A DNA stretch of 64,000 nt from Eledone cirrhosa (taxonomy: Eukaryota). Every line of letters starts with the position of its first letter. Positions within the stretch are counted from its first letter, which is position 1. This document shows positions 1 to 64,000 of this stretch, piece by piece. Made by a program: the position numbers and the translations under genes. The stretch is from positions 49,600,001-49,664,000 of the forward strand of contig OZ024742.1 in assembly GCA_964016885.1 (NCBI GenBank). The letters are read 5' to 3'. The notes below the pieces were generated by a model. That model had not been told where the DNA came from, did not search any database, and saw nothing but the letters and a program-made list of their open reading frames with translations.

Positions 1-1212
1 TTTTGCAAGCTTTCTATGGCTGGATGCTCTTCATATCGCCATAAGCTTACTGTGTGTATTTGGTACGTTTATCATGTAGATTACCAACACTGGAGAGCTT
101 GACACAACTGAAGGTTCCTCTTAACCATTTTGGCATGATTTCTACAGTGGGGCGCTTTTGTTATTTAACAAAACCTATAGGAATATCAGATGTTATTTAT
201 TTAGTTTTAATCCTACTTAATATAACCTTACTAACTTAAGCAGTATATGCAGTATATTTATCCTTGGCATCAATTCACGTTACCTTTAGTTCAATCTATT
301 TTCATAAGTTATAGAGGTCAGCAATCATTTGTGTTTAAAACAGTCATACATTTAAAGTGGAAATATCTATAAAAAAATAAAGGCAGAAAAAAAAACAGAA
401 GCTTTTGCACATTTACCCACTCACAAACATACACCAATTTATTCTTGATCGAGTGTGCACACTCTCTCACACACACACAGCAATATATTCTGTATTATGT
501 GTGCACACGGGCACATCCAGCAATGTATTACATGTGTACAAAATCACACACATCCACATAAACCAATATAATCTTCATTTTGTGTTCACACACAAATGCA
601 CGCATACACCAATTTATTCTGTAATATGTATAACAATAAAATACAAATACATTTACTAAAACATAATGCGATTTTCATGTAATTTTGTTGGAAAGCATTG
701 ACCTTTTTGTCAAAAAAGATTCCAAAGCAAACAAATGTTATTTGTTTTAATGCACTCTATATACGTTTTTTCTCTGATTCGTACACCATTTCTCTATGTT
801 ACCACCAATAGTGATGATGATAGGGTTTCTGAAAATTTTGACATTTACATATTATTGGACATTTTGTTTGTACTATAGAATGCCATCCCATCCTCTAGCA
901 TCCACTTAGTTAATGAAATATGAGAGGGTACCTATTACTAACCAGACATTGAACCAGAGATTTTTTATGCAATACAATGAGTTTGGTAAGGCTTTAAATT
1001 TAGAATATGTATCTAGTTGTTCAAGTTTTTAACTTCACAGCTACAGCCACTATGCATCTTCAGCATTAGCATCTTCATTATATGTATGCTTTCTTTGGTG
1101 GTATGAGTTGGATAAGTTGCCACAGTATGTTGCACACTGAGGGCAGGTTTGAACTTGATTACTTGTGAAACATTTTTAACAGAATAAATGTATGTGAAAT
1201 TGATTCTGGTTT

Positions 1213-1256
1213 TATATATATATATATATATGTGTGTGTCTGTGTGTGTGTATTGA

Positions 1257-1338
<82 letters not shown>

Positions 1339-1590
1339 CATGTATGTGCATGTAGATATATATGTATGTGTGTGTATGTATGTGCATGTATAGATATGTG
1401 TGTGTGTGTACATTTATGTGCATGTATATATATATATATATATATATTTATGTGTGTGTATGTATGTGCATGTATATATATATGTGTGTATGTGAATGTA
1501 TATATACATATATGTGTGTGTGTGTGCATTGACATATGTATATAAGTGTATATACATTTATGTGCATGTATATATATATATGTGTGTTTC
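1213..1590. repeat. Compound (TA)n/(TG)n microsatellite
   Basis: Seen directly. Similar tracts lie at 1898-1985, 11625-11880, 16150-16203, 23575-23765, 24205-24520, 27893-27945, 32325-32600, 34587-34770, 39318-39423 and 52815-53075. Confidence 0.97.
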
Positions 1591-1895
1591 ATGCTAGTGG
1601 GACTAAAATGATTCAGTAAATTCGAAAAATTACATTGATTTGTAGAGCAGACATTTATAAATTATTGTAATATTGTTATTGCATTGAAAAAAAGATGAAT
1701 TACATTGCTAAAAAATTAAAATTTTTATTTAATTGAACTTTATACTAATGAATTTAACAGACATTCAGTCTTGCCGAATAATGAAAGCCTGCAGCATTGG
1801 AAGGATTATCAATGCTGGCTTACCATGTCTTTTCCATTAGTTGTAACAGTTCAATTTAGAATCTTTACCTAGTCTGTATGTTTACTTTGGGAGAG

Positions 1896-1990
<95 letters not shown>

Positions 1991-3389
1991 CATTCCAAAT
2001 TAACGATAAATTATGAAGTTTATCATGGGAATTTGCACATCCTGTTTCACCAATTTGAAACTTAGGAAGGAAACTAATCATCAGTAAAATTTGTTTTTGC
2101 TTCTGATGTCTGTAAAACACTTGAACCAGGCAGAAGGAGAAATGAAAGGGTCTCTCCTGAAATTAATGACATGAAAATAATATAGAGAGATTCTGTTTCT
2201 TTTAAAACATTCATTTCTATAGTTAGAAAATATACATGCTGTGTCTGTCATGATTTTTATGTTAAAATTTATATTAACATTTTCAAGCTGCAGTTAGAAA
2301 TAGAATCAAATTCTTCATTATTAATAATTGTGACAGTTGATTAGCCTTTCAACAAGTAATATTCCCGAATATATTAGTTAGTTTAACTCACAGTAATTAA
2401 GGCTATAATTAAAGTTTTGTATTTCCAAGAGACGTATATATTTAATTTCAAAGAACTGAAAGAATTTAATAAGTATCAATTCTCTGTATAAAGACGTTGA
2501 TATTTGAAAGAATTTTAATTTGGAACTCATTTTTTCTTGTCAAAACAGACAGTAGTTTGTTCCGTATGAATTATTCAGCATGATCTATTGAGCATTTACA
2601 GACTCTACAAACACTGCTTGCTGGACGTTGCGTTACACTATAACATCAAGTGGTAAATCAATGAATATTGTAAATATTTAACCCTTTATATACGAAATCA
2701 TCTGAAACCGTCCCTGGTTCCATTTTTAATATGGTAACAAATGAGTAAAACTATTTCTATATGTGCATGGTTACTGTTTTGTATTTTTCCTGTTTACATG
2801 TTTAGAATTGTTTCTTCACATTTCTGTCTTTTTATATATAACATTGGAACAAAACAAATTTTGCATTTATTTTTACTATTAAGCCCTTAACTTTGCCATA
2901 AAGGTGAAACCTATGATAATCAGAGTGAAGTAGAATGACTGTGGTAAGATTTCAAATTGGTACTAACTCCAGTAACTTAAATGTACAGCCACCACTCTTA
3001 ATAAGGCAATTTCAACATGGTGAGTTGAATTGCTAAACAAAAACCAATCAAATCTCCTATCCCCAAAACAAAAATCACAGACACCTATCTTGAGAAAGGA
3101 AAGATACATTGCATACCTTAGTTTGAGAAGTACAACCACCATTCCTGAAACAGTATAATCTACATGGTGAGTTGAATTTCTAGAAATAAGTCTTATGCCC
3201 CACATTTGCAATCCTCAAAGAAAAAAAAACAACAACAAACAAAAATACAATCTTACCTATTATCTTCAGAATGGAAAGTGGTATAGGATAATATAGTCCC
3301 AGATCTAATTCTAAAACAAAGGCATAGCTATGCCTTTGATTATAATAGGTCTGGTCAATAAAGACTGTCCTGGGGCTAAACAACTATAA

Positions 3390-3830
3390 GTTTTATGACA
3401 AGCCAATGATGGAAACTCTATGTGAAGACTTGGAAAACCTTCCCAACATGCACTTGAAATCATGCAAAGCATTCTGGGAATCAATGAAGACCCTTCAAGA
3501 CAATAACTTTGATCTGATGGAAGAGTGGTGAAGATCATAGAATGAGTCCAAATTTTCCTACCAAGAACTCGTCCAGGACTTCACATCTAAACCATCCATT
3601 TAGACCTTCCTAGAAAGCAACAAATGTCCCTCAATCAGATCCACACTTCACATGACAAAACAGCTCATCATCTCCACCGATGGAAAATGACAGCATATGA
3701 CTGTGGGGACCCTGACCTGACAGTACTGCATGTGGTTTGGGATTGCTCCCTCAGACTTTTTCCTGGCAGCCGGGAGGCTATCCGTAAAACTACAAATGAT
3801 GCTTAAGTCTGGCTCACCAATCTCAATCTG
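3390..3830 (+). mobile_element. Degenerate LINE C-terminal fragment (Ingi/Vingi-like Cys/His domain)
   Basis: DLPRKQ..SLNQIHTSH..LHRWKM..DCG....TVLHVVWDC matches the LNRxRTG..W..CxC..H...C pattern of I-group LINE C-termini. The clade assignment is tentative. Confidence 0.55.
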
Positions 3831-5510
3831 TTTCTCTAAATATTGTGCATATATCATACAAGAAGAACACCTGCTAACAGTAGCTAAACCTCTCTTAAAT
3901 CAAACCATAACATTGCATAATGTAAACTTTAGATAAAAATAATGAGATGTTCACCAATAGAATGCCTTTCAGACATAGATCTGCTTGTTTAAGGCTGACC
4001 TAGGGCTAAACAACAAAAACTGGTATTAAATAAATATGTCATAAAAATTGATTGTTTACTTAGATGCATTGTAAAAGATTTAGAAATATAAATTATGAAG
4101 CGATTCCACTAGTGGTAGTATGGATCACGAGGAAGATTGGTCTTGTGATTCTATTTTTATTGGAAATAATATAGAAAAGGGAAAAGAAGATTGTAAAATT
4201 CAGAACATGAAAGCTGCCTTGGCAATCTCCTTATCAAAGCTTTCATTAAATCAATCTTAATATTACCAACCTAAATTTGTTCAATTTTCTTAATGGATTT
4301 ATCAGTTTGAAGACCAATAACTTTATAGGTTTATTTAAATCCTTTCTGAAAAGTTCAAACATGCAGTAAAAGGAACTGGGATTTTACCAACTTTATTTAA
4401 TTCATTTACCAACAGAAAAACAAAAAAATAAAACCAGAATTAATGGAACATCTTATTGCATAGAAATCCATAAAGGTGAATAAAATCTATTTTGACTTTA
4501 TATTTCTTTTCTATGAAATAAAACGAAGTTGTTTTTTATCCCCAGGTTATCGTTGATGAAAGCAGAGCAATAATTAAATCATTCCAACCATGACAATCTT
4601 CTCATATTTTTACAGAATATATACCAAACCATCATTATTCAATGTGCCCTCCACTTTTAAGATGCTAATGCAACTTAGTTTTCCCATATGTTTGACTTTA
4701 CCCTTCTGTGACCACATTTCTCAAAAAATATATTGAATGTGTTTTATAATTCATTTAGAAAATAATCAACAATTTGAAGGGATTTAGTAAAAGCACTTTT
4801 TCCCTTTAAGTTGATGGGTTGGGATTAAGAAGTGTTAGGTGATTTTTTACATTTGTACTGCCTACCTTGGGAATGAAAAAATAGCTCCCATTTTTATAGT
4901 TGTTGTTGTTGTTGTTGTGTGTAGTCTGTAGAGACAATAGATTATTTTAAAATAAACTGCTATTGAGCTCACTGTTTGAAACTTAATATGTCTCAGTTTT
5001 ATTTTGCTATGGGACATTGGAAGGATACTTACTGAAAACGAAACTAACCATGCTTAACTGACAACCTTATCAAGGTGATTAGACACGCTATGTTTAAGCC
5101 AAAAGCAACAGCTGTTAAATATGTTTCTGAAGGTTGTTTGTTGTTTTTTTACTGAAGCCTATGTCTCTATAAGTAGCTTCAGAATGCTTTATAGTCATGG
5201 GTATATTTGTTCACAAACAGATACTCTATTTGTACAATAATTCATATGTGTAACCAACTCTGTTCTATTTGTTATTCATCTAAATATCATCAACACCACC
5301 ATCATCATCATAATTTTACATTCATTTTTCTGCATTTGCGTGGGTTGAATGGGTCTTTCTCAGCATAGCTTCTTTCCATCAACAGCATCCCCTCATCAGC
5401 CCCTCGATGAGGTTCAGTGTTTTAAGATCTCCACTGACTGCTTCTGTATAAAAATATAGACATTATTATTTATTTGTTTGTAAGAGAAGGTATTTGTGTA
5501 TACTAATTAT

Positions 5511-5568
5511 TGTTTCTACTTTAGGCACAAGGCCAGCAATTACCCAGTGCATTACTGGTACTTTATTT
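5511..5568 (-). mobile_element. Severely 5'-truncated SINE family A with 20-bp TSD
   Basis: Only the SINE 3' end is present. TSD TATTTGTGTATACTAATTAT at 5491-5510 and 5569-5588. Confidence 0.85.
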
Positions 5569-5692
5569 TATTTGTGTATACTAATTATGTATGTATATAA
5601 GAGCAGCACAATGGAATCTGTTGAATCAAGGAAAGTATTTGAGTTATAGAACAATCATGGGAAAAATGCAACCCATTTGGCCATTTGTTTAA

Positions 5693-5909
5693 TGTGGATT
5701 GGCAGAATTATTAGTACAGCAAGCAAAATGCTTTGCAGTTTTTGATTCAGCTCTCTACATTTCTGAGTTCAAATCTCACCAAGGTCAACTTTGCTTTTGA
5801 TCCCCCTGGGGTCAATAATATAAAGTACCAGTCAAGTACTGGCATACATTTAAACGACCTTCATCTCAGTTTAAATTACTGGCTTTGTGTCTAACTTAGA
5901 AATCATTAT
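5693..5909 (+). mobile_element. SINE family A, older long variant
   Basis: TTGGCAGAAT, GAGTTCAAATC, AAAGTACCAG and tail AGAAATCATTATT. Confidence 0.8.
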
Positions 5910-6594
5910 TTAAAATATTTTCTCTAAAGTATCCATAGAGCTTAGAATTAAATATATATTGGTTCATGTAATGCATAATTATTTCTAAGTGTAAATTAGG
6001 CCAATGAGATTATAAGACATCTATTCTGGGAATTGTTTGGGTTTAAATTATAATATTCATGTCGTTATAATTCCTGCTTTCTGAGATTTTATTTTTGTTT
6101 TGTAAGAGAATTTCATATAGATTGAAATCCCTTAAGACTACATAGCTCATAGCTTGCAGCTGAAAAGAACAAAATCAAAAACAACAACAATAGCATCTGC
6201 ATTAAACAAAAAAAAAAACATACGCAAAACTTCACCAAAATACAAATAGGACAATAAACTGAACATATATCAAATGGTAGAGAATATTTTGTTTTTTGTG
6301 TAAGTTGATGGTTATTATGCATTTTGCAACAAGCTAATTTGATCGGTACATTATGAAAATGCAGAAAGTAACTGCTGCAAGGCATCACTGCTTACAATTG
6401 TAGGAGGGAGAAAAAACACATTCATAAAATAATGAAAATAGATATTTCTAATAAGTTTGCAGTCACTTGCCTAATTACATCTTTGTCTCTTTCATCCAGT
6501 TAGAGTGTCTCTGTAGATAATGCTTCCGCCCACCATACTACATACTCCCCTTATTTAATATATATATATACCCTTCTATATATCACTGCCTGCT

Positions 6595-6885
6595 TTTCTT
6601 ACATTGTTTCTGGCTCTCTTATTTTCCCTCCTTTATTTCTCTTCTCTCTCCTTTCTTTATGTCTCTGTTCTCTCTACCACTCTTTTCTCACTTTTTTTAT
6701 CATTATCTTTTCTCACTCTCTCGTTTGTCTTTTGCTCTTTATTCTCTCTTCTCTCTCACTTTATTCTCTCTTCTCTCTCTCTCCTCTTATTCTCCCTTCT
6801 TTCCCTCCCCTCTCTCTTACTCTTCTCTCTCTCTTCCTCTCCCTTCCTGACTCCATATATCACCATCCCTCCCCCTCTTTCTCTA
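6595..6885. repeat. Polypyrimidine (CT-rich) low-complexity tract
   Basis: Degenerate (CT)n/(CTT)n on the + strand. Confidence 0.9.
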
Positions 6886-8164
6886 TTCTGGTTCACTTTA
6901 GTCTTGAAGACTTCCCAAGTGGGTGAGAAATGAATTATTTTCTGACAAATGTATAAAATACAACAAAAACAGAAAAGCAAACAAGCTAAGAAATAGCAAT
7001 AAAACATAAGAAAAATGAATATTCAAATAAAACAAGCACGTACTCACACTATCTTCACCACCACCACCACCATCATCATCATCATTGTCATATTTATTTA
7101 TCTATTTATTTTTCTATTTCTGAATAACATTTGCACCTCTCCCCCAACTCTATCAGCATCACTGGAACTCATTACCATTTCTTTCTAATTACTTCAAGTA
7201 GGGTATTCAATCTTATGCTATAATTAAAAGAACAGTGACTGAATCTTTTAATGAATATACTTGTGTATTGAATTGGACTTCAAAAAATAAAAAGCAGGAT
7301 TTTGGTAAATATGATAAAAATAAAATTAACGTACTATTTCACATATACATATCACATACCGCAAATGCACACATGTGCACAAACATTAGACTTACACACA
7401 AACATGTACACCAACATGCATACATGCAAAAACGTACTTCCACATACAAAGTTACATACAGTTTATTATTAAACCAGTAGATCATTAAAGGATATTTTAT
7501 TTATCTAGCCAATACTTTCTGGAAGTGGTTCGGGTAGGAAAGTAATTTTCCATTGCTTATATCACAAATTGTAACATTCCAACTGTATTTGGCTCTCAAC
7601 ACACACCAGTTTGTTCATTAAAACTATAGATATACTAAATTTTAAATCATCTGAATGTATGTATAGAAAAGGAAACCATATTTTAATGTATGAAAGGAAT
7701 TCTGCATTTCATTGAACACCCAATACACACTGTAAATGTGGTTGGCGTTAGAAATGGCATCCAGTCATAGAAACCAAGCCCAAATCAGTTCTGTATGAGC
7801 AAGACAGGGTCACCTGATCAGGTTTGTCTCACAACGGGACAACTAAATATCTTTCTAAAGATACCTGAAATAATACAAACTATTTTTCACAGTTAAAGAG
7901 TATATTCCTGCTTTAGCAATAATCTTATAAATGAATATTATCACATTGTTTTGATAATCTTCTAAAAAATGCCTTAACGTGACATATTATATTATCATTT
8001 ATAAAAATGTAAAAGATGTTTGTATGGAAGCTGAAGTGACAGAAGTAGTAACAAAACAAAGTAAAGATTTAATGATTCAGTTATTCTTCAATATTCTGAG
8101 TTACAAAATTCTGCTGTTGATAACTTTGTATTTCGTATTGTTTACATAAACATGATAAGCCAGT

Positions 8165-8312
8165 AAGTTGGCAGAGTAGTTAAAATGGGGGATAGAATAC
8201 TTTGTGGCATTTGTTCCAGTTTTCTGTGCTCTGGGTTCACATTCTGCCGAGATCAACATTGCCTTTGATCCTTTTGAGGTTGATAAAATGAATATAAGTC
8301 CAGTACTGGGGT
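8165..8312 (+). mobile_element. Degenerate SINE family A
   Basis: TTGGCAGAGT..GGGTTCACATTCTGCCGAG..GCCTTTGATCC..GATAAAAT. Confidence 0.65.
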
Positions 8313-9369
8313 CTATTCTTTCTCCATATCTCTATTTCAATTTCTCTCTATCATAATCTTTCTTTCTCTGGAGTAAATTGGTTGTGTTCAGACCTAGAGG
8401 GGAAATAAACTCTGCCAGGTTTTAAAAATTCCCATGAAATACTGTATGTCACTATGACATCCCTTGAACTCTACCAGGAGTTATGTGTAAAAAATGAAAG
8501 TAATATAAATATGAATAAGATTGTATTCATCAATGTATTCAACTCTACTACGATTCCACTATATTTGTGCTTTTGTTGTATCCTTCAATGCTGTGTATTG
8601 GATTCACTTGTACTATATATCTCTTACCAGCAACAACATTTATTATTCACTTTATGACTATATATGGTTTATTCTAGAGTAAAAATAATGGAAACATATC
8701 CAAGCATAGAAAAAGAACAATGGAATCATTTTTGTTAATCAATAATGTATGACAGATTTAAAATTGCTTTCTCATTTGAACAGATGAGCAAGTTTTGTAA
8801 GAGAATGGTGTATGTATATGTAAATATGTAACTCCCAATGGAGCTGTAAAGGGAGACATCCTAACATATGGTGCATCTTGGGTACCTTAAGCCTGGCAGA
8901 ACCCAACCTCTCTCCAGCTATGAACACAGCCAACTTCTTGAAGTGAAGGAGAGAGAGATGTAGAGGAAGCAGTCTACTTCAGCACTGGACTGCTTTATGT
9001 CTCACTCTCCAATTGTAATTGATAGCTATATTACTAGCCTCAGATGGATAAAATACAATGTTCACACTTGCAGCATTTAAACAGATATCATTGCATAATG
9101 CAGTTCACTATTCTAGGTTGCTATCATTCCTGCAAGGTAATCTACACATTCCTTGAGTAGACCGCCAATGCTACTATTATAGAAGAAGATAATTTGTTTT
9201 ACATATAAAGAGAAATATTAAAGATAGGGTAGTCTGCGTAGTTTTTTGAGTGGATTAACCCATTCATTATCTAATGAAACACATAGCCAATGATTTTTGA
9301 AAATATTTGAAAAGTCAGAGAGAGGGATTTAGTTATATAATCAACGTTCTGATTATTAAACTAGTGTTA

Positions 9370-9578
9370 GGGCGGCAGATTGGCAGTATCGGTAGAAGGT
9401 CGGACACCATGCTTTGCAGCAACCATGCTTTGCAGCACAGAGTTATGTCCTTTTTCGGACTGAGTTCAAATCCCGCTGAGGTTAACTTTGCCTTTCATCC
9501 TTACGGGGTCAATAAAATAAAGTACCAGTAATGTACTGGGTAATTGCTGGCCTTGTGTTAAAAGTAGAAACAATTATT
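9370..9578 (+). mobile_element. SINE family A with 17-bp TSD
   Basis: Same motifs as the 32952 copy. TSD ATTATTAAACTAGTGTT at 9352-9368 and 9573-9589. Confidence 0.9.
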
Positions 9579-9817
9579 AAACTAGTGTTTGGAACATTGC
9601 ATAACAAAGCTTCCTGTTTTAAATCATGATGGAGATTTTTTAGAAATATATAAACATTTTAAAATAAAGAGCTTAGTATCAATCAACTAGAACAAGGTGC
9701 AGTTTCAGCAGTTTCATAAAAAGAGTTTAGATAATTCTTTCATGGTGAATAGTACATTCCATTGAATACCCCATATTCCAGCCTTGCGCTCTAGTTTTGT
9801 TAGTGGTTCTGGGAGGA

Positions 9818-10015
9818 TGATTTCTAACTTAGGCACAGGTCAGCAACTTGGGCAGAGTAAAAATTCAATTAACTCTAGTATTTAACTGATACTGTATATC
9901 ATTGATATTGAAAGAATGAAAGGCAAAGTTGACCTCAGCAGAATTTTAACTCAGAATGTAAACTGCCGGGACAAATACAATGAAGTCTTTTGTCTCATGC
10001 TCCAATGAATCTGTT
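9818..10015 (-). mobile_element. Degenerate SINE family A
   Basis: Reverse motifs ATGAAAGGCAAAGTTGACCTC and TTAGGCACA. Confidence 0.7.
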
Positions 10016-11194
10016 GAAGATGAAATTTTACCCAAGTAACCAGCTAGTAGGATTTGAACGCATAATATAAAGACACATAACTAAATACTTCAACACAATC
10101 TGACTTTCTAATGTCTCTACTCTTACCTAATCTATATGAAAACCTGATAGTTGCAATACCATCGTAATATATGTGAAGAATTTTCACACGTAATGAGGCA
10201 TGATATTTTGCAATGATATCATTTCTTAACTTCATCAAAAATGCCTTCTGAAGGTCATAGATGTTTCCAAATGACAGGAAATGTGAGTGAGTGTGTGAGT
10301 GATATACATGTACATGTATGAATGAATGTGTGTGTGTTTACACGTCCAAGTGCATGTATAAGGGGATTTGTGTGCTTGTGTACTACAAGTATAGAAATGA
10401 GTAGATGTGTTTATATTTGGAATACATTAGCATGGATATATCTCTTAAGACTTCTACTTTTGATATGCTTATTCATACATCTTCATCACTTATGAACATT
10501 TCTTTTATCAACTCTTACCTCTATGTATCTTTACTTGTGTGTGTTTGTGTATGTGTGTGTGTGTGATAGTGTGCCTGCATATATGTCAATATTGAAACTT
10601 TATGGTAAACATGTTAGATTTACGTGCCTGACTTCGATTTGATTTAGAGATGTCACAGATTAAAGAGGACCTTTTAGCTTTGCAGGGAGGAAAGCAATTG
10701 CTCATGCAACATCAATAAAATCCATGCAGTACTCTGAAATAGTTTGGCAATTGACCAAAGATTACATATAAAAGAAAAGTTTCTTTATCCCTGTCAAAGA
10801 CATGATAACATCTCTAGTGCTGATTCCACAATAATATGTAGCCAATACATTTTATTAAGAGGTTGATGTTATGAAAGGCATCCCATAATAGAAACTATAC
10901 TAAAAATGGAATGTAAAATCAAGGAGACTGTCCTCCAGCATGTCTAGAATGACAGTCACTCTGAATAAGTGAACTGACTCAGATTAGATTAACCCAGCCA
11001 AAGAATAACAGCATGGACTAGGGGACAGAAAACTATATTATGTATATATATATATATAATATATACACACATTTATTCCCTATTGAATCGTAATGGCATC
11101 ATAGTGATGCACAGCTTGATTTAGGCATTTAACCCTAAGCAACCCATCCCTCTCCCAATCTAATCTGATGATTTTTTCCAAAGAGAGAGAGACA

Positions 11195-11335
11195 TATCAG
11201 AGTAGTACTGAACTTATCAGCCTTAAATGAATGAAAGGAAAACTTGACCTTGACGGGATTTGAACTCAGACCAGAAAGTTGGAACAAATACCACAAAGAA
11301 TTCTATCTGATGTTCTAATGATTCTGCCAATTCAA
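11195..11335 (-). mobile_element. Degenerate SINE family A (5' part)
   Basis: GGGATTTGAACTCAGA..GATTCTGCCAA. Confidence 0.7.
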
Positions 11336-12139
11336 TACCCCCTCTCTCTTTCTTTCTGTATACATACTAATTCCATAGATGCAGAAATATACAGATGTAT
11401 TTGCATGTTTATCATGAGTAGACTATTTCCAGACAGGTAGCCATGTTAACACTAATTAGTGTGTTTCAGTGTTGTTGCTTCATTATATTTCTTAAACACA
11501 TCATTAGTGGTTTATTCAACTGAAACAATCCCCCAAAATCAACTGCTTCTGTTCAACTGTAGAAATTACATGCTGCTTGAATATGTTTCTCAACAGTATA
11601 TTTATTTTAAACATGCACAGACATAGATACATACATATATATATTCATGCATACATATACATACATATATAGATACATACATGCATATATACATACACCC
11701 ACACCTACATATATATACACATACATTAATACATACATATATATATATACATACATACACATGAACACATATACATACATACATACACATATACACATAC
11801 ATACATGCATATACACAAATGCACAGATAGATATGCATACATACACATACATACATACACTCCCATATATTTACATTCATGCAAACACACTTATATATGT
11901 TCTAAATATTTTGACTTTGATAACAATTTGTATACAGATGTGTAGACTTACAAACGTGTCTATGTTCACATACTTAATTCAAAATATACAGATCTGAGTA
12001 GGAAATGTATCACATATTTGTACACTATCGTACATGTCCAAATTCATATGTATGTGTGTATACATGCATGTACACACACATGTATATGCACACATGCACA
12101 CACACACACACACACACACATGCCTACACACACATTCAT

Positions 12140-12480
12140 GGAATGGCATGAGCCTCTGTTGGTTTCAACAATGATTGTTCTAGTTGTCTAATTAACAGTA
12201 CACCTTGTTCATGAAAATAACTTGTAAGTGGCTGACCATTCAATAAATACTTGTGCTCTTAATGTAATTCTTATTGAGATTAATCATGACACAGTGTGTG
12301 ACAAAGCTGGCCCTTTAAATAACAGGTATAATCAATTCAATGATCTTCAAAACACTTTATGTCTACCCAATCTCCCTCACAAGACTTGTCAACTTAAAGC
12401 TATAGTAAATGACACTAAACCAAGATTTTGCACAATGAGATCAAACCTAGGTTCTAATGGTTGTGAAATAAACCTCTTAG
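12140..12480 (-). mobile_element. SINE family B, degenerate
   Basis: TGACACAGTGTGTGACAAAGCTGGCCCTTT is the reverse complement of the 43057-43087 motif. Confidence 0.6.
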
Positions 12481-15400
12481 AAATGTGTCCATGCATCATC
12501 TTCATACATACATACAGAAATAGATGGACAGTCAGGCAATCAGACAGCAAAATAAATAAAATTACAAGTAGTATACGTTTGTACATTGCTATGCTCCATT
12601 TTCTACTTTTATTATAATAGGTTATGTAAACATGAACTCAGCCCTGAGTAATGGTGTTTCTTGTAAACTATTCAAGTATTATTGATGGGTTTGACACCTG
12701 TAGATACACACACATTAGTAGTGAATTAATAAATGTTTAATGGTCAGGGTTGAAATGGGGAGATATTGGCTCAAATGTAGCCACTACTCTTCTAACTAAC
12801 CATTCGTTGAGTCTTTATGCTCTCTTCGAAATAAATAGTTTCCATTGTCCATAACTTGTCTTTGGACCCAATTTACTGTTAGGGTTGACTCTCTTGGTCT
12901 CTGACTCGACACAGGCAGTGAAGGTTTATACTTGGATTTGTACATCTCCTAATCTGGCTGCCTTCCAAAGGTGCCAAGTCCAGACCAGCCACCTAGTGGG
13001 AATGTAGTGACTGTTATCATGCTCTTAGTCCACTGTCTAGAATATATTCTAAACTCAAGATCATCATCTTCAGCAGTGACATTATTGCCATAACTGTAAC
13101 CAAGGCCACCACTATTGTGGTCATCCCCACCTCCATCATCATCACCACCACCAACACTATTACTACCACTGTTACCAAAGCCCCCCCCCCCCTCCACCTT
13201 TTACTTGGCATTATTTTGTCATTATCTATGTTATTATCACCATAAAAAATACATTATCTATTTTTCAAACACAATTTAAACATATTTACTTCCAGTTATC
13301 TGCACCGTAGATTTATCAAAATTAACTGAATAGGCTTTGTCAAAACTAATTGTTTGACATGCCTCTTTTCTTCTATTAGTTATTGTTTATTCCATTTATG
13401 ACACTTCCCTGTGGCATTCATGTCATGTTGCTTTGACAGCCCTATTCTATGCTTTATCTATCTATATATATATATAAATATATTCATTCTTTATAAGAAT
13501 GAATATATTTATATATATATCTATCTACTTCAATGTCAAGGACATTGTAAGAAAACTGTTGTTGTCTTGAAGAAATATAAAAGTGAAACAAAATTCCAGT
13601 TCTCAGAATTCTCAGTTTCTTTGTTTTAAATTGTGTTAAAGACAAAACAACCTTCTGAGTGGTTTTGTTATAACGTGCACTTACTAGAGCCGGGATTGTA
13701 TGTAATTAAATTATGAACTCCCAGCTTTTCCGAGCACTCAGTTTAGACACACATGTAAGCAAGATACAACACCTTCTGGCTCATTCACGTGGTCTGTAGC
13801 GTCTCTTGAGTACTGGTCCAGTCTAATGATGACCTGTACAAGCCTTGCTAGTAGAAAAATCCGATGATGAAGATGGAAATTTTGTATAATTAATTGACTC
13901 AGTTGCATGTGGTCATGAGATTTTTCAGATAAATGGCAACTTTCTTATATTTTCTACAGTGTATATCACAACTTTATATGAACCATTCTGGAAATTGCTT
14001 TTAATGTCCATCTCTTATTTATTATCTGTAATTGGTGCTGTCAAAGTTAAAGCTTATATTAGGTGTTTAAGAAAGAACATACATAAAAACCTACTCAGCT
14101 AAAATCTAAATATATTAAATATTTATTAGTTTTCTTAGCCAGTGTGATCTTGTGAAGTAAGTTTCTAACTAAATTTTGAGGACTTTTAAAAATAAAACAG
14201 TAACTGCATTTAGTAATGATGATGAATAAAGACTAACATTTTTTTTTCAAGTTATTTTTCATAAAACATATAAAGATAATCTTTTCAGCTTGCAATTTCT
14301 TCCACCACTTCTAATAATGTCATAACAATAAAAAAAAAAAGTAGGCATGAAAGATATTGTATGTCATTGTATACATTCAGTGAACAGCAGTCTTTTATTC
14401 CATGGCTTGACAATAAAGCTGATAGAGAATATAAATGAATTACATAATTACATGGGAATTCATATTGAAATTATTAATTAATTACTGAGTTTACAAAGGG
14501 ACTGAAGTCAAGACAAGTCAAAATAAAGACACTATAAAGAAATAAAGAAATTGTAAAATAAATAACGAGAAACATTATTCCTAAAGGGATATTTACTGTC
14601 GTATTGTGTATGTATGATACTATTGAATGTCTGTAGAAGTGAAATATAGCTATTTTTTCAGGGTTATTATTGGTTTATTTTGAATACTTCAGTTTATTGT
14701 AGATCACGGTGAATTCTCACTTATATCTTTTACTTTTTTCCATTGTTCTCCATGTTTCAACTGCTTTTTTTCTTACCTTCTTTTATCCATACAGCTTCAT
14801 TTTGTTCAATTCATATATATTTGTGTTTGTGTGTGTGTGTGTATGTTTGTTCTTGCATGTGTATAGAGATATATATGTATATATGTACACCTTAGCAAAC
14901 AAGTGATAAACATACATACACACAAACATGGACACACATTTATGCTCACGTTCATTGAAAAACACATACTGATACAGATACGCAATTTTATTGATCTATT
15001 TCTATATAGAAAATAAAAGAGAAAGCAATAGAGAAAAAGGCTTATCTGACATTATCCAATAAAGGTGATTCTTTGATTCTTTGAAAAGGACTTGTACAAA
15101 AAAGACTTATATAGGATTATTGTGGTGTCTTCTTTTACTCCTATGAAGTTTGCTTTTATTACTTGTCTCACCTTAATATCAAAAAGCTTTCTTTGACTGA
15201 TTCTAAAACCGTTTGCCCCTAAACTGTTCTCTTGGGAAAATAAACTAAGGAAATTGGTGTTTTCCTCACACAAAAGATATGTAAAGATTTCTTTGTAGTT
15301 TTTATGAAAAGTATATCTGAAGTCTTCGTGACATTTAAACATTAAAACATTGAAAAGGCACAAAGCAAAGTACTCATCCTAAATGTGAGAGAGGACAGAC

Positions 15401-16147
15401 ATATGATCTTGAAATATCAATGCAAATTATTGATTTATTGATGACATTCAGATATTAATATCATTTTTGCTTTCTTATTCTTAAATGTTTAAACAGACCT
15501 AAGTTAATATGATAGATTCCTTGCTGAATCTTTTCTAAAGCTATGGAATTAATATTGACACTCTTACAAGGAAGATATGTTACAGGTTGTCAATGTATTT
15601 TGTATTATGTGTCTATAGAGTTGTTAGTGATGGAGAACATTTTATAATTGTCCATTGCTGTTCTCATTATCATGAGTATGGCACTAGTATGCTATAAATT
15701 ATTCTGAGATATAAGGAGGGAAGTATATTGAAACTCACCATTACCATACGCCACTATCAGGAGAATGCTCACTGCCATAAACCAATTCTCCATTGACACT
15801 TTTACATTCATGCTGTAATTATTCATTATCACTATCACTTATCATAATCGGAATGGATCACCATTGGTTCAATCAACAGCAGTTCCAGTTGTTCAATCAA
15901 TAGAGCACCATGGCCCTGAAATTGACAAGCAAGTAGCTGAGCATTTCATAGACATGTGTGCAATTAATATCTCATGGAGATTCAACATTACACAAGTATT
16001 TTACCTGATTTTATATAACTATCATTATTTATAGTGATCAGTGGTTACATATATTTTCTCCATTTGGATTCCTACATTTCAAATGCAAACATAGTGAGAG
16101 CAAGAAACTAATAAGAGTGTTTTATAACTCTGTTTGTTGTCTCCTTG

Positions 16148-16206
<59 letters not shown>

Positions 16207-16207
16207 T

Positions 16208-16345
16208 GTCATCACCATCACCGTTTTACGTCCATATTTCCATTCTGGCATGAGTCTGACAAGTTGTCCTGTTGTGGGCAATGTTAGGTCAGGTGACCAT
16301 GTCTTGCTCATACAGCACTGATTTTGGCTTGGTTTCTATGGCTGG
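16208..16345 (-). mobile_element. RTE 3'-UTR-type short repeat (family C)
   Basis: GGTTTCTATGGCTGGATGCCCTTCCTAACGCCA plus a CAT-repeat tail. Confidence 0.7.
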
Positions 16346-18138
16346 ATGCCCTTCCTAACGCCACCATCATTTATGCACACACTCACATATATGTATATAT
16401 TTTTTTTTACCGAAATGCCTGACTGAAACACATGCTTTTGCTTCAAAATTTATATTTCTTTTACTTCCTCTTCTCACGTCTTTCTATTTTATCTTTAACT
16501 TCTCATTCTATCTTCTGATGAAGGACTAATGCTTGAAACATAAAAACATCATTCCTCCTACATCAAGTGTTAAAACTAATAAATGTCTTTGCTGTACTGT
16601 ACTGTTTGGTTTGTTGTTTCTGTTTACCTTTTGCATATAATATATATAGGCACAAACATGCAGAGCTAGATAGATAGTGTGAGTGACGGACAGATATAAT
16701 ACTGTTGGCAGAGATGCTAACTTTTGGCATGGATGAATATATTTTAGAGATGTTTTTGTCAGATTGTTGTGCTTGTTTGACAGACAGAAAATGAAATAGA
16801 GATATAATATAGATTATTTCTGGTTTGAAACATATATAAGAAGCTCTTTCTTAAATAAGAATTGGGTACATGCATGACAACAGGCATAGACATTTTTCAG
16901 GCTAAGAAAGATGCTCATGGTTAATGAAATTATTCAAGGTTAACTGATATGATGTTAACAAGGATGTTTATGCTTAATCCTTCCATTACTGTATTTCTAA
17001 TGAAATACACTCCCATTGTGTTTTAGTTTATGGAAATAACTAAAACCTAGTGGAATATAATTAATTAGCTGATAATTTGAAAATTACTTCACAAAAAATA
17101 TCTAAAATAAAATTACAATGGAAAATCTTTATATAAGGAAAAACATTTAATCGTAAGCAGTTTTGTGTGATATCATATGTCCAGGGCAGTTTCAAGTGGT
17201 TTGGTATCAAAGAGATTAACAAGAATTCTCAAGATGTATAGGAATATACAACAAAAACAACATAAAGTATTTAAAATTAACAAGTATGTTCAAGGTTAAT
17301 GAGAATGTTTAGGTTTAACAAATGATTAAATTTAATAGAAATATTCAAAATTAATAGATGTTATCTGAGAATGTCCTCACCATGTTTACAGATCTTAGAA
17401 CTGAAATTGGCTGTAATGTGTTTATATCTTACCCTGGAGGTAATTTGTCAATGTCCTTAGAGAAATGGTTGTTTATCAGTTAAGTTGGGATGATAGACAC
17501 ATTCCATAGCTGCTGTAATATTTATACTTCAACTGTGAAGTTGGATTTTTTAGCTTACTTCTGCATACCATGATAATTTGGTGTTGCTTTGCTGACAATT
17601 AATACACTGGTTTCATTTTTGCCTTGGAGAATGATGCAAAGTTTATTACGTGCTTGATAGACTGTCTGTATTCTAAAGTTACATAATATTTTCACATAGT
17701 GATCTTCTAAAACAAGTATAGTATCTTAGGAGTATTGAAATTCCTTTTCTTAAAATAACCAACATTTGAGAATGTGTTGCTGCTACTTGCCTAAACTTCC
17801 AAGATGCAACTACAGAAAAGCAACTCAAATGATTGGTGTAAATTCACTCATGAACACATTCCAATTTCTAGCTCACAGAAGTATTGTCTTCACTCTCTGT
17901 CATTTCTAGATCTACTACAGTAGCCTATGCTCTTCAGATCTATCTGCTGTCATGTCCTCTCTAATCAAGCAATACATCTCCCACTCTAAACACACACAAT
18001 GTGTTCATCCCTAGATTCTAACCCAAAATGCCCAAACCTTGCTCATCAGGAATGTCATTTCTTGGGAATTTCAACATTACATGTTATGTCAATATAATCA
18101 TGTTATCAAAGTTATATCATCTGTATTGTTATTTTTCT

Positions 18139-18741
18139 GTGGTGGATTAGCAGAATTGTTAGACCATTGGACAAAATGTTTTACAGCATTTAGTTATAGC
18201 CCTTTGAGTTCAAATCCTGCCGAAGTTAGCTTGGCCTTACATCAATAGAGGGTCAATGAAATATAGCACAAAACTATTGGCTTTGTGCCTAAATCAAATC
18301 AGAAATCATTATTACGTAGCTGTATCGGAAGAGCCTCAGAGAATGTGCTTTGCGATATATAGTTACGGCCCTTGACAGTCTGTGTTCAAATCACACCAAG
18401 GTTAGCTTTGCCTTTCATCACTATGGGGTTGGTAAAATAAATACCAGTAATGCATTGAGGTTGATTTCATTGACTTTCCACTCTCCCAAAATTGTTGTCC
18501 TTGTGCTAAATCAGAAACCATTATTACATAAAAGATTTGGCAGAGACTTGGAGAACATGCTTTGCGATATATAGTTACTGACCTTTATGTTCTAAGTTCA
18601 AATTTGGCTGAGGTTAGCTTTGTCTTTCATCCTTACAGGGTAAAAAAATAAAGTACCAGTAACACATTGGGGTAGATTTAATCGACATCCCCCTCCATAT
18701 AAAACGTGTTGGCATTCTGCCTAAATCAGAAACCATTATTA
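18139..18741 (+). mobile_element. Three head-to-tail SINE family A copies
   Basis: Three B boxes (about 18206, 18383, 18594) and three tails AATCAGAAA(T/C)CATTATTA (about 18313, 18526, 18741). Confidence 0.85.
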
Positions 18742-19187
18742 GGTGATGGATTGGTGCACATTGTATTTAGGTAAAGTATAAAAGCTAAAGTATGTTGCTG
18801 CATTTGTCACCAGATTGTAGGAAATTCAAATTGATTTCCTCCTCCTCAACATCATCATCATCATTATTGTCAGTATTTTTCTCATAATTACTGCCATCAC
18901 CACCAATATTAGTATAGCTTTTACAGATTTTGTTCATGAGAGGAGTCAGATATATTTATTTATTTAGGTTAATAATATTATATCATAATTTTCTTGTCAT
19001 TTATAATAATTAGTGCCACGTAATTTCTACAATCATTGCTAATATTATTTATTATGTAATGTATCTCTAGTTTACCAATAGCCCTTTTATAGATTTTCTA
19101 AATGGTAATGATATTATTATAGTTACGGTGAACATATTTCATGTTACTGCACAGATTCTAATCAATCTCCCAACTATTATTATGAGC

Positions 19188-19315
19188 AATAATGGTTTCT
19201 GATTTAGGCATAAGGCCAAACATTTTTGGGGAGGGGAAAGTTGATTAAATCAAAATCAGTGCATTACTAGTACTTTATTTTATCAACTCCATAAGGATGA
19301 AAGTCAAAGCTAAAC
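19188..19315 (-). mobile_element. Truncated SINE family A
   Basis: AATAATGGTTTCTGATTTAGGCATAAGGCC..AGGATGAAAG. Confidence 0.75.
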
Positions 19316-19989
19316 TCATTATGAGAAATAATGAGAAATAAACAATTATTCTTATATTCTTAAATTAAATAAACCTGAGATCCAAAAAGGGACATAACTT
19401 TAGAAGAAATGTAATTGAATATTGAAATATTTAAATTTAATGGAAAACCTTCAGAAAAATCAATTTTATGAAACACAAATTACCCAAAATATTTGTGGAA
19501 ATACTGATAGGAATATATCTCGAACATTTTACCCTATGTTGTTGTTTGTAAAACACAATTAAATGAGGCATAACTATGTAGTTAAGTTCACATTGTAACT
19601 ATATAGGTTTGGGTTCAATTTGAATGCAGAGCACAGAATTGAATATCACATGCTCTGATTGAATATCTGATGCCCTAATAAATCTGCTAATTCACTGCAC
19701 ATTAGCTATTAGTAATATTGTATATGTTTTAGAGACTGATATTGGGAGTGAGACTGAATGATAACAAATGATAGATATAGAGATATATCTACTCCAATTC
19801 TTCTTGTGAATTTAGAATCTGCTCAAGGAATGTATACTGTAATCGTTTTATAATCTTCCTATCATTCAGTTATTTGATTATCCATGTATTCCCTACATTT
19901 GTATTCTTTCTACTACAATGAACTTCCTTAGGTCTGTCCAGTTATGCTCTTTTAATGCTCATTATATGTGCATATTAGTGTTTAGACTT

Positions 19990-20734
19990 CTGAAATATGT
20001 TATCTGTGTTCGTCTTGTAGACATCCTTTTGAGATAGAGGTTTTATACTCATCTGCTTAGTACTCCCCCACCTGAAATATGTTATCTGTGTTCATCTTGT
20101 AGACATCCTTTTGAGATAGAGGTTTTATACTCATCTGCTTAGTACTCCCCCACCTGAAATATGTTATCTGTGTTCGTCTTGTAGACATCCTTTTGAGATA
20201 GAGGTTTTATACTCATCTGCTTAGTACTCCCCCACCTGAAATATGTTATCTGTGTTCATCTTGTAGACATCCTTTTGAGATAGAGGTTTTATACTCATCT
20301 GCTTAGTACTCCCCCACCTGAAATATGTTATCTGTGTTCGTCTTGTAGACATCCTTTTGAGATAGAGGTTTTATACTCATCTGCTTAGTACTCTCCCACC
20401 TGAAATATGTTATATGTGTTCGTCTTGTAGACATCCTTTTGAGATAGAGGTTTTATACTCATCTGCTTAGTACTCCCCCACCTGAAATATGTTATATGTG
20501 TTCGTCTTGTAGACATCCTTTTGAGATAGAGGTTTTATACTTATCTGCTTAGTACTCCCCCACCTGAAATATGTTATCTGTGTTCGTCTTGTAGACATCC
20601 TTTTGAGATAGAGGTTTTATACTCATCTGCTTAGTACTCCCCCACCTGAAATATGTTATATGTGTTCGTCTTGTAGACATCCTTTTGAGATAGAGGTTTT
20701 ATACTCATCTGCTTAGTACTCCCCCACCTGAAAT
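19990..20734. repeat. Minisatellite, 82-bp unit x 9
   Basis: CTGAAATATG.. recurs at 19990, 20072, 20154 ... 20728, with only a few substitutions between units. Confidence 0.97.
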
Positions 20735-21429
20735 CAAACACTGAACTATTGACAAATATACAATATACACACACAAACATACACAAGTGTAAATATGTTT
20801 CGCTGGAGAGGACCCACCCAACTCATACAAGCATGGAAAATAGATGTAAAATAATGATATTGATATATATATATATATATATACATGTTTATCTGATTTC
20901 ATGATTGTTTATGTTCAGTAAATCAGTCAGGTTTTATTTTTGTTATAATTTACCTGACGAAACGTAGTTTTGTAGTGCAATATTTTATTTAAGATTATTG
21001 TATTTCTGGGTTAAAATGTGTTTCTTGTTTAACCATAGATCAGCTCTGATTTATAATCAGGCCAATAATCACAGGCATTCAAGCATTGGGTATACCATAC
21101 ATTTTTCAAATATTGTATAAATGTGTGCTTTTATTTTTAAGATGATAGGATATGATTTGATGGTGATTTGGGTGCTGTATGTAGTAGATTCTGTAACCAT
21201 GAATAGGGACTGTGTTGGCTTCAGATTAAGATGTGGTGTTTCTTAGCAGTTCTTGGTTGAAAGTGCTTTGATCAATTTTTCTTATGTAGTACATGACATA
21301 GTTCAATGTTGATCATTTATTGTTAAACTATTTCCCATATAGGCCTTTTATTTAAATATCTATATTCTTTGTGTTTTTCACTTTTTTACTCTGCCTTTTT
21401 TTGTGTTTTGTTGTATTTAGCTGAGGCAT

Positions 21430-21750
21430 AATAATTGTTTCTACTTTTGGCACAAGGCCAGCAATTACCCAGTGCATTACTGGTACTTTATTTTATCGAC
21501 CCCGTAAGGATGAAAGGCAAAGTCAACCTCGGCGGGATTTGAACTGAGATCGTAAAGGGACGTAACTATGCTGGAAAGCATGGCGTCCGACCCTCTACCG
21601 ATACTGCCAAATGATTTCTATTTTAGGCTCTAAGGAGAGGGGGAAAAGGGATAAATTGATGCTAATACTTGAAGGGTTGGAAGGAGAGTTGACCACAGCA
21701 AGATTTGAACTCAGACCATAAAGAGTGGAAATAAATGACTACCAATTCCC
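21430..21750 (-). mobile_element. Young SINE family A copy (21430-21612) adjoining an older degenerate copy
   Basis: Near-exact reverse complement of the 32952 copy, followed by a second GATTTGAACTCAGA. Confidence 0.88.
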
Positions 21751-23164
21751 TGCCGCTTAGCTAAGGCAAAATATCTATTCTTGAATTTCATGATTTCTCA
21801 TAAAGATGCTTGGGTGTTTGCAAACATTTGGATTATATTGACTCCTGCAGCCTTAGCTGCTACCTGGACAGGGTGATCATAGTTATTAAAGGATTAAATG
21901 GCATGTAGCTACTAATTTTTAATACTTAATCTGAACATTGATATTAATTTCTTAGAATCTGGCTATTTTAACGAAAGGTAACATCAACTTTCTATTTATA
22001 ATCATTTAATACTGTTGATACAAATGTTCTTGATACTTACATTTTGGATAATTGACTTTTTTCTTTCATCTATTTAAAACAAGTAGGTGTTTCACAAAGC
22101 ATGGATTATATATGATGTTCTTTGTAGTAGATAAGATGAAAATTAGAGCATAAACCAGATTTGACTTCTTATATTTATCAAATATCTCAAGTGCTTACCA
22201 CCTTAATACATAATCCCTTTGCCCTTGCTTGCAAGAATAGATCAGTATTTTGAGCTATTGTAAATAGTAAAAAAAACCCAGAAAATATGAAAGTTAAGTA
22301 TCCAATCCTCCATATATTTACAATGCATGATATATTACTAGGCACAACCTAGAAAATACACTTTTATGAATTTAATAAATGATTTCTCTAGAATGTGTGT
22401 GTGTGATTTGGTGGACACATACTTGAGTATTGCTGAAATTACCAGCTAAATATACTGTGACGAATATTACTTTATTCATGAAAATGTATTGGAAATATAA
22501 TATTTTGAAGAGCTGGAGTTTGAAGAGTTCATATCAAAGTAAAAAGTTAGAAATTTAATGAGCTGAATTGTCTGGTATGAAGGATCAAAATCCTCACATT
22601 AAAGAAAGTGTCCTGGTCAGGGCATCACATTACCTTCCCAAGAGGTTATTCATATTGCAGCTACTTATGACATCCATCAACAGGAAAAAGGATTTTAAAT
22701 TTTGGATTGAGCTGAGAATTATGCTGTCGGCCAACCTCAATACACTAGCCAGGATAGATCATCCTGGAATCATCTTAGCTCTGCATAGCTTGTTCATATG
22801 CTGCGAAAACATCCCTCACCTCCAAGCTAGCATACCAAAATAACTCCTGTATCAATTGCTATCATATACACCAGACAAACACATCTGCTTAACCTCAAGC
22901 CAATGTCACACAAACAGCAGAGATAGCAGAATGTTATAGACATTAATCTCAGAACACTGCTTACAGACAATTACCTACCAACTAAAAGTAAACTATCAGC
23001 ACAATCAGTCATATTGTTGCAATCAGTTAGAATGGTTGATACAACTACTTTTTCTTTATTTTTAACCTGTAGCTTTTGGGCATTTAAGACCTGGCGAAGA
23101 CTCTCCCGTCACCAAGTCTGTACATAGTAGATTTCTCCCAATGAAAGAAAATGAGTGACAAAGA

Positions 23165-23345
23165 GAAAGTGGGAAAGTGATATAGAGGAAGAATTGGCCA
23201 TAGTACTGAACTGGTCCACATTTTATCGACCTCAAAAGGATGAAAGGCAATGTTCATCCTGACGGAATTTGAACTTAGAGCCCAAAAGAGCTAGAGTGAA
23301 TATGGCAATGCATACTATTTGATTTTTTACCAACTCTACCAATTA
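23165..23345 (-). mobile_element. Degenerate SINE family A
   Basis: TTTTATCGACCTCAAAAGGATGAAAGGCAA..GGAATTTGAAC. Confidence 0.7.
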
Positions 23346-23633
23346 GACACCTAACACATAACACCACGTCTTCTAAATATGCCAGCTAAACTGCTTCTTC
23401 ATTTTAAATAAAACTTACTTTTTGATCAGATCTGAAAGAATTCATCATATTTACAGTCACAAAACTGTTTAGTAATACAAGAAAATTAAGTCAAGCAGTT
23501 AATATAAATATTTTCATTTTCTATAATATATGCTGTGCTGATTGCTCTTTTCTTACATTTGTGTTCCTGTACATGCACACACACACACACACACACATAC
23601 ATATATATATATGTGTGTTTGTGTACCTGTCTA

Positions 23634-23684
<51 letters not shown>

Positions 23685-23702
23685 TTATATATATATACAT
23701 AC

Positions 23703-23741
<39 letters not shown>

Positions 23742-24326
23742 TATATATAAACACTCACACACATAGGAACACAAACATGCAATTATAAAGAAAGATTGCA
23801 AGAGAGCTTTCCTGCATTCTTATTAATACACACAAGTTTTTGATGTGCTTGCATCAATTTTCTGTAAAACACACAGAAAATTGGAGTGTATGTATGTTTG
23901 TTTGAGAGTGTGCTAGTTTATTGATCAATCATATATAACTTGCATATATATTTATGAATGAAACCTAAAACAGCCATAGTGAAATTGTTGCACTTTCTGC
24001 CAATCCTACATACATATATTTACATATACATCTATACAACTAATACATACATCCACAACATTTTTCCTGGCTCTGGATCTTTATGGCTTTCTTTGTATTT
24101 GATGTACACCAATATAAATTGTGTAAGTTGGAGCAGGTTTTTATGATTATCCTAGATTACATAAGTAACACACCATGCTCTTGCTTGTCCATGTATTTTA
24201 ATCATTATATATATATATATATATATACATTTAATATATTTAATGATGATGATGATATATATGTACATATATATATTATCATATATATGTATACATATAT
24301 AAATTATATATGTATACATACATATA

Positions 24327-24377
<51 letters not shown>

Positions 24378-24411
24378 ATAAATATATTTATATATATATA
24401 CACACACACAT

Positions 24412-24521
<110 letters not shown>

Positions 24522-25395
24522 GTATGACGTTATTTTATCAGTCATGACAGATATGAAAATGAGCCTACTCTAAACAAACCTTTCTCTGTAGGCATGTTTC
24601 TAAAATCTAAAGAGAAATTATTCAGAATGTAGCTCCCTGTAATTCATTTTTTACTTTATGAATGATTATGCACTACATGCATTATTCATTATTCTTTCAT
24701 ATTTCATCTCTGAAAGCCTGCAGTATATATTCCTTTTTCTACATATATATATATAATTTTCTTTAGTGTTACGATTTAGCCAAATCTCTCATGTTTTGGG
24801 CAATATTGATTTTTATCTAAGAGCCTTTTCTCTACTTTTATTGGTTTATTTTTTAAGGGAGAAGCATATCATATATTGATTTGACTCTACAATTTGTTAC
24901 ATTAAAAAACGTATATAATATGGTGATGGGATGAAACAAAAATTCCTCCAGTATGATTTGGACTCAGGACAATGACACATTAACAATGTGTTGTATAATA
25001 CTATAATGTATTCCATTTATGAAAGTTCAAGGATTTTCATGTGATAAATTTCCTTGGTGAAAGGAGATATATCAAGCTAAATATTATAAAATAATTTATA
25101 ATTATTTCTATGGTACTATCAGCAAGAGTAGAAAGTTTAGAAATTTGAATTTTGAGTGCTTTTAGATGGTCAAAATCCTCATTATATAAACGTCTCTTAA
25201 CTGATCAGAGAATTAACATAATAGGACAAATGTACAATTTCATTTCAACTAGTGGCAATGCAAAAATACTTTTTTGATGATTTCATTACCATATTCACAA
25301 CGAACCACCCTGCCTGTGTCTTTTCAACTAATTTTTAAAATTATCTGAAATTTTGTGAGATTTGATAAAATCACTTTCTCATTATTAACTTCACC

Positions 25396-25588
25396 AGGCG
25401 GTGGATTGGCAGTATCGGTGGAGGGCCAGACGCCATGCTTTGCAGCATAGAGTTATGCCCCTTAACGATCTGAGTTCAAATCCTGCCGAGGTTAACTTTG
25501 CCTTTCATCCTTATGGGGGTCGATAAAATAAAGTACCACAATGCACTGGGATAATTGCTGGCCTTGTGCCAAAAATAGAAACACATAT
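25396..25588 (+). mobile_element. SINE family A, young short variant, TSD TATTAACTTCA
   Basis: Full motif set with an 11-bp flanking duplication. A degenerate copy follows to about 25770. Confidence 0.88.
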
Positions 25589-26697
25589 TAACTTCAAGTA
25601 GGATGGTAGATTAACTGAGTTTTTCTTGCTCGTTATGTTTAATTTCAAAGGCAGCTAAGGTTACCTTTGTCTTTCATTATTCTAAGGCCAAAGAAATAAA
25701 GAACCACTCAAGTACTGAGGAGAATATAATCAACTTTTGCCATACCCAAAAATTGCTGATCAAAACGATCATTTATAATCATTTGAGCTATCACACATAT
25801 TTTATACAATAAAGATTTTCTTTTTCAAGTTTGTGAAAGAACAGACCTAACACATAAGAAATCTGAGCATTCTTATATATTTATATATTTGTTGGTTATA
25901 TATAATTTTATAATGAATTCATGTATTGTATTTCATTCCTGTATTTCATTGATATCAATCATGCTTTGCCCAATAGTGGGATGGGTTTTCCGGACTTCTT
26001 TAGTTACCACAATTGTAACTGTCAGGTCATGCTGACTTTTATTGTTACTACAATGTACTACATCAGTATTTAATTGTAGCTTCAACTTTTCTCAAGAGCT
26101 CTCTTTGTGAGGAATATATATCCATGTAGTGATTAGATCACTGCTGATGGTATCTAACTATTTGGAATATCTACTAACATTTCTATATCCAAATCATTTC
26201 AATTAAATAATTGCAATCAAATAAAGCCCTAGAACCATTTTAAAGAATAGGATATGAAGATAACTTGAACACTTGACATAACAAAAGAATTTTCCAACAT
26301 ATTTAAAGATCTTACAATGGATTCAATCATTTCTATGACTACATATTATTCATTTTCTGATCATATGAATGTATGCTGTGAATGTACAGATGAAAAATAT
26401 CTCTTATCAACAAATATCAGATACTTCATTATTATATATGTTTATATGAGATTCATTCTTATTAACATTACAACTAGTGGAATTGTTCTTCTTCAGTGAC
26501 AAAATTGTCAAATGGAAATTACAGGAAGAATATATTATTTGGCTATACATAAGAGCATAGCATCTATTCTTCAGAAGAAACATAACAATTACTATCCATA
26601 TTTTAATGAATCAATCAAGCAAATATTTCACGACTCATGTTACTTTTACTTAAGAAAGAAACCTAATAACATTTTAACTGTAATAGATATTTGCATT

Positions 26698-26915
26698 AAT
26701 AATGGTTTCTTATATAGGGCAAGGCCAGCAATTTTGGGGGAGAGGGAAGTCGATTAAATTGACCTCAGTGTGTGACTGGTACTTTATTTTATCAAACCAA
26801 TAAAGATGAAAGGGAAAGTTAACCTCGGCAGGATTTGAAATCATATCATAAAGGGCCATAACTCTATGCTGCAAAGCATGGCGTCTGACACTCTACTGAT
26901 ACTGCCAATCCCCCC
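26698..26915 (-). mobile_element. SINE family A, long variant, TSD TTTGCATTAATAA
   Basis: Full reverse motif set with a 13-bp duplication at about 26690 and 26922. Confidence 0.88.
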
Positions 26916-27890
26916 CTCCCCTTTGCATTAATAACGACAATTTTGCAAAGAATAAAACCATTTCATTACCCAGATGAATATGTGTAAGATGCAGAAGTTT
27001 CTCCAAGAACACTGTTGAAAATGTTCAAATGTTGATGTTGATTAGCCCCATGTTATCAAATATATACTTGCCATGACCATCCTATATTTTTAACACTCAG
27101 TTTATCTCCAATTATATTTTCAATAATGGCTGTTCAATTTTTAAGACAGTTAGATAGGAGTTGAGAGAAATTTGACTGCTATTTTTTGAGCAACCACAGG
27201 AATGCTCATTGGTACATTTTTAGAAATAATCCTAGTTGTATGAGGTGTTGATTTGTTATGCTGAGATACAAGATTTTCAGGTTAATTGCAGAAAGACTTT
27301 CTTTTATTGGAATGTTCAGATAATATATTTATTTCTAGCAGACATCCGCTGTGATTTTACTGTAGAGTTTTAATATTTTGAAACACATTATCTTGATATG
27401 AACTCAGAAGATTAAATGTAATCGCTTCAAGGCTTAGATGTTCTTCGCTTTAAATGAATCTGCTCTAAAAAAGTCTTTTAGGCTATATATTAAGCAGCAT
27501 TGGTTACCAAATAGATGAAATTCATACCTAACTAGCCAATGAGTTTGTTTATATACAGTCATTTGACCTGCTAAAAATACTAGCCAAATTTCCTTCTGAT
27601 TGTACATCAATGCCTTAAAAAGGAAGGACATGCTAAATAATGTAATCTTTGATATATTGCCTGAAACAAAATGGGATAATCATGATTGTAATGTCTTTTA
27701 TCATCGATTTATGGATAAAGAGCTATTACAAATTAATTTCTGGAATTAATCAGAATTAGAAATAATGCAAGATGTAAGTCTTAGATCACTTACTGAAAGG
27801 AGATTTAACTATAAAAAATCTGCTAAACAAAGTGTAGTAAGGACTCTTCAGCTGTTCTAAAGATATGTCAACCTGTCTTGAGCTGATGAC

Positions 27891-27946
<56 letters not shown>

Positions 27947-27948
<2 letters not shown>

Positions 27949-29253
27949 GGGTGCGGACGATATTTGTTCGCAAGATTACTGTCTAGGAAAATATAACACA
28001 GTAGTCTTATTTTTTAAGATATATATATCAAACTTGGGTCAGTTTGTCTTCATGAGTTGTTCTTTCGATCTCACTCGGTAAACCCGCCATTGACTTTGAT
28101 GACGGCCTCAAGGCGGCCTCGGAACCGGCTACAGGTATTCGTCACTGTCCCCTAATTTAGGCCCCTAAAGGCACTTGTGATCCTGGCCTTCAGATCGTCT
28201 TTCATATTGCAGCTAGATCTGTTGGTGTCTCGTTCCACTGTGCCCCACACAAAGAAGTCGTGGGGGTTGCAGTCAGGCGAGCTGGGAGGCCAGATGTCAG
28301 GTGAAGTGTGGTCGACGAAGTTCTCTGACAGCCAGGCTTGGGTCTTTCGGCTGGTATGGCAGGGCGCTGAGTCTTGCTGCCACACGTACGGCCTACCTGC
28401 AGCTGCCTGGTCGATCCAGAGCTTTACTACATCGCTCAAAACGCGGATGTAGCCATCGGTGTTCAGCTTGAAGCCCTCAAGGAAGAAGTGAGGTGGCATG
28501 ACGTCACCCTGACTGCTGACGACACTTAAGACCAATGTTGTCACTGGAAACTTTGTCTGCATGACTCTGGCACGTGTTTGGATGAGCCAGCGAGCCACCT
28601 GTTGTTCTGGGAGTTGATCTTCTGGTCTTGGCAGAACTTTTTCTCGTCGGAGAAAAACAACAGCTTGTCTGGCTCCAGTGGGTGTTTCAACTTGTTGATC
28701 AGCTTCTTTGCGTGCTTCAGTCGCTTTTCTTGCATCGCCTTTGACAGAAATTGTCCTTTCCTCATCTTGTATGAAATGTAGCGAATGTCTTCATGTACCA
28801 CCAGCCTAATGAGCTTTTTCATCCACGCCTTTCGCCCTTGCAATGGCACGCATCGACTTGCTAGGTTCATTGTTGATGATATCCTGAACTTCAGCGACGA
28901 ACTCGGACCTTCTGAAGGCGTCAGATCGTCGATCATGTGTTTTCCTCTCTGATGTTGCTTCGTAGTCGAATCCTGAATCTTTCAATTCCTTTCTGACCTT
29001 TTTCACCATTCTCCTGCTGATGCTGAGAAAGTCTGAAATTTCCTGATGTGTCCTCCCAGTGTGGATTCCAAGAAGAACTCTGTGTCTCTTCCACAAATTT
29101 GGAGGTTCAAAATTATTCCTAATCAATTATTCTGAAAATAAATAATGGAAATATAGTCACTGTTTTTATGAAGACAAGAGTGACAATGGAAGTAAAAAGA
29201 ATTTGCATAAAATTAGCAGTTGAAAATTGCGAACAAATATCGTCCACACCCTG
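27947..29253 (-). mobile_element. Full-length Tc1/mariner DNA transposon, DD37D (maT) family
   Basis: 27-bp TIRs CAGGGTG(C/T)GGACGATATTTGTTCGCAA at 27947-27973 and 29227-29253 with 1 mismatch. TA lies on the right, and TG after a (TA)n array on the left. Confidence 0.93.
28152..29126 (-). pseudogene. DD37D transposase, two frameshifts
   Basis: Three overlapping ORFs give an HTH N-terminus, FFSDEK, WQQDSAPCH and SSPDCNPHDFFVWG. There are 37 residues between the second and third catalytic Asp. Confidence 0.9.
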
Positions 29254-29566
29254 TAAATATAAAAGATATATCTATGCCAGGTGCAACCTCTTTGACTAAA
29301 TAGTAAAATTAAAAAAGGAAACTAACTGAAACAGAAATATAATCCATGGCGTCCTATGTTTGTTGAGATATTGTGTAAAAAATCAACATCATCATTTAAT
29401 GTCCATTTCACCAGCTAGCAATTGTTGGTTTGGCCTTCAGAGATCATGTCAATATTTGAGTGTACTGACCTTCCAGGCAGGATGGAGGTTTAAATGTGGC
29501 CCCATGCTCTACCAAGTGCATATTATTGTGACATCATCACTATACATATATATATATATATTAAAT

Positions 29567-29970
29567 TGATGCTCTGAAATAGCGATGTATATATGAATGT
29601 GCATATAGTATATTTAATAATATACTCTATGTTTATTTTTTTAAATGTTGAAGACCATTCGCTATGAATTTTAAAGTAGTGACTACGTCACGTACTTAGT
29701 CTTGGCTAAAGCAAAGCAGAGTAATCGACGGTAGTACCGTTTCTCACTTGTAAGTGGTTATCAAGACTACACACCCCCTTCGCCTCTGCTGAGAGTTATA
29801 GAAGCTGGATTCCTATAGAATTCCAGTTATGTTTATGAGCTGTTTAAACTCATTAACATACCGAGTGGTTGCTGGCCCAGCAAAAATTAGAAATTAGTAT
29901 TGATGCTCTGAAATAGTGATGTATATATGAATGTGCGTATAGTATATTTACTATTGTACTGTATGTTTAC
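29567..29970. repeat. Direct repeat of about 70 bp, 333 bp apart
   Basis: TTGATGCTCTGAAATAG.GATGTATATATGAATGTGC.TATAGTATATTTA at about 29567 and 29900. Confidence 0.85.
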
Positions 29971-31439
29971 TGTATGTATATATAATGTAAGTGGCAGTTT
30001 TCATTCTCAATTCTTCTGATAGAGAATTACTCAAATTAAAAAAAATTCATATTTTACTTTTTGCTTAGTCTCTATTTTCAATGCTTTTATTTGAAATGGT
30101 TGAGATTATTTTATTTACTTTCAGGCATTACTGTTGATAAAGTAGTTTTATTTTGTCATTGAATCATTAAATAATAACAGAAGATTATAAAAATATATGA
30201 CTTTAGCTATATCAATAACACCTGCAATTTCAAGGATAATGAATGATCATAAGCTAAATAGTAAAAGAAATGTGAGCGGTAGTACTATCACTATTTGTGA
30301 TTATATTGATGAAAAGTATAGGTCTGGTGGTGATAATGGGGTTGTGTTGAAGGTTGTAGCTGTGGGTGTTATGGATAGCAATGGTGATGACAAGCAATAT
30401 CATTTATTAAACTCATTATGATGTTGTGGTAGAAATCAGCAGGTGTAATATTAAACCTTTCTTCTAATATGATGATAACCTCTGGTAAACTTTCCAGATA
30501 TCACCGTAGAAATAGATTACATGAGCATTCACTATAATAAACTGGGAAAGTTTAGCAATAATAAAGAGCTATCTGAATAGTAAACTGATTTAGTTTAGGA
30601 ATAAAGAGAATACAAGCTGAAGGGAAATTTAAAGAAGTATGCACTGTTACTCTTGCATTTTCTTGTCTTTTGTAATTGACTTGCTTATCTCCCTTCCTTA
30701 TTAGATAATGTACCTTAATTGTATATCTCCTATAATGATGAGGAAGATGTTAATGGTAAATTAAACCATTGGATTTAAGAGGATGGCAATAGCATATATA
30801 CAGATATATGGAATGTGTTATTGATAATAGGAAACCTATTAAAGAAGCTGGTGCTGAAAAATTCACGAATTATGAAACAGTTTTCATAAATATTGAGTGA
30901 GGAATGGTAGTGACTAAATATACACACCTCTTAGAAAATACTAAATGCTAAATATGAAAATATTGTCAAATATTGGAAACATGCTGTCAACTAAAGTTTT
31001 AGAAAGGTTTGCAACAGAAATACAAATACACAAAAGATTAATAGGTAAAATAAGTCATATCACAAATTTTTCCTATACTTAGAGAGCTCCAGAGAGACAA
31101 CTGGTAGCTTCTTTTGCTGAAGTAACTTGATTAGCAGTGGTGGATGGTGCTCTAAAAGCTTAGTATCCTGAATACGAATAGGGTTGAAAAAGTTAAGAGA
31201 GATATTACCTTCGCTAGCAACAAAACACATTCCCTCTTTGAGTAAAGATTAGATTCAATTATACCTTTTTACAAAATGCAAGATTTTAAATGCAGAAGAA
31301 GTGTGAAAACAAGTAATAAATAAATTGAACATGCTTTACAAGATATGTAATGCTAGTTTACATAAATACAAAAGCTCAGAAAGGAAAACTGAATATACAA
31401 GGAATGAGATATAGTTGGCTAGAGAGATTTCACTGATAT

Positions 31440-31655
31440 AGACACCTAATACATCTGGATGATGATTATATGAAGAAAAAGAGCCTGGGGCAGTGGTAAA
31501 CTAAGGAAGGCTTTGGTAGAAGTGGTGAAAGTAGATTTCAAGATAGTGAACCTCACAAAGAAGATGGCAAAGGAAACAGATGAGTGGGTGAACATCGTGC
31601 AGGAGAGGATTGGTCAAACAATGCATAAATGAAAAAATTGATATGATGATGACAA
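31440..31655 (+). mobile_element. Degenerate RTE 3' end
   Basis: GSGKLRKAL (degenerate GRPRKTW), MAKETDEW and a GATGATGAC tail. Confidence 0.45.
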
Positions 31656-31664
31656 TCATCACCA

Positions 31665-31940
31665 GCAGCACCATTTAATGTTTTATTTGATATGCTTGCT
31701 TGGGTTAGACGGGTTGACATGTACTGAGGCTAGACTGGTCAGGTCACTTGCCTTGCTTGCACATTTCATTTTTGGTTTGGTTTTCTATAGCTGGATGCCT
31801 TCCTAAGGCAGACACTTTACAGTGTGTATTCAGAGCATTTTATTGTGACATTGACACTTTATATAATAGATTGCGTGCTTTTTGATCATGGTACTAGTAC
31901 TATCACATTACAGTGTGGCCTGTGGAGTGGGGTGGGTTGG
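31665..31940 (-). mobile_element. RTE 3'-UTR-type short repeat (family C)
   Basis: TTTCTATAGCTGGATGCCTTCCTAA..CACTTTACAGTGTG. Confidence 0.65.
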
Positions 31941-32951
31941 TCATTGTGGCAACAATGCTTCATTAAAATGCAGGCTGTGTGTGCTTTCAACATTGCCATC
32001 TGACTGGATCGACTGACAACAATTAATCATTAACAGCAATGACAATAACTATGTCGTCACACCAACAGTAAATTAATTGGTAATTGAAGGGAAAAAAGAC
32101 TAATCTAGTAATATTTCACATCAAAACACCAAATAGCCTTGTGACAGAAGTCTAGCATAAATATTTGATAAACAATAAGCATAGAATAGATTCAACCTAG
32201 TGTTCAAGAAATACTCTTTAAAATATTGCAACTTTTATGAAATGGTGTTGTTGATAATGTTTCGCATTAATAATTTATAGCAAATGTCTGCAGTGTTTCA
32301 CAGACAGTTTCTGACAAATTGTGTCATATGTGTGTGTATGTGTATATCTGTCTCTGCTGCATCTCTGTGCATGTGTCTGTGTCTGTGTGTATGGGTATGT
32401 CTGTGTGTGTCAGTATGTGTCAGACATGTGCTTCTGCTTGTGTGTCTGTCTCTGTATCTGTCTGTCTGTCTTTATATGTGTGTGTGTGCCTGTCTGTCAG
32501 TATCTGTATGCAGCCAATAGTGTGTGCGTCATTATGTGTCAGATGGGCATGTTGCTACCTGTGTGCATGTGTCTGTCTCTGTCTGTATGTATGTGTATTT
32601 TGCATTGTTTTTCAAACTGATGCATGAAGGAACTTTTACAATTTGAATAAAAATATAAAATACTATTAAGAAATGAAGAATTTATCTTTATTTCTACAAG
32701 TATGTAATTTATAGGTTGATAATTTATGCATTTGTACATATTAAATAAAATACATATAGAATAAATATTCTAAGAGAATGCAGAATATATTCCTATATCA
32801 TATTTGGTGATTCCCATGTTTGTGATGGTTCATTTAATTATCCTATTTGTTTCACATGATGAAACAAATAGCAGTAAAATACAAATGTATTGTTTATAAC
32901 TTCTGAAAAAATAAACATTAGAAAAGGCTAATCATCATAACCATCATTATT

Positions 32952-33143
32952 GGCGATGGATTGGCAGTATCGGTAGAGAGTCGGACGCCATGCTTTGCAG
33001 AAGAGAGTTACGGCCCTTGCCATTCTGAGTTCAAATCCTGCCGAGGTTAACTTTGCCTTTCATCCTTACGGGGTCGATAAAATAAAGTACCAGTAATACA
33101 CTGGGATAATTGGTGGCCTTGTGCCAAAAGTAGAAACAATTAT
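32952..33143 (+). mobile_element. tRNA-derived SINE (family A), young short variant
   Basis: A box TGGCAGTATCGG, B box GAGTTCAAATCC, central CTTTGCCTTTCATCCTTACGGGGTCGATAAAATAAAGTACCAG, tail GGCCTTGTGCCAAAAGTAGAAACAATTATT. Confidence 0.9.
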
Positions 33144-33779
33144 TGTCTCTTTTGCATCCACCATTTTCATTGCTTTTCATTGTTTAGATGTGCAAGGGTT
33201 TCTGAGGTGACAGTTTAGATGCCTTTCATTAAACCAACCCATCCTTCATTTATACCACTTATCTTTGTGGCAAACTGAAGTGCACACACACACACACACG
33301 CACACACACACACACACACAACCCCCCCCCCCCCCCCCCCACACACACACATATATGTATGTGTATTTTTAAAGCTATTTTATAGCATCTCCATACTTCA
33401 TCACATGTTGTCGTTTTATTGTCTGCTTTCCTGCTAGCGAGGTTTGGATGCACACCATACTTTATATTATTTTATCACCTCAGTGCTTTGTAAAGATCCA
33501 AAAGATTGGCTATGTATGACAATGTTCGATGACATTTAAGGCTGTGATTAAGCTATCTTATTTAAGAGAGGAGGAGTTGTCATGGGCCCTTGGCTTAATG
33601 GTTTAAAGCACCCAGCAGTTATCTGAGAGATATAGAGTTTTATTTATCATAGCAACCAAAGGCAACTTCTTTATCCATCTTTAAGTGTCTTCACCATATT
33701 TTATAAGCTATGTTATAACATTTGTGCTTGAGCACCAAATTATTTCTGTATAGATGTGTATATATGTATATATATATAT

Positions 33780-34584
33780 CTAGGGCGGGTAAAATTCATG
33801 AGATCCATGGACGAGTTTTCTCCAGCGGTCTCTGTCCCTCATTATCGCTGCCATGTCCTGTGTCTCCAACAGACCAGTGTCTGTCCATAGAGCAAGCATC
33901 AACATACGTTAACCTTGGTCTTCCTCTTCCAGTGTGTCCATGTAGGGGCTCCCACAGGAGCACTGAGTGCAATGTCAACTCTGGATGTCAGTGAGCATGT
34001 CCAGCTAACCTCTGTGTCACTTTTGAGCTGACTTTTGGGAGGATCCCATACAGCTCTGACGTCACTTGTGGCAAAGACCCTCAACAGAATGATTCTTAAC
34101 AGGATCCAGCCTGAGATGGAGAAGAAGCTCAGGGACAACCAGAACGGCTTCAGAGAGGGAAGATCAACCACCAGTCATATCCTGATGCTGAGGAGGATAT
34201 TAGAGGGAGCTAGAGCAAAGTCCCTTCCTGTAGTCATGGTTTTCATTGACTTTATTCTGTGGTCCCTTACTGCCTGATGAAGATCTTACAGGCTTATGGA
34301 ATCCCCAAGATGATAGTGGACCTGATATCACTGCTCTACACCAACACCAAAACCCAAGTCATTACACCTGATGGGATGACAGAGTTCTTTGAGATACTGG
34401 CTGGAGTGCTCCAGCGAGATACATTGGCTCCCTACCTTTTTATCATCGTAGCAGAGGAGCAGGAGAGTTAAGGCGATAAAGATATCAGATGCTGAATTTG
34501 CCGACGACATAGTTTTGGTGACAAATACAGTGAAGGAGGCAGAGGATTTGATGCAGGAGGTTGAGACTGTGTCCATGAGTGTGG

Positions 34585-34586
<2 letters not shown>
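33780..34586. mobile_element. RTE-type LINE copy with inverted internal segment (RT on +, 3' end on -)
   Basis: On + at 34055-34586: [32 protein letters not shown]. On - at 34057-33780: ELYGILPKVS..LAGH..LLWEPLHGHTGRGRPRLTYVD..RDRWRKLV. (TA)n lies on both sides. Confidence 0.85.
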
Positions 34587-34679
<93 letters not shown>

Positions 34680-36109
34680 TTATAAGTGTGTGCATGCATA
34701 TGGATGCATATATATATGTATATATGCATATATATATATATAAATATATATGTATGTATATATATGCATATGTAAGGCCTGATGTTTGAACGAAAAAGAA
34801 ACAGTGTCTGCTGTGCAAAAGAGCCAGATGGAGGAGTATGTCAGCTAGATTTCTCTAAACTGAGTTTAGATGTGTCTTTGCACATATAATCTCGCATATC
34901 TGATGAGATGTCGAAAAAGAGTTGGGCCCTTTCTCCTTGATTGTACTCTGAGCCAATCAATATTGAAACAATTTTACTATGCAAATTAATTTTGTACATA
35001 TGCTGCAGCACTGACACCAACTCTTTTAAATCTCACTCGCTCTCTCTCTATATATACTGTATATATATATAAAACAAGCGTTGTTACAGTTTTATACCAG
35101 TTGCATTTGTGATGGGTCTGAGTTCACAGTAGAGGATATTGTGTAGTTGTATGTAGCACAACACCATATAGTTGTGAAGGAAACGTCTTAACTACACAGT
35201 CATATCTGAGCCTATAATGTCTAGACAAATATATTGTATTGGAATAGTGTATAAAGTTGTGATTTCTGGTCAATTTTATTGAATCTCATGTACTCCTCTA
35301 CAAACATTTTATTGTGTTCATTTACATCGCACCTGAAAGCACTTTCTCACTCGACTTATCTAAAATATAATTATCTCTAACTATTTCCACCAAATTTTTA
35401 TCACATTAGATTTCACAAACAATTTAAACTCATTGAGAAATTTACACTTAAGCTTCCTTGGTAAAATAATTAGCTAATCACTAAAGAATATCTGTTTCAC
35501 ATTATATTGCAGTTACATAAGATAGGCATACAACTGGTTGAAATTACATCCTGTATCTAAAATTGTTCCTGGGAACATCATATTTAACAGTATTATTACA
35601 ATTGGAGCACCTGAGCAGCATTAGAAGATTTAAATGACTAACAAAAATATTACGAGCAAAATTTACAAAGATGGTATCTTTTGTATTTAGTTCATAATTT
35701 CAAGGAGTGTTAGATACACAAGAAAAAATGTATTTAAGAATAAATTCATATTTATGTGTTAGTTTCCACTTATAATGTACATTTTCTTTAGTTTTAACCT
35801 TTCCATTAATATATTTCTAATGCAATACACTGCTGATGATATTTTAGATAATTTTGAAAATAATCAAGAATTTTGATGGATTTAGTAACACTAACCTTTT
35901 CATTAAAAATATTGAATTTGAAATATAACAAACAGACACACATAAAATAATGATGGAAGGTTTTTAGATAAATATAAATATTTTAGTACATAATACAAAT
36001 AGTTTTTTATCAGAGAACCAGGGAGCAGTTTCAAGCAGTTGGGTTAAATATTAATAAGTTTAGGTTCAGGAAAGCTTTATTTGAGGCATATGAGAAGGTA
36101 GACAAAATA

Positions 36110-36661
36110 GAAACTTATGGCATGGAGGATAATTAGAAGTTCCTACATGATAACCTACTATAGTCTACTGAAAAAAAACTTGTGCCTGGAGCAAAGCACC
36201 AGTTAGACAGAAGGTGACCAGATGGTGAAACAGCACAATAAATAGTCAAGAAACATGCATGGAAAGATTGGAAAGAAGGGGGCAGCAAACACAGGTACCT
36301 TGTAGCTAAAAGAGAAACCAAGCAATAGGTATACATGGCACAAAATGAGGCTGAAAGGAGGGGGTTTGCCAATGTCTTGTGGTGTAATGTTCAGAGGCAT
36401 AAGATGTTCCACATTGCAAGGCACCATGTCAGTGTGAATCAGGATGTTGTTGGAGAAAATTGTGTTTGAAATGACACTGGTGTACATGAATGATACTCAA
36501 AAGATAATCTAGATAGAAATGGTGTGAGCTGATCTCAGATCGCTAAAGCTTATGAAGGAGATGACAAATGAATGCAACAAGTGGAGAGATGCTGTACTGC
36601 CAAGAACCTGTCCAACGCATGCAAGTGTGGAATAACAGACATAAAATGATGATGATGATGA
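36110..36661 (+). mobile_element. Internally deleted RTE-type LINE remnant (EN-RT linker joined to 3' end)
   Basis: Manual translation gives KKHAWKDWKEGGSKHRYLVAKRE..NQDVVGENCV, then WRDAVLPRTCPTHASVE and a (GAT)n tail. Confidence 0.7.
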
Positions 36662-37386
36662 TATTTCTTACATAGAGACAAGCTCTAAGTGTAAATATAG
36701 GAAATGAGAAATAGGATTGGCTGATGTTCATATTTATTTCAAAAATGTGAACTGCAATAATTAATAATAATTAAAACCACATTGAAGGATATATTTCTTT
36801 CTTCTCTTTAGATATTGTTATTATTATTCATGACTTCCAGTATATATTGTTATCATTTTATAAGAAACCAAATATAAGAAATACTATAACTATTATTTGA
36901 GTTTCTCTATTTCTATTATATAATAGGAAAAAGTCAGTAATGATTTTTAAAATTGAAAATTTCCCCATACTATAATCATTTAAGTTCTCAATTCCTGTCA
37001 ATGTAGGTTTTGAAATCATCATATTTCCTGTTGAATACTTTTCAGAAGTTTTCTTTATTTTATGTAACATAATGTAATTATTTTTTCTCTTGTATTGTAT
37101 GGTTATAAACCAGAGAATTAATGTTTTTATAAACTATTTCACTCTGTTAATCCAATGACATGAATGTAAATCAATGCAATAAAATGGTGTCAATTTAATA
37201 TATTTCATTTAGATTCCATTTTCAAATTTTATAAAGTTATAAAAGCATTAATGTATTGAAAATAAATGAATTAATTAATGATGCTTGCAATAACAATTGA
37301 TTAAATGCTTCAGTTTTGTCTCTTTTTTTCACTTTTTCAAAAATATTTTATTTCTAATTAATTTTTTTTAATTTCTATATTTTCAG

Positions 37387-37413
37387 ATAAATTACCAAGA
37401 TCTAAGGAACCTA
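37387..37413 (+). CDS. Candidate 27-nt coding microexon of an unidentified host gene
   Basis: Branch-like TTCTAAT near 37352, T-rich tract, TTTTCAG acceptor, exon ATAAATTACCAAGATCTAAGGAACCTA, GTAAGT donor. It is open in phase 1 (xKLPRSKEP). Confidence 0.4.
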
Positions 37414-39315
37414 GTAAGTTTAACTAAATTATTCCAGCAACATTCCTGTAATATCTTGCTTATAGTGGCCTTTCTTTTTCATATATTCAGGTTAAACAAT
37501 AGTTTCTTTGTTTTCACTGAAAATGCAATTGATAATGTATTCATGTTATTAAGCATCTGATGAGAATAAATGAATGAACTGAAATGGGGGGGAACCAAAC
37601 AACAAGAAAAACAGAATTAATCAATTTAGGTTGATTAAATTTATTTGACAGCAAAACAAGTTTTAGAATTTTGATCACATAAAAACATTTATTACTCAAA
37701 ATATAGGAAGACAGAAGAAAAACCTTTTAAATGGATAAAAATATAAAAAAAAATTAAAATGTTGATGATCAAAATTATGATTTAGAAAACAATCCAAAAA
37801 AATTTTAGTAGTGTAAGAATTTTAAAATTTTGACATTCGAGTGTTGCATATTTATTTCAAAATTTGTTTTAATATTCACAAGCCATTTGGTGAATATATT
37901 ACCATTTATTAATTTTATAGAATTAAGTCTTGGAGTTATGAGGTATTGTGATTTTGTATTAAGATGGGAATTGTTGATTGATTTAAGAAAAGTCAGTGTA
38001 ATTTAACCACTGATTTATATTAAGATATGATTTAAAGTAAATAAAAAAAAATAGTCATATTATCCCTTCCTATTCTTTATTAGTTGTAGATTTTTAAACA
38101 TAAGTATTTATGGATCCATAGATCCTGGTGGAGTCATAGCAGTGCTATAGTGACATACAGCAAGTTTTGAGTACTTTAAACATGGTGGAGCTCATCCTAT
38201 CTCCAGGTTGGTACACAGACATTTTCTTTCGGAGAAGGAGATAAATAATGATAGAGAAGTGAAAAAGATACATAGAAGAAGAATAAACCCTAGTACTCTA
38301 CTGATACGTTTTATTAATTTTGAAATGATGAAAGCAAAATTGACTTTCTTTAGATTTGAAATCAGAGCACAAAGCATGCTATCAGATGTTTGAAGTATTC
38401 TGTCGATTTGCTACACCAGTAAACATATAATGAAATATATCCAACCATTGGACAATTAATCTCCATATTGCCTGAAATGTTGTCAGTTGTTTTTTACCTC
38501 CATGTCAGCTCTCATTGATGTAGCCTTCCATTCTAGTGTCACCTGCTTTAACATCAAAAACTGTACCTTGACTCACTTCAGTGGAGTCCACTCTGTTGCA
38601 AACATTCAAATCAGGTGTCCAGTTGGAAGATACCTTCCTCTTTCTGACCAGTATCTGAGACCCTGAAAAGGATTACGGACATTGTTGTTCACCGTCTGAC
38701 TAATCAGTAAAACCACAAAAGCCTATGATGAAAAACATGGACCAAACTTAAATTTTCAATCACTATATCTAGGATCTTGCAATGAATTAGCAGAGTAATT
38801 AGAGTACTGGATTAAATATGATCCAGTATTTTTTTAGGCTCACTCTACCGAGTTGAAATCCCATCAGTGTCATCATTGCCTTTCATTGCAATGATATCTG
38901 TAGATAAAGTATCAGTCTAGTACTACAGTTAATTCATTCTTGATTTATCTTTCTCTGGAAGACAGCAACTAGGATATAACAGTTTGAAGGATGGTCTTCA
39001 TCAAGTTTAAAATGGCCAAACTACACTGTCAGGATGGTGCTCATATGACTCCAACAACAATTAGAGCCATTTGTATCTAGAACCACATTATTCAGTATGT
39101 TCTTCCTTTTTTTCAAATGGTAGGGTGATAGTGAAGGTTATTTGGGTACTATTTTTCAATCAAATATAGAACTGCTCCTCTGATTGGCAATGAAAAAAAC
39201 CAAGGCACACACACTTGTGTGTGTGCCTTGGTTGTGGTACAGGAAGAATGTGTCTCCAGTTTTATTGCCAGTTCAAAGGCCACTGCTCTTTTCAACAACG
39301 CCAAATAACAACGCC

Positions 39316-39405
<90 letters not shown>

Positions 39406-39656
39406 TTATTTATATATATATATGCATAAATGAAGAGAGAAAGAGGGAAGGACAGAGAGAGTAAGAAATGTGTGTATGTGTGTGTATTTGAAATGTGTGT
39501 GTGTGTCTCCTACAGGGGACTCAAACATGGTAGACCAGACTGAAAAAATAAAAGATATATATATATGTGTGTGTGTGTATTATATATATTTGCCTCACAT
39601 CTCGGAGGTTGTTTTTCGTTATTTCGTGGGCCGAAATGCGAATATCGATAATTTAT

Positions 39657-39703
<47 letters not shown>

Positions 39704-39831
39704 AAAGTTCTATTTAAAATTGTCGGGATACAACAAGTAAATATTTTTATACTATCCGGATGACTTCCAAAAACAATGGTTGCATTTTAATAGGGTACGT
39801 CAAAGCTTATTTGTAAAACTGTTATATATTG

Positions 39832-39896
39832 TATTTTGTCTGATGAAGGCATACCATAATTTAATTTGGTATCCCTGAAATATGTATAGTGAAATA
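39832..39896 (+). ncRNA. Type I hammerhead ribozyme motif (minimal, Penelope/retrozyme type), copy 1
   Basis: TATTTTGT-CTGATGA-AGGCATACCA(10-nt loop)TGGTATCCCT-GAAA-TATGTA-TA-GTGAAATA. Stem I forms with three G-U pairs. Confidence 0.7.
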
Positions 39897-39995
39897 AATA
39901 TGGTTTTATAAATATAGTTTCCATTTATTAATATCGTATATATATATATATATATATATATTATACACACACACTCACACACATATATATATATA

Positions 39996-40056
39996 TATCC
40001 TTACACACTTAAATATAAATGCATAGCTATATACATACGTAAATGTATGTATGTAG

Positions 40057-40103
<47 letters not shown>

Positions 40104-40642
40104 ATGTAGGTTTATATTCTATTATAAATTATTAGCTATTTATTATTATGTATCTTTATACACATTCTCATACGCACCCTCTGTATTATATGTAATCTTT
40201 TCATGTTTCAACTTATAAGGTATATAAATATTGAGTTTTGTCAAAACTAATTCACTGCCATGACTGAATTGTACCCATCAACATAGTCAAGGTATGTCAA
40301 GCATCAACTTATTTTATCTGATGAGGACGTACTGTTGAAATACCTCAGTACCTCTGAAATATGTATAATAAAATATATTTGATCACATGAATGTCTATAT
40401 TTATTAATATTTTGAAGTAATATTAATAACCCCAGAAATCATTTTTGTGGAGTGCTTCTATTCTATTGTGAAACTTTATTCATTGATTTATTCATTGAAC
40501 CTTGTTTAACCTTTAATTATATATATATATATATATAAATCTACATACTTACATATATACATACATACATTTACGTATGTATATAGCTATGCATTTATAC
40601 ATTTGTATATAGCCGTGCATTTATATTTAAGTGTGTAAGGAT
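39996..40642. repeat. Inverted repeat (about 80-120 bp arms) enclosing hammerhead copy 2
   Basis: ATCCTTACACACTTAAATATAAATGCA..TAGCTATATACATACGTAAATG is mirrored by CATTTACGTATGTATATAGCTATGCA..TGCATTTATATTTAAGTGTGTAAGGAT. Confidence 0.85.
40310..40375 (+). ncRNA. Type I hammerhead ribozyme motif, copy 2
   Basis: TATTTTAT-CTGATGA-GGACGTACTG(11-nt loop)CAGTACCTCT-GAAA-TATGTA-TA-ATAAAATA. Stem I is a perfect 8 bp. Confidence 0.78.
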
Positions 40643-40789
40643 GTTGACATGATTATTTATTGGGGAGGGGTATGGAGAAAATTCTGTCTCCAGATTTTAT
40701 TACCTAGGGATATTAAATACCACAGCTCTGGCTGAAAGCTGACCAGGTTCTCAACCTCATCAAACACTAATGCAGGCTTGTGTGATATG

Positions 40790-40825
<36 letters not shown>

Positions 40826-41244
40826 CGTATGCATGTGTGTGTATGTTCGTTTCTATGTATATGTATACACCCACACCTTTCATCACCATTGCTTCTTTTT
40901 GTTGTCATTTCTGTTGAAGTTGTTCTTGTAACTGTTGTCAAAGTTGACGTTCTTATGTTCATTTTCTTTGATTTCTTTTGTTTATCTTTTATCTCCCTAG
41001 GGAATTCATTGACAAGCTTATTTTCTTTATTTTCTTCGTTTTCTTCATTCAAATGCATTCACACTTGCTGTCTAAGAGACGTACACATATGACTTATAAA
41101 ACTTACCAAACTAAAGGGGCTTCCAGCGCCCCAAAGCTTCAAACGCCCCCTAACGCCCCCTTGCTGCAAAACGCACCCCTGGAGCTCCGAAATGCCGGGT
41201 GGGATATGCCCCCCCCCCCCGTTGAGAACCTTTGGCCCAGAGGA

Positions 41245-41412
41245 CTATTGTGCACAGCAGAACAGCAGTGGGCTAAGAACCGAACCTTGATGAACTAACA
41301 GTATCTTCACTTGCTTACTAAACTCACTTCCTACTCTCACATTACTGACAGCTCCTCTGGAAATGGCTTGCACTGCTCTTACAAGCCATTCTTCTACACC
41401 TAGTTTCATTAA
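41245..41412 (-). mobile_element. RTE-type RT fragment
   Basis: KLGVEEWLVRAVQA..VRVG..VHQGSVLSPLLF, homologous to the start of the 48224-48820 ORF. Confidence 0.75.
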
Positions 41413-41430
41413 GGACATATATGTGTGCAC

Positions 41431-41467
<37 letters not shown>

Positions 41468-42909
41468 GAGAGAGAGAAAGGAAGTGAAGAAAAGAAAGTA
41501 AAATATCCCCCTAAATAGTTATAATTCATGTATCTACATATACATATTTATATGTATATATTTACACAATCTTTTCATTTTCAAGTAATTTTTATATTTC
41601 TAACCTTCTTCAGAAGTCAAATTTCACTCACCACTATACTGCAATTCTTTACATTATGAAATCTATACACGTCTATTCAATTATATTGCTAAAGGCTTGC
41701 AATCGTTACTGCCAAGCAGATTCTTTTTCTTCTGCCAAAATCAATAGTTCAGAAGCATTGATATCCATTATAAGACTATTTCCAATACTGCTTTTCCACC
41801 TTACACCCCAAATATTGATTATTTTATTTCTTATTTTGTCTTTTTATATTTCCATATTATCTTTCTATGATTTATTATTTTTCCAAATATTTATGGCTGT
41901 GTTCATGTTAATTTTAGTGTCATGCAGCGGTGTTTGCTTCTATATGCTCGACTGTGTGTGTGTATATATATATGTATATAGAAACATATAATATATATAT
42001 ATATAATATTTATATTCAGATTTTCCTCCTTTTCCTTTCCTTTGATATTTTCAAAGAAGATTTATTTGAGAATGAAGCCTTAATCTTTAAAAACTTTAAT
42101 TGAAACTCAGAAAATGCAGAAGGGTTTATAAATGGAACTTTAAAGAAAAGGGAAAGAACGAACTGTAATCACAAATGTGTATTGTCTAATTAAGCAGATA
42201 AAAAGGAGAAACATCAAATACATGACAGAATTCAGAGTTCCAGTGTGATAATTCTTGATTGAAATCCCTCAACAATAGCAATGAAAATATAAATTCAATG
42301 AATAAACAGCTGAAATGAATAGAAAGAAACAAACATTATCTGAACATATAAAAACAAACGAACAAACGAAAAAGGCAAATTGCAATTACATCTTTATTAG
42401 TGTTTTATTTTGTATGCTTTTCTTAATGACTATCGTAATAGTTTCTTTAGATAATGAAACGAAAATGGAATACATTTCCATCCATTTGTATTCAAATAAT
42501 AATAAACAAGAAATTTGTAAAGGAATTCAGCCGGATAATGTGTGTACTTTTGGGGAACAATTACCTCAACTAATATGAAAGAAGTGTAACTCCATATGGA
42601 ATTTCATACAACTTGTTTCTCAGCTTTTACTGTAGTTTCATTTGCTGTGGTTGAATTTTACAGCTTCTAACAATAACACCAGCAACAGTAGTAGCTCTTA
42701 CTGCAATGCCATATCATTAATGATAATAGTAATAATCAGATGTATGAATTCAATAGGAAAATATAGTGTCTAATAGGTTCTTAAGTACATTAGTGGATAT
42801 TTATGCACTCTGATGAGGAAGGTGTTGGCAGTGGTCTTATATGATAAATCTGTGTCTTGATAAGTATACTAACTTTCAAATGTGGAGACAGCATAACTGA
42901 AGAGTTAAA

Positions 42910-43170
42910 AAGGCTCTCGGTTCAATCCCCCTGTGTAACAGATACCTTAGGAAAGTATTTTTTACCATAACCTTGAGTCAACCAAAGCTTTGTGAATGAA
43001 ATTGGGTAGATAGAAACTATTTTGAAGCCTGACAGATGGATTTTTACCTGTAGTTCAAAGGGCCAGCTTTGCCACACACTGTGTCACACTGTGTCTCCCT
43101 GAGCATTATTTAATGGTACATATGTCTGTTAAATGCTCAGTCACTTTCAGGTTAATTTCAGGAGCATGCC
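42910..43170 (+). mobile_element. Second tRNA-type SINE family (B), degenerate
   Basis: GGTTCAATCCC B box. The body matches the reverse copy at 12140-12480 (AAAGGGCCAGCTTTG.CACACACTGTGTCA). Confidence 0.6.
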
Positions 43171-45725
43171 ATTAATTTCATCATCTCATGTGGACAGACG
43201 GACTCACACATACTTGTATAATAGAATATGTTCAATGAACCATAATATTTCAAACTTTCAAACATTAACTGAATGTGCACTCAATACTGGTAAGTAGAGT
43301 ATAGAAATATCTTGTTTAAATAGAATTGGAAAGATCATTAAACTTTCCTGCATTATTATGTGGTCATACTTAGGTTTTGTTAAATTTATGAAATATGTTT
43401 GCATTTTTGTAAAAATGCTTCAATGTTGGTTAACTAAAAAAATAGTTGAGCAAGTTGAATAAGGGTTGGTATTCAGCTGTTTATTGATAGACAGGCTACT
43501 TGTAATTAAATACATGTGTAGAAGTGACGTCAGAATGAGTATCCTCCACCACCAACTAACTTACCCTCCACCTCTGGACTTCGGCCAACAAGATGGAGAA
43601 TGCATTGACCCAGAGGATGATGAGGGAGTCGCACTGAAACAGCCACTTCACCTCTCAACTGCAGGTAGACCAACTGCAGGCAGCCAACTCCACTTTGATA
43701 GCAGTGCGTAGGGATGTAGTCCAGGGGCTAAGAACATGAGAAATCTCCACTGCTACAGGCTCTCCCACAAACCTATCTTAGAGTGGTCGATACTTGGAGA
43801 GTTTGCCCTCTTCAGCTACAAGCACAGGCTTTGCTGCCTGCAAAGCTGATGTTGAATAAGTAACCAGTGGAGAGAGAAAAATATAGACTGATCCACTTCT
43901 AATTATTTTGCTGCTGTCCAGCACAAAGAAGATATAATATTTGATTCCCTCAAGGGTCTCTGTCTAAGTTTTTGCATTGCCAGGGGTTACTTACCTGACA
44001 TATTCAACTATTATTTGTAGTTTCTCTGCATTGTGGCAAAAAGCATGGATGGGCTCCATTAGGTTTAAAATGTCACTAGGACACGACTTTGACTCCATCA
44101 AGAATTACATGCCCATACATATACATTATTCTTCATATCTTCCAGCAAGGCATAGTTGGACATTTTATTATCCTTTCTGATGCCAACAATTCTCCTTGTT
44201 TTTAAAGATTTGGCTCCAACATTTACAAGTCAAGAATGAGATATTTCCTATTTATTGTACTGTACAACTTATTTCTTTTTACTAATACTTGGTTCACTGT
44301 CCAAATTATGTTTACTTTTTAGTACTTGCAGATCTTCATGCAGTTTAGCTTAGGGAAGCAGGCAGATACAAATATTTCTGCTTGCTATATGTATTTGTAT
44401 GGGTATGTGTTTGGCCTTATTACCTCAAACAGTGTGTGTCAAGTGCTTTGCTAAAGTACAGTGATCTGCACTGAAACTATTATGTGTGCATGGAAAATAT
44501 TTTACAGAATTTGTGTAAGAATTTTAAAATAAACAAACAATATTTTAGCTTCTCCGCATTTCTTAATAAATTTTGAGTATAAAATGTAGTTAAACAAACA
44601 GACGTGTTTCTCAGTGCATAGGTGTTGCTTGCATCATGTTTGTTTCAGTGATTCAGGTGAACTTCTTTCATCAGTGCAATTGCCTGTTGTAATTTTTCTT
44701 TAAACAATTAACTCTAAAATAGTAAATGGATTATGTCAAGAAAACATAACAACCATGCTTAAATGAAAAGATAGCTAGCAAGCTTAGGTTGCATGTCTGA
44801 TGAATAAGATTTTTAAGCATAGTGTCCATCATGCACTTCTTGAAATAAAATTATATGCTATTTCAATAGGTTAATTCAGAAAGAAACAAACCATTCACAC
44901 CTTAAAGTCATATTTTCAGGTATTTCAATGTATTCGTTCAAGAAGAAACAAAATAAACCATTTGTTTTGAACAAAGGTGTAAATTATTTGGAGAAAGTTT
45001 TTGAGTAACAGAAACCAGAAAGTAAATAGATATGCATACATTAAGTTGGTGACCCATTTTGTTGCTCTATAATATTAAAGACAAGAATTTAGGTTATTCT
45101 ATCGTTTCTCTGTGATAGAGAGAAAATGAATGTCTATTTGCTTCAAATAAAGGTGATCTCTTATCTAGGAAATATCCTTAAAACATGAAGCTTATGTATT
45201 GTATTATAAAACGAAATCAAGTAAAAATGACATGCTTTTTGTTTTAAGCTATTTTTTATTTGGTAGTGCTAACAATTTCTCTATAAAAATATATCCATGA
45301 ATTAATGTATATTTCATGTTTCAAATATATACACAACGTCAATTGTTTGAATATTTAGGCACACAAATATGCAATAATATTAACATTATTATAGTGATTT
45401 TATGATTTTATAAGGATGGAAGTCAGAAAGTGTTAGAGCATAGAACAAAATGGCTTATATCATTGAGAAATATTCTTTACATATTAAGGTTTCAGTTACT
45501 GCTGGAAAATATAATGTGAGTCAATTTAAAATATTCCCTATAAAATGTGTAGCTTTGAGCCATTCATCATCATCATTTTTACATTAAATTTTTCATGCTA
45601 GAATGGGATGGGAGGGACGTTTTGCGACAGTGTCTTACAACTGGTTACCATTCCTGATACTAATCCTTTTAGTCACGTCCTATGGTACACAAGGATAGGG
45701 CTTATCTATTCTAAACTGGATACAC

Positions 45726-45970
45726 ATCATCATCATTATTTAATGTCCATCTACCATGCTAGTATGGGTTAGACGGATTTGTCCCATTTAGAGGCAGGTT
45801 GGGTCGGGTGACTGTGTCTCACTCATATAGGACTGGTTCTGACTGGTTTTCTACGACTGCATGCCCTTCCTAGAACCACCCACTTTTACTGTGTATGTTG
45901 TGTGCTTTTTGTCATGACACCTACACAACCACTTTAAAGTGTGGGCTGTATGTTTTGTGGTACCAACATA
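45726..45970 (-). mobile_element. RTE 3'-UTR-type short repeat (family C)
   Basis: Shares (CAT)n..TTTAATGTCCA..CATGC, TTTCTA.G.CTG.ATGCCCTTCCTA with 47325-47620. Other copies lie near 10-110, 7735-7780, 16208-16345, 31670-31940 and 55970-56150. Confidence 0.7.
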
Positions 45971-46015
45971 ATATACACACACATATATATATACACATAT
46001 ATATCATGATAATGA

Positions 46016-47292
46016 TCTACTATATAAATGGCAATTTCAGTCTGTCTGTGTATCTGTGTATAACCAGTTGGCGCCTGCACCAGTGATCAAATCATGATGA
46101 AACTTTACACACTTCTTAAGCTAATATTCAAAGATAGGACTAACTAATTGTTTTTTAATAAAAATCAATAATGGAACACCTGGGGACATCTTTAGAATGG
46201 AAGAGGAAAGAGAAGATGTTTCAGTGAGAGAGGGGGAAGAGGAGATACTACTACTGTATGTAAAACCCTCCCTCCCACTACTCCCCTTCCTCCTCCCACA
46301 ACTTAGTCCTCAAAAATGAGGCAACAACTTATTAGAAATATACATAAAGAAATTCCAAACAAAGCAGACGACAATGATTTTGGTTGACGACTGAACAGAT
46401 GTCTCTGTATATATATATATATATATATATATCACATCCACTGATATGGATTCTGAACATATTCACATGCTTAGGTCCCATTAAGGTCAACAGCAGGAAT
46501 TGATGATAAGTTACAAAAAAGTGTGATGATTAATGACCTGGAAGTTGGCTTACAATGAGACTAGTCCGAAGAATAAAACCAAAGTCGTATGTTGATGAAT
46601 ATTTGTATTCCCGGCATGTTAATTGTAACATGCTGTCTTTGAGAGTAGAGTTTATTTGGTCGATATTTTGAGGTGTTGGATCATGGGAAGATTAACACAA
46701 ATTAAGCTGATGTAACTTCTCCTCCATTATTGACACTTTGCAACAGTGAACGTTACAAGGATCTCATTAGGGCCAACACTTCTGATCGTTTATCCGACTT
46801 ATGGTGTGTTTTCTTGGGTTATGTCTATTATAGGGGGAAAAACAAGATGGTTTTATTGAACTGCTTCAGTCATTCGAAGGGCTTTACAAATGGTGATATA
46901 CAGGGTGCCTGAACAGTACCTGAATATGTTCACTCGGTTATAACTTTTTCAATAATTGCAATATCTTCCTCAATTCTTCTGTGTTTGCTATTCAGTGCTA
47001 AGGCAGTAAGTCTGCTATTTTATACATAGGTTTGTTGAATAAGTTTGATACTATTCGAGCTCAAACTTTCCCGGCTTATTCACTCTGAATAAAAAAAGCT
47101 AAATGGAAAGACGACTTATGATTTAAACAGCTATTGATAGTTTCACACAAAAAATTGATCTGCCATGAACACACCTAGCAAAGGCTGCTATTGAAAATCC
47201 AGTATGGGCACCAATGGTCGCTAGCATTTCCAGGCGCACTCTGGGAACTGCGGAAAACACTTTTTGCGGGTATTACCGAGTACTGCAGCTAC
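46016..47292 (+). mobile_element. Probable non-autonomous Helitron
   Basis: 5' A|TCTACTATATAAA followed by GTCTGTCTGT and GATGAAACTTTACAC. The 3' end CGGGTATTACCGAGTACTGCAGCTAC|T resembles a degenerate hairpin plus CTAG terminus. Confidence 0.5.
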
Positions 47293-47324
<32 letters not shown>

Positions 47325-47325
<1 letters not shown>

Positions 47326-48828
47326 CATCATCATCATCATCATCATCGTTTAACGTCCATCTTCCACACTTGCATGGGTTTGTACGGGAGTTTTCCCACT
47401 TGAGGCAAGATTTGTTGTCCTGTTCGTATAGGACTGTCTGGCAGGTTTTCTACGGCTCGATGCCCTTCCTAACACCAACCACGTTTACAGTGTGGACTGG
47501 GTGGTTTTTACCGTGTTACCTACACGGCCACATTACAGCATGGACTGTGTGTTTTTTTGTTGTGACACCTACACGACCTCATTTGTTTCGGACTGGATGT
47601 TGTGGTACCAACATAACTTCACATTTAAGGGGGTGGTGTGGATGGGGTCGGGGGTAGTGGGACGGGGTGTATTTTGTTAGAGGTGCCTACTGACTGTAGG
47701 TTTCGCTTTGTACTTAGGCAAGGCGGGTCTTCTGTATGACTGTGTAGTGCCAAAGATCTCGGTCCAGTGACATTGTCTTGGAGAGGTGTAAGTGTGTGAG
47801 GTCGGAATTTATCAAGTTGTCCCAGGTTTTTCTGGGCCTGCCTACTCCGTGGCTACCGTCTATTTTTATCACCCTGCTCTTTTTTATACCGCTGTCGTCT
47901 TTCATGCACATCACATGACCGTACCAACGTAGTCTTCTCTCGACTAAGCAACATCTGATCCCTCTTATTCCTAATTTCTCCCTTAGTTTGTTTATGCTTT
48001 GCCGTTCACGTATATTACTATTACACATCCAGCATTTCTCTCAAGTCTGCGAATGTCCTCTGCAAACAATGCCCATGTCTCACTGCCATTTAACATTGCT
48101 GTTCATATGCAGGCATCATACAGCCTGCCTTTCATTTTTAGAGAACCCTTTAGCGGCCAATAGTGGTATAAGCTTTCTGAACTTTTTCCATCCTGTTCTG
48201 ACTCTAGCTACTGTACTTTCAAATCACCCTCCCCCACTGCTGATTTTGTCACCCAGGTAATGGAAAGTGTCCACTATTTCTATAGAACCATCTGTGCAAT
48301 TGAACAAGCTAGTATTCTGTGGGCACTTGCTGCTACTTAATGCACGAGAGCACCGGCCACATGTAACATCTATATTCTTAGTTAGCTTACCTGTGATCCC
48401 ACTACATCTTTTATGCACCCATACTTTGCATTTGGGACATAAAATGGAGTTTCTGCCTACTCCTTTCCTACACACAGAGCATGGCCATTTCCCAGATGGG
48501 ACCGGTGCCCTATTTTCCTTCCTACAAACTAGAACTTTAATCTTAGACAAGTTAACTTTAAGGCCTTTTGTTTCTAGGCCATGCTTCCATGTTTGGAATT
48601 TCTTCTCTAGTTCAGCCATTGATTCAGCTATGAGCATTAGATCATCTGCATATACAAGTTCCCATGGGCAGCCGGTCTTGAACTCCTCTGTTATAGCTTG
48701 AAGGGCAATAATAAATAGTAGTGGGCTAAGAACGGAGTCCTGATGAACACCAACTTTTACGCTAAACTCTTCACTATATTCGTTGTTAATTCTAACCTTG
48801 CTGACTGTTTCTTTATACATGGCTTGTA
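47325..48828 (-). mobile_element. 5'-truncated RTE-type LINE (RT with embedded PHD finger, C-terminus, 3' UTR, (GAT)n tail)
   Basis: ORF 48224-48820 has VHQDSVLSPLLF, YADD, a C4HC3 finger and FHYLGD. ORF 47714-48028 has RRLRWYGHV and GRPRKTW. The 3' UTR ends GGACGTTAAACGATGATGATG. Confidence 0.88.
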
Positions 48829-48900
48829 CATATATATATACATAGAGTATATATCACCTCCATCTTATGTCCATTTTCCACACTAGCATTTAATATTTCA

Positions 48901-49090
48901 TGGTGAATTGACAGTATCGGTAGAGGGTCGGACGCCATGCTTTGACGCATAGAGTTACGGCCCTTGCCATTCTGAGTACAAATCCCGCCGAGGTTAACTT
49001 TGCCTTTCATCCTTACGGGGTCGATAAAATAAAGTACCAGTAATGTACTGGGTAATTGCTGGCCTTGTGCCAATAGTAGAAACAATTATT
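48901..49090 (+). mobile_element. SINE family A, young short variant
   Basis: Near-identical to the 32952 and 9370 copies. Confidence 0.9.
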
Positions 49091-49968
49091 TCTAGTGGGT
49101 CAAATGACCACATAAATCTCCCTCATTGGCTGTAATTTGGTATTTAATTGATGACAAGGTTTGATGTGGCAGCTAGTTATGTGAGCTGTGCAAGGTGTTG
49201 TTTATGTGTCAGACATTTCTCAATAGATTGGTTGACAAAATGCATTGCAATATTTGCTTTTGTTAGTTCATGTTTTCAGTAACTGAATTTTAGAAATAAT
49301 AATATATTTCTGGCATTTGTACTATGCCAAATATGTTATAGTGAATTTAAAAAACATCAATATCTGACTAGTAATATTTTACCAACTATGAAATGATAAG
49401 GAGTAAATTTGAATTTACCAAGATGTTTTAATTTGACATACTTTTCCTTCCAGAGTTCATAAAGTATATAAAAGCCTGGTGTAGATTCAATATCTCTAGT
49501 ACCCTCTGTAAAGAATTCTAGCCATGTTTCAATGCTAGAGTTCTACCATATTTTATGGCATACAATACCTGCATTTACATTTATCAAAAAATAGAACGAA
49601 TATCACCATCTTCCTATCATATGAAGTTGGGCAACACATTTTAATATTATATAACTACCCATACGATTTGGATGTATATAACTTAACTTGTCTATTACAT
49701 AAGATGTCTTCATTTTTTGTCCCTTGTCTTATTTTATCAGATATTAATATTAAAAAAAATTTTGTGTAGAAATCATAACAATAATATTTTATGTTGTTAT
49801 GATGCTAAAATTTGAATGTATACAACTAAACTGTGACTTAAAGTATAAAATATCTGTTGCCTTATTTTTTGTTGTTGTTGTTGTTGCTTTATAATAGATT
49901 AATATTTAAAGAGTGGTGGGAGGAGGAATAGTGTATGAAGCTAGCAACCTTACCTCCATTAATCTAAA

Positions 49969-50528
49969 TTAATATTCCATGCAGAAATGCCCATGTGTCT
50001 TAATATTCCATGCAGAAATGCCCATGTGTCTTAATATTCCATGCAGAAATGCTCATGCATCTTAATATTCCATGCAGAAATGCCCATGTGTCTTAATATT
50101 CCATGCAGAAATGCCCATGTGTCTTAATATTCCATGCAGAAATGCCCATGTGTCTTAATATTCCATGCAGAAATGCCCATGTGTCTTAATATTCCATGCA
50201 GAAATGCCCATGCATCTTAATATTCCATGCAGAAATGCCCATGTGTCTTAATATTCCATGCAGAAATGCCCATGCATCTTAATATTCCATGCAGAAATGC
50301 TCATGCATCTTAATATTCCATGCAGAAATGCCCATATGTCTTAATATTCCATGCAGAAATGCCCATGTGTCTTAATTGTCCATGCAGAAATGCCCATGCG
50401 TCTTAATATTCCATGCAGAAATGCCCATGCGGCTTAATATTCCATGCAGAAATGCCCATGCGGCTTAATATTCCATGCAGAAATGCTCATGCGTCTTAAT
50501 ATTCCATGCAGAAATGCTCATGTGGCTT
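49969..50528. repeat. Minisatellite, 31-bp unit x 18
   Basis: TTAATATTCCATGCAGAAATGCCCATGTGTC repeated head to tail with no spacers. Confidence 0.97.
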
Positions 50529-52993
50529 CTATGTTATAAAATCTGCTATATTATTATTGCTTAAAACATGTTACTTTGGTTCTGAAGTGAGGAATGGCTG
50601 CAGTATTGATAAAGTGTGTGGGTGTAAGTGTGGTTAAAACTTTGTATGAGTTTACATATGAATATGAAATTTAATAAGGGAAGATGAAATAAAGACAAAA
50701 TGGACTTCCTTCTGAATGTATTCTACTTTTATTCTGTTACATAATTAGAAAAAATATTTAATCCAATATTAGCCACAAAGTTAATCAATATAAACAAAGG
50801 AAACTTTTTTCTACAAATGTGATGAATATCTTAATATATGTCACACTTCTAAATATTATAGCCATCAATATATGTTATTGTTTATTCTATAACCTGAAGC
50901 TTTCCCAGTATATAATGTGTGAAATATAGTTAGGTCATAGGCTTAATATACAAATAATTTGCAAACATAGCAACATTTATTTTGTATTGCTTCATAATAA
51001 CTGAGAAAAAAAATTGATTTCACTTTGGTAGTTGCTGAAGTAACAGCAAACTTAGGCTTGCATTTAAGGAAACAAATATGACAAAAATATAGATCTATCA
51101 TGTTTTGGTATTTGTATATGTCAAATGAAGGGAATAATAACTGACATGCTCAAACAATGTATGATTCTAGTAACAAGAGCTTCTTATATTTACAAAATAA
51201 TTTCATTCAAGTATAGTGAAGTATGGCAAACAATGAGACAATAGTAAATATATTACAATGTAGGGTGGCTGATTACTAAACTGCACTCCCTGATGGAGAG
51301 AGACAAAAAGAAAAAAAACTGAGACCAATGGGGTGGGGGGACAAAAGAAGCATAAATAAGATTTAAACAAGTAAAAAGTATGAGCAGCTATAAAGTAGCC
51401 CAACATTACTGTTGTTGAATCATTTTGTACCATCCATAACCTGATCCCCATTTAAGACAGATAGCTCAAACAATGTAGACAAATGAGTATTATTTGCTTT
51501 GTAACAAACTAATGAAGCTCTTTCTACAAAGATCAACATTTCAAGCATTTAAAGACAAAATGCTGTAAACCATCTCACAAGCATTTTACTGTCTAGCTAA
51601 TTCTTACATCCTAGATGATATTATTAGCTGTGGTCATAATGTTAATGGTGATAATGATGGTAAAATGCTATTTGATAAATGTTCCTAATAATCATTAAAG
51701 TATTTAATAAATATTTCCTCTCAGTACATTTTAGTGCAAGATTGCTCTATACAGCTCTAGTATAATTGTTTACAGGTGTTAAACATTTACACTGATGAGA
51801 TAAAACTCATCTACTTATATTCTCACCCACACTCACATATACAAAATACATCTATTATTGTACACATAGACATATTTTTATCGTTACATAAATGTTTTCA
51901 AACCCTTTGAGAATGAACAGCATCTAAGATTGATATATCCATTCTATAGCTTATCAGAAGATTTAGGAAGTATTCTGCTTTGGCTGACACTATAAAAGTT
52001 TTCGGTTTCAAAAACGCTATTTCTTGGCTTAAAATTACTCCCACCTTTATAATAAGAGAAAGGAAGTCAAAAATAGAAATACTAAAATGCAAGATAAGGC
52101 AGATAAATTAATAAATAGCAAAAGGAAATGAGTAATCGATACATTGTCAGTGGAAGGTAAAGTTTTCCTCTTTTCTTTTCAATGGAATTCACATCTGCAC
52201 ATTTGTCTTATGTACCCAGTTTATTACAAGAACAGTAAGAACATTTCTTCATTCAAACTGAGAAACTGTTATTGTATGTGAGTTTATATGCGTGTGAAGG
52301 ATATATATGTATGTATATATATAAATATATGTATATATGTATGTGTGTGTGTGTGTGTATATATATATATACAGAGAGAGAGCGAGAGAGAGAGGGGGGA
52401 GATAGATAGATAGAGGGTGGGGAGAGACTGATAGGAGGAGCTATCAAACATCTAATAACGAACTTTGGTGATGTGCATGAAAAAAAAACCTTTTAAAGTA
52501 GACTTAGTAAAACATAGATTAACTGAAATCTTTGGTGGATAATAAAGCATTAATGGCGATTATCCTGATAGAAGTATTCACAATAACTAAAAGCTTATGG
52601 AAAGGAAGTAAAGAAAGATAATTAAAATTGGAAGGCTTTACTTCTTTTCTCTATGTTTTTTTTTAAAACTTCATTATATTCTTTTCTTTCTCTACTTTGA
52701 TAATTTGTTCCACTGAAAGCTGATTATCAGCAATAATTCTGTTCAATGCTATTTTTGTGTTTCTTTACAATCGTTAAGTCATCTCTGTTGAGTCTCTGCC
52801 AACGGTGATATAGGTATGTGTGTGTGTGTATATATATATATATATACATATTACACCCACACAAGCATATATGGGTGAACATATATCAGTGTGTGTGTGT
52901 GTGTGTGTCTATATATATATATATACACACACACAGATATATGTTCATCCACATATGCCTGTGTGGGTGTAATATCCACAAAATCTTGATTCT

Positions 52994-53065
<72 letters not shown>

Positions 53066-53796
53066 GTATATATAAGGAAAATCAAGATTTTAACTATGAA
53101 AAATAGTTATATAAGTTAGGTATAAAACAAATTGTACAGCGCTGCCCACAGGACTCAAACACACACCTGCAATATACTGTTTTTTTCATCATAATCATTA
53201 CACTAAAGTGCCAGCTAACAAACTTCTTTTTTATATGAAGCATTATAAACCAGACATGTGTATATATATGTAAAAAATCTATATTTAGAACTATTGAGCG
53301 ATAAGAAATTTGAATTTGTAAGTTAAAAGCATCAAAACTTTTTTTACTTATGAAAAATAGTCTAATAAGTTGGTTATATAAACCCTGGAGATGGAATATA
53401 GTTTGTACAACACTGCTCGTGGAACTCAAAGTCACACGTGCAATATACTGTTCAACATAAGGCAGATGTTAGTTTGAGTCCCATAGGTGACGCAATCAAT
53501 TTGTTTCCATCAAGGGGCCTTTATGCTCAATTTGTTAGACTAAACTTTTAGTAAAAAAAATATGGTAAAGCTTCTAACTTTAGTTTGATTATCGGCATAT
53601 ATATAGTGAAAAAAAGTGTGGGCGTTAGAAAACGTTTTTTACAGATCACCTGGTATATATATAAAAAGTATCTTTATAACATGTACAAAAAATTGATGTT
53701 AGCGAATCATGCTTACTCCATTCTCCATTTCGGATCTTCAAAACATTTGTTATTAGGTTAAATTGTTTTTTCATTAAAACTCCTGCATGCTGATTT

Positions 53797-53842
<46 letters not shown>

Positions 53843-54290
53843 TGCATGGTGTTGTACTTCCAGAGGAAATCGTAAGGGTGCTGTAACAACATACAGCCTT
53901 TCTAGTCCATAAATATATAAATATGTTTCCTACAAAATGTGGTAGTTAGAATTTTAACATTTGGTCAGCTGAAAGGTTGAAGTATAAATTGTATATAAGA
54001 ATCTTTTGCCCAATGACAAACTGATCCTTAACTTAGAGATCTGAGTTCAAGTTATAATCAAGCCATAATCTTTTCCTACCGTAATTAAACTAGCTTTTCT
54101 CTCCCTAATATATCTCTTCTAAGCTTTACACTTAAAAGTTCACACTATGTTTTGTAAAGGACAAATAATTTTATGTGACATTTATTGTGACAAAAATGTA
54201 ATTTCAAGAAATGTAGTAGCATTTTGATTCTAGTATTACTATTCCAGATGGCATGGGAAAATACATGAGATCATTATTAGGCTGATAAAG

Positions 54291-54712
54291 GCCGGTGGAT
54301 TGGCAATATCAGTAGAACATTGGATAACATACTTTTCGGCATATAGTTACAATTCTTTACCTTCTGAGTTCAAATATCGTTGAGGTTAGCTTTAACTTTC
54401 ATCCTCTGGGGCCGAGAAAATAAAGTACCACTAATGCACTAGGGTTGATTTAATCGACTTTTCCCTCCTTCAAAAAGTTGGCATTGTGCCTAAATCAGAA
54501 ATCATTATTAGGCTGATAAAGATTGGCAGAATATGGTGTAAGAAAAAATGTTTTACAGTATTTAGTTACAGATCTTCATGGTTTGGGTTCAGGTAATATC
54601 GAGTTTAACTTTGCCTTTTATTCATTTGGGGTCAATAAAATATAGCATCAGATTTTATTGAATTTCGCTACCCACAAATTTATTGACCTTACACCTAAAC
54701 TAGAAATCGTTG
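54291..54712 (+). mobile_element. Two tandem SINE family A copies; the first has a 21-bp TSD
   Basis: TSD ATCATTATTAGGCTGATAAAG at 54270-54290 and 54501-54521. A second degenerate copy follows. Confidence 0.85.
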
Positions 54713-55087
54713 TTAACGTAGTTGAGTTAACAACAGGAACAAAGTGGGCTATACTGTTTCTAGTTCTTCTTTTAGTGTCAAGAATATAAATAGTTCTAGG
54801 ATTAATTTAGTTATGATAGTCTCTATTTGAACGAAGTGCAAATTACATACTTAGTTATTGCTTTCAATTAGAAAAAGAATATTTTAACTTAGTGAAAATG
54901 AATTTGTGGCTGTTATGGGTTTTCATACTCTGCTTGCTACTACTACCACTACATACATATGCATAGTTAGGTGAGAAACTAAGCCCTGTGTAACTTGGGG
55001 TTGGCATAGCAGGCAGTTGTGAGGGTTTTGCCTATGCCACTCTAAGACTTACAGATATCTCAGTCTTCAGTTCAAACAGGGCATTAG

Positions 55088-55812
55088 GTCAGTGTTTAAA
55101 GCTAAGTTTCTGTTGCATTTTGCAGTTTCAATACCTGTGGATTTGTTCTGTGTAAAACAGTCACAATGTTTAGGGTTATATGAGAAGTAGTTAGCAATGT
55201 AACACACACATATATATATATATATATATTAAGTGTATTGAGTTCAAAACTCAAGCATTCCTTTACAATGAAATAGCTCAAAGAAAGAAATATTTCTGAG
55301 CCATATAAAACAAGTAAATATAAATTAATATATATGATGAAACACAAATACCAACATATCTGTGTTTATATTGTAAAAGAAATTAAGTTAACTAGAATGA
55401 AATATACTAATTATAATATTACAGTTTGCCTATCTCGATTTAAAATAATAAATCAATAAAAACAAACAGTATTGGCAAATGGCCATGGTGTTTAGACAAA
55501 TTTAAATTTCAAAATCAAACCTGTTCTGTAGATAAGTTTAAACTTTAAAATCCAAATATGTTTCGAGATGAATAAGTGTAAGGATATCATGTCCAGCTCA
55601 CATCAGTAAACACCCTGAACAAATTGATATGCTTCACTTCTAAATATTTTAAAAGACTGTTTAACACACATTGTTTAACACATGGTTTTCCAGTTTCTAG
55701 CCAGCCTATTATAATTAGTATATTTCATTCTAGCTAACTTAATTTCTTTTACAATATAAACACAGATATGTTGGTATTTGTGTTTCATCATATATATTAA
55801 TTTATATTTACT

Positions 55813-55844
<32 letters not shown>

Positions 55845-55970
55845 GGGTATGTATGTTACATTGCTAACTACTTCTCATATAACCCTAAAAATTGTGACTG
55901 TTTTACACAAAATAAATCCACAGGTATTGAAACTGCAAAATGCAACAGAAACTTAGCTTTAAACACTGAC
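55088..55970. repeat. Long inverted repeat (arms about 55088-55418 and 55707-55970)
   Basis: GTCAGTGTTTAAAGCTAAGTTTCTG.. is mirrored by ..CAGAAACTTAGCTTTAAACACTGAC. The left arm has about 75 extra bp and the spacer is about 290 bp. Confidence 0.93.
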
Positions 55971-57049
55971 ATCATCATCAGCGCTATCTGTCTTTCTTCC
56001 ATGCCTGCATAGGTTAGACATGTCATTTTCTGAGGAATGATGGTGAGATAAATGTGTCCTGCTCATATGAAATATTCTTGCATTGTCTCTACTGTTCAAT
56101 GCCCTTCCAAATACCAACCCCTTCACAGCATGTACTGAGTACATTTTAACATGATACCATACCATATATATATATATATAAATCAAAATGGATGCAGTAA
56201 AAATTTGTTAAACGATTACTCACCAAAGTACTCGATACTTAGGGTAGTAGAGTGTGGTAATATGAAGGAGTCAGGACACAAACAGCTGAGTCTTGCCATT
56301 TCAAGAGCCAGTTCCAAACTCTCTCTTGATGTGTGTGTGTGCCTCTGTATGTCAGCGTATGTGTCTATATATTGGTGGGGGTGAAGCAATCAATATTTCT
56401 GCTATTTTGGTGAATATTTACATGAATATTGATTTTCAAACTGACATAATCTCTTAATGCTTTTGAAAAATATTTGCCCTGTTTCTGTCTACAGTATTCC
56501 ATGATACTGGATTATCACGAATACATTTTCCTATCAACCTTATAACATTTCAACCAATTTGTTGTATTCATTTTCCATTCAATCTCTTTTCATGCAAACA
56601 ATGTGTGCTGCTTTCACAAGCAGCACCTGATCCCTCTGATTTCCAGAAGCTTTCTTAGCTGTTAAGTCTAATATTCAGAATCACATTACAGATCTTTGAA
56701 TTGTATACATAATTTGTAATGCCAGGAAATTGCCTCTCCATACCATTAGAGGATTTTCAGATCATAAAAGTTTCACATTGGAAGAACTAGTAAACTAGAA
56801 GAAATGGTATACTATAGCATCTGCCACCACTACTATCACTATTACTGTTACTGAAGATTTCTTAAATTGGCAAGAGACAACAAATATGTAAAGAAAGATG
56901 AGAAAGCATATTTGATTGGATTATTTCTTGCACAAGACCAATTTTTATTCTATATGTGCCCTCAACAATTTGAACAAATAGATAAAAGGATACAGTGAAA
57001 AAATTGCATATCATTTTAACCTGTGGTTTTACCATTCCATCTAATTTAC

Positions 57050-57665
57050 AACATGGCAGCAAGTCATTAGGCCATTGAATTAAAAATACCTTGGTATTTG
57101 TTCTGGCTCATTGTGTTCTGAGTTCAAATCCCATTTAGTTCAAACTTGCCTTTAATCTATTGCCACCACCACCACCAGAACCACTATTACTACTAGAAAT
57201 AAATTTGCTCTAGTTGAGATTTGAAGTTCATAGTTAAGTACTGTATGATATTTTGTCAGATTGTATGCTACATCTGCTACATCTGCCTCTTATCCAATGA
57301 AAGAGCTCTCTACATGCTTCAATTGATATAATTAGCAGCTAAGTCTCCATACATTTTCCCCTACCATCACTGTAATACAGAGCCAGGAATTTGGAAGAAG
57401 GAGAAAGTCAATTATATTGATCTCAATACTTAACTGGTACTTTATTTTATTTACATCAGAAGGCAAATTTGACCTCAGCAGGATTTGAAATCAGAATGTA
57501 GAATGTCATACTGCAAATTATTTTGTCTGATGCTCTACTGATCTCCCAATTCTTTTGCTCTCCTCAACATCATAATAACTATAATTTTTAATTTAAACAC
57601 AAGTACAATAATTTATGGGAAAGGAAAAAGCTGATTAAATCGACCTCAGTACTTGACTGGTACTT
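57050..57665. mobile_element. Cluster of degenerate SINE family A pieces on both strands
   Basis: CTGAGTTCAAATCCC on + near 57118. Reverse motifs GGTACTTTATTTT, GACCTCAGCAGGATTTGAA and TAAATCGACCTCAGTACTTGACTGGTAC. Confidence 0.65.
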
Positions 57666-57688
57666 CAAACCACAGCCCTTGTCATCCT

Positions 57689-57691
<3 letters not shown>

Positions 57692-57743
<52 letters not shown>
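57692..57743. repeat. (AAT)n microsatellite, left part of an array split by two retrotransposons
   Basis: About 17 AAT units. Further pieces lie at 58035-58061 and 63903-63929. Confidence 0.95.
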
Positions 57744-57744
<1 letters not shown>

Positions 57745-58034
57745 CAGTGGTTGTAGGCGCTCTGGGAATGATACCTAAGGGGTCTAATGATTACTTATCG
57801 CAAATCCCAGGAAACCCGCGTATAGGAGAAATACAAAAGATAGTACTAATGGGAACTGCCCATATACTAAGGAAGATTCTGTCAATATAAGTACATCACA
57901 AGTCTAAACACTAAAGATGCATGTGTGAGTATGTATGTTCTTCCTTGAACATGGCGTACCTTGTTGTCTCTTGAGGTCACTGGTTGTGACTTGGTGATAA
58001 CTCGTATGAACATAAAGCAAGATAAATGCAACTG
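57741..58034 (+). mobile_element. 5'-truncated R4/Dong-like non-LTR retrotransposon (C-terminus of restriction-like endonuclease plus 3' UTR)
   Basis: Manual translation of 57741-57890 gives IPVVVGALGMIPKGSNDYLSQIPGNPRIGEIQKIVLMGTAHILRKILSI*, typical of RLE-type elements. It is flanked by (TAA)n on both sides, the known Dong target type. Confidence 0.8.
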
Positions 58035-58302
58035 TAATAATAATAATAATAATAATAATAATGTTTTCTTTATTAACCACAAGGGTTTACATAAAGTAGA
58101 CAGTACAGGACAATACAGGACGGTACAAATGGGCATTTCTGTGTGTAAAAAAAACAGAGGATGTAATAAAATAACAAAGAAAAATGCCCCAATAGGGGGG
58201 GGGGGGGACTTCCGAGGGACATTTGTGGAGAAAGCCCATTAAAAGACCACAGTGACCCTGACCACCAGGGCAAGTGCCCTCTCCCAGTTTTCCACCTTTA
58301 AT

Positions 58303-61300
58303 TTACAGACACATACTCAGAGAAGGCCCATTCATTCGGGCCATACTTGCTTCTCTCACCCATCTTTCAACAAAATGCTGGGAAGAGAGCACTTCCCTCT
58401 CTACCCTGATTTTCCTTTTCAAATGAAATTTGAAAAAGTTAATCAGGGCATCACCGAAGAGGTAAGTGCTCGTCTTCAGCCCTTTCAAACGTGTCCACCA
58501 TACTATCTCTTTCGCCATGGCCACCAGACAGATAAAAACTGCCTGCCCTTCCCGGCTAAAGGAAGAGGGCGGGGCAATCCTCACGATGGACTCAGCTGAT
58601 AGCCGGATCCGTCCTACACGTGACAGCAGGTGTTCGACATAAACCCACAAGTCAGCAATGTTCGGACACTGGACGAGTGCGTGCAGGACAGGGTCGTCGC
58701 CCTGTGTGCATCTCGGACATGCCCGGCTGACGGCACCTCCATGCCTGTAGAGTTTATCCCGAACTGGCAAAGCTCCCCGGTAGCACTGCCAGGCCAGGGA
58801 TTTCTGGAAGTTGTCCATAGGCACCGGCCCGAAAGTCCTTCCTAAGAGATTGGCTAGTTGATTTTCGTCGACGCCTAGAGTTTCTCCAAGTACGTCGTCG
58901 CTCTTCCTCTCCACTAATCCCCTATAGAACGCCAAGGTGGAGTTTCCACCGATCACATTGCCCGATTGGTCGAGAACTGTGAGCGCCTGAAGACATTCCA
59001 GTCTCCAAGCGCTCCCTCTCGGTCTTCGCTTGATCCAGGACTGCAGCTCCGTCAAGGAGACGAGCTGGGGAAAAACATGTCTAGCAAACCGCGACCACAC
59101 CTGATCACCGCCGAGGAAGAGGTGGAGATGTCGTAGCCTGAGCGCGTGTATGCGCATCATCAGCCACGGCATGCCCAGCCCTCCACGTAGCGGGTGTTGA
59201 CAGCAGATGGACCGCCTGACTATCGGAGCGCGTCCCTTCCACAAAAAGCGAAAGAGCAAACGCTCCAGCGCAGTCAGGCGGGGCTTAGGACAAGGTACGA
59301 CGGTCAGGCGGTAGTAGATGACGGACGCGATGTACGCGTTAGCCACATCCGCTCGACCTTTCAGGGATAGCTTCCTCTCGGCCCATTTCTGGGTGAGAAA
59401 AGCCACCCTGCTCGTCACCTCGTCCCAGTTTTTGTCCGTCTGGAGGTCTGGACCGAACCAGACCCCTAGCAATTTAACTGGTCCGTCCGTCCAGCGCCCG
59501 ACGACGCTGTTGGACGGCATGGACCTGCCTCTCCAGGTGCCGAGCTGCAGGCCCACTGACTTTTCCTGGTTGATCATTGCTCCTGTCACCGCTTCGTATT
59601 CTCTTAGTGTAGTGCCGATCGCCTCGATGTGTTTAGCGTTCGACACCACTACGGTGACATCGTCCGCATATGCTGACACGGATCTTCCGCATCCTAGTTC
59701 GCGCGGGACGCCCCTCAACGTCTCCAGTTTGTGCAGTAATGGCTCAATACGTACAATAGGGACGAGAGGGGACATCCTTGGCGGACCGAGCGCATGATGT
59801 TGAACGGTTCCGAAAGGTGACCGTTCACTCTCACTACAGAGCAGATGTCGCTGTGCATGGCAGCGATCCAGCCTCTGAAGATGGGCCCAAAGCCAGCCGC
59901 CCTCAGGACTGCCGCTAGGTAACGATGGTCGACCCTATCGAAGGCTTTCGACTGATCTAAATTGATCAAAGACCCACCCGTGCCAGGTTCCCTAGCTACC
60001 CTCTCTACGATGTATCGCATGAGGTGGAGGTTGTCGTGGATGGATCTGACGGGAATGGCGCATGTCTGCGCCTCTTCCACCAGACCACCAACGACAAGCG
60101 CCAACCTCTTTGCTAGCACCTTGGCAAAAATCTTGAACTCTGTGTTTAGCAGAGTTATCGTCCTAAAATTATCTATGTTATCACCCTTGTTCGGATCCTT
60201 TCTCAGCAGCGCCACCGCTCCTCGGCTCACAGAGCTGGGAATTCTCCCGTTCTGTTGCCAGTTGCAGTAGACGTCCGCCAAGAGGCCTCCGAACAAGTCT
60301 GGCATTTGTACGTAAAGTTCATCCAAACCAGGCGATTTACCCCTCGTGCAGCCAGTCATTTCCTCCCGTACTTCAGCGGTTGTTATCGGCTTTTCGCAAC
60401 ACTCCGCCTCAGTGGCCGAGAGCCGCGGCAGTCCGTCGAGGTAGACACTAAAGACCATCCCTCGATCCGGCCAGCCGCTGCCCCCGAACAGCTGTGCGAA
60501 GTGTCGCTGAAAAGCTTCACACATTTGCCCGGGATCGAGTAGCATGCGCCCGTCGTGGTCCACCAAATACCGGATCGTGGCTTTGTTGCCACGACGTGCC
60601 TCCGGCACTCGGGCCCATTGAACAGCTTTCGTCCCCTCGTGTCTGAGAGCACGCACCCTAGCTCTGACAACGCAGCCTTCGTGCTTTGCATTGAAGTATT
60701 GGTCAAGGGCCAATTTCGCCGCAAGTACGTCGGTCGCGATGCCTTTGCTAAGCGCTTCGTCTAATTTTCTAACTAATTCTCCCTCTGCTCTATTTTTCTC
60801 TATTGCTAAAGCCTTACTAAACCTAGTGGACTCTATTCTAATTGCTCTTTTCAGAGCAAACCACCACTTGTTGTTGACGATGGCCCCCGTCAACGCCCGC
60901 TTAACTAGTTCGCTAATCCGGTCTCTGTAGGCCTTGCGCGCTGGTAAGGACGCGTTTAGCTTCCAGTAGCCGGGTCCTCGTCTATGAAGCCTATCTAAGT
61001 CAAGCACACAGATCACGAATTTGTGGTCCGTGTAGCTGACTATCTTGAATTGTGGACATCCTATGCTAGACCTATCTATTTCCCTACAAATTACTCTATC
61101 TAGATATGATCTGGATGACCATATGCGATTTGTCCAAGTCCACATTGGCACATTCGGGAAATCCAATCGGTACCTGTCACACAGTTCAAAACGCCTGAGC
61201 AAGTTGGTGAGACTCTTGCACCCTCCTCCCCTATCTACTAATACCACACAGTCCCAGCGTGTATCTAAGATCCCGTTCCAGTCGCCCACTAACAATAAAG

Positions 61301-61703
61301 AGCGGGACGTTCCAAGAAAGGTCTCCGGACGCCGGAAGAAATCAGGCCGCCCTGCTCCTGTCGGGGCATAGACGGCCACTAACCTGAAAGCTTGCCCGTC
61401 TCCGCTGGTCACGTCCAGCACCATCAAATTACCTACTGGGTCCAGGAAGATGGCCCGTATGGCAAGATCCAAACCTCTCCGAAAAAGCACAGCAACTCCT
61501 CCCCCCGATCCCGGACGGCTGGGAGATGCGTACACATCGTAGCCGCCGAAGATCGGTGCGAAAGCCTGTGCTTCGGAGATTCTGGTCTCGCTGATGGCCA
61601 CTACATCTATGTTTAGTGACCTGAGGTCGTTGAGCAGGTGGCCCTGCTTCCATGACGACCCCAAGCCACGCGCATTTATGCTGCCTAATCTGAGTGAGGT
61701 CAT
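58303..61703 (-). pseudogene. LINE ORF2 (AP-like endonuclease, reverse transcriptase, C-terminal zinc finger), one frameshift near 59750
   Basis: ORFs 59715-61703 and 58303-59775. APE motifs SINARGL, ISETR, VYAP, LVGDWN, YLDRV, TDH. Linker GYWKLN. RT motifs SPGLD, DQSKAFDRV, RQGCPLS, AYADD. C-terminal CPRC..H...C. Confidence 0.93.
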
Positions 61704-61728
61704 GTTGAAATGGAGTGGAAAAGGTCAC

Positions 61729-63688
61729 TTACCTTACTTCTCCTAGAGGAAGGATGGTTTCTCCATGTTTTTCACTGCTTGTGGCCTCCTCGGGAAGGAT
61801 GTCCTTATAAATCCTCCTGGAGAGTGCCTGTCGGAAGTCTCCGATGTCTTTGGGGAATTTTTGTTTTAGTGTCATGTACGTTTTCTGTGTGATGCGAGTG
61901 ATTTGTATGTGTGGAGGTGGTGTGAACTTTTGGGTTGTTGTGTAGTCTTTTTCTGTGATGCTGGTGTTGTGTTGGATGTAGTGTAATAATTGGTTGTTGT
62001 TCAAATTTAATGCTGTATAGTGTGTCTCGATTTGGTTGTTTTGTTTTGTTTGCGTTTGTTGTGGGTTTGTTTCTGTTTCGCATTTTGGTGACTTTTGTGG
62101 TGTAGGAGATGGTGGCGTTGGGGTTAATGATGGTGATGGTGTTGGTGTTTGTGGTGATAGGGTTGGTGATGATGGTGTGGATGGTGGCATGTCTGTCCTA
62201 ACTTTTTTGTTTGATAGTTTATTTGTTTCCCTCTGTATTTTGTTTTTGGAGGGGGAAGGAAGATAATTTTTTCTTTTTTGGTTTCTTTTTTTCTATTTTC
62301 CTGATACCGTTTCTAACTCCTCGTCGTCACAATCTGTCTCCAGTTGTGATAGGCCGGGGAGTGGAAAATCCTCCACAGGCGTTAGTTTTGGTTGTGGCGT
62401 GGTGGATGGTGTAGGCGCTGGTGCGAGTTCTGGCGCGTTGGGTGGTGGTGGTGGTGTTGGTTTTGCTACTGTTGCTGGGGTTGTTGCTGTTACAGTTGCT
62501 TCTGTTGTTGCTGCTACAGTTGTTGCTGCCATCTCTGCTGCTGTTGGTGTTGATGGTTGAGTCACTGGTGTGGGTAGGAGAGGTGACCTCAACCTTTTAG
62601 CCTGAGGGCAGAAAGCCCTTAGGTGGGTTCCTTCACCACAAACGACACACCTAGCCTTCTGCCCTCGACAATTACGGTGAGGTGGCTTCCGTCAGTGAGG
62701 TCTATTACCTCTGGGATCTCCTCAATGCTTTTTTTGGTCCGCTTGGATCAGGAGCTCCATCCCAGATCCAGACCATTTCTCCTGCTTTTCTTTCGCTATT
62801 TCTATTATCTTGGTGTTAGCGTCGATGCCGGCGAGGACGGCAGCTATTAGCCAGGGAATTTCGATGGCCGGTGGAACGTTGGTCACCCTGATTTTTACGA
62901 TTCTTTGGCCACAATAGCTTGGGACGAGTGTGAAGTCGTCACTTCTTAATGGGGCCATGGAGTGATCTCTAGCCTGGTGTTTCAAAGAACACGTCCACGG
63001 TTCCATACTTCTGCCCACGTCTGATGTGGGTTTTTTTTCCTACACATGTCTCAAAGCTTTTGTGATTTTTGGACTCGGATGCCCGTTCCACTCGGCGTGA
63101 TTTTACATTAATTGTTCGATAAGACACGCTGCATAGGCGCCGATGCTCCATTTTATTAGGTGTGGGGGGGGGGGGGGGGCTGACCCTGTACCAATCTTTC
63201 TTTACCATTTTTTTGGCTTCTTCCAATTCCTCCTGAGTTACCTGAAATGCTTCGCACTGTTTTGCTACTCTGGCAAAACTCAGGGGGGTTTTCTTAATGT
63301 CATTGTTGCTGTTGTTGTTATCGTTATTTTTGTTAATATTAATTTTAGTTTCAGTTGTGGTGGTGGTGGCGTCAGTGGTGTTCGGTGTGGAAGAGTTCAT
63401 TTTGGTTGAATTCATTTCGACATCACGAGTTAATTTATTTTTTACTTTTGTTTCTGCTGTCGCGGTGGTGGTGGGGGTGGTGGTTGTCGCGGTGGTGGCG
63501 GCTTTAACACCTGCTGTCATTGGTAATGGCGGGAAATGAATGTCTGCCTGAGACAAATTTAAAATATTGTAACTGCTTATATTTTTAGTGTTGGCAAACG
63601 TAGTAATATTTACAATGGTGGTGTCGGTGTGAGGTGTTAGTTTGTGAGGAAGGCTCTCAGCTGCTTGGTGCAGAGTTGAATCAGCCAT
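61729..63688 (-). pseudogene. LINE ORF1 (gag-like, CCHC zinc knuckle, Thr/Pro-rich tracts), several frameshifts
   Basis: ORF pieces 62969-63688, 62722-63018, 62293-62592 and 61729-62190 chain together. Manual translation near 62608-62650 gives CVVCGEGTHLRAFC (CX2CX4HX4C). The stop lies 25 bp before the ORF2 ATG. Confidence 0.8.
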
Positions 63689-64000
63689 GATTTTCTTTTC
63701 AAAGAAATTTTTTGATAATCATAAAAGTTTAAATTTTGGGCACAAGGCCCCAATCTTTTTGGGTGTCCTTTTCAGATAACAATGTATGTGCACTTATATA
63801 CAGTTAACAATACAAAAATTTCCATAAATGGCAATTTTAAATAACTGAAAATAATAAACCTTTGCGGAGCTCACGATGATACGATTTACTACGTAGGTCG
63901 CCAATAATAATAATAATAATAATAATAATTACAGACCGATAATTTGCTTGACCACAATGTATAAAATTTTAACATCAGTCCTAAGTGAATATACATATAA

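Follow-up and report, generated by a model that had tools for sequence, protein, structure and literature searches.

The Hydra clade of Penelope-like elements (PLEs) was described by Craig et al. 2021 (PMC8557442), and the accessible part of that paper supplies the marks used below, gives lengths of 1.1–3.0 kb for the published families and calls the role of PLE hammerheads unclear. It records Hydra-1_Obim of Octopus bimaculoides at 2507 bp with the remark 'no pLTR', and several of its Hydra motifs are without a G-C pair at positions 10.1–11.1. For PAc, a Poseidon element of Anolis, the accessible part of Frangieh et al. 2024 (PMC11167929) reports that internal starts of reverse transcription define the tail in vitro and that uncleaved RNA was the main substrate in vitro. 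As far as the accessible parts of two further papers go, the pseudo-LTR of D. virilis Penelope holds an Inr/DPE promoter (PMC2377424), and dimeric action of PLE-type hammerheads has been reviewed (PMC6765202).

The window analysed here is a 64-kb stretch of Eledone cirrhosa DNA in which two hammerhead motifs, HH1 and HH2, lie close together on one strand. The initial annotation had read them as a tandem pair within a single retrozyme or PLE unit. The link to Penelope holds, but the pair is not a tandem: HH1 and HH2 are very probably the 3′ pseudo-LTR ends of two sister PLE families with Hydra-clade marks, here called A and B, which probably arrived in separate events, in neighbouring (TA)n tracts within an older repeat, Z. 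The features of the locus are as follows.

39206..39590, no strand assigned: host repeat Z, left part with internal (TA)n; 84–92% identical to paralogue L172 (41 matches, best 40 of 482 candidates scored)
39701..39750, minus strand: family A, 50 nt of the ~91-nt tail in inverted orientation, with (TA)n at the end; 93% identical to the tail of full-length copy L191
39751..39936, plus strand: family A, short tail-less 3′ pseudo-LTR; 98% identical to full-length A and beginning exactly at the putative +1
39751..39782, plus strand: putative A start site at 39751, from the pile-up of 5′ ends, and DPE-like GGTTG at +28 (39778–39782), an RGWYV word
39832..39896, plus strand: HH1, type I hammerhead motif of family A; predicted cut after 39888; 3,691 exact genome copies of its 25-mer (core and stem II)
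39937..40100, no strand assigned: spacer of two (TA)n tracts and the middle of Z; aligns with L172, L173 and L177
40101..40517, plus strand: family B, 5′-truncated copy with 3′ UTR end, pseudo-LTR, tail (40421–40517) and (TA)n; fixed 3′ end; linked to an ORF in L159, L161 and L164
40221..40260, plus strand: family B, TATA-like box at 40221–40228 and putative start at 40254, from the 5′ ends of B copies
40310..40375, plus strand: HH2, type I hammerhead motif of family B; predicted cut after 40367; 420 exact genome copies of its 25-mer
40518..41196, no strand assigned: host repeat Z, right part; 82–92% identical to paralogues

The motifs themselves are largely as first described. The CTGATGA cores begin at 39840 and 40318, 478 bp apart on the plus strand, and both motifs carry the AUA cleavage triplet (predicted cut sites 479 nt apart), the common string GAAA-TATGTA-TA and an identical 8-nt stem III palindrome. 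Stem II has 10 positions in each, with a C-C mismatch at position 4, and all five of the listed paired changes separate the two stems. The 8-bp stem I needs qualification: both motifs have the 8 positions, which form 8 Watson-Crick pairs in HH2, but in HH1 they include three G-U pairs, one arising through an A>G change at 39889 that is present in 1 of 91 family A copies. The upstream flanks do contain related motifs, but these lie 46 nt and 27 nt before the respective cores and are thus out of register. The type I core (CUGANGA, GAAA and U16.1-H17) is complete in both, and CTGANGA is kept in 87 of 91 A copies and 58 of 64 B copies; a loose form of the core pattern has 14 matches in the window where 4.3 are expected. 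The 10.1–11.1 pair is A-U in HH1 and G-U in HH2 in place of G10.1-C11.1, which is usual rather than defining for type I hammerheads. The proposed search with hammerhead models came up empty, as no Rfam hammerhead family appeared among the 38 matches at E ≤ 10 in 36000–44000, which were of low complexity only. By core and pairing, both motifs are type I hammerheads with a palindromic stem III, linked to Penelope elements and predicted to self-cleave.

The two motifs recur in the genome as members of separate families. The reversed controls of both 25-mers gave 0 matches in the 3.0-Gb assembly. A query around HH1 returned 51 matches from the best 40 scored of 1,497 candidates and one around HH2 returned 41 from the best 40 scored of 2,242; the 40 best B copies are 91–96% identical to 40101..40517, and A and B are ~67% identical to each other in the ORF and 70% over the ribozyme region. 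An A core followed after a gap of 446–476 nt by a B core, as an exact pattern, occurs at two loci genome-wide, the window and C18:3761884, and the spacer of the latter is unrelated to that of the window. Of the 479 nt between the cut sites, family A contributes 48 nt and family B 267 nt, and the 164 nt between these are (TA)n and host repeat.

A classical non-LTR retrozyme, of which the window would be the dimer relic of a tandem ~479-nt non-coding monomer, would account for the shared strand, the retrozyme-like spacing and the type I motif, and PLE pseudo-LTRs and animal retrozymes are related according to the accessible part of 10.64898/2026.07.22.740005. We nevertheless regard this origin as hardly credible. 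When the 479-mers on either side of HH2 are compared, the spacer is not repeated and alignment is confined to the last 57 nt and a single low-complexity piece. No same-strand run of three copies under 1 kb exists among 155 surveyed copies, and inspection by eye of the first 100 listed matches of either 25-mer revealed no same-strand neighbour under 1 kb. Tandem non-coding monomers with a hammerhead in each were found neither at the locus nor among the copies, and HH1 and HH2 both trace to coding elements.

Repeat Z spans 39206 to about 41196, flanks A and B and supplies the middle of the spacer; it is continuous, with neither A nor B, in paralogue L172 (G000:C1:174110900-174114136, minus strand). 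This empty paralogue, the two distinct families and the host-repeat spacer speak against the tandem pair. The middle of Z at 39962–40062 is the inverted arm of 40518–40642, and a reading of 39996–40062 as an inverted target duplication from insertion was rejected, as it is an internal palindrome of Z. Without insertions Z measures ~1.1 kb; it contains an internal palindrome and several (TA)n tracts, and we saw no hammerhead belonging to it. The distance between its left and right parts varies from 0.2 to 5.5 kb among copies, so that Z serves as a landing pad for elements that target TA. At 39591–39660 Z carries a third insert, 78% identical to L026:2578-2704.

The initial annotation had proposed a search for linked Penelope RT/GIY-YIG ORFs, and these were found: family A has a full-length ORF, and B is joined to a homologous one. 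Full-length A elements consist, in order, of a hammerhead, the tail, a short 5′ UTR, one ORF, an AT-rich 3′ UTR of ~1.6–1.8 kb, a second hammerhead and (TA)n. The units between hammerheads measure 4161, 4234, 4297 and 3951 bp, and several A copies retain open frames of 743–751 codons. The 743-codon frame contains DKT, YRDD, CNCRNKSNC and VVY..YVG and is without CCHH. An AlphaFold model of the A protein (pLDDT 89.9, 76 sequences) has telomerase RTs as its top four fold matches (best E 4e-9, TM 0.35), and its C-terminal part can be aligned with a GIY-YIG domain confirmed by Pfam (E 1.2e-5; Atlas score 0.95). Pfam searches with five A/B fragments gave neither RT nor GIY-YIG at E ≤ 0.1, and a PDB sequence search gave weak RT matches only (E 0.67). 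Family B ends a homologous ORF, two fragments of which share 48% and 64% identity with A, and no B frame was found intact. The best named database relative is an Argonauta hians protein at 39% identity, and the best database protein reaches only about 40% over the full length. The word 'cephalopod' in the earlier suggestion of an undescribed retrozyme or PLE-derived family agrees with the Argonauta relative; A and B are PLE families, not retrozymes.

A telomerase-like RT and a GIY-YIG domain in one ORF, as in PLEs, are indicated by motifs, model and alignment, and the copies have pseudo-LTRs in partial tandem or inverted arrangement, a tail at one end and a hammerhead in the pseudo-LTR. Turning to the Hydra marks, DKG is replaced by DKT (SDKT in the intact A frames and in B; D and K in 76/76 and T in 66/76 homologues), and the CxCX5C linker reads CNCRNKSNC in A and CNCRNRSNC in B, with its three Cys in 76/76. 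CCHH is absent, with a single Cys between the GIY-YIG halves that is conserved in 6/76 homologues, and 127 of 155 copies end in (TA)n. The units, at 3951–4297 bp, exceed the published 'shorter than 3 kb', which is descriptive and not diagnostic. By sequence, A and B fall among the Penelope-like elements of the Hydra clade on every diagnostic tested, the published alignment having been compared by eye rather than through a tree.

In the frame at L192:1284-3509, His650, Cys699 and Cys702 are present in 76/76 homologues and Cys726 and His728 in 74/76; these five residues are a possible zinc site of Hydra endonucleases replacing CCHH. A second PLE of 784 codons with a CxxxCxxC linker (L096:2686-5037; L091, L093) was considered as the parent and set aside, since it has an unrelated 3′ end, shares 24% identity with A and shows no pattern-matching hammerhead in its tandem copies. 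This element is very young and abundant (27,713 candidates), lies beside some A/B copies and has an RT/GIY-YIG frame with a CCHH-type endonuclease and CxxC between the halves; an overlapping 455-codon frame precedes it, and it forms 4.7-kb tandems. An upstream ORF is unusual for an endonuclease-bearing PLE.

Insertion ends were surveyed in 155 distinct copies from 209 loci (91 of A and 64 assigned to B, including one that a loose match marks as a further sister family), the loci being best-match samples biased to young copies. The 3′ end lies at a first site in 76 of the 155 and at a second site, 91–97 nt further, in 51, both followed by (TA)n; 8 of the remaining copies continue into the 5′ UTR and 20 end in other ways. 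Within family A, 51 of 91 copies have the tail-less end and 24 of 91 a tailed end like that at 39701..39750. Among divergent same-family pairs, the tail is at one end only in 27 of 41. Such one-tail pairs are the PLE signature, and they agree with the in vitro finding of two internal RT start sites in PAc. The window insertions follow these patterns, A comprising an inverted 50-nt tail piece and a tail-less direct copy, and B being tailed and 5′-truncated.

The 5′ ends of short copies were collected separately. For A we used the first 100 contig C1 matches (of 4,100 in all) of a 33-mer downstream of the cut site, a sampling chosen to avoid the young-copy bias of the best-match loci. With +1 placed at a CACT motif 89 nt before the core, 51 of the 100 copies reach >60 nt upstream of CACT, 0 begin at −60..−31, 4 at −30..−2, 16 at −1..+13 (5 exactly at +1), 24 at +14..+120 and 5 at +129..+143. 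The excess near the predicted cut is weak (P 0.08 for the last class against the neighbouring rate), and no end falls at +136..+142, the interval that holds the cut at +139, although chance alignment extension may hide two or three; the ends around +139 may include a minor cleaved-template class. For B, the first C1 matches supplied 20 loci holding 22 motif copies, and 13 of the 22 ends lie at +1..+7 of the homologous CACT and 1 at −60..−2. The arms of one insertion are not independent, and a binomial P of about 1e-8 therefore overstates the pile-up.

Consensus words and spacings of the Inr, DPE and TATA elements served as the reference for the sequence around +1. Of the offsets from 21 to 36, only +28 carries an RGWYV word in family A, present there in 51 of 63 copy strings from a set of partly unmerged overlapping loci; family B has a TATA-like box ~30 nt upstream of +1 and no DPE at +28. 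We infer promoter function for these start sites and boxes in both families, and the initiator-like pile-up in A and B suggests reverse transcription of uncleaved RNA in vivo. A competing explanation, which we think unlikely, is that the pile-up reflects fold-back at a palindrome and not a start site, and that the hammerheads are either monomeric, with the short stem III stabilised by protein, or non-catalytic. Palindromes do occur at the pile-up, ATCCGGAT in A and CATG in B, and at +3..+10 they draw fold-back junctions in several copies. Against this, the five A copies that start at exactly +1, the several copies that join (TA)n or unrelated DNA and the exact +28 position of the DPE-like word are better matched by a start site.

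Family B also contains fold-back pairs with a spacing of 144–145 bp, centred on CATG beside the putative +1 (C1:214646226, C1:306020233, C2:62557954, C2:212469959 and C2:215983526), which are either a recurrent junction or a small amplified derivative.

Long copies need another template: among 11 A copies continuing into the 5′ UTR, 6 have an upstream repeat that extends well beyond +1. Such copies fit a circle or multimer of the kind proposed in the accessible part of PMC4209133, and plain read-through from an upstream promoter fits them as well.

Pairing in the hammerheads was assessed in 20 hand-picked variants out of 168 fetched loci and the window, a set that includes both window copies, one near-identical copy per family and one motif from another element. 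Across these variants 91.1% of 436 cells pair, compared with 33–57% in slid controls, and both sides change in 12 of 22 pairs. The observed pairing or two-sided-change value was reached in 0 of 500 shuffles, a count that is not a probability, as the variants are kin to each other, the structure was read from the same rows and the changes are not independent events; a measure of 'further pair types' was unexceptional (91/500 shuffles). The three helices are paired at 98%, 90% and 100%, and helix I has the open end. Of the 20 variants, 19 leave the stem II mismatch unpaired, whereas the inner stem III pair is UG in 11, UA in 5, CG in 4 and unpaired in none. The covarying stems claimed from the two window copies are thus borne out across sister families, and a genomic family that keeps the core and the stem pairing exists.

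The MFE folds of the HH1 and HH2 monomers differ from the active three-way junction, which lies 5–7 kcal/mol above the MFE. A double hammerhead is within 1.5–3 kcal/mol of the MFE for family-typical pairs and for HH1:HH2, and 8 kcal/mol above it for HH1:HH1. These fold energies, together with the kept palindrome, lead us to favour action as a dimer; Lunse et al. reportedly described dimeric PLE hammerheads. The monomeric or non-catalytic alternative introduced above draws on the PAc hammerhead, which according to the accessible part of PMC11167929 needs protein for cleavage and is not required for insertion in vitro, and on the missing G10.1-C11.1 pair in both HH1 and HH2. It is opposed by the complementary inner stem III of all 20 variants, since a 2-nt monomer loop would not need pairing, and by the energetic cost of the active monomer fold.

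Dimer action raises one further origin for the locus itself, a chimeric retrozyme at birth, in which read-through from the A promoter would allow an A/B heterodimer to cut at 39888 and 40367 and release a 479-nt circle. The A copy retains the putative +1 and the DPE-like site, the two motifs have the same stem III palindrome and form fully paired cross stems I, and the heterodimer folds at −23.5 kcal/mol against a co-fold MFE of −25.0, compared with −17.2 for HH1:HH1; moreover, Penelope 3′ pseudo-LTRs can drive downstream transcription (PMC2377424, accessible part). However, the double-hammerhead fold in cis lies 21 kcal/mol above the MFE (−112.7 versus −133.9) and the unit has not been amplified beyond the two loci with their unrelated spacers, and it is on these two grounds that we consider the chimeric cut very unlikely. 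The 479-nt piece would also be without a tail, and PLE hammerheads cleave poorly in vitro (PMC4209133, accessible part).

For the preferred reading, two sister PLE families that inserted independently, the following course can be proposed. A promoter in the pseudo-LTR would start the RNA at +1, which precedes the core by 89 nt in A and by about 65 nt in B. The GIY-YIG domain would nick (TA)n, and the RT would start within the RNA at one of two sites ~90–97 nt apart. The choice of site would produce an end with or without the tail, and inverted insertions would usually have one of each kind. The A copy of the window and other short copies would be cDNAs whose synthesis reached, or nearly reached, the 5′ end of an uncleaved RNA, and they would therefore keep an intact hammerhead. 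The hammerhead most likely acts as a dimer through the 8-nt stem III palindrome, and the dimer would cut multimeric or pLTR-ORF-pLTR transcripts into ~4.2-kb units able to circularise. The natural cleavage unit would then be the coding element of 4.0–4.3 kb, with solo copies like HH1 and HH2 as by-products. Tentatively, and with rather less than even confidence, we suggest that the copies record two templates used in vivo, the uncleaved 5′ end of the promoter transcript giving short hammerhead copies that begin at the initiator, like the A copy of the window, and the hammerhead-cut circle or multimer giving long and more-than-unit copies that extend upstream of the start site, so that the dimer hammerhead would act as a switch between abortive short copies and new active tandems.

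Further hammerhead families were encountered at L161:4320 (−), L043:2570 (−), L153:1018 (−), L065:813, L164:1381 and L157:8545, with palindromic stems III that include ATGCGCAT, ACATGTGT, ACTAGT and others; given these other palindromic stems III, the genome holds many PLE-type hammerhead families. No host exons were recognised in the 64-kb window. Elsewhere in it lie what we take to be a near-complete LINE-like element with endonuclease and RT frames (58303–63718, minus strand), an RT fragment (47919–48853) and a DDE transposase-like fragment (28152–28981). The locus is an ordinary one, two truncated retrotransposon ends in a microsatellite landing pad, and it cautions that neighbouring same-strand hammerheads need not mean a retrozyme. 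The value lies in the family, which is young, retains open frames, numbers thousands of copies and shows both a pair of sharp RT starts and a sharp step of 5′ ends; it offers in vivo statistics and clear constructs for asking when the ribozyme cuts.

Our literature search covered sources other than Repbase/Dfam, most subscription journals, bioRxiv supplements and the supplementary figures of PMC11167929 and PMC4209133, and within that scope we found no account of families A and B or of PLE start-site pile-ups. Within that coverage, and on every diagnostic tested, A and B are new families of Hydra-clade PLEs with an unusually long 3′ UTR and tail; Hydra-1_Obim was already known. As far as the accessible parts of the cited papers allow comparison, they share with the Hydra clade (PMC8557442) a single ORF of RT and C-terminal GIY-YIG, DKT, CxCX5C, the absence of CCHH, (TA)n targets, a sense hammerhead near the 3′ end and RT motifs that match the published alignment by eye. 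They differ from Hydra-1_Obim in size (an A unit of 4.0–4.3 kb with ~1.6–1.8 kb of AT-rich 3′ UTR, versus 2.5 kb), in the hammerhead (stem II of 10 positions, its mismatch kept, and a stem III palindrome of 8 nt), and in having clear pseudo-LTRs and copies in the thousands. The PLE hammerheads of Cervera and de la Pena 2014 (PMC4209133) are likewise of type I, with a long helix II and a short palindromic helix III, and are mostly solo copies, with opposite-strand pairs 100–700 bp apart; A and B depart from them in having no G10.1-C11.1, an A-U-rich helix I of 8 bp and an internal mismatch at the fourth position of stem II. Animal non-LTR retrozymes (PMC7229834; 10.64898/2026.07.22.740005) resemble the locus in type I hammerheads a few hundred bases apart and in PLE ancestry, whereas the locus has no tandem monomer and its motifs come from different coding families across an unrelated repeat spacer. 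PAc (PMC11167929) is similar in its two internal RT starts downstream of the hammerhead, which define the tail, and in its AT-rich targets; the A/B tail, by contrast, measures 91–97 nt against 30–40 in PAc and lies in the 5′ UTR before the ATG, both A/B ends fall at TA-like template letters, and the two systems belong to different clades.
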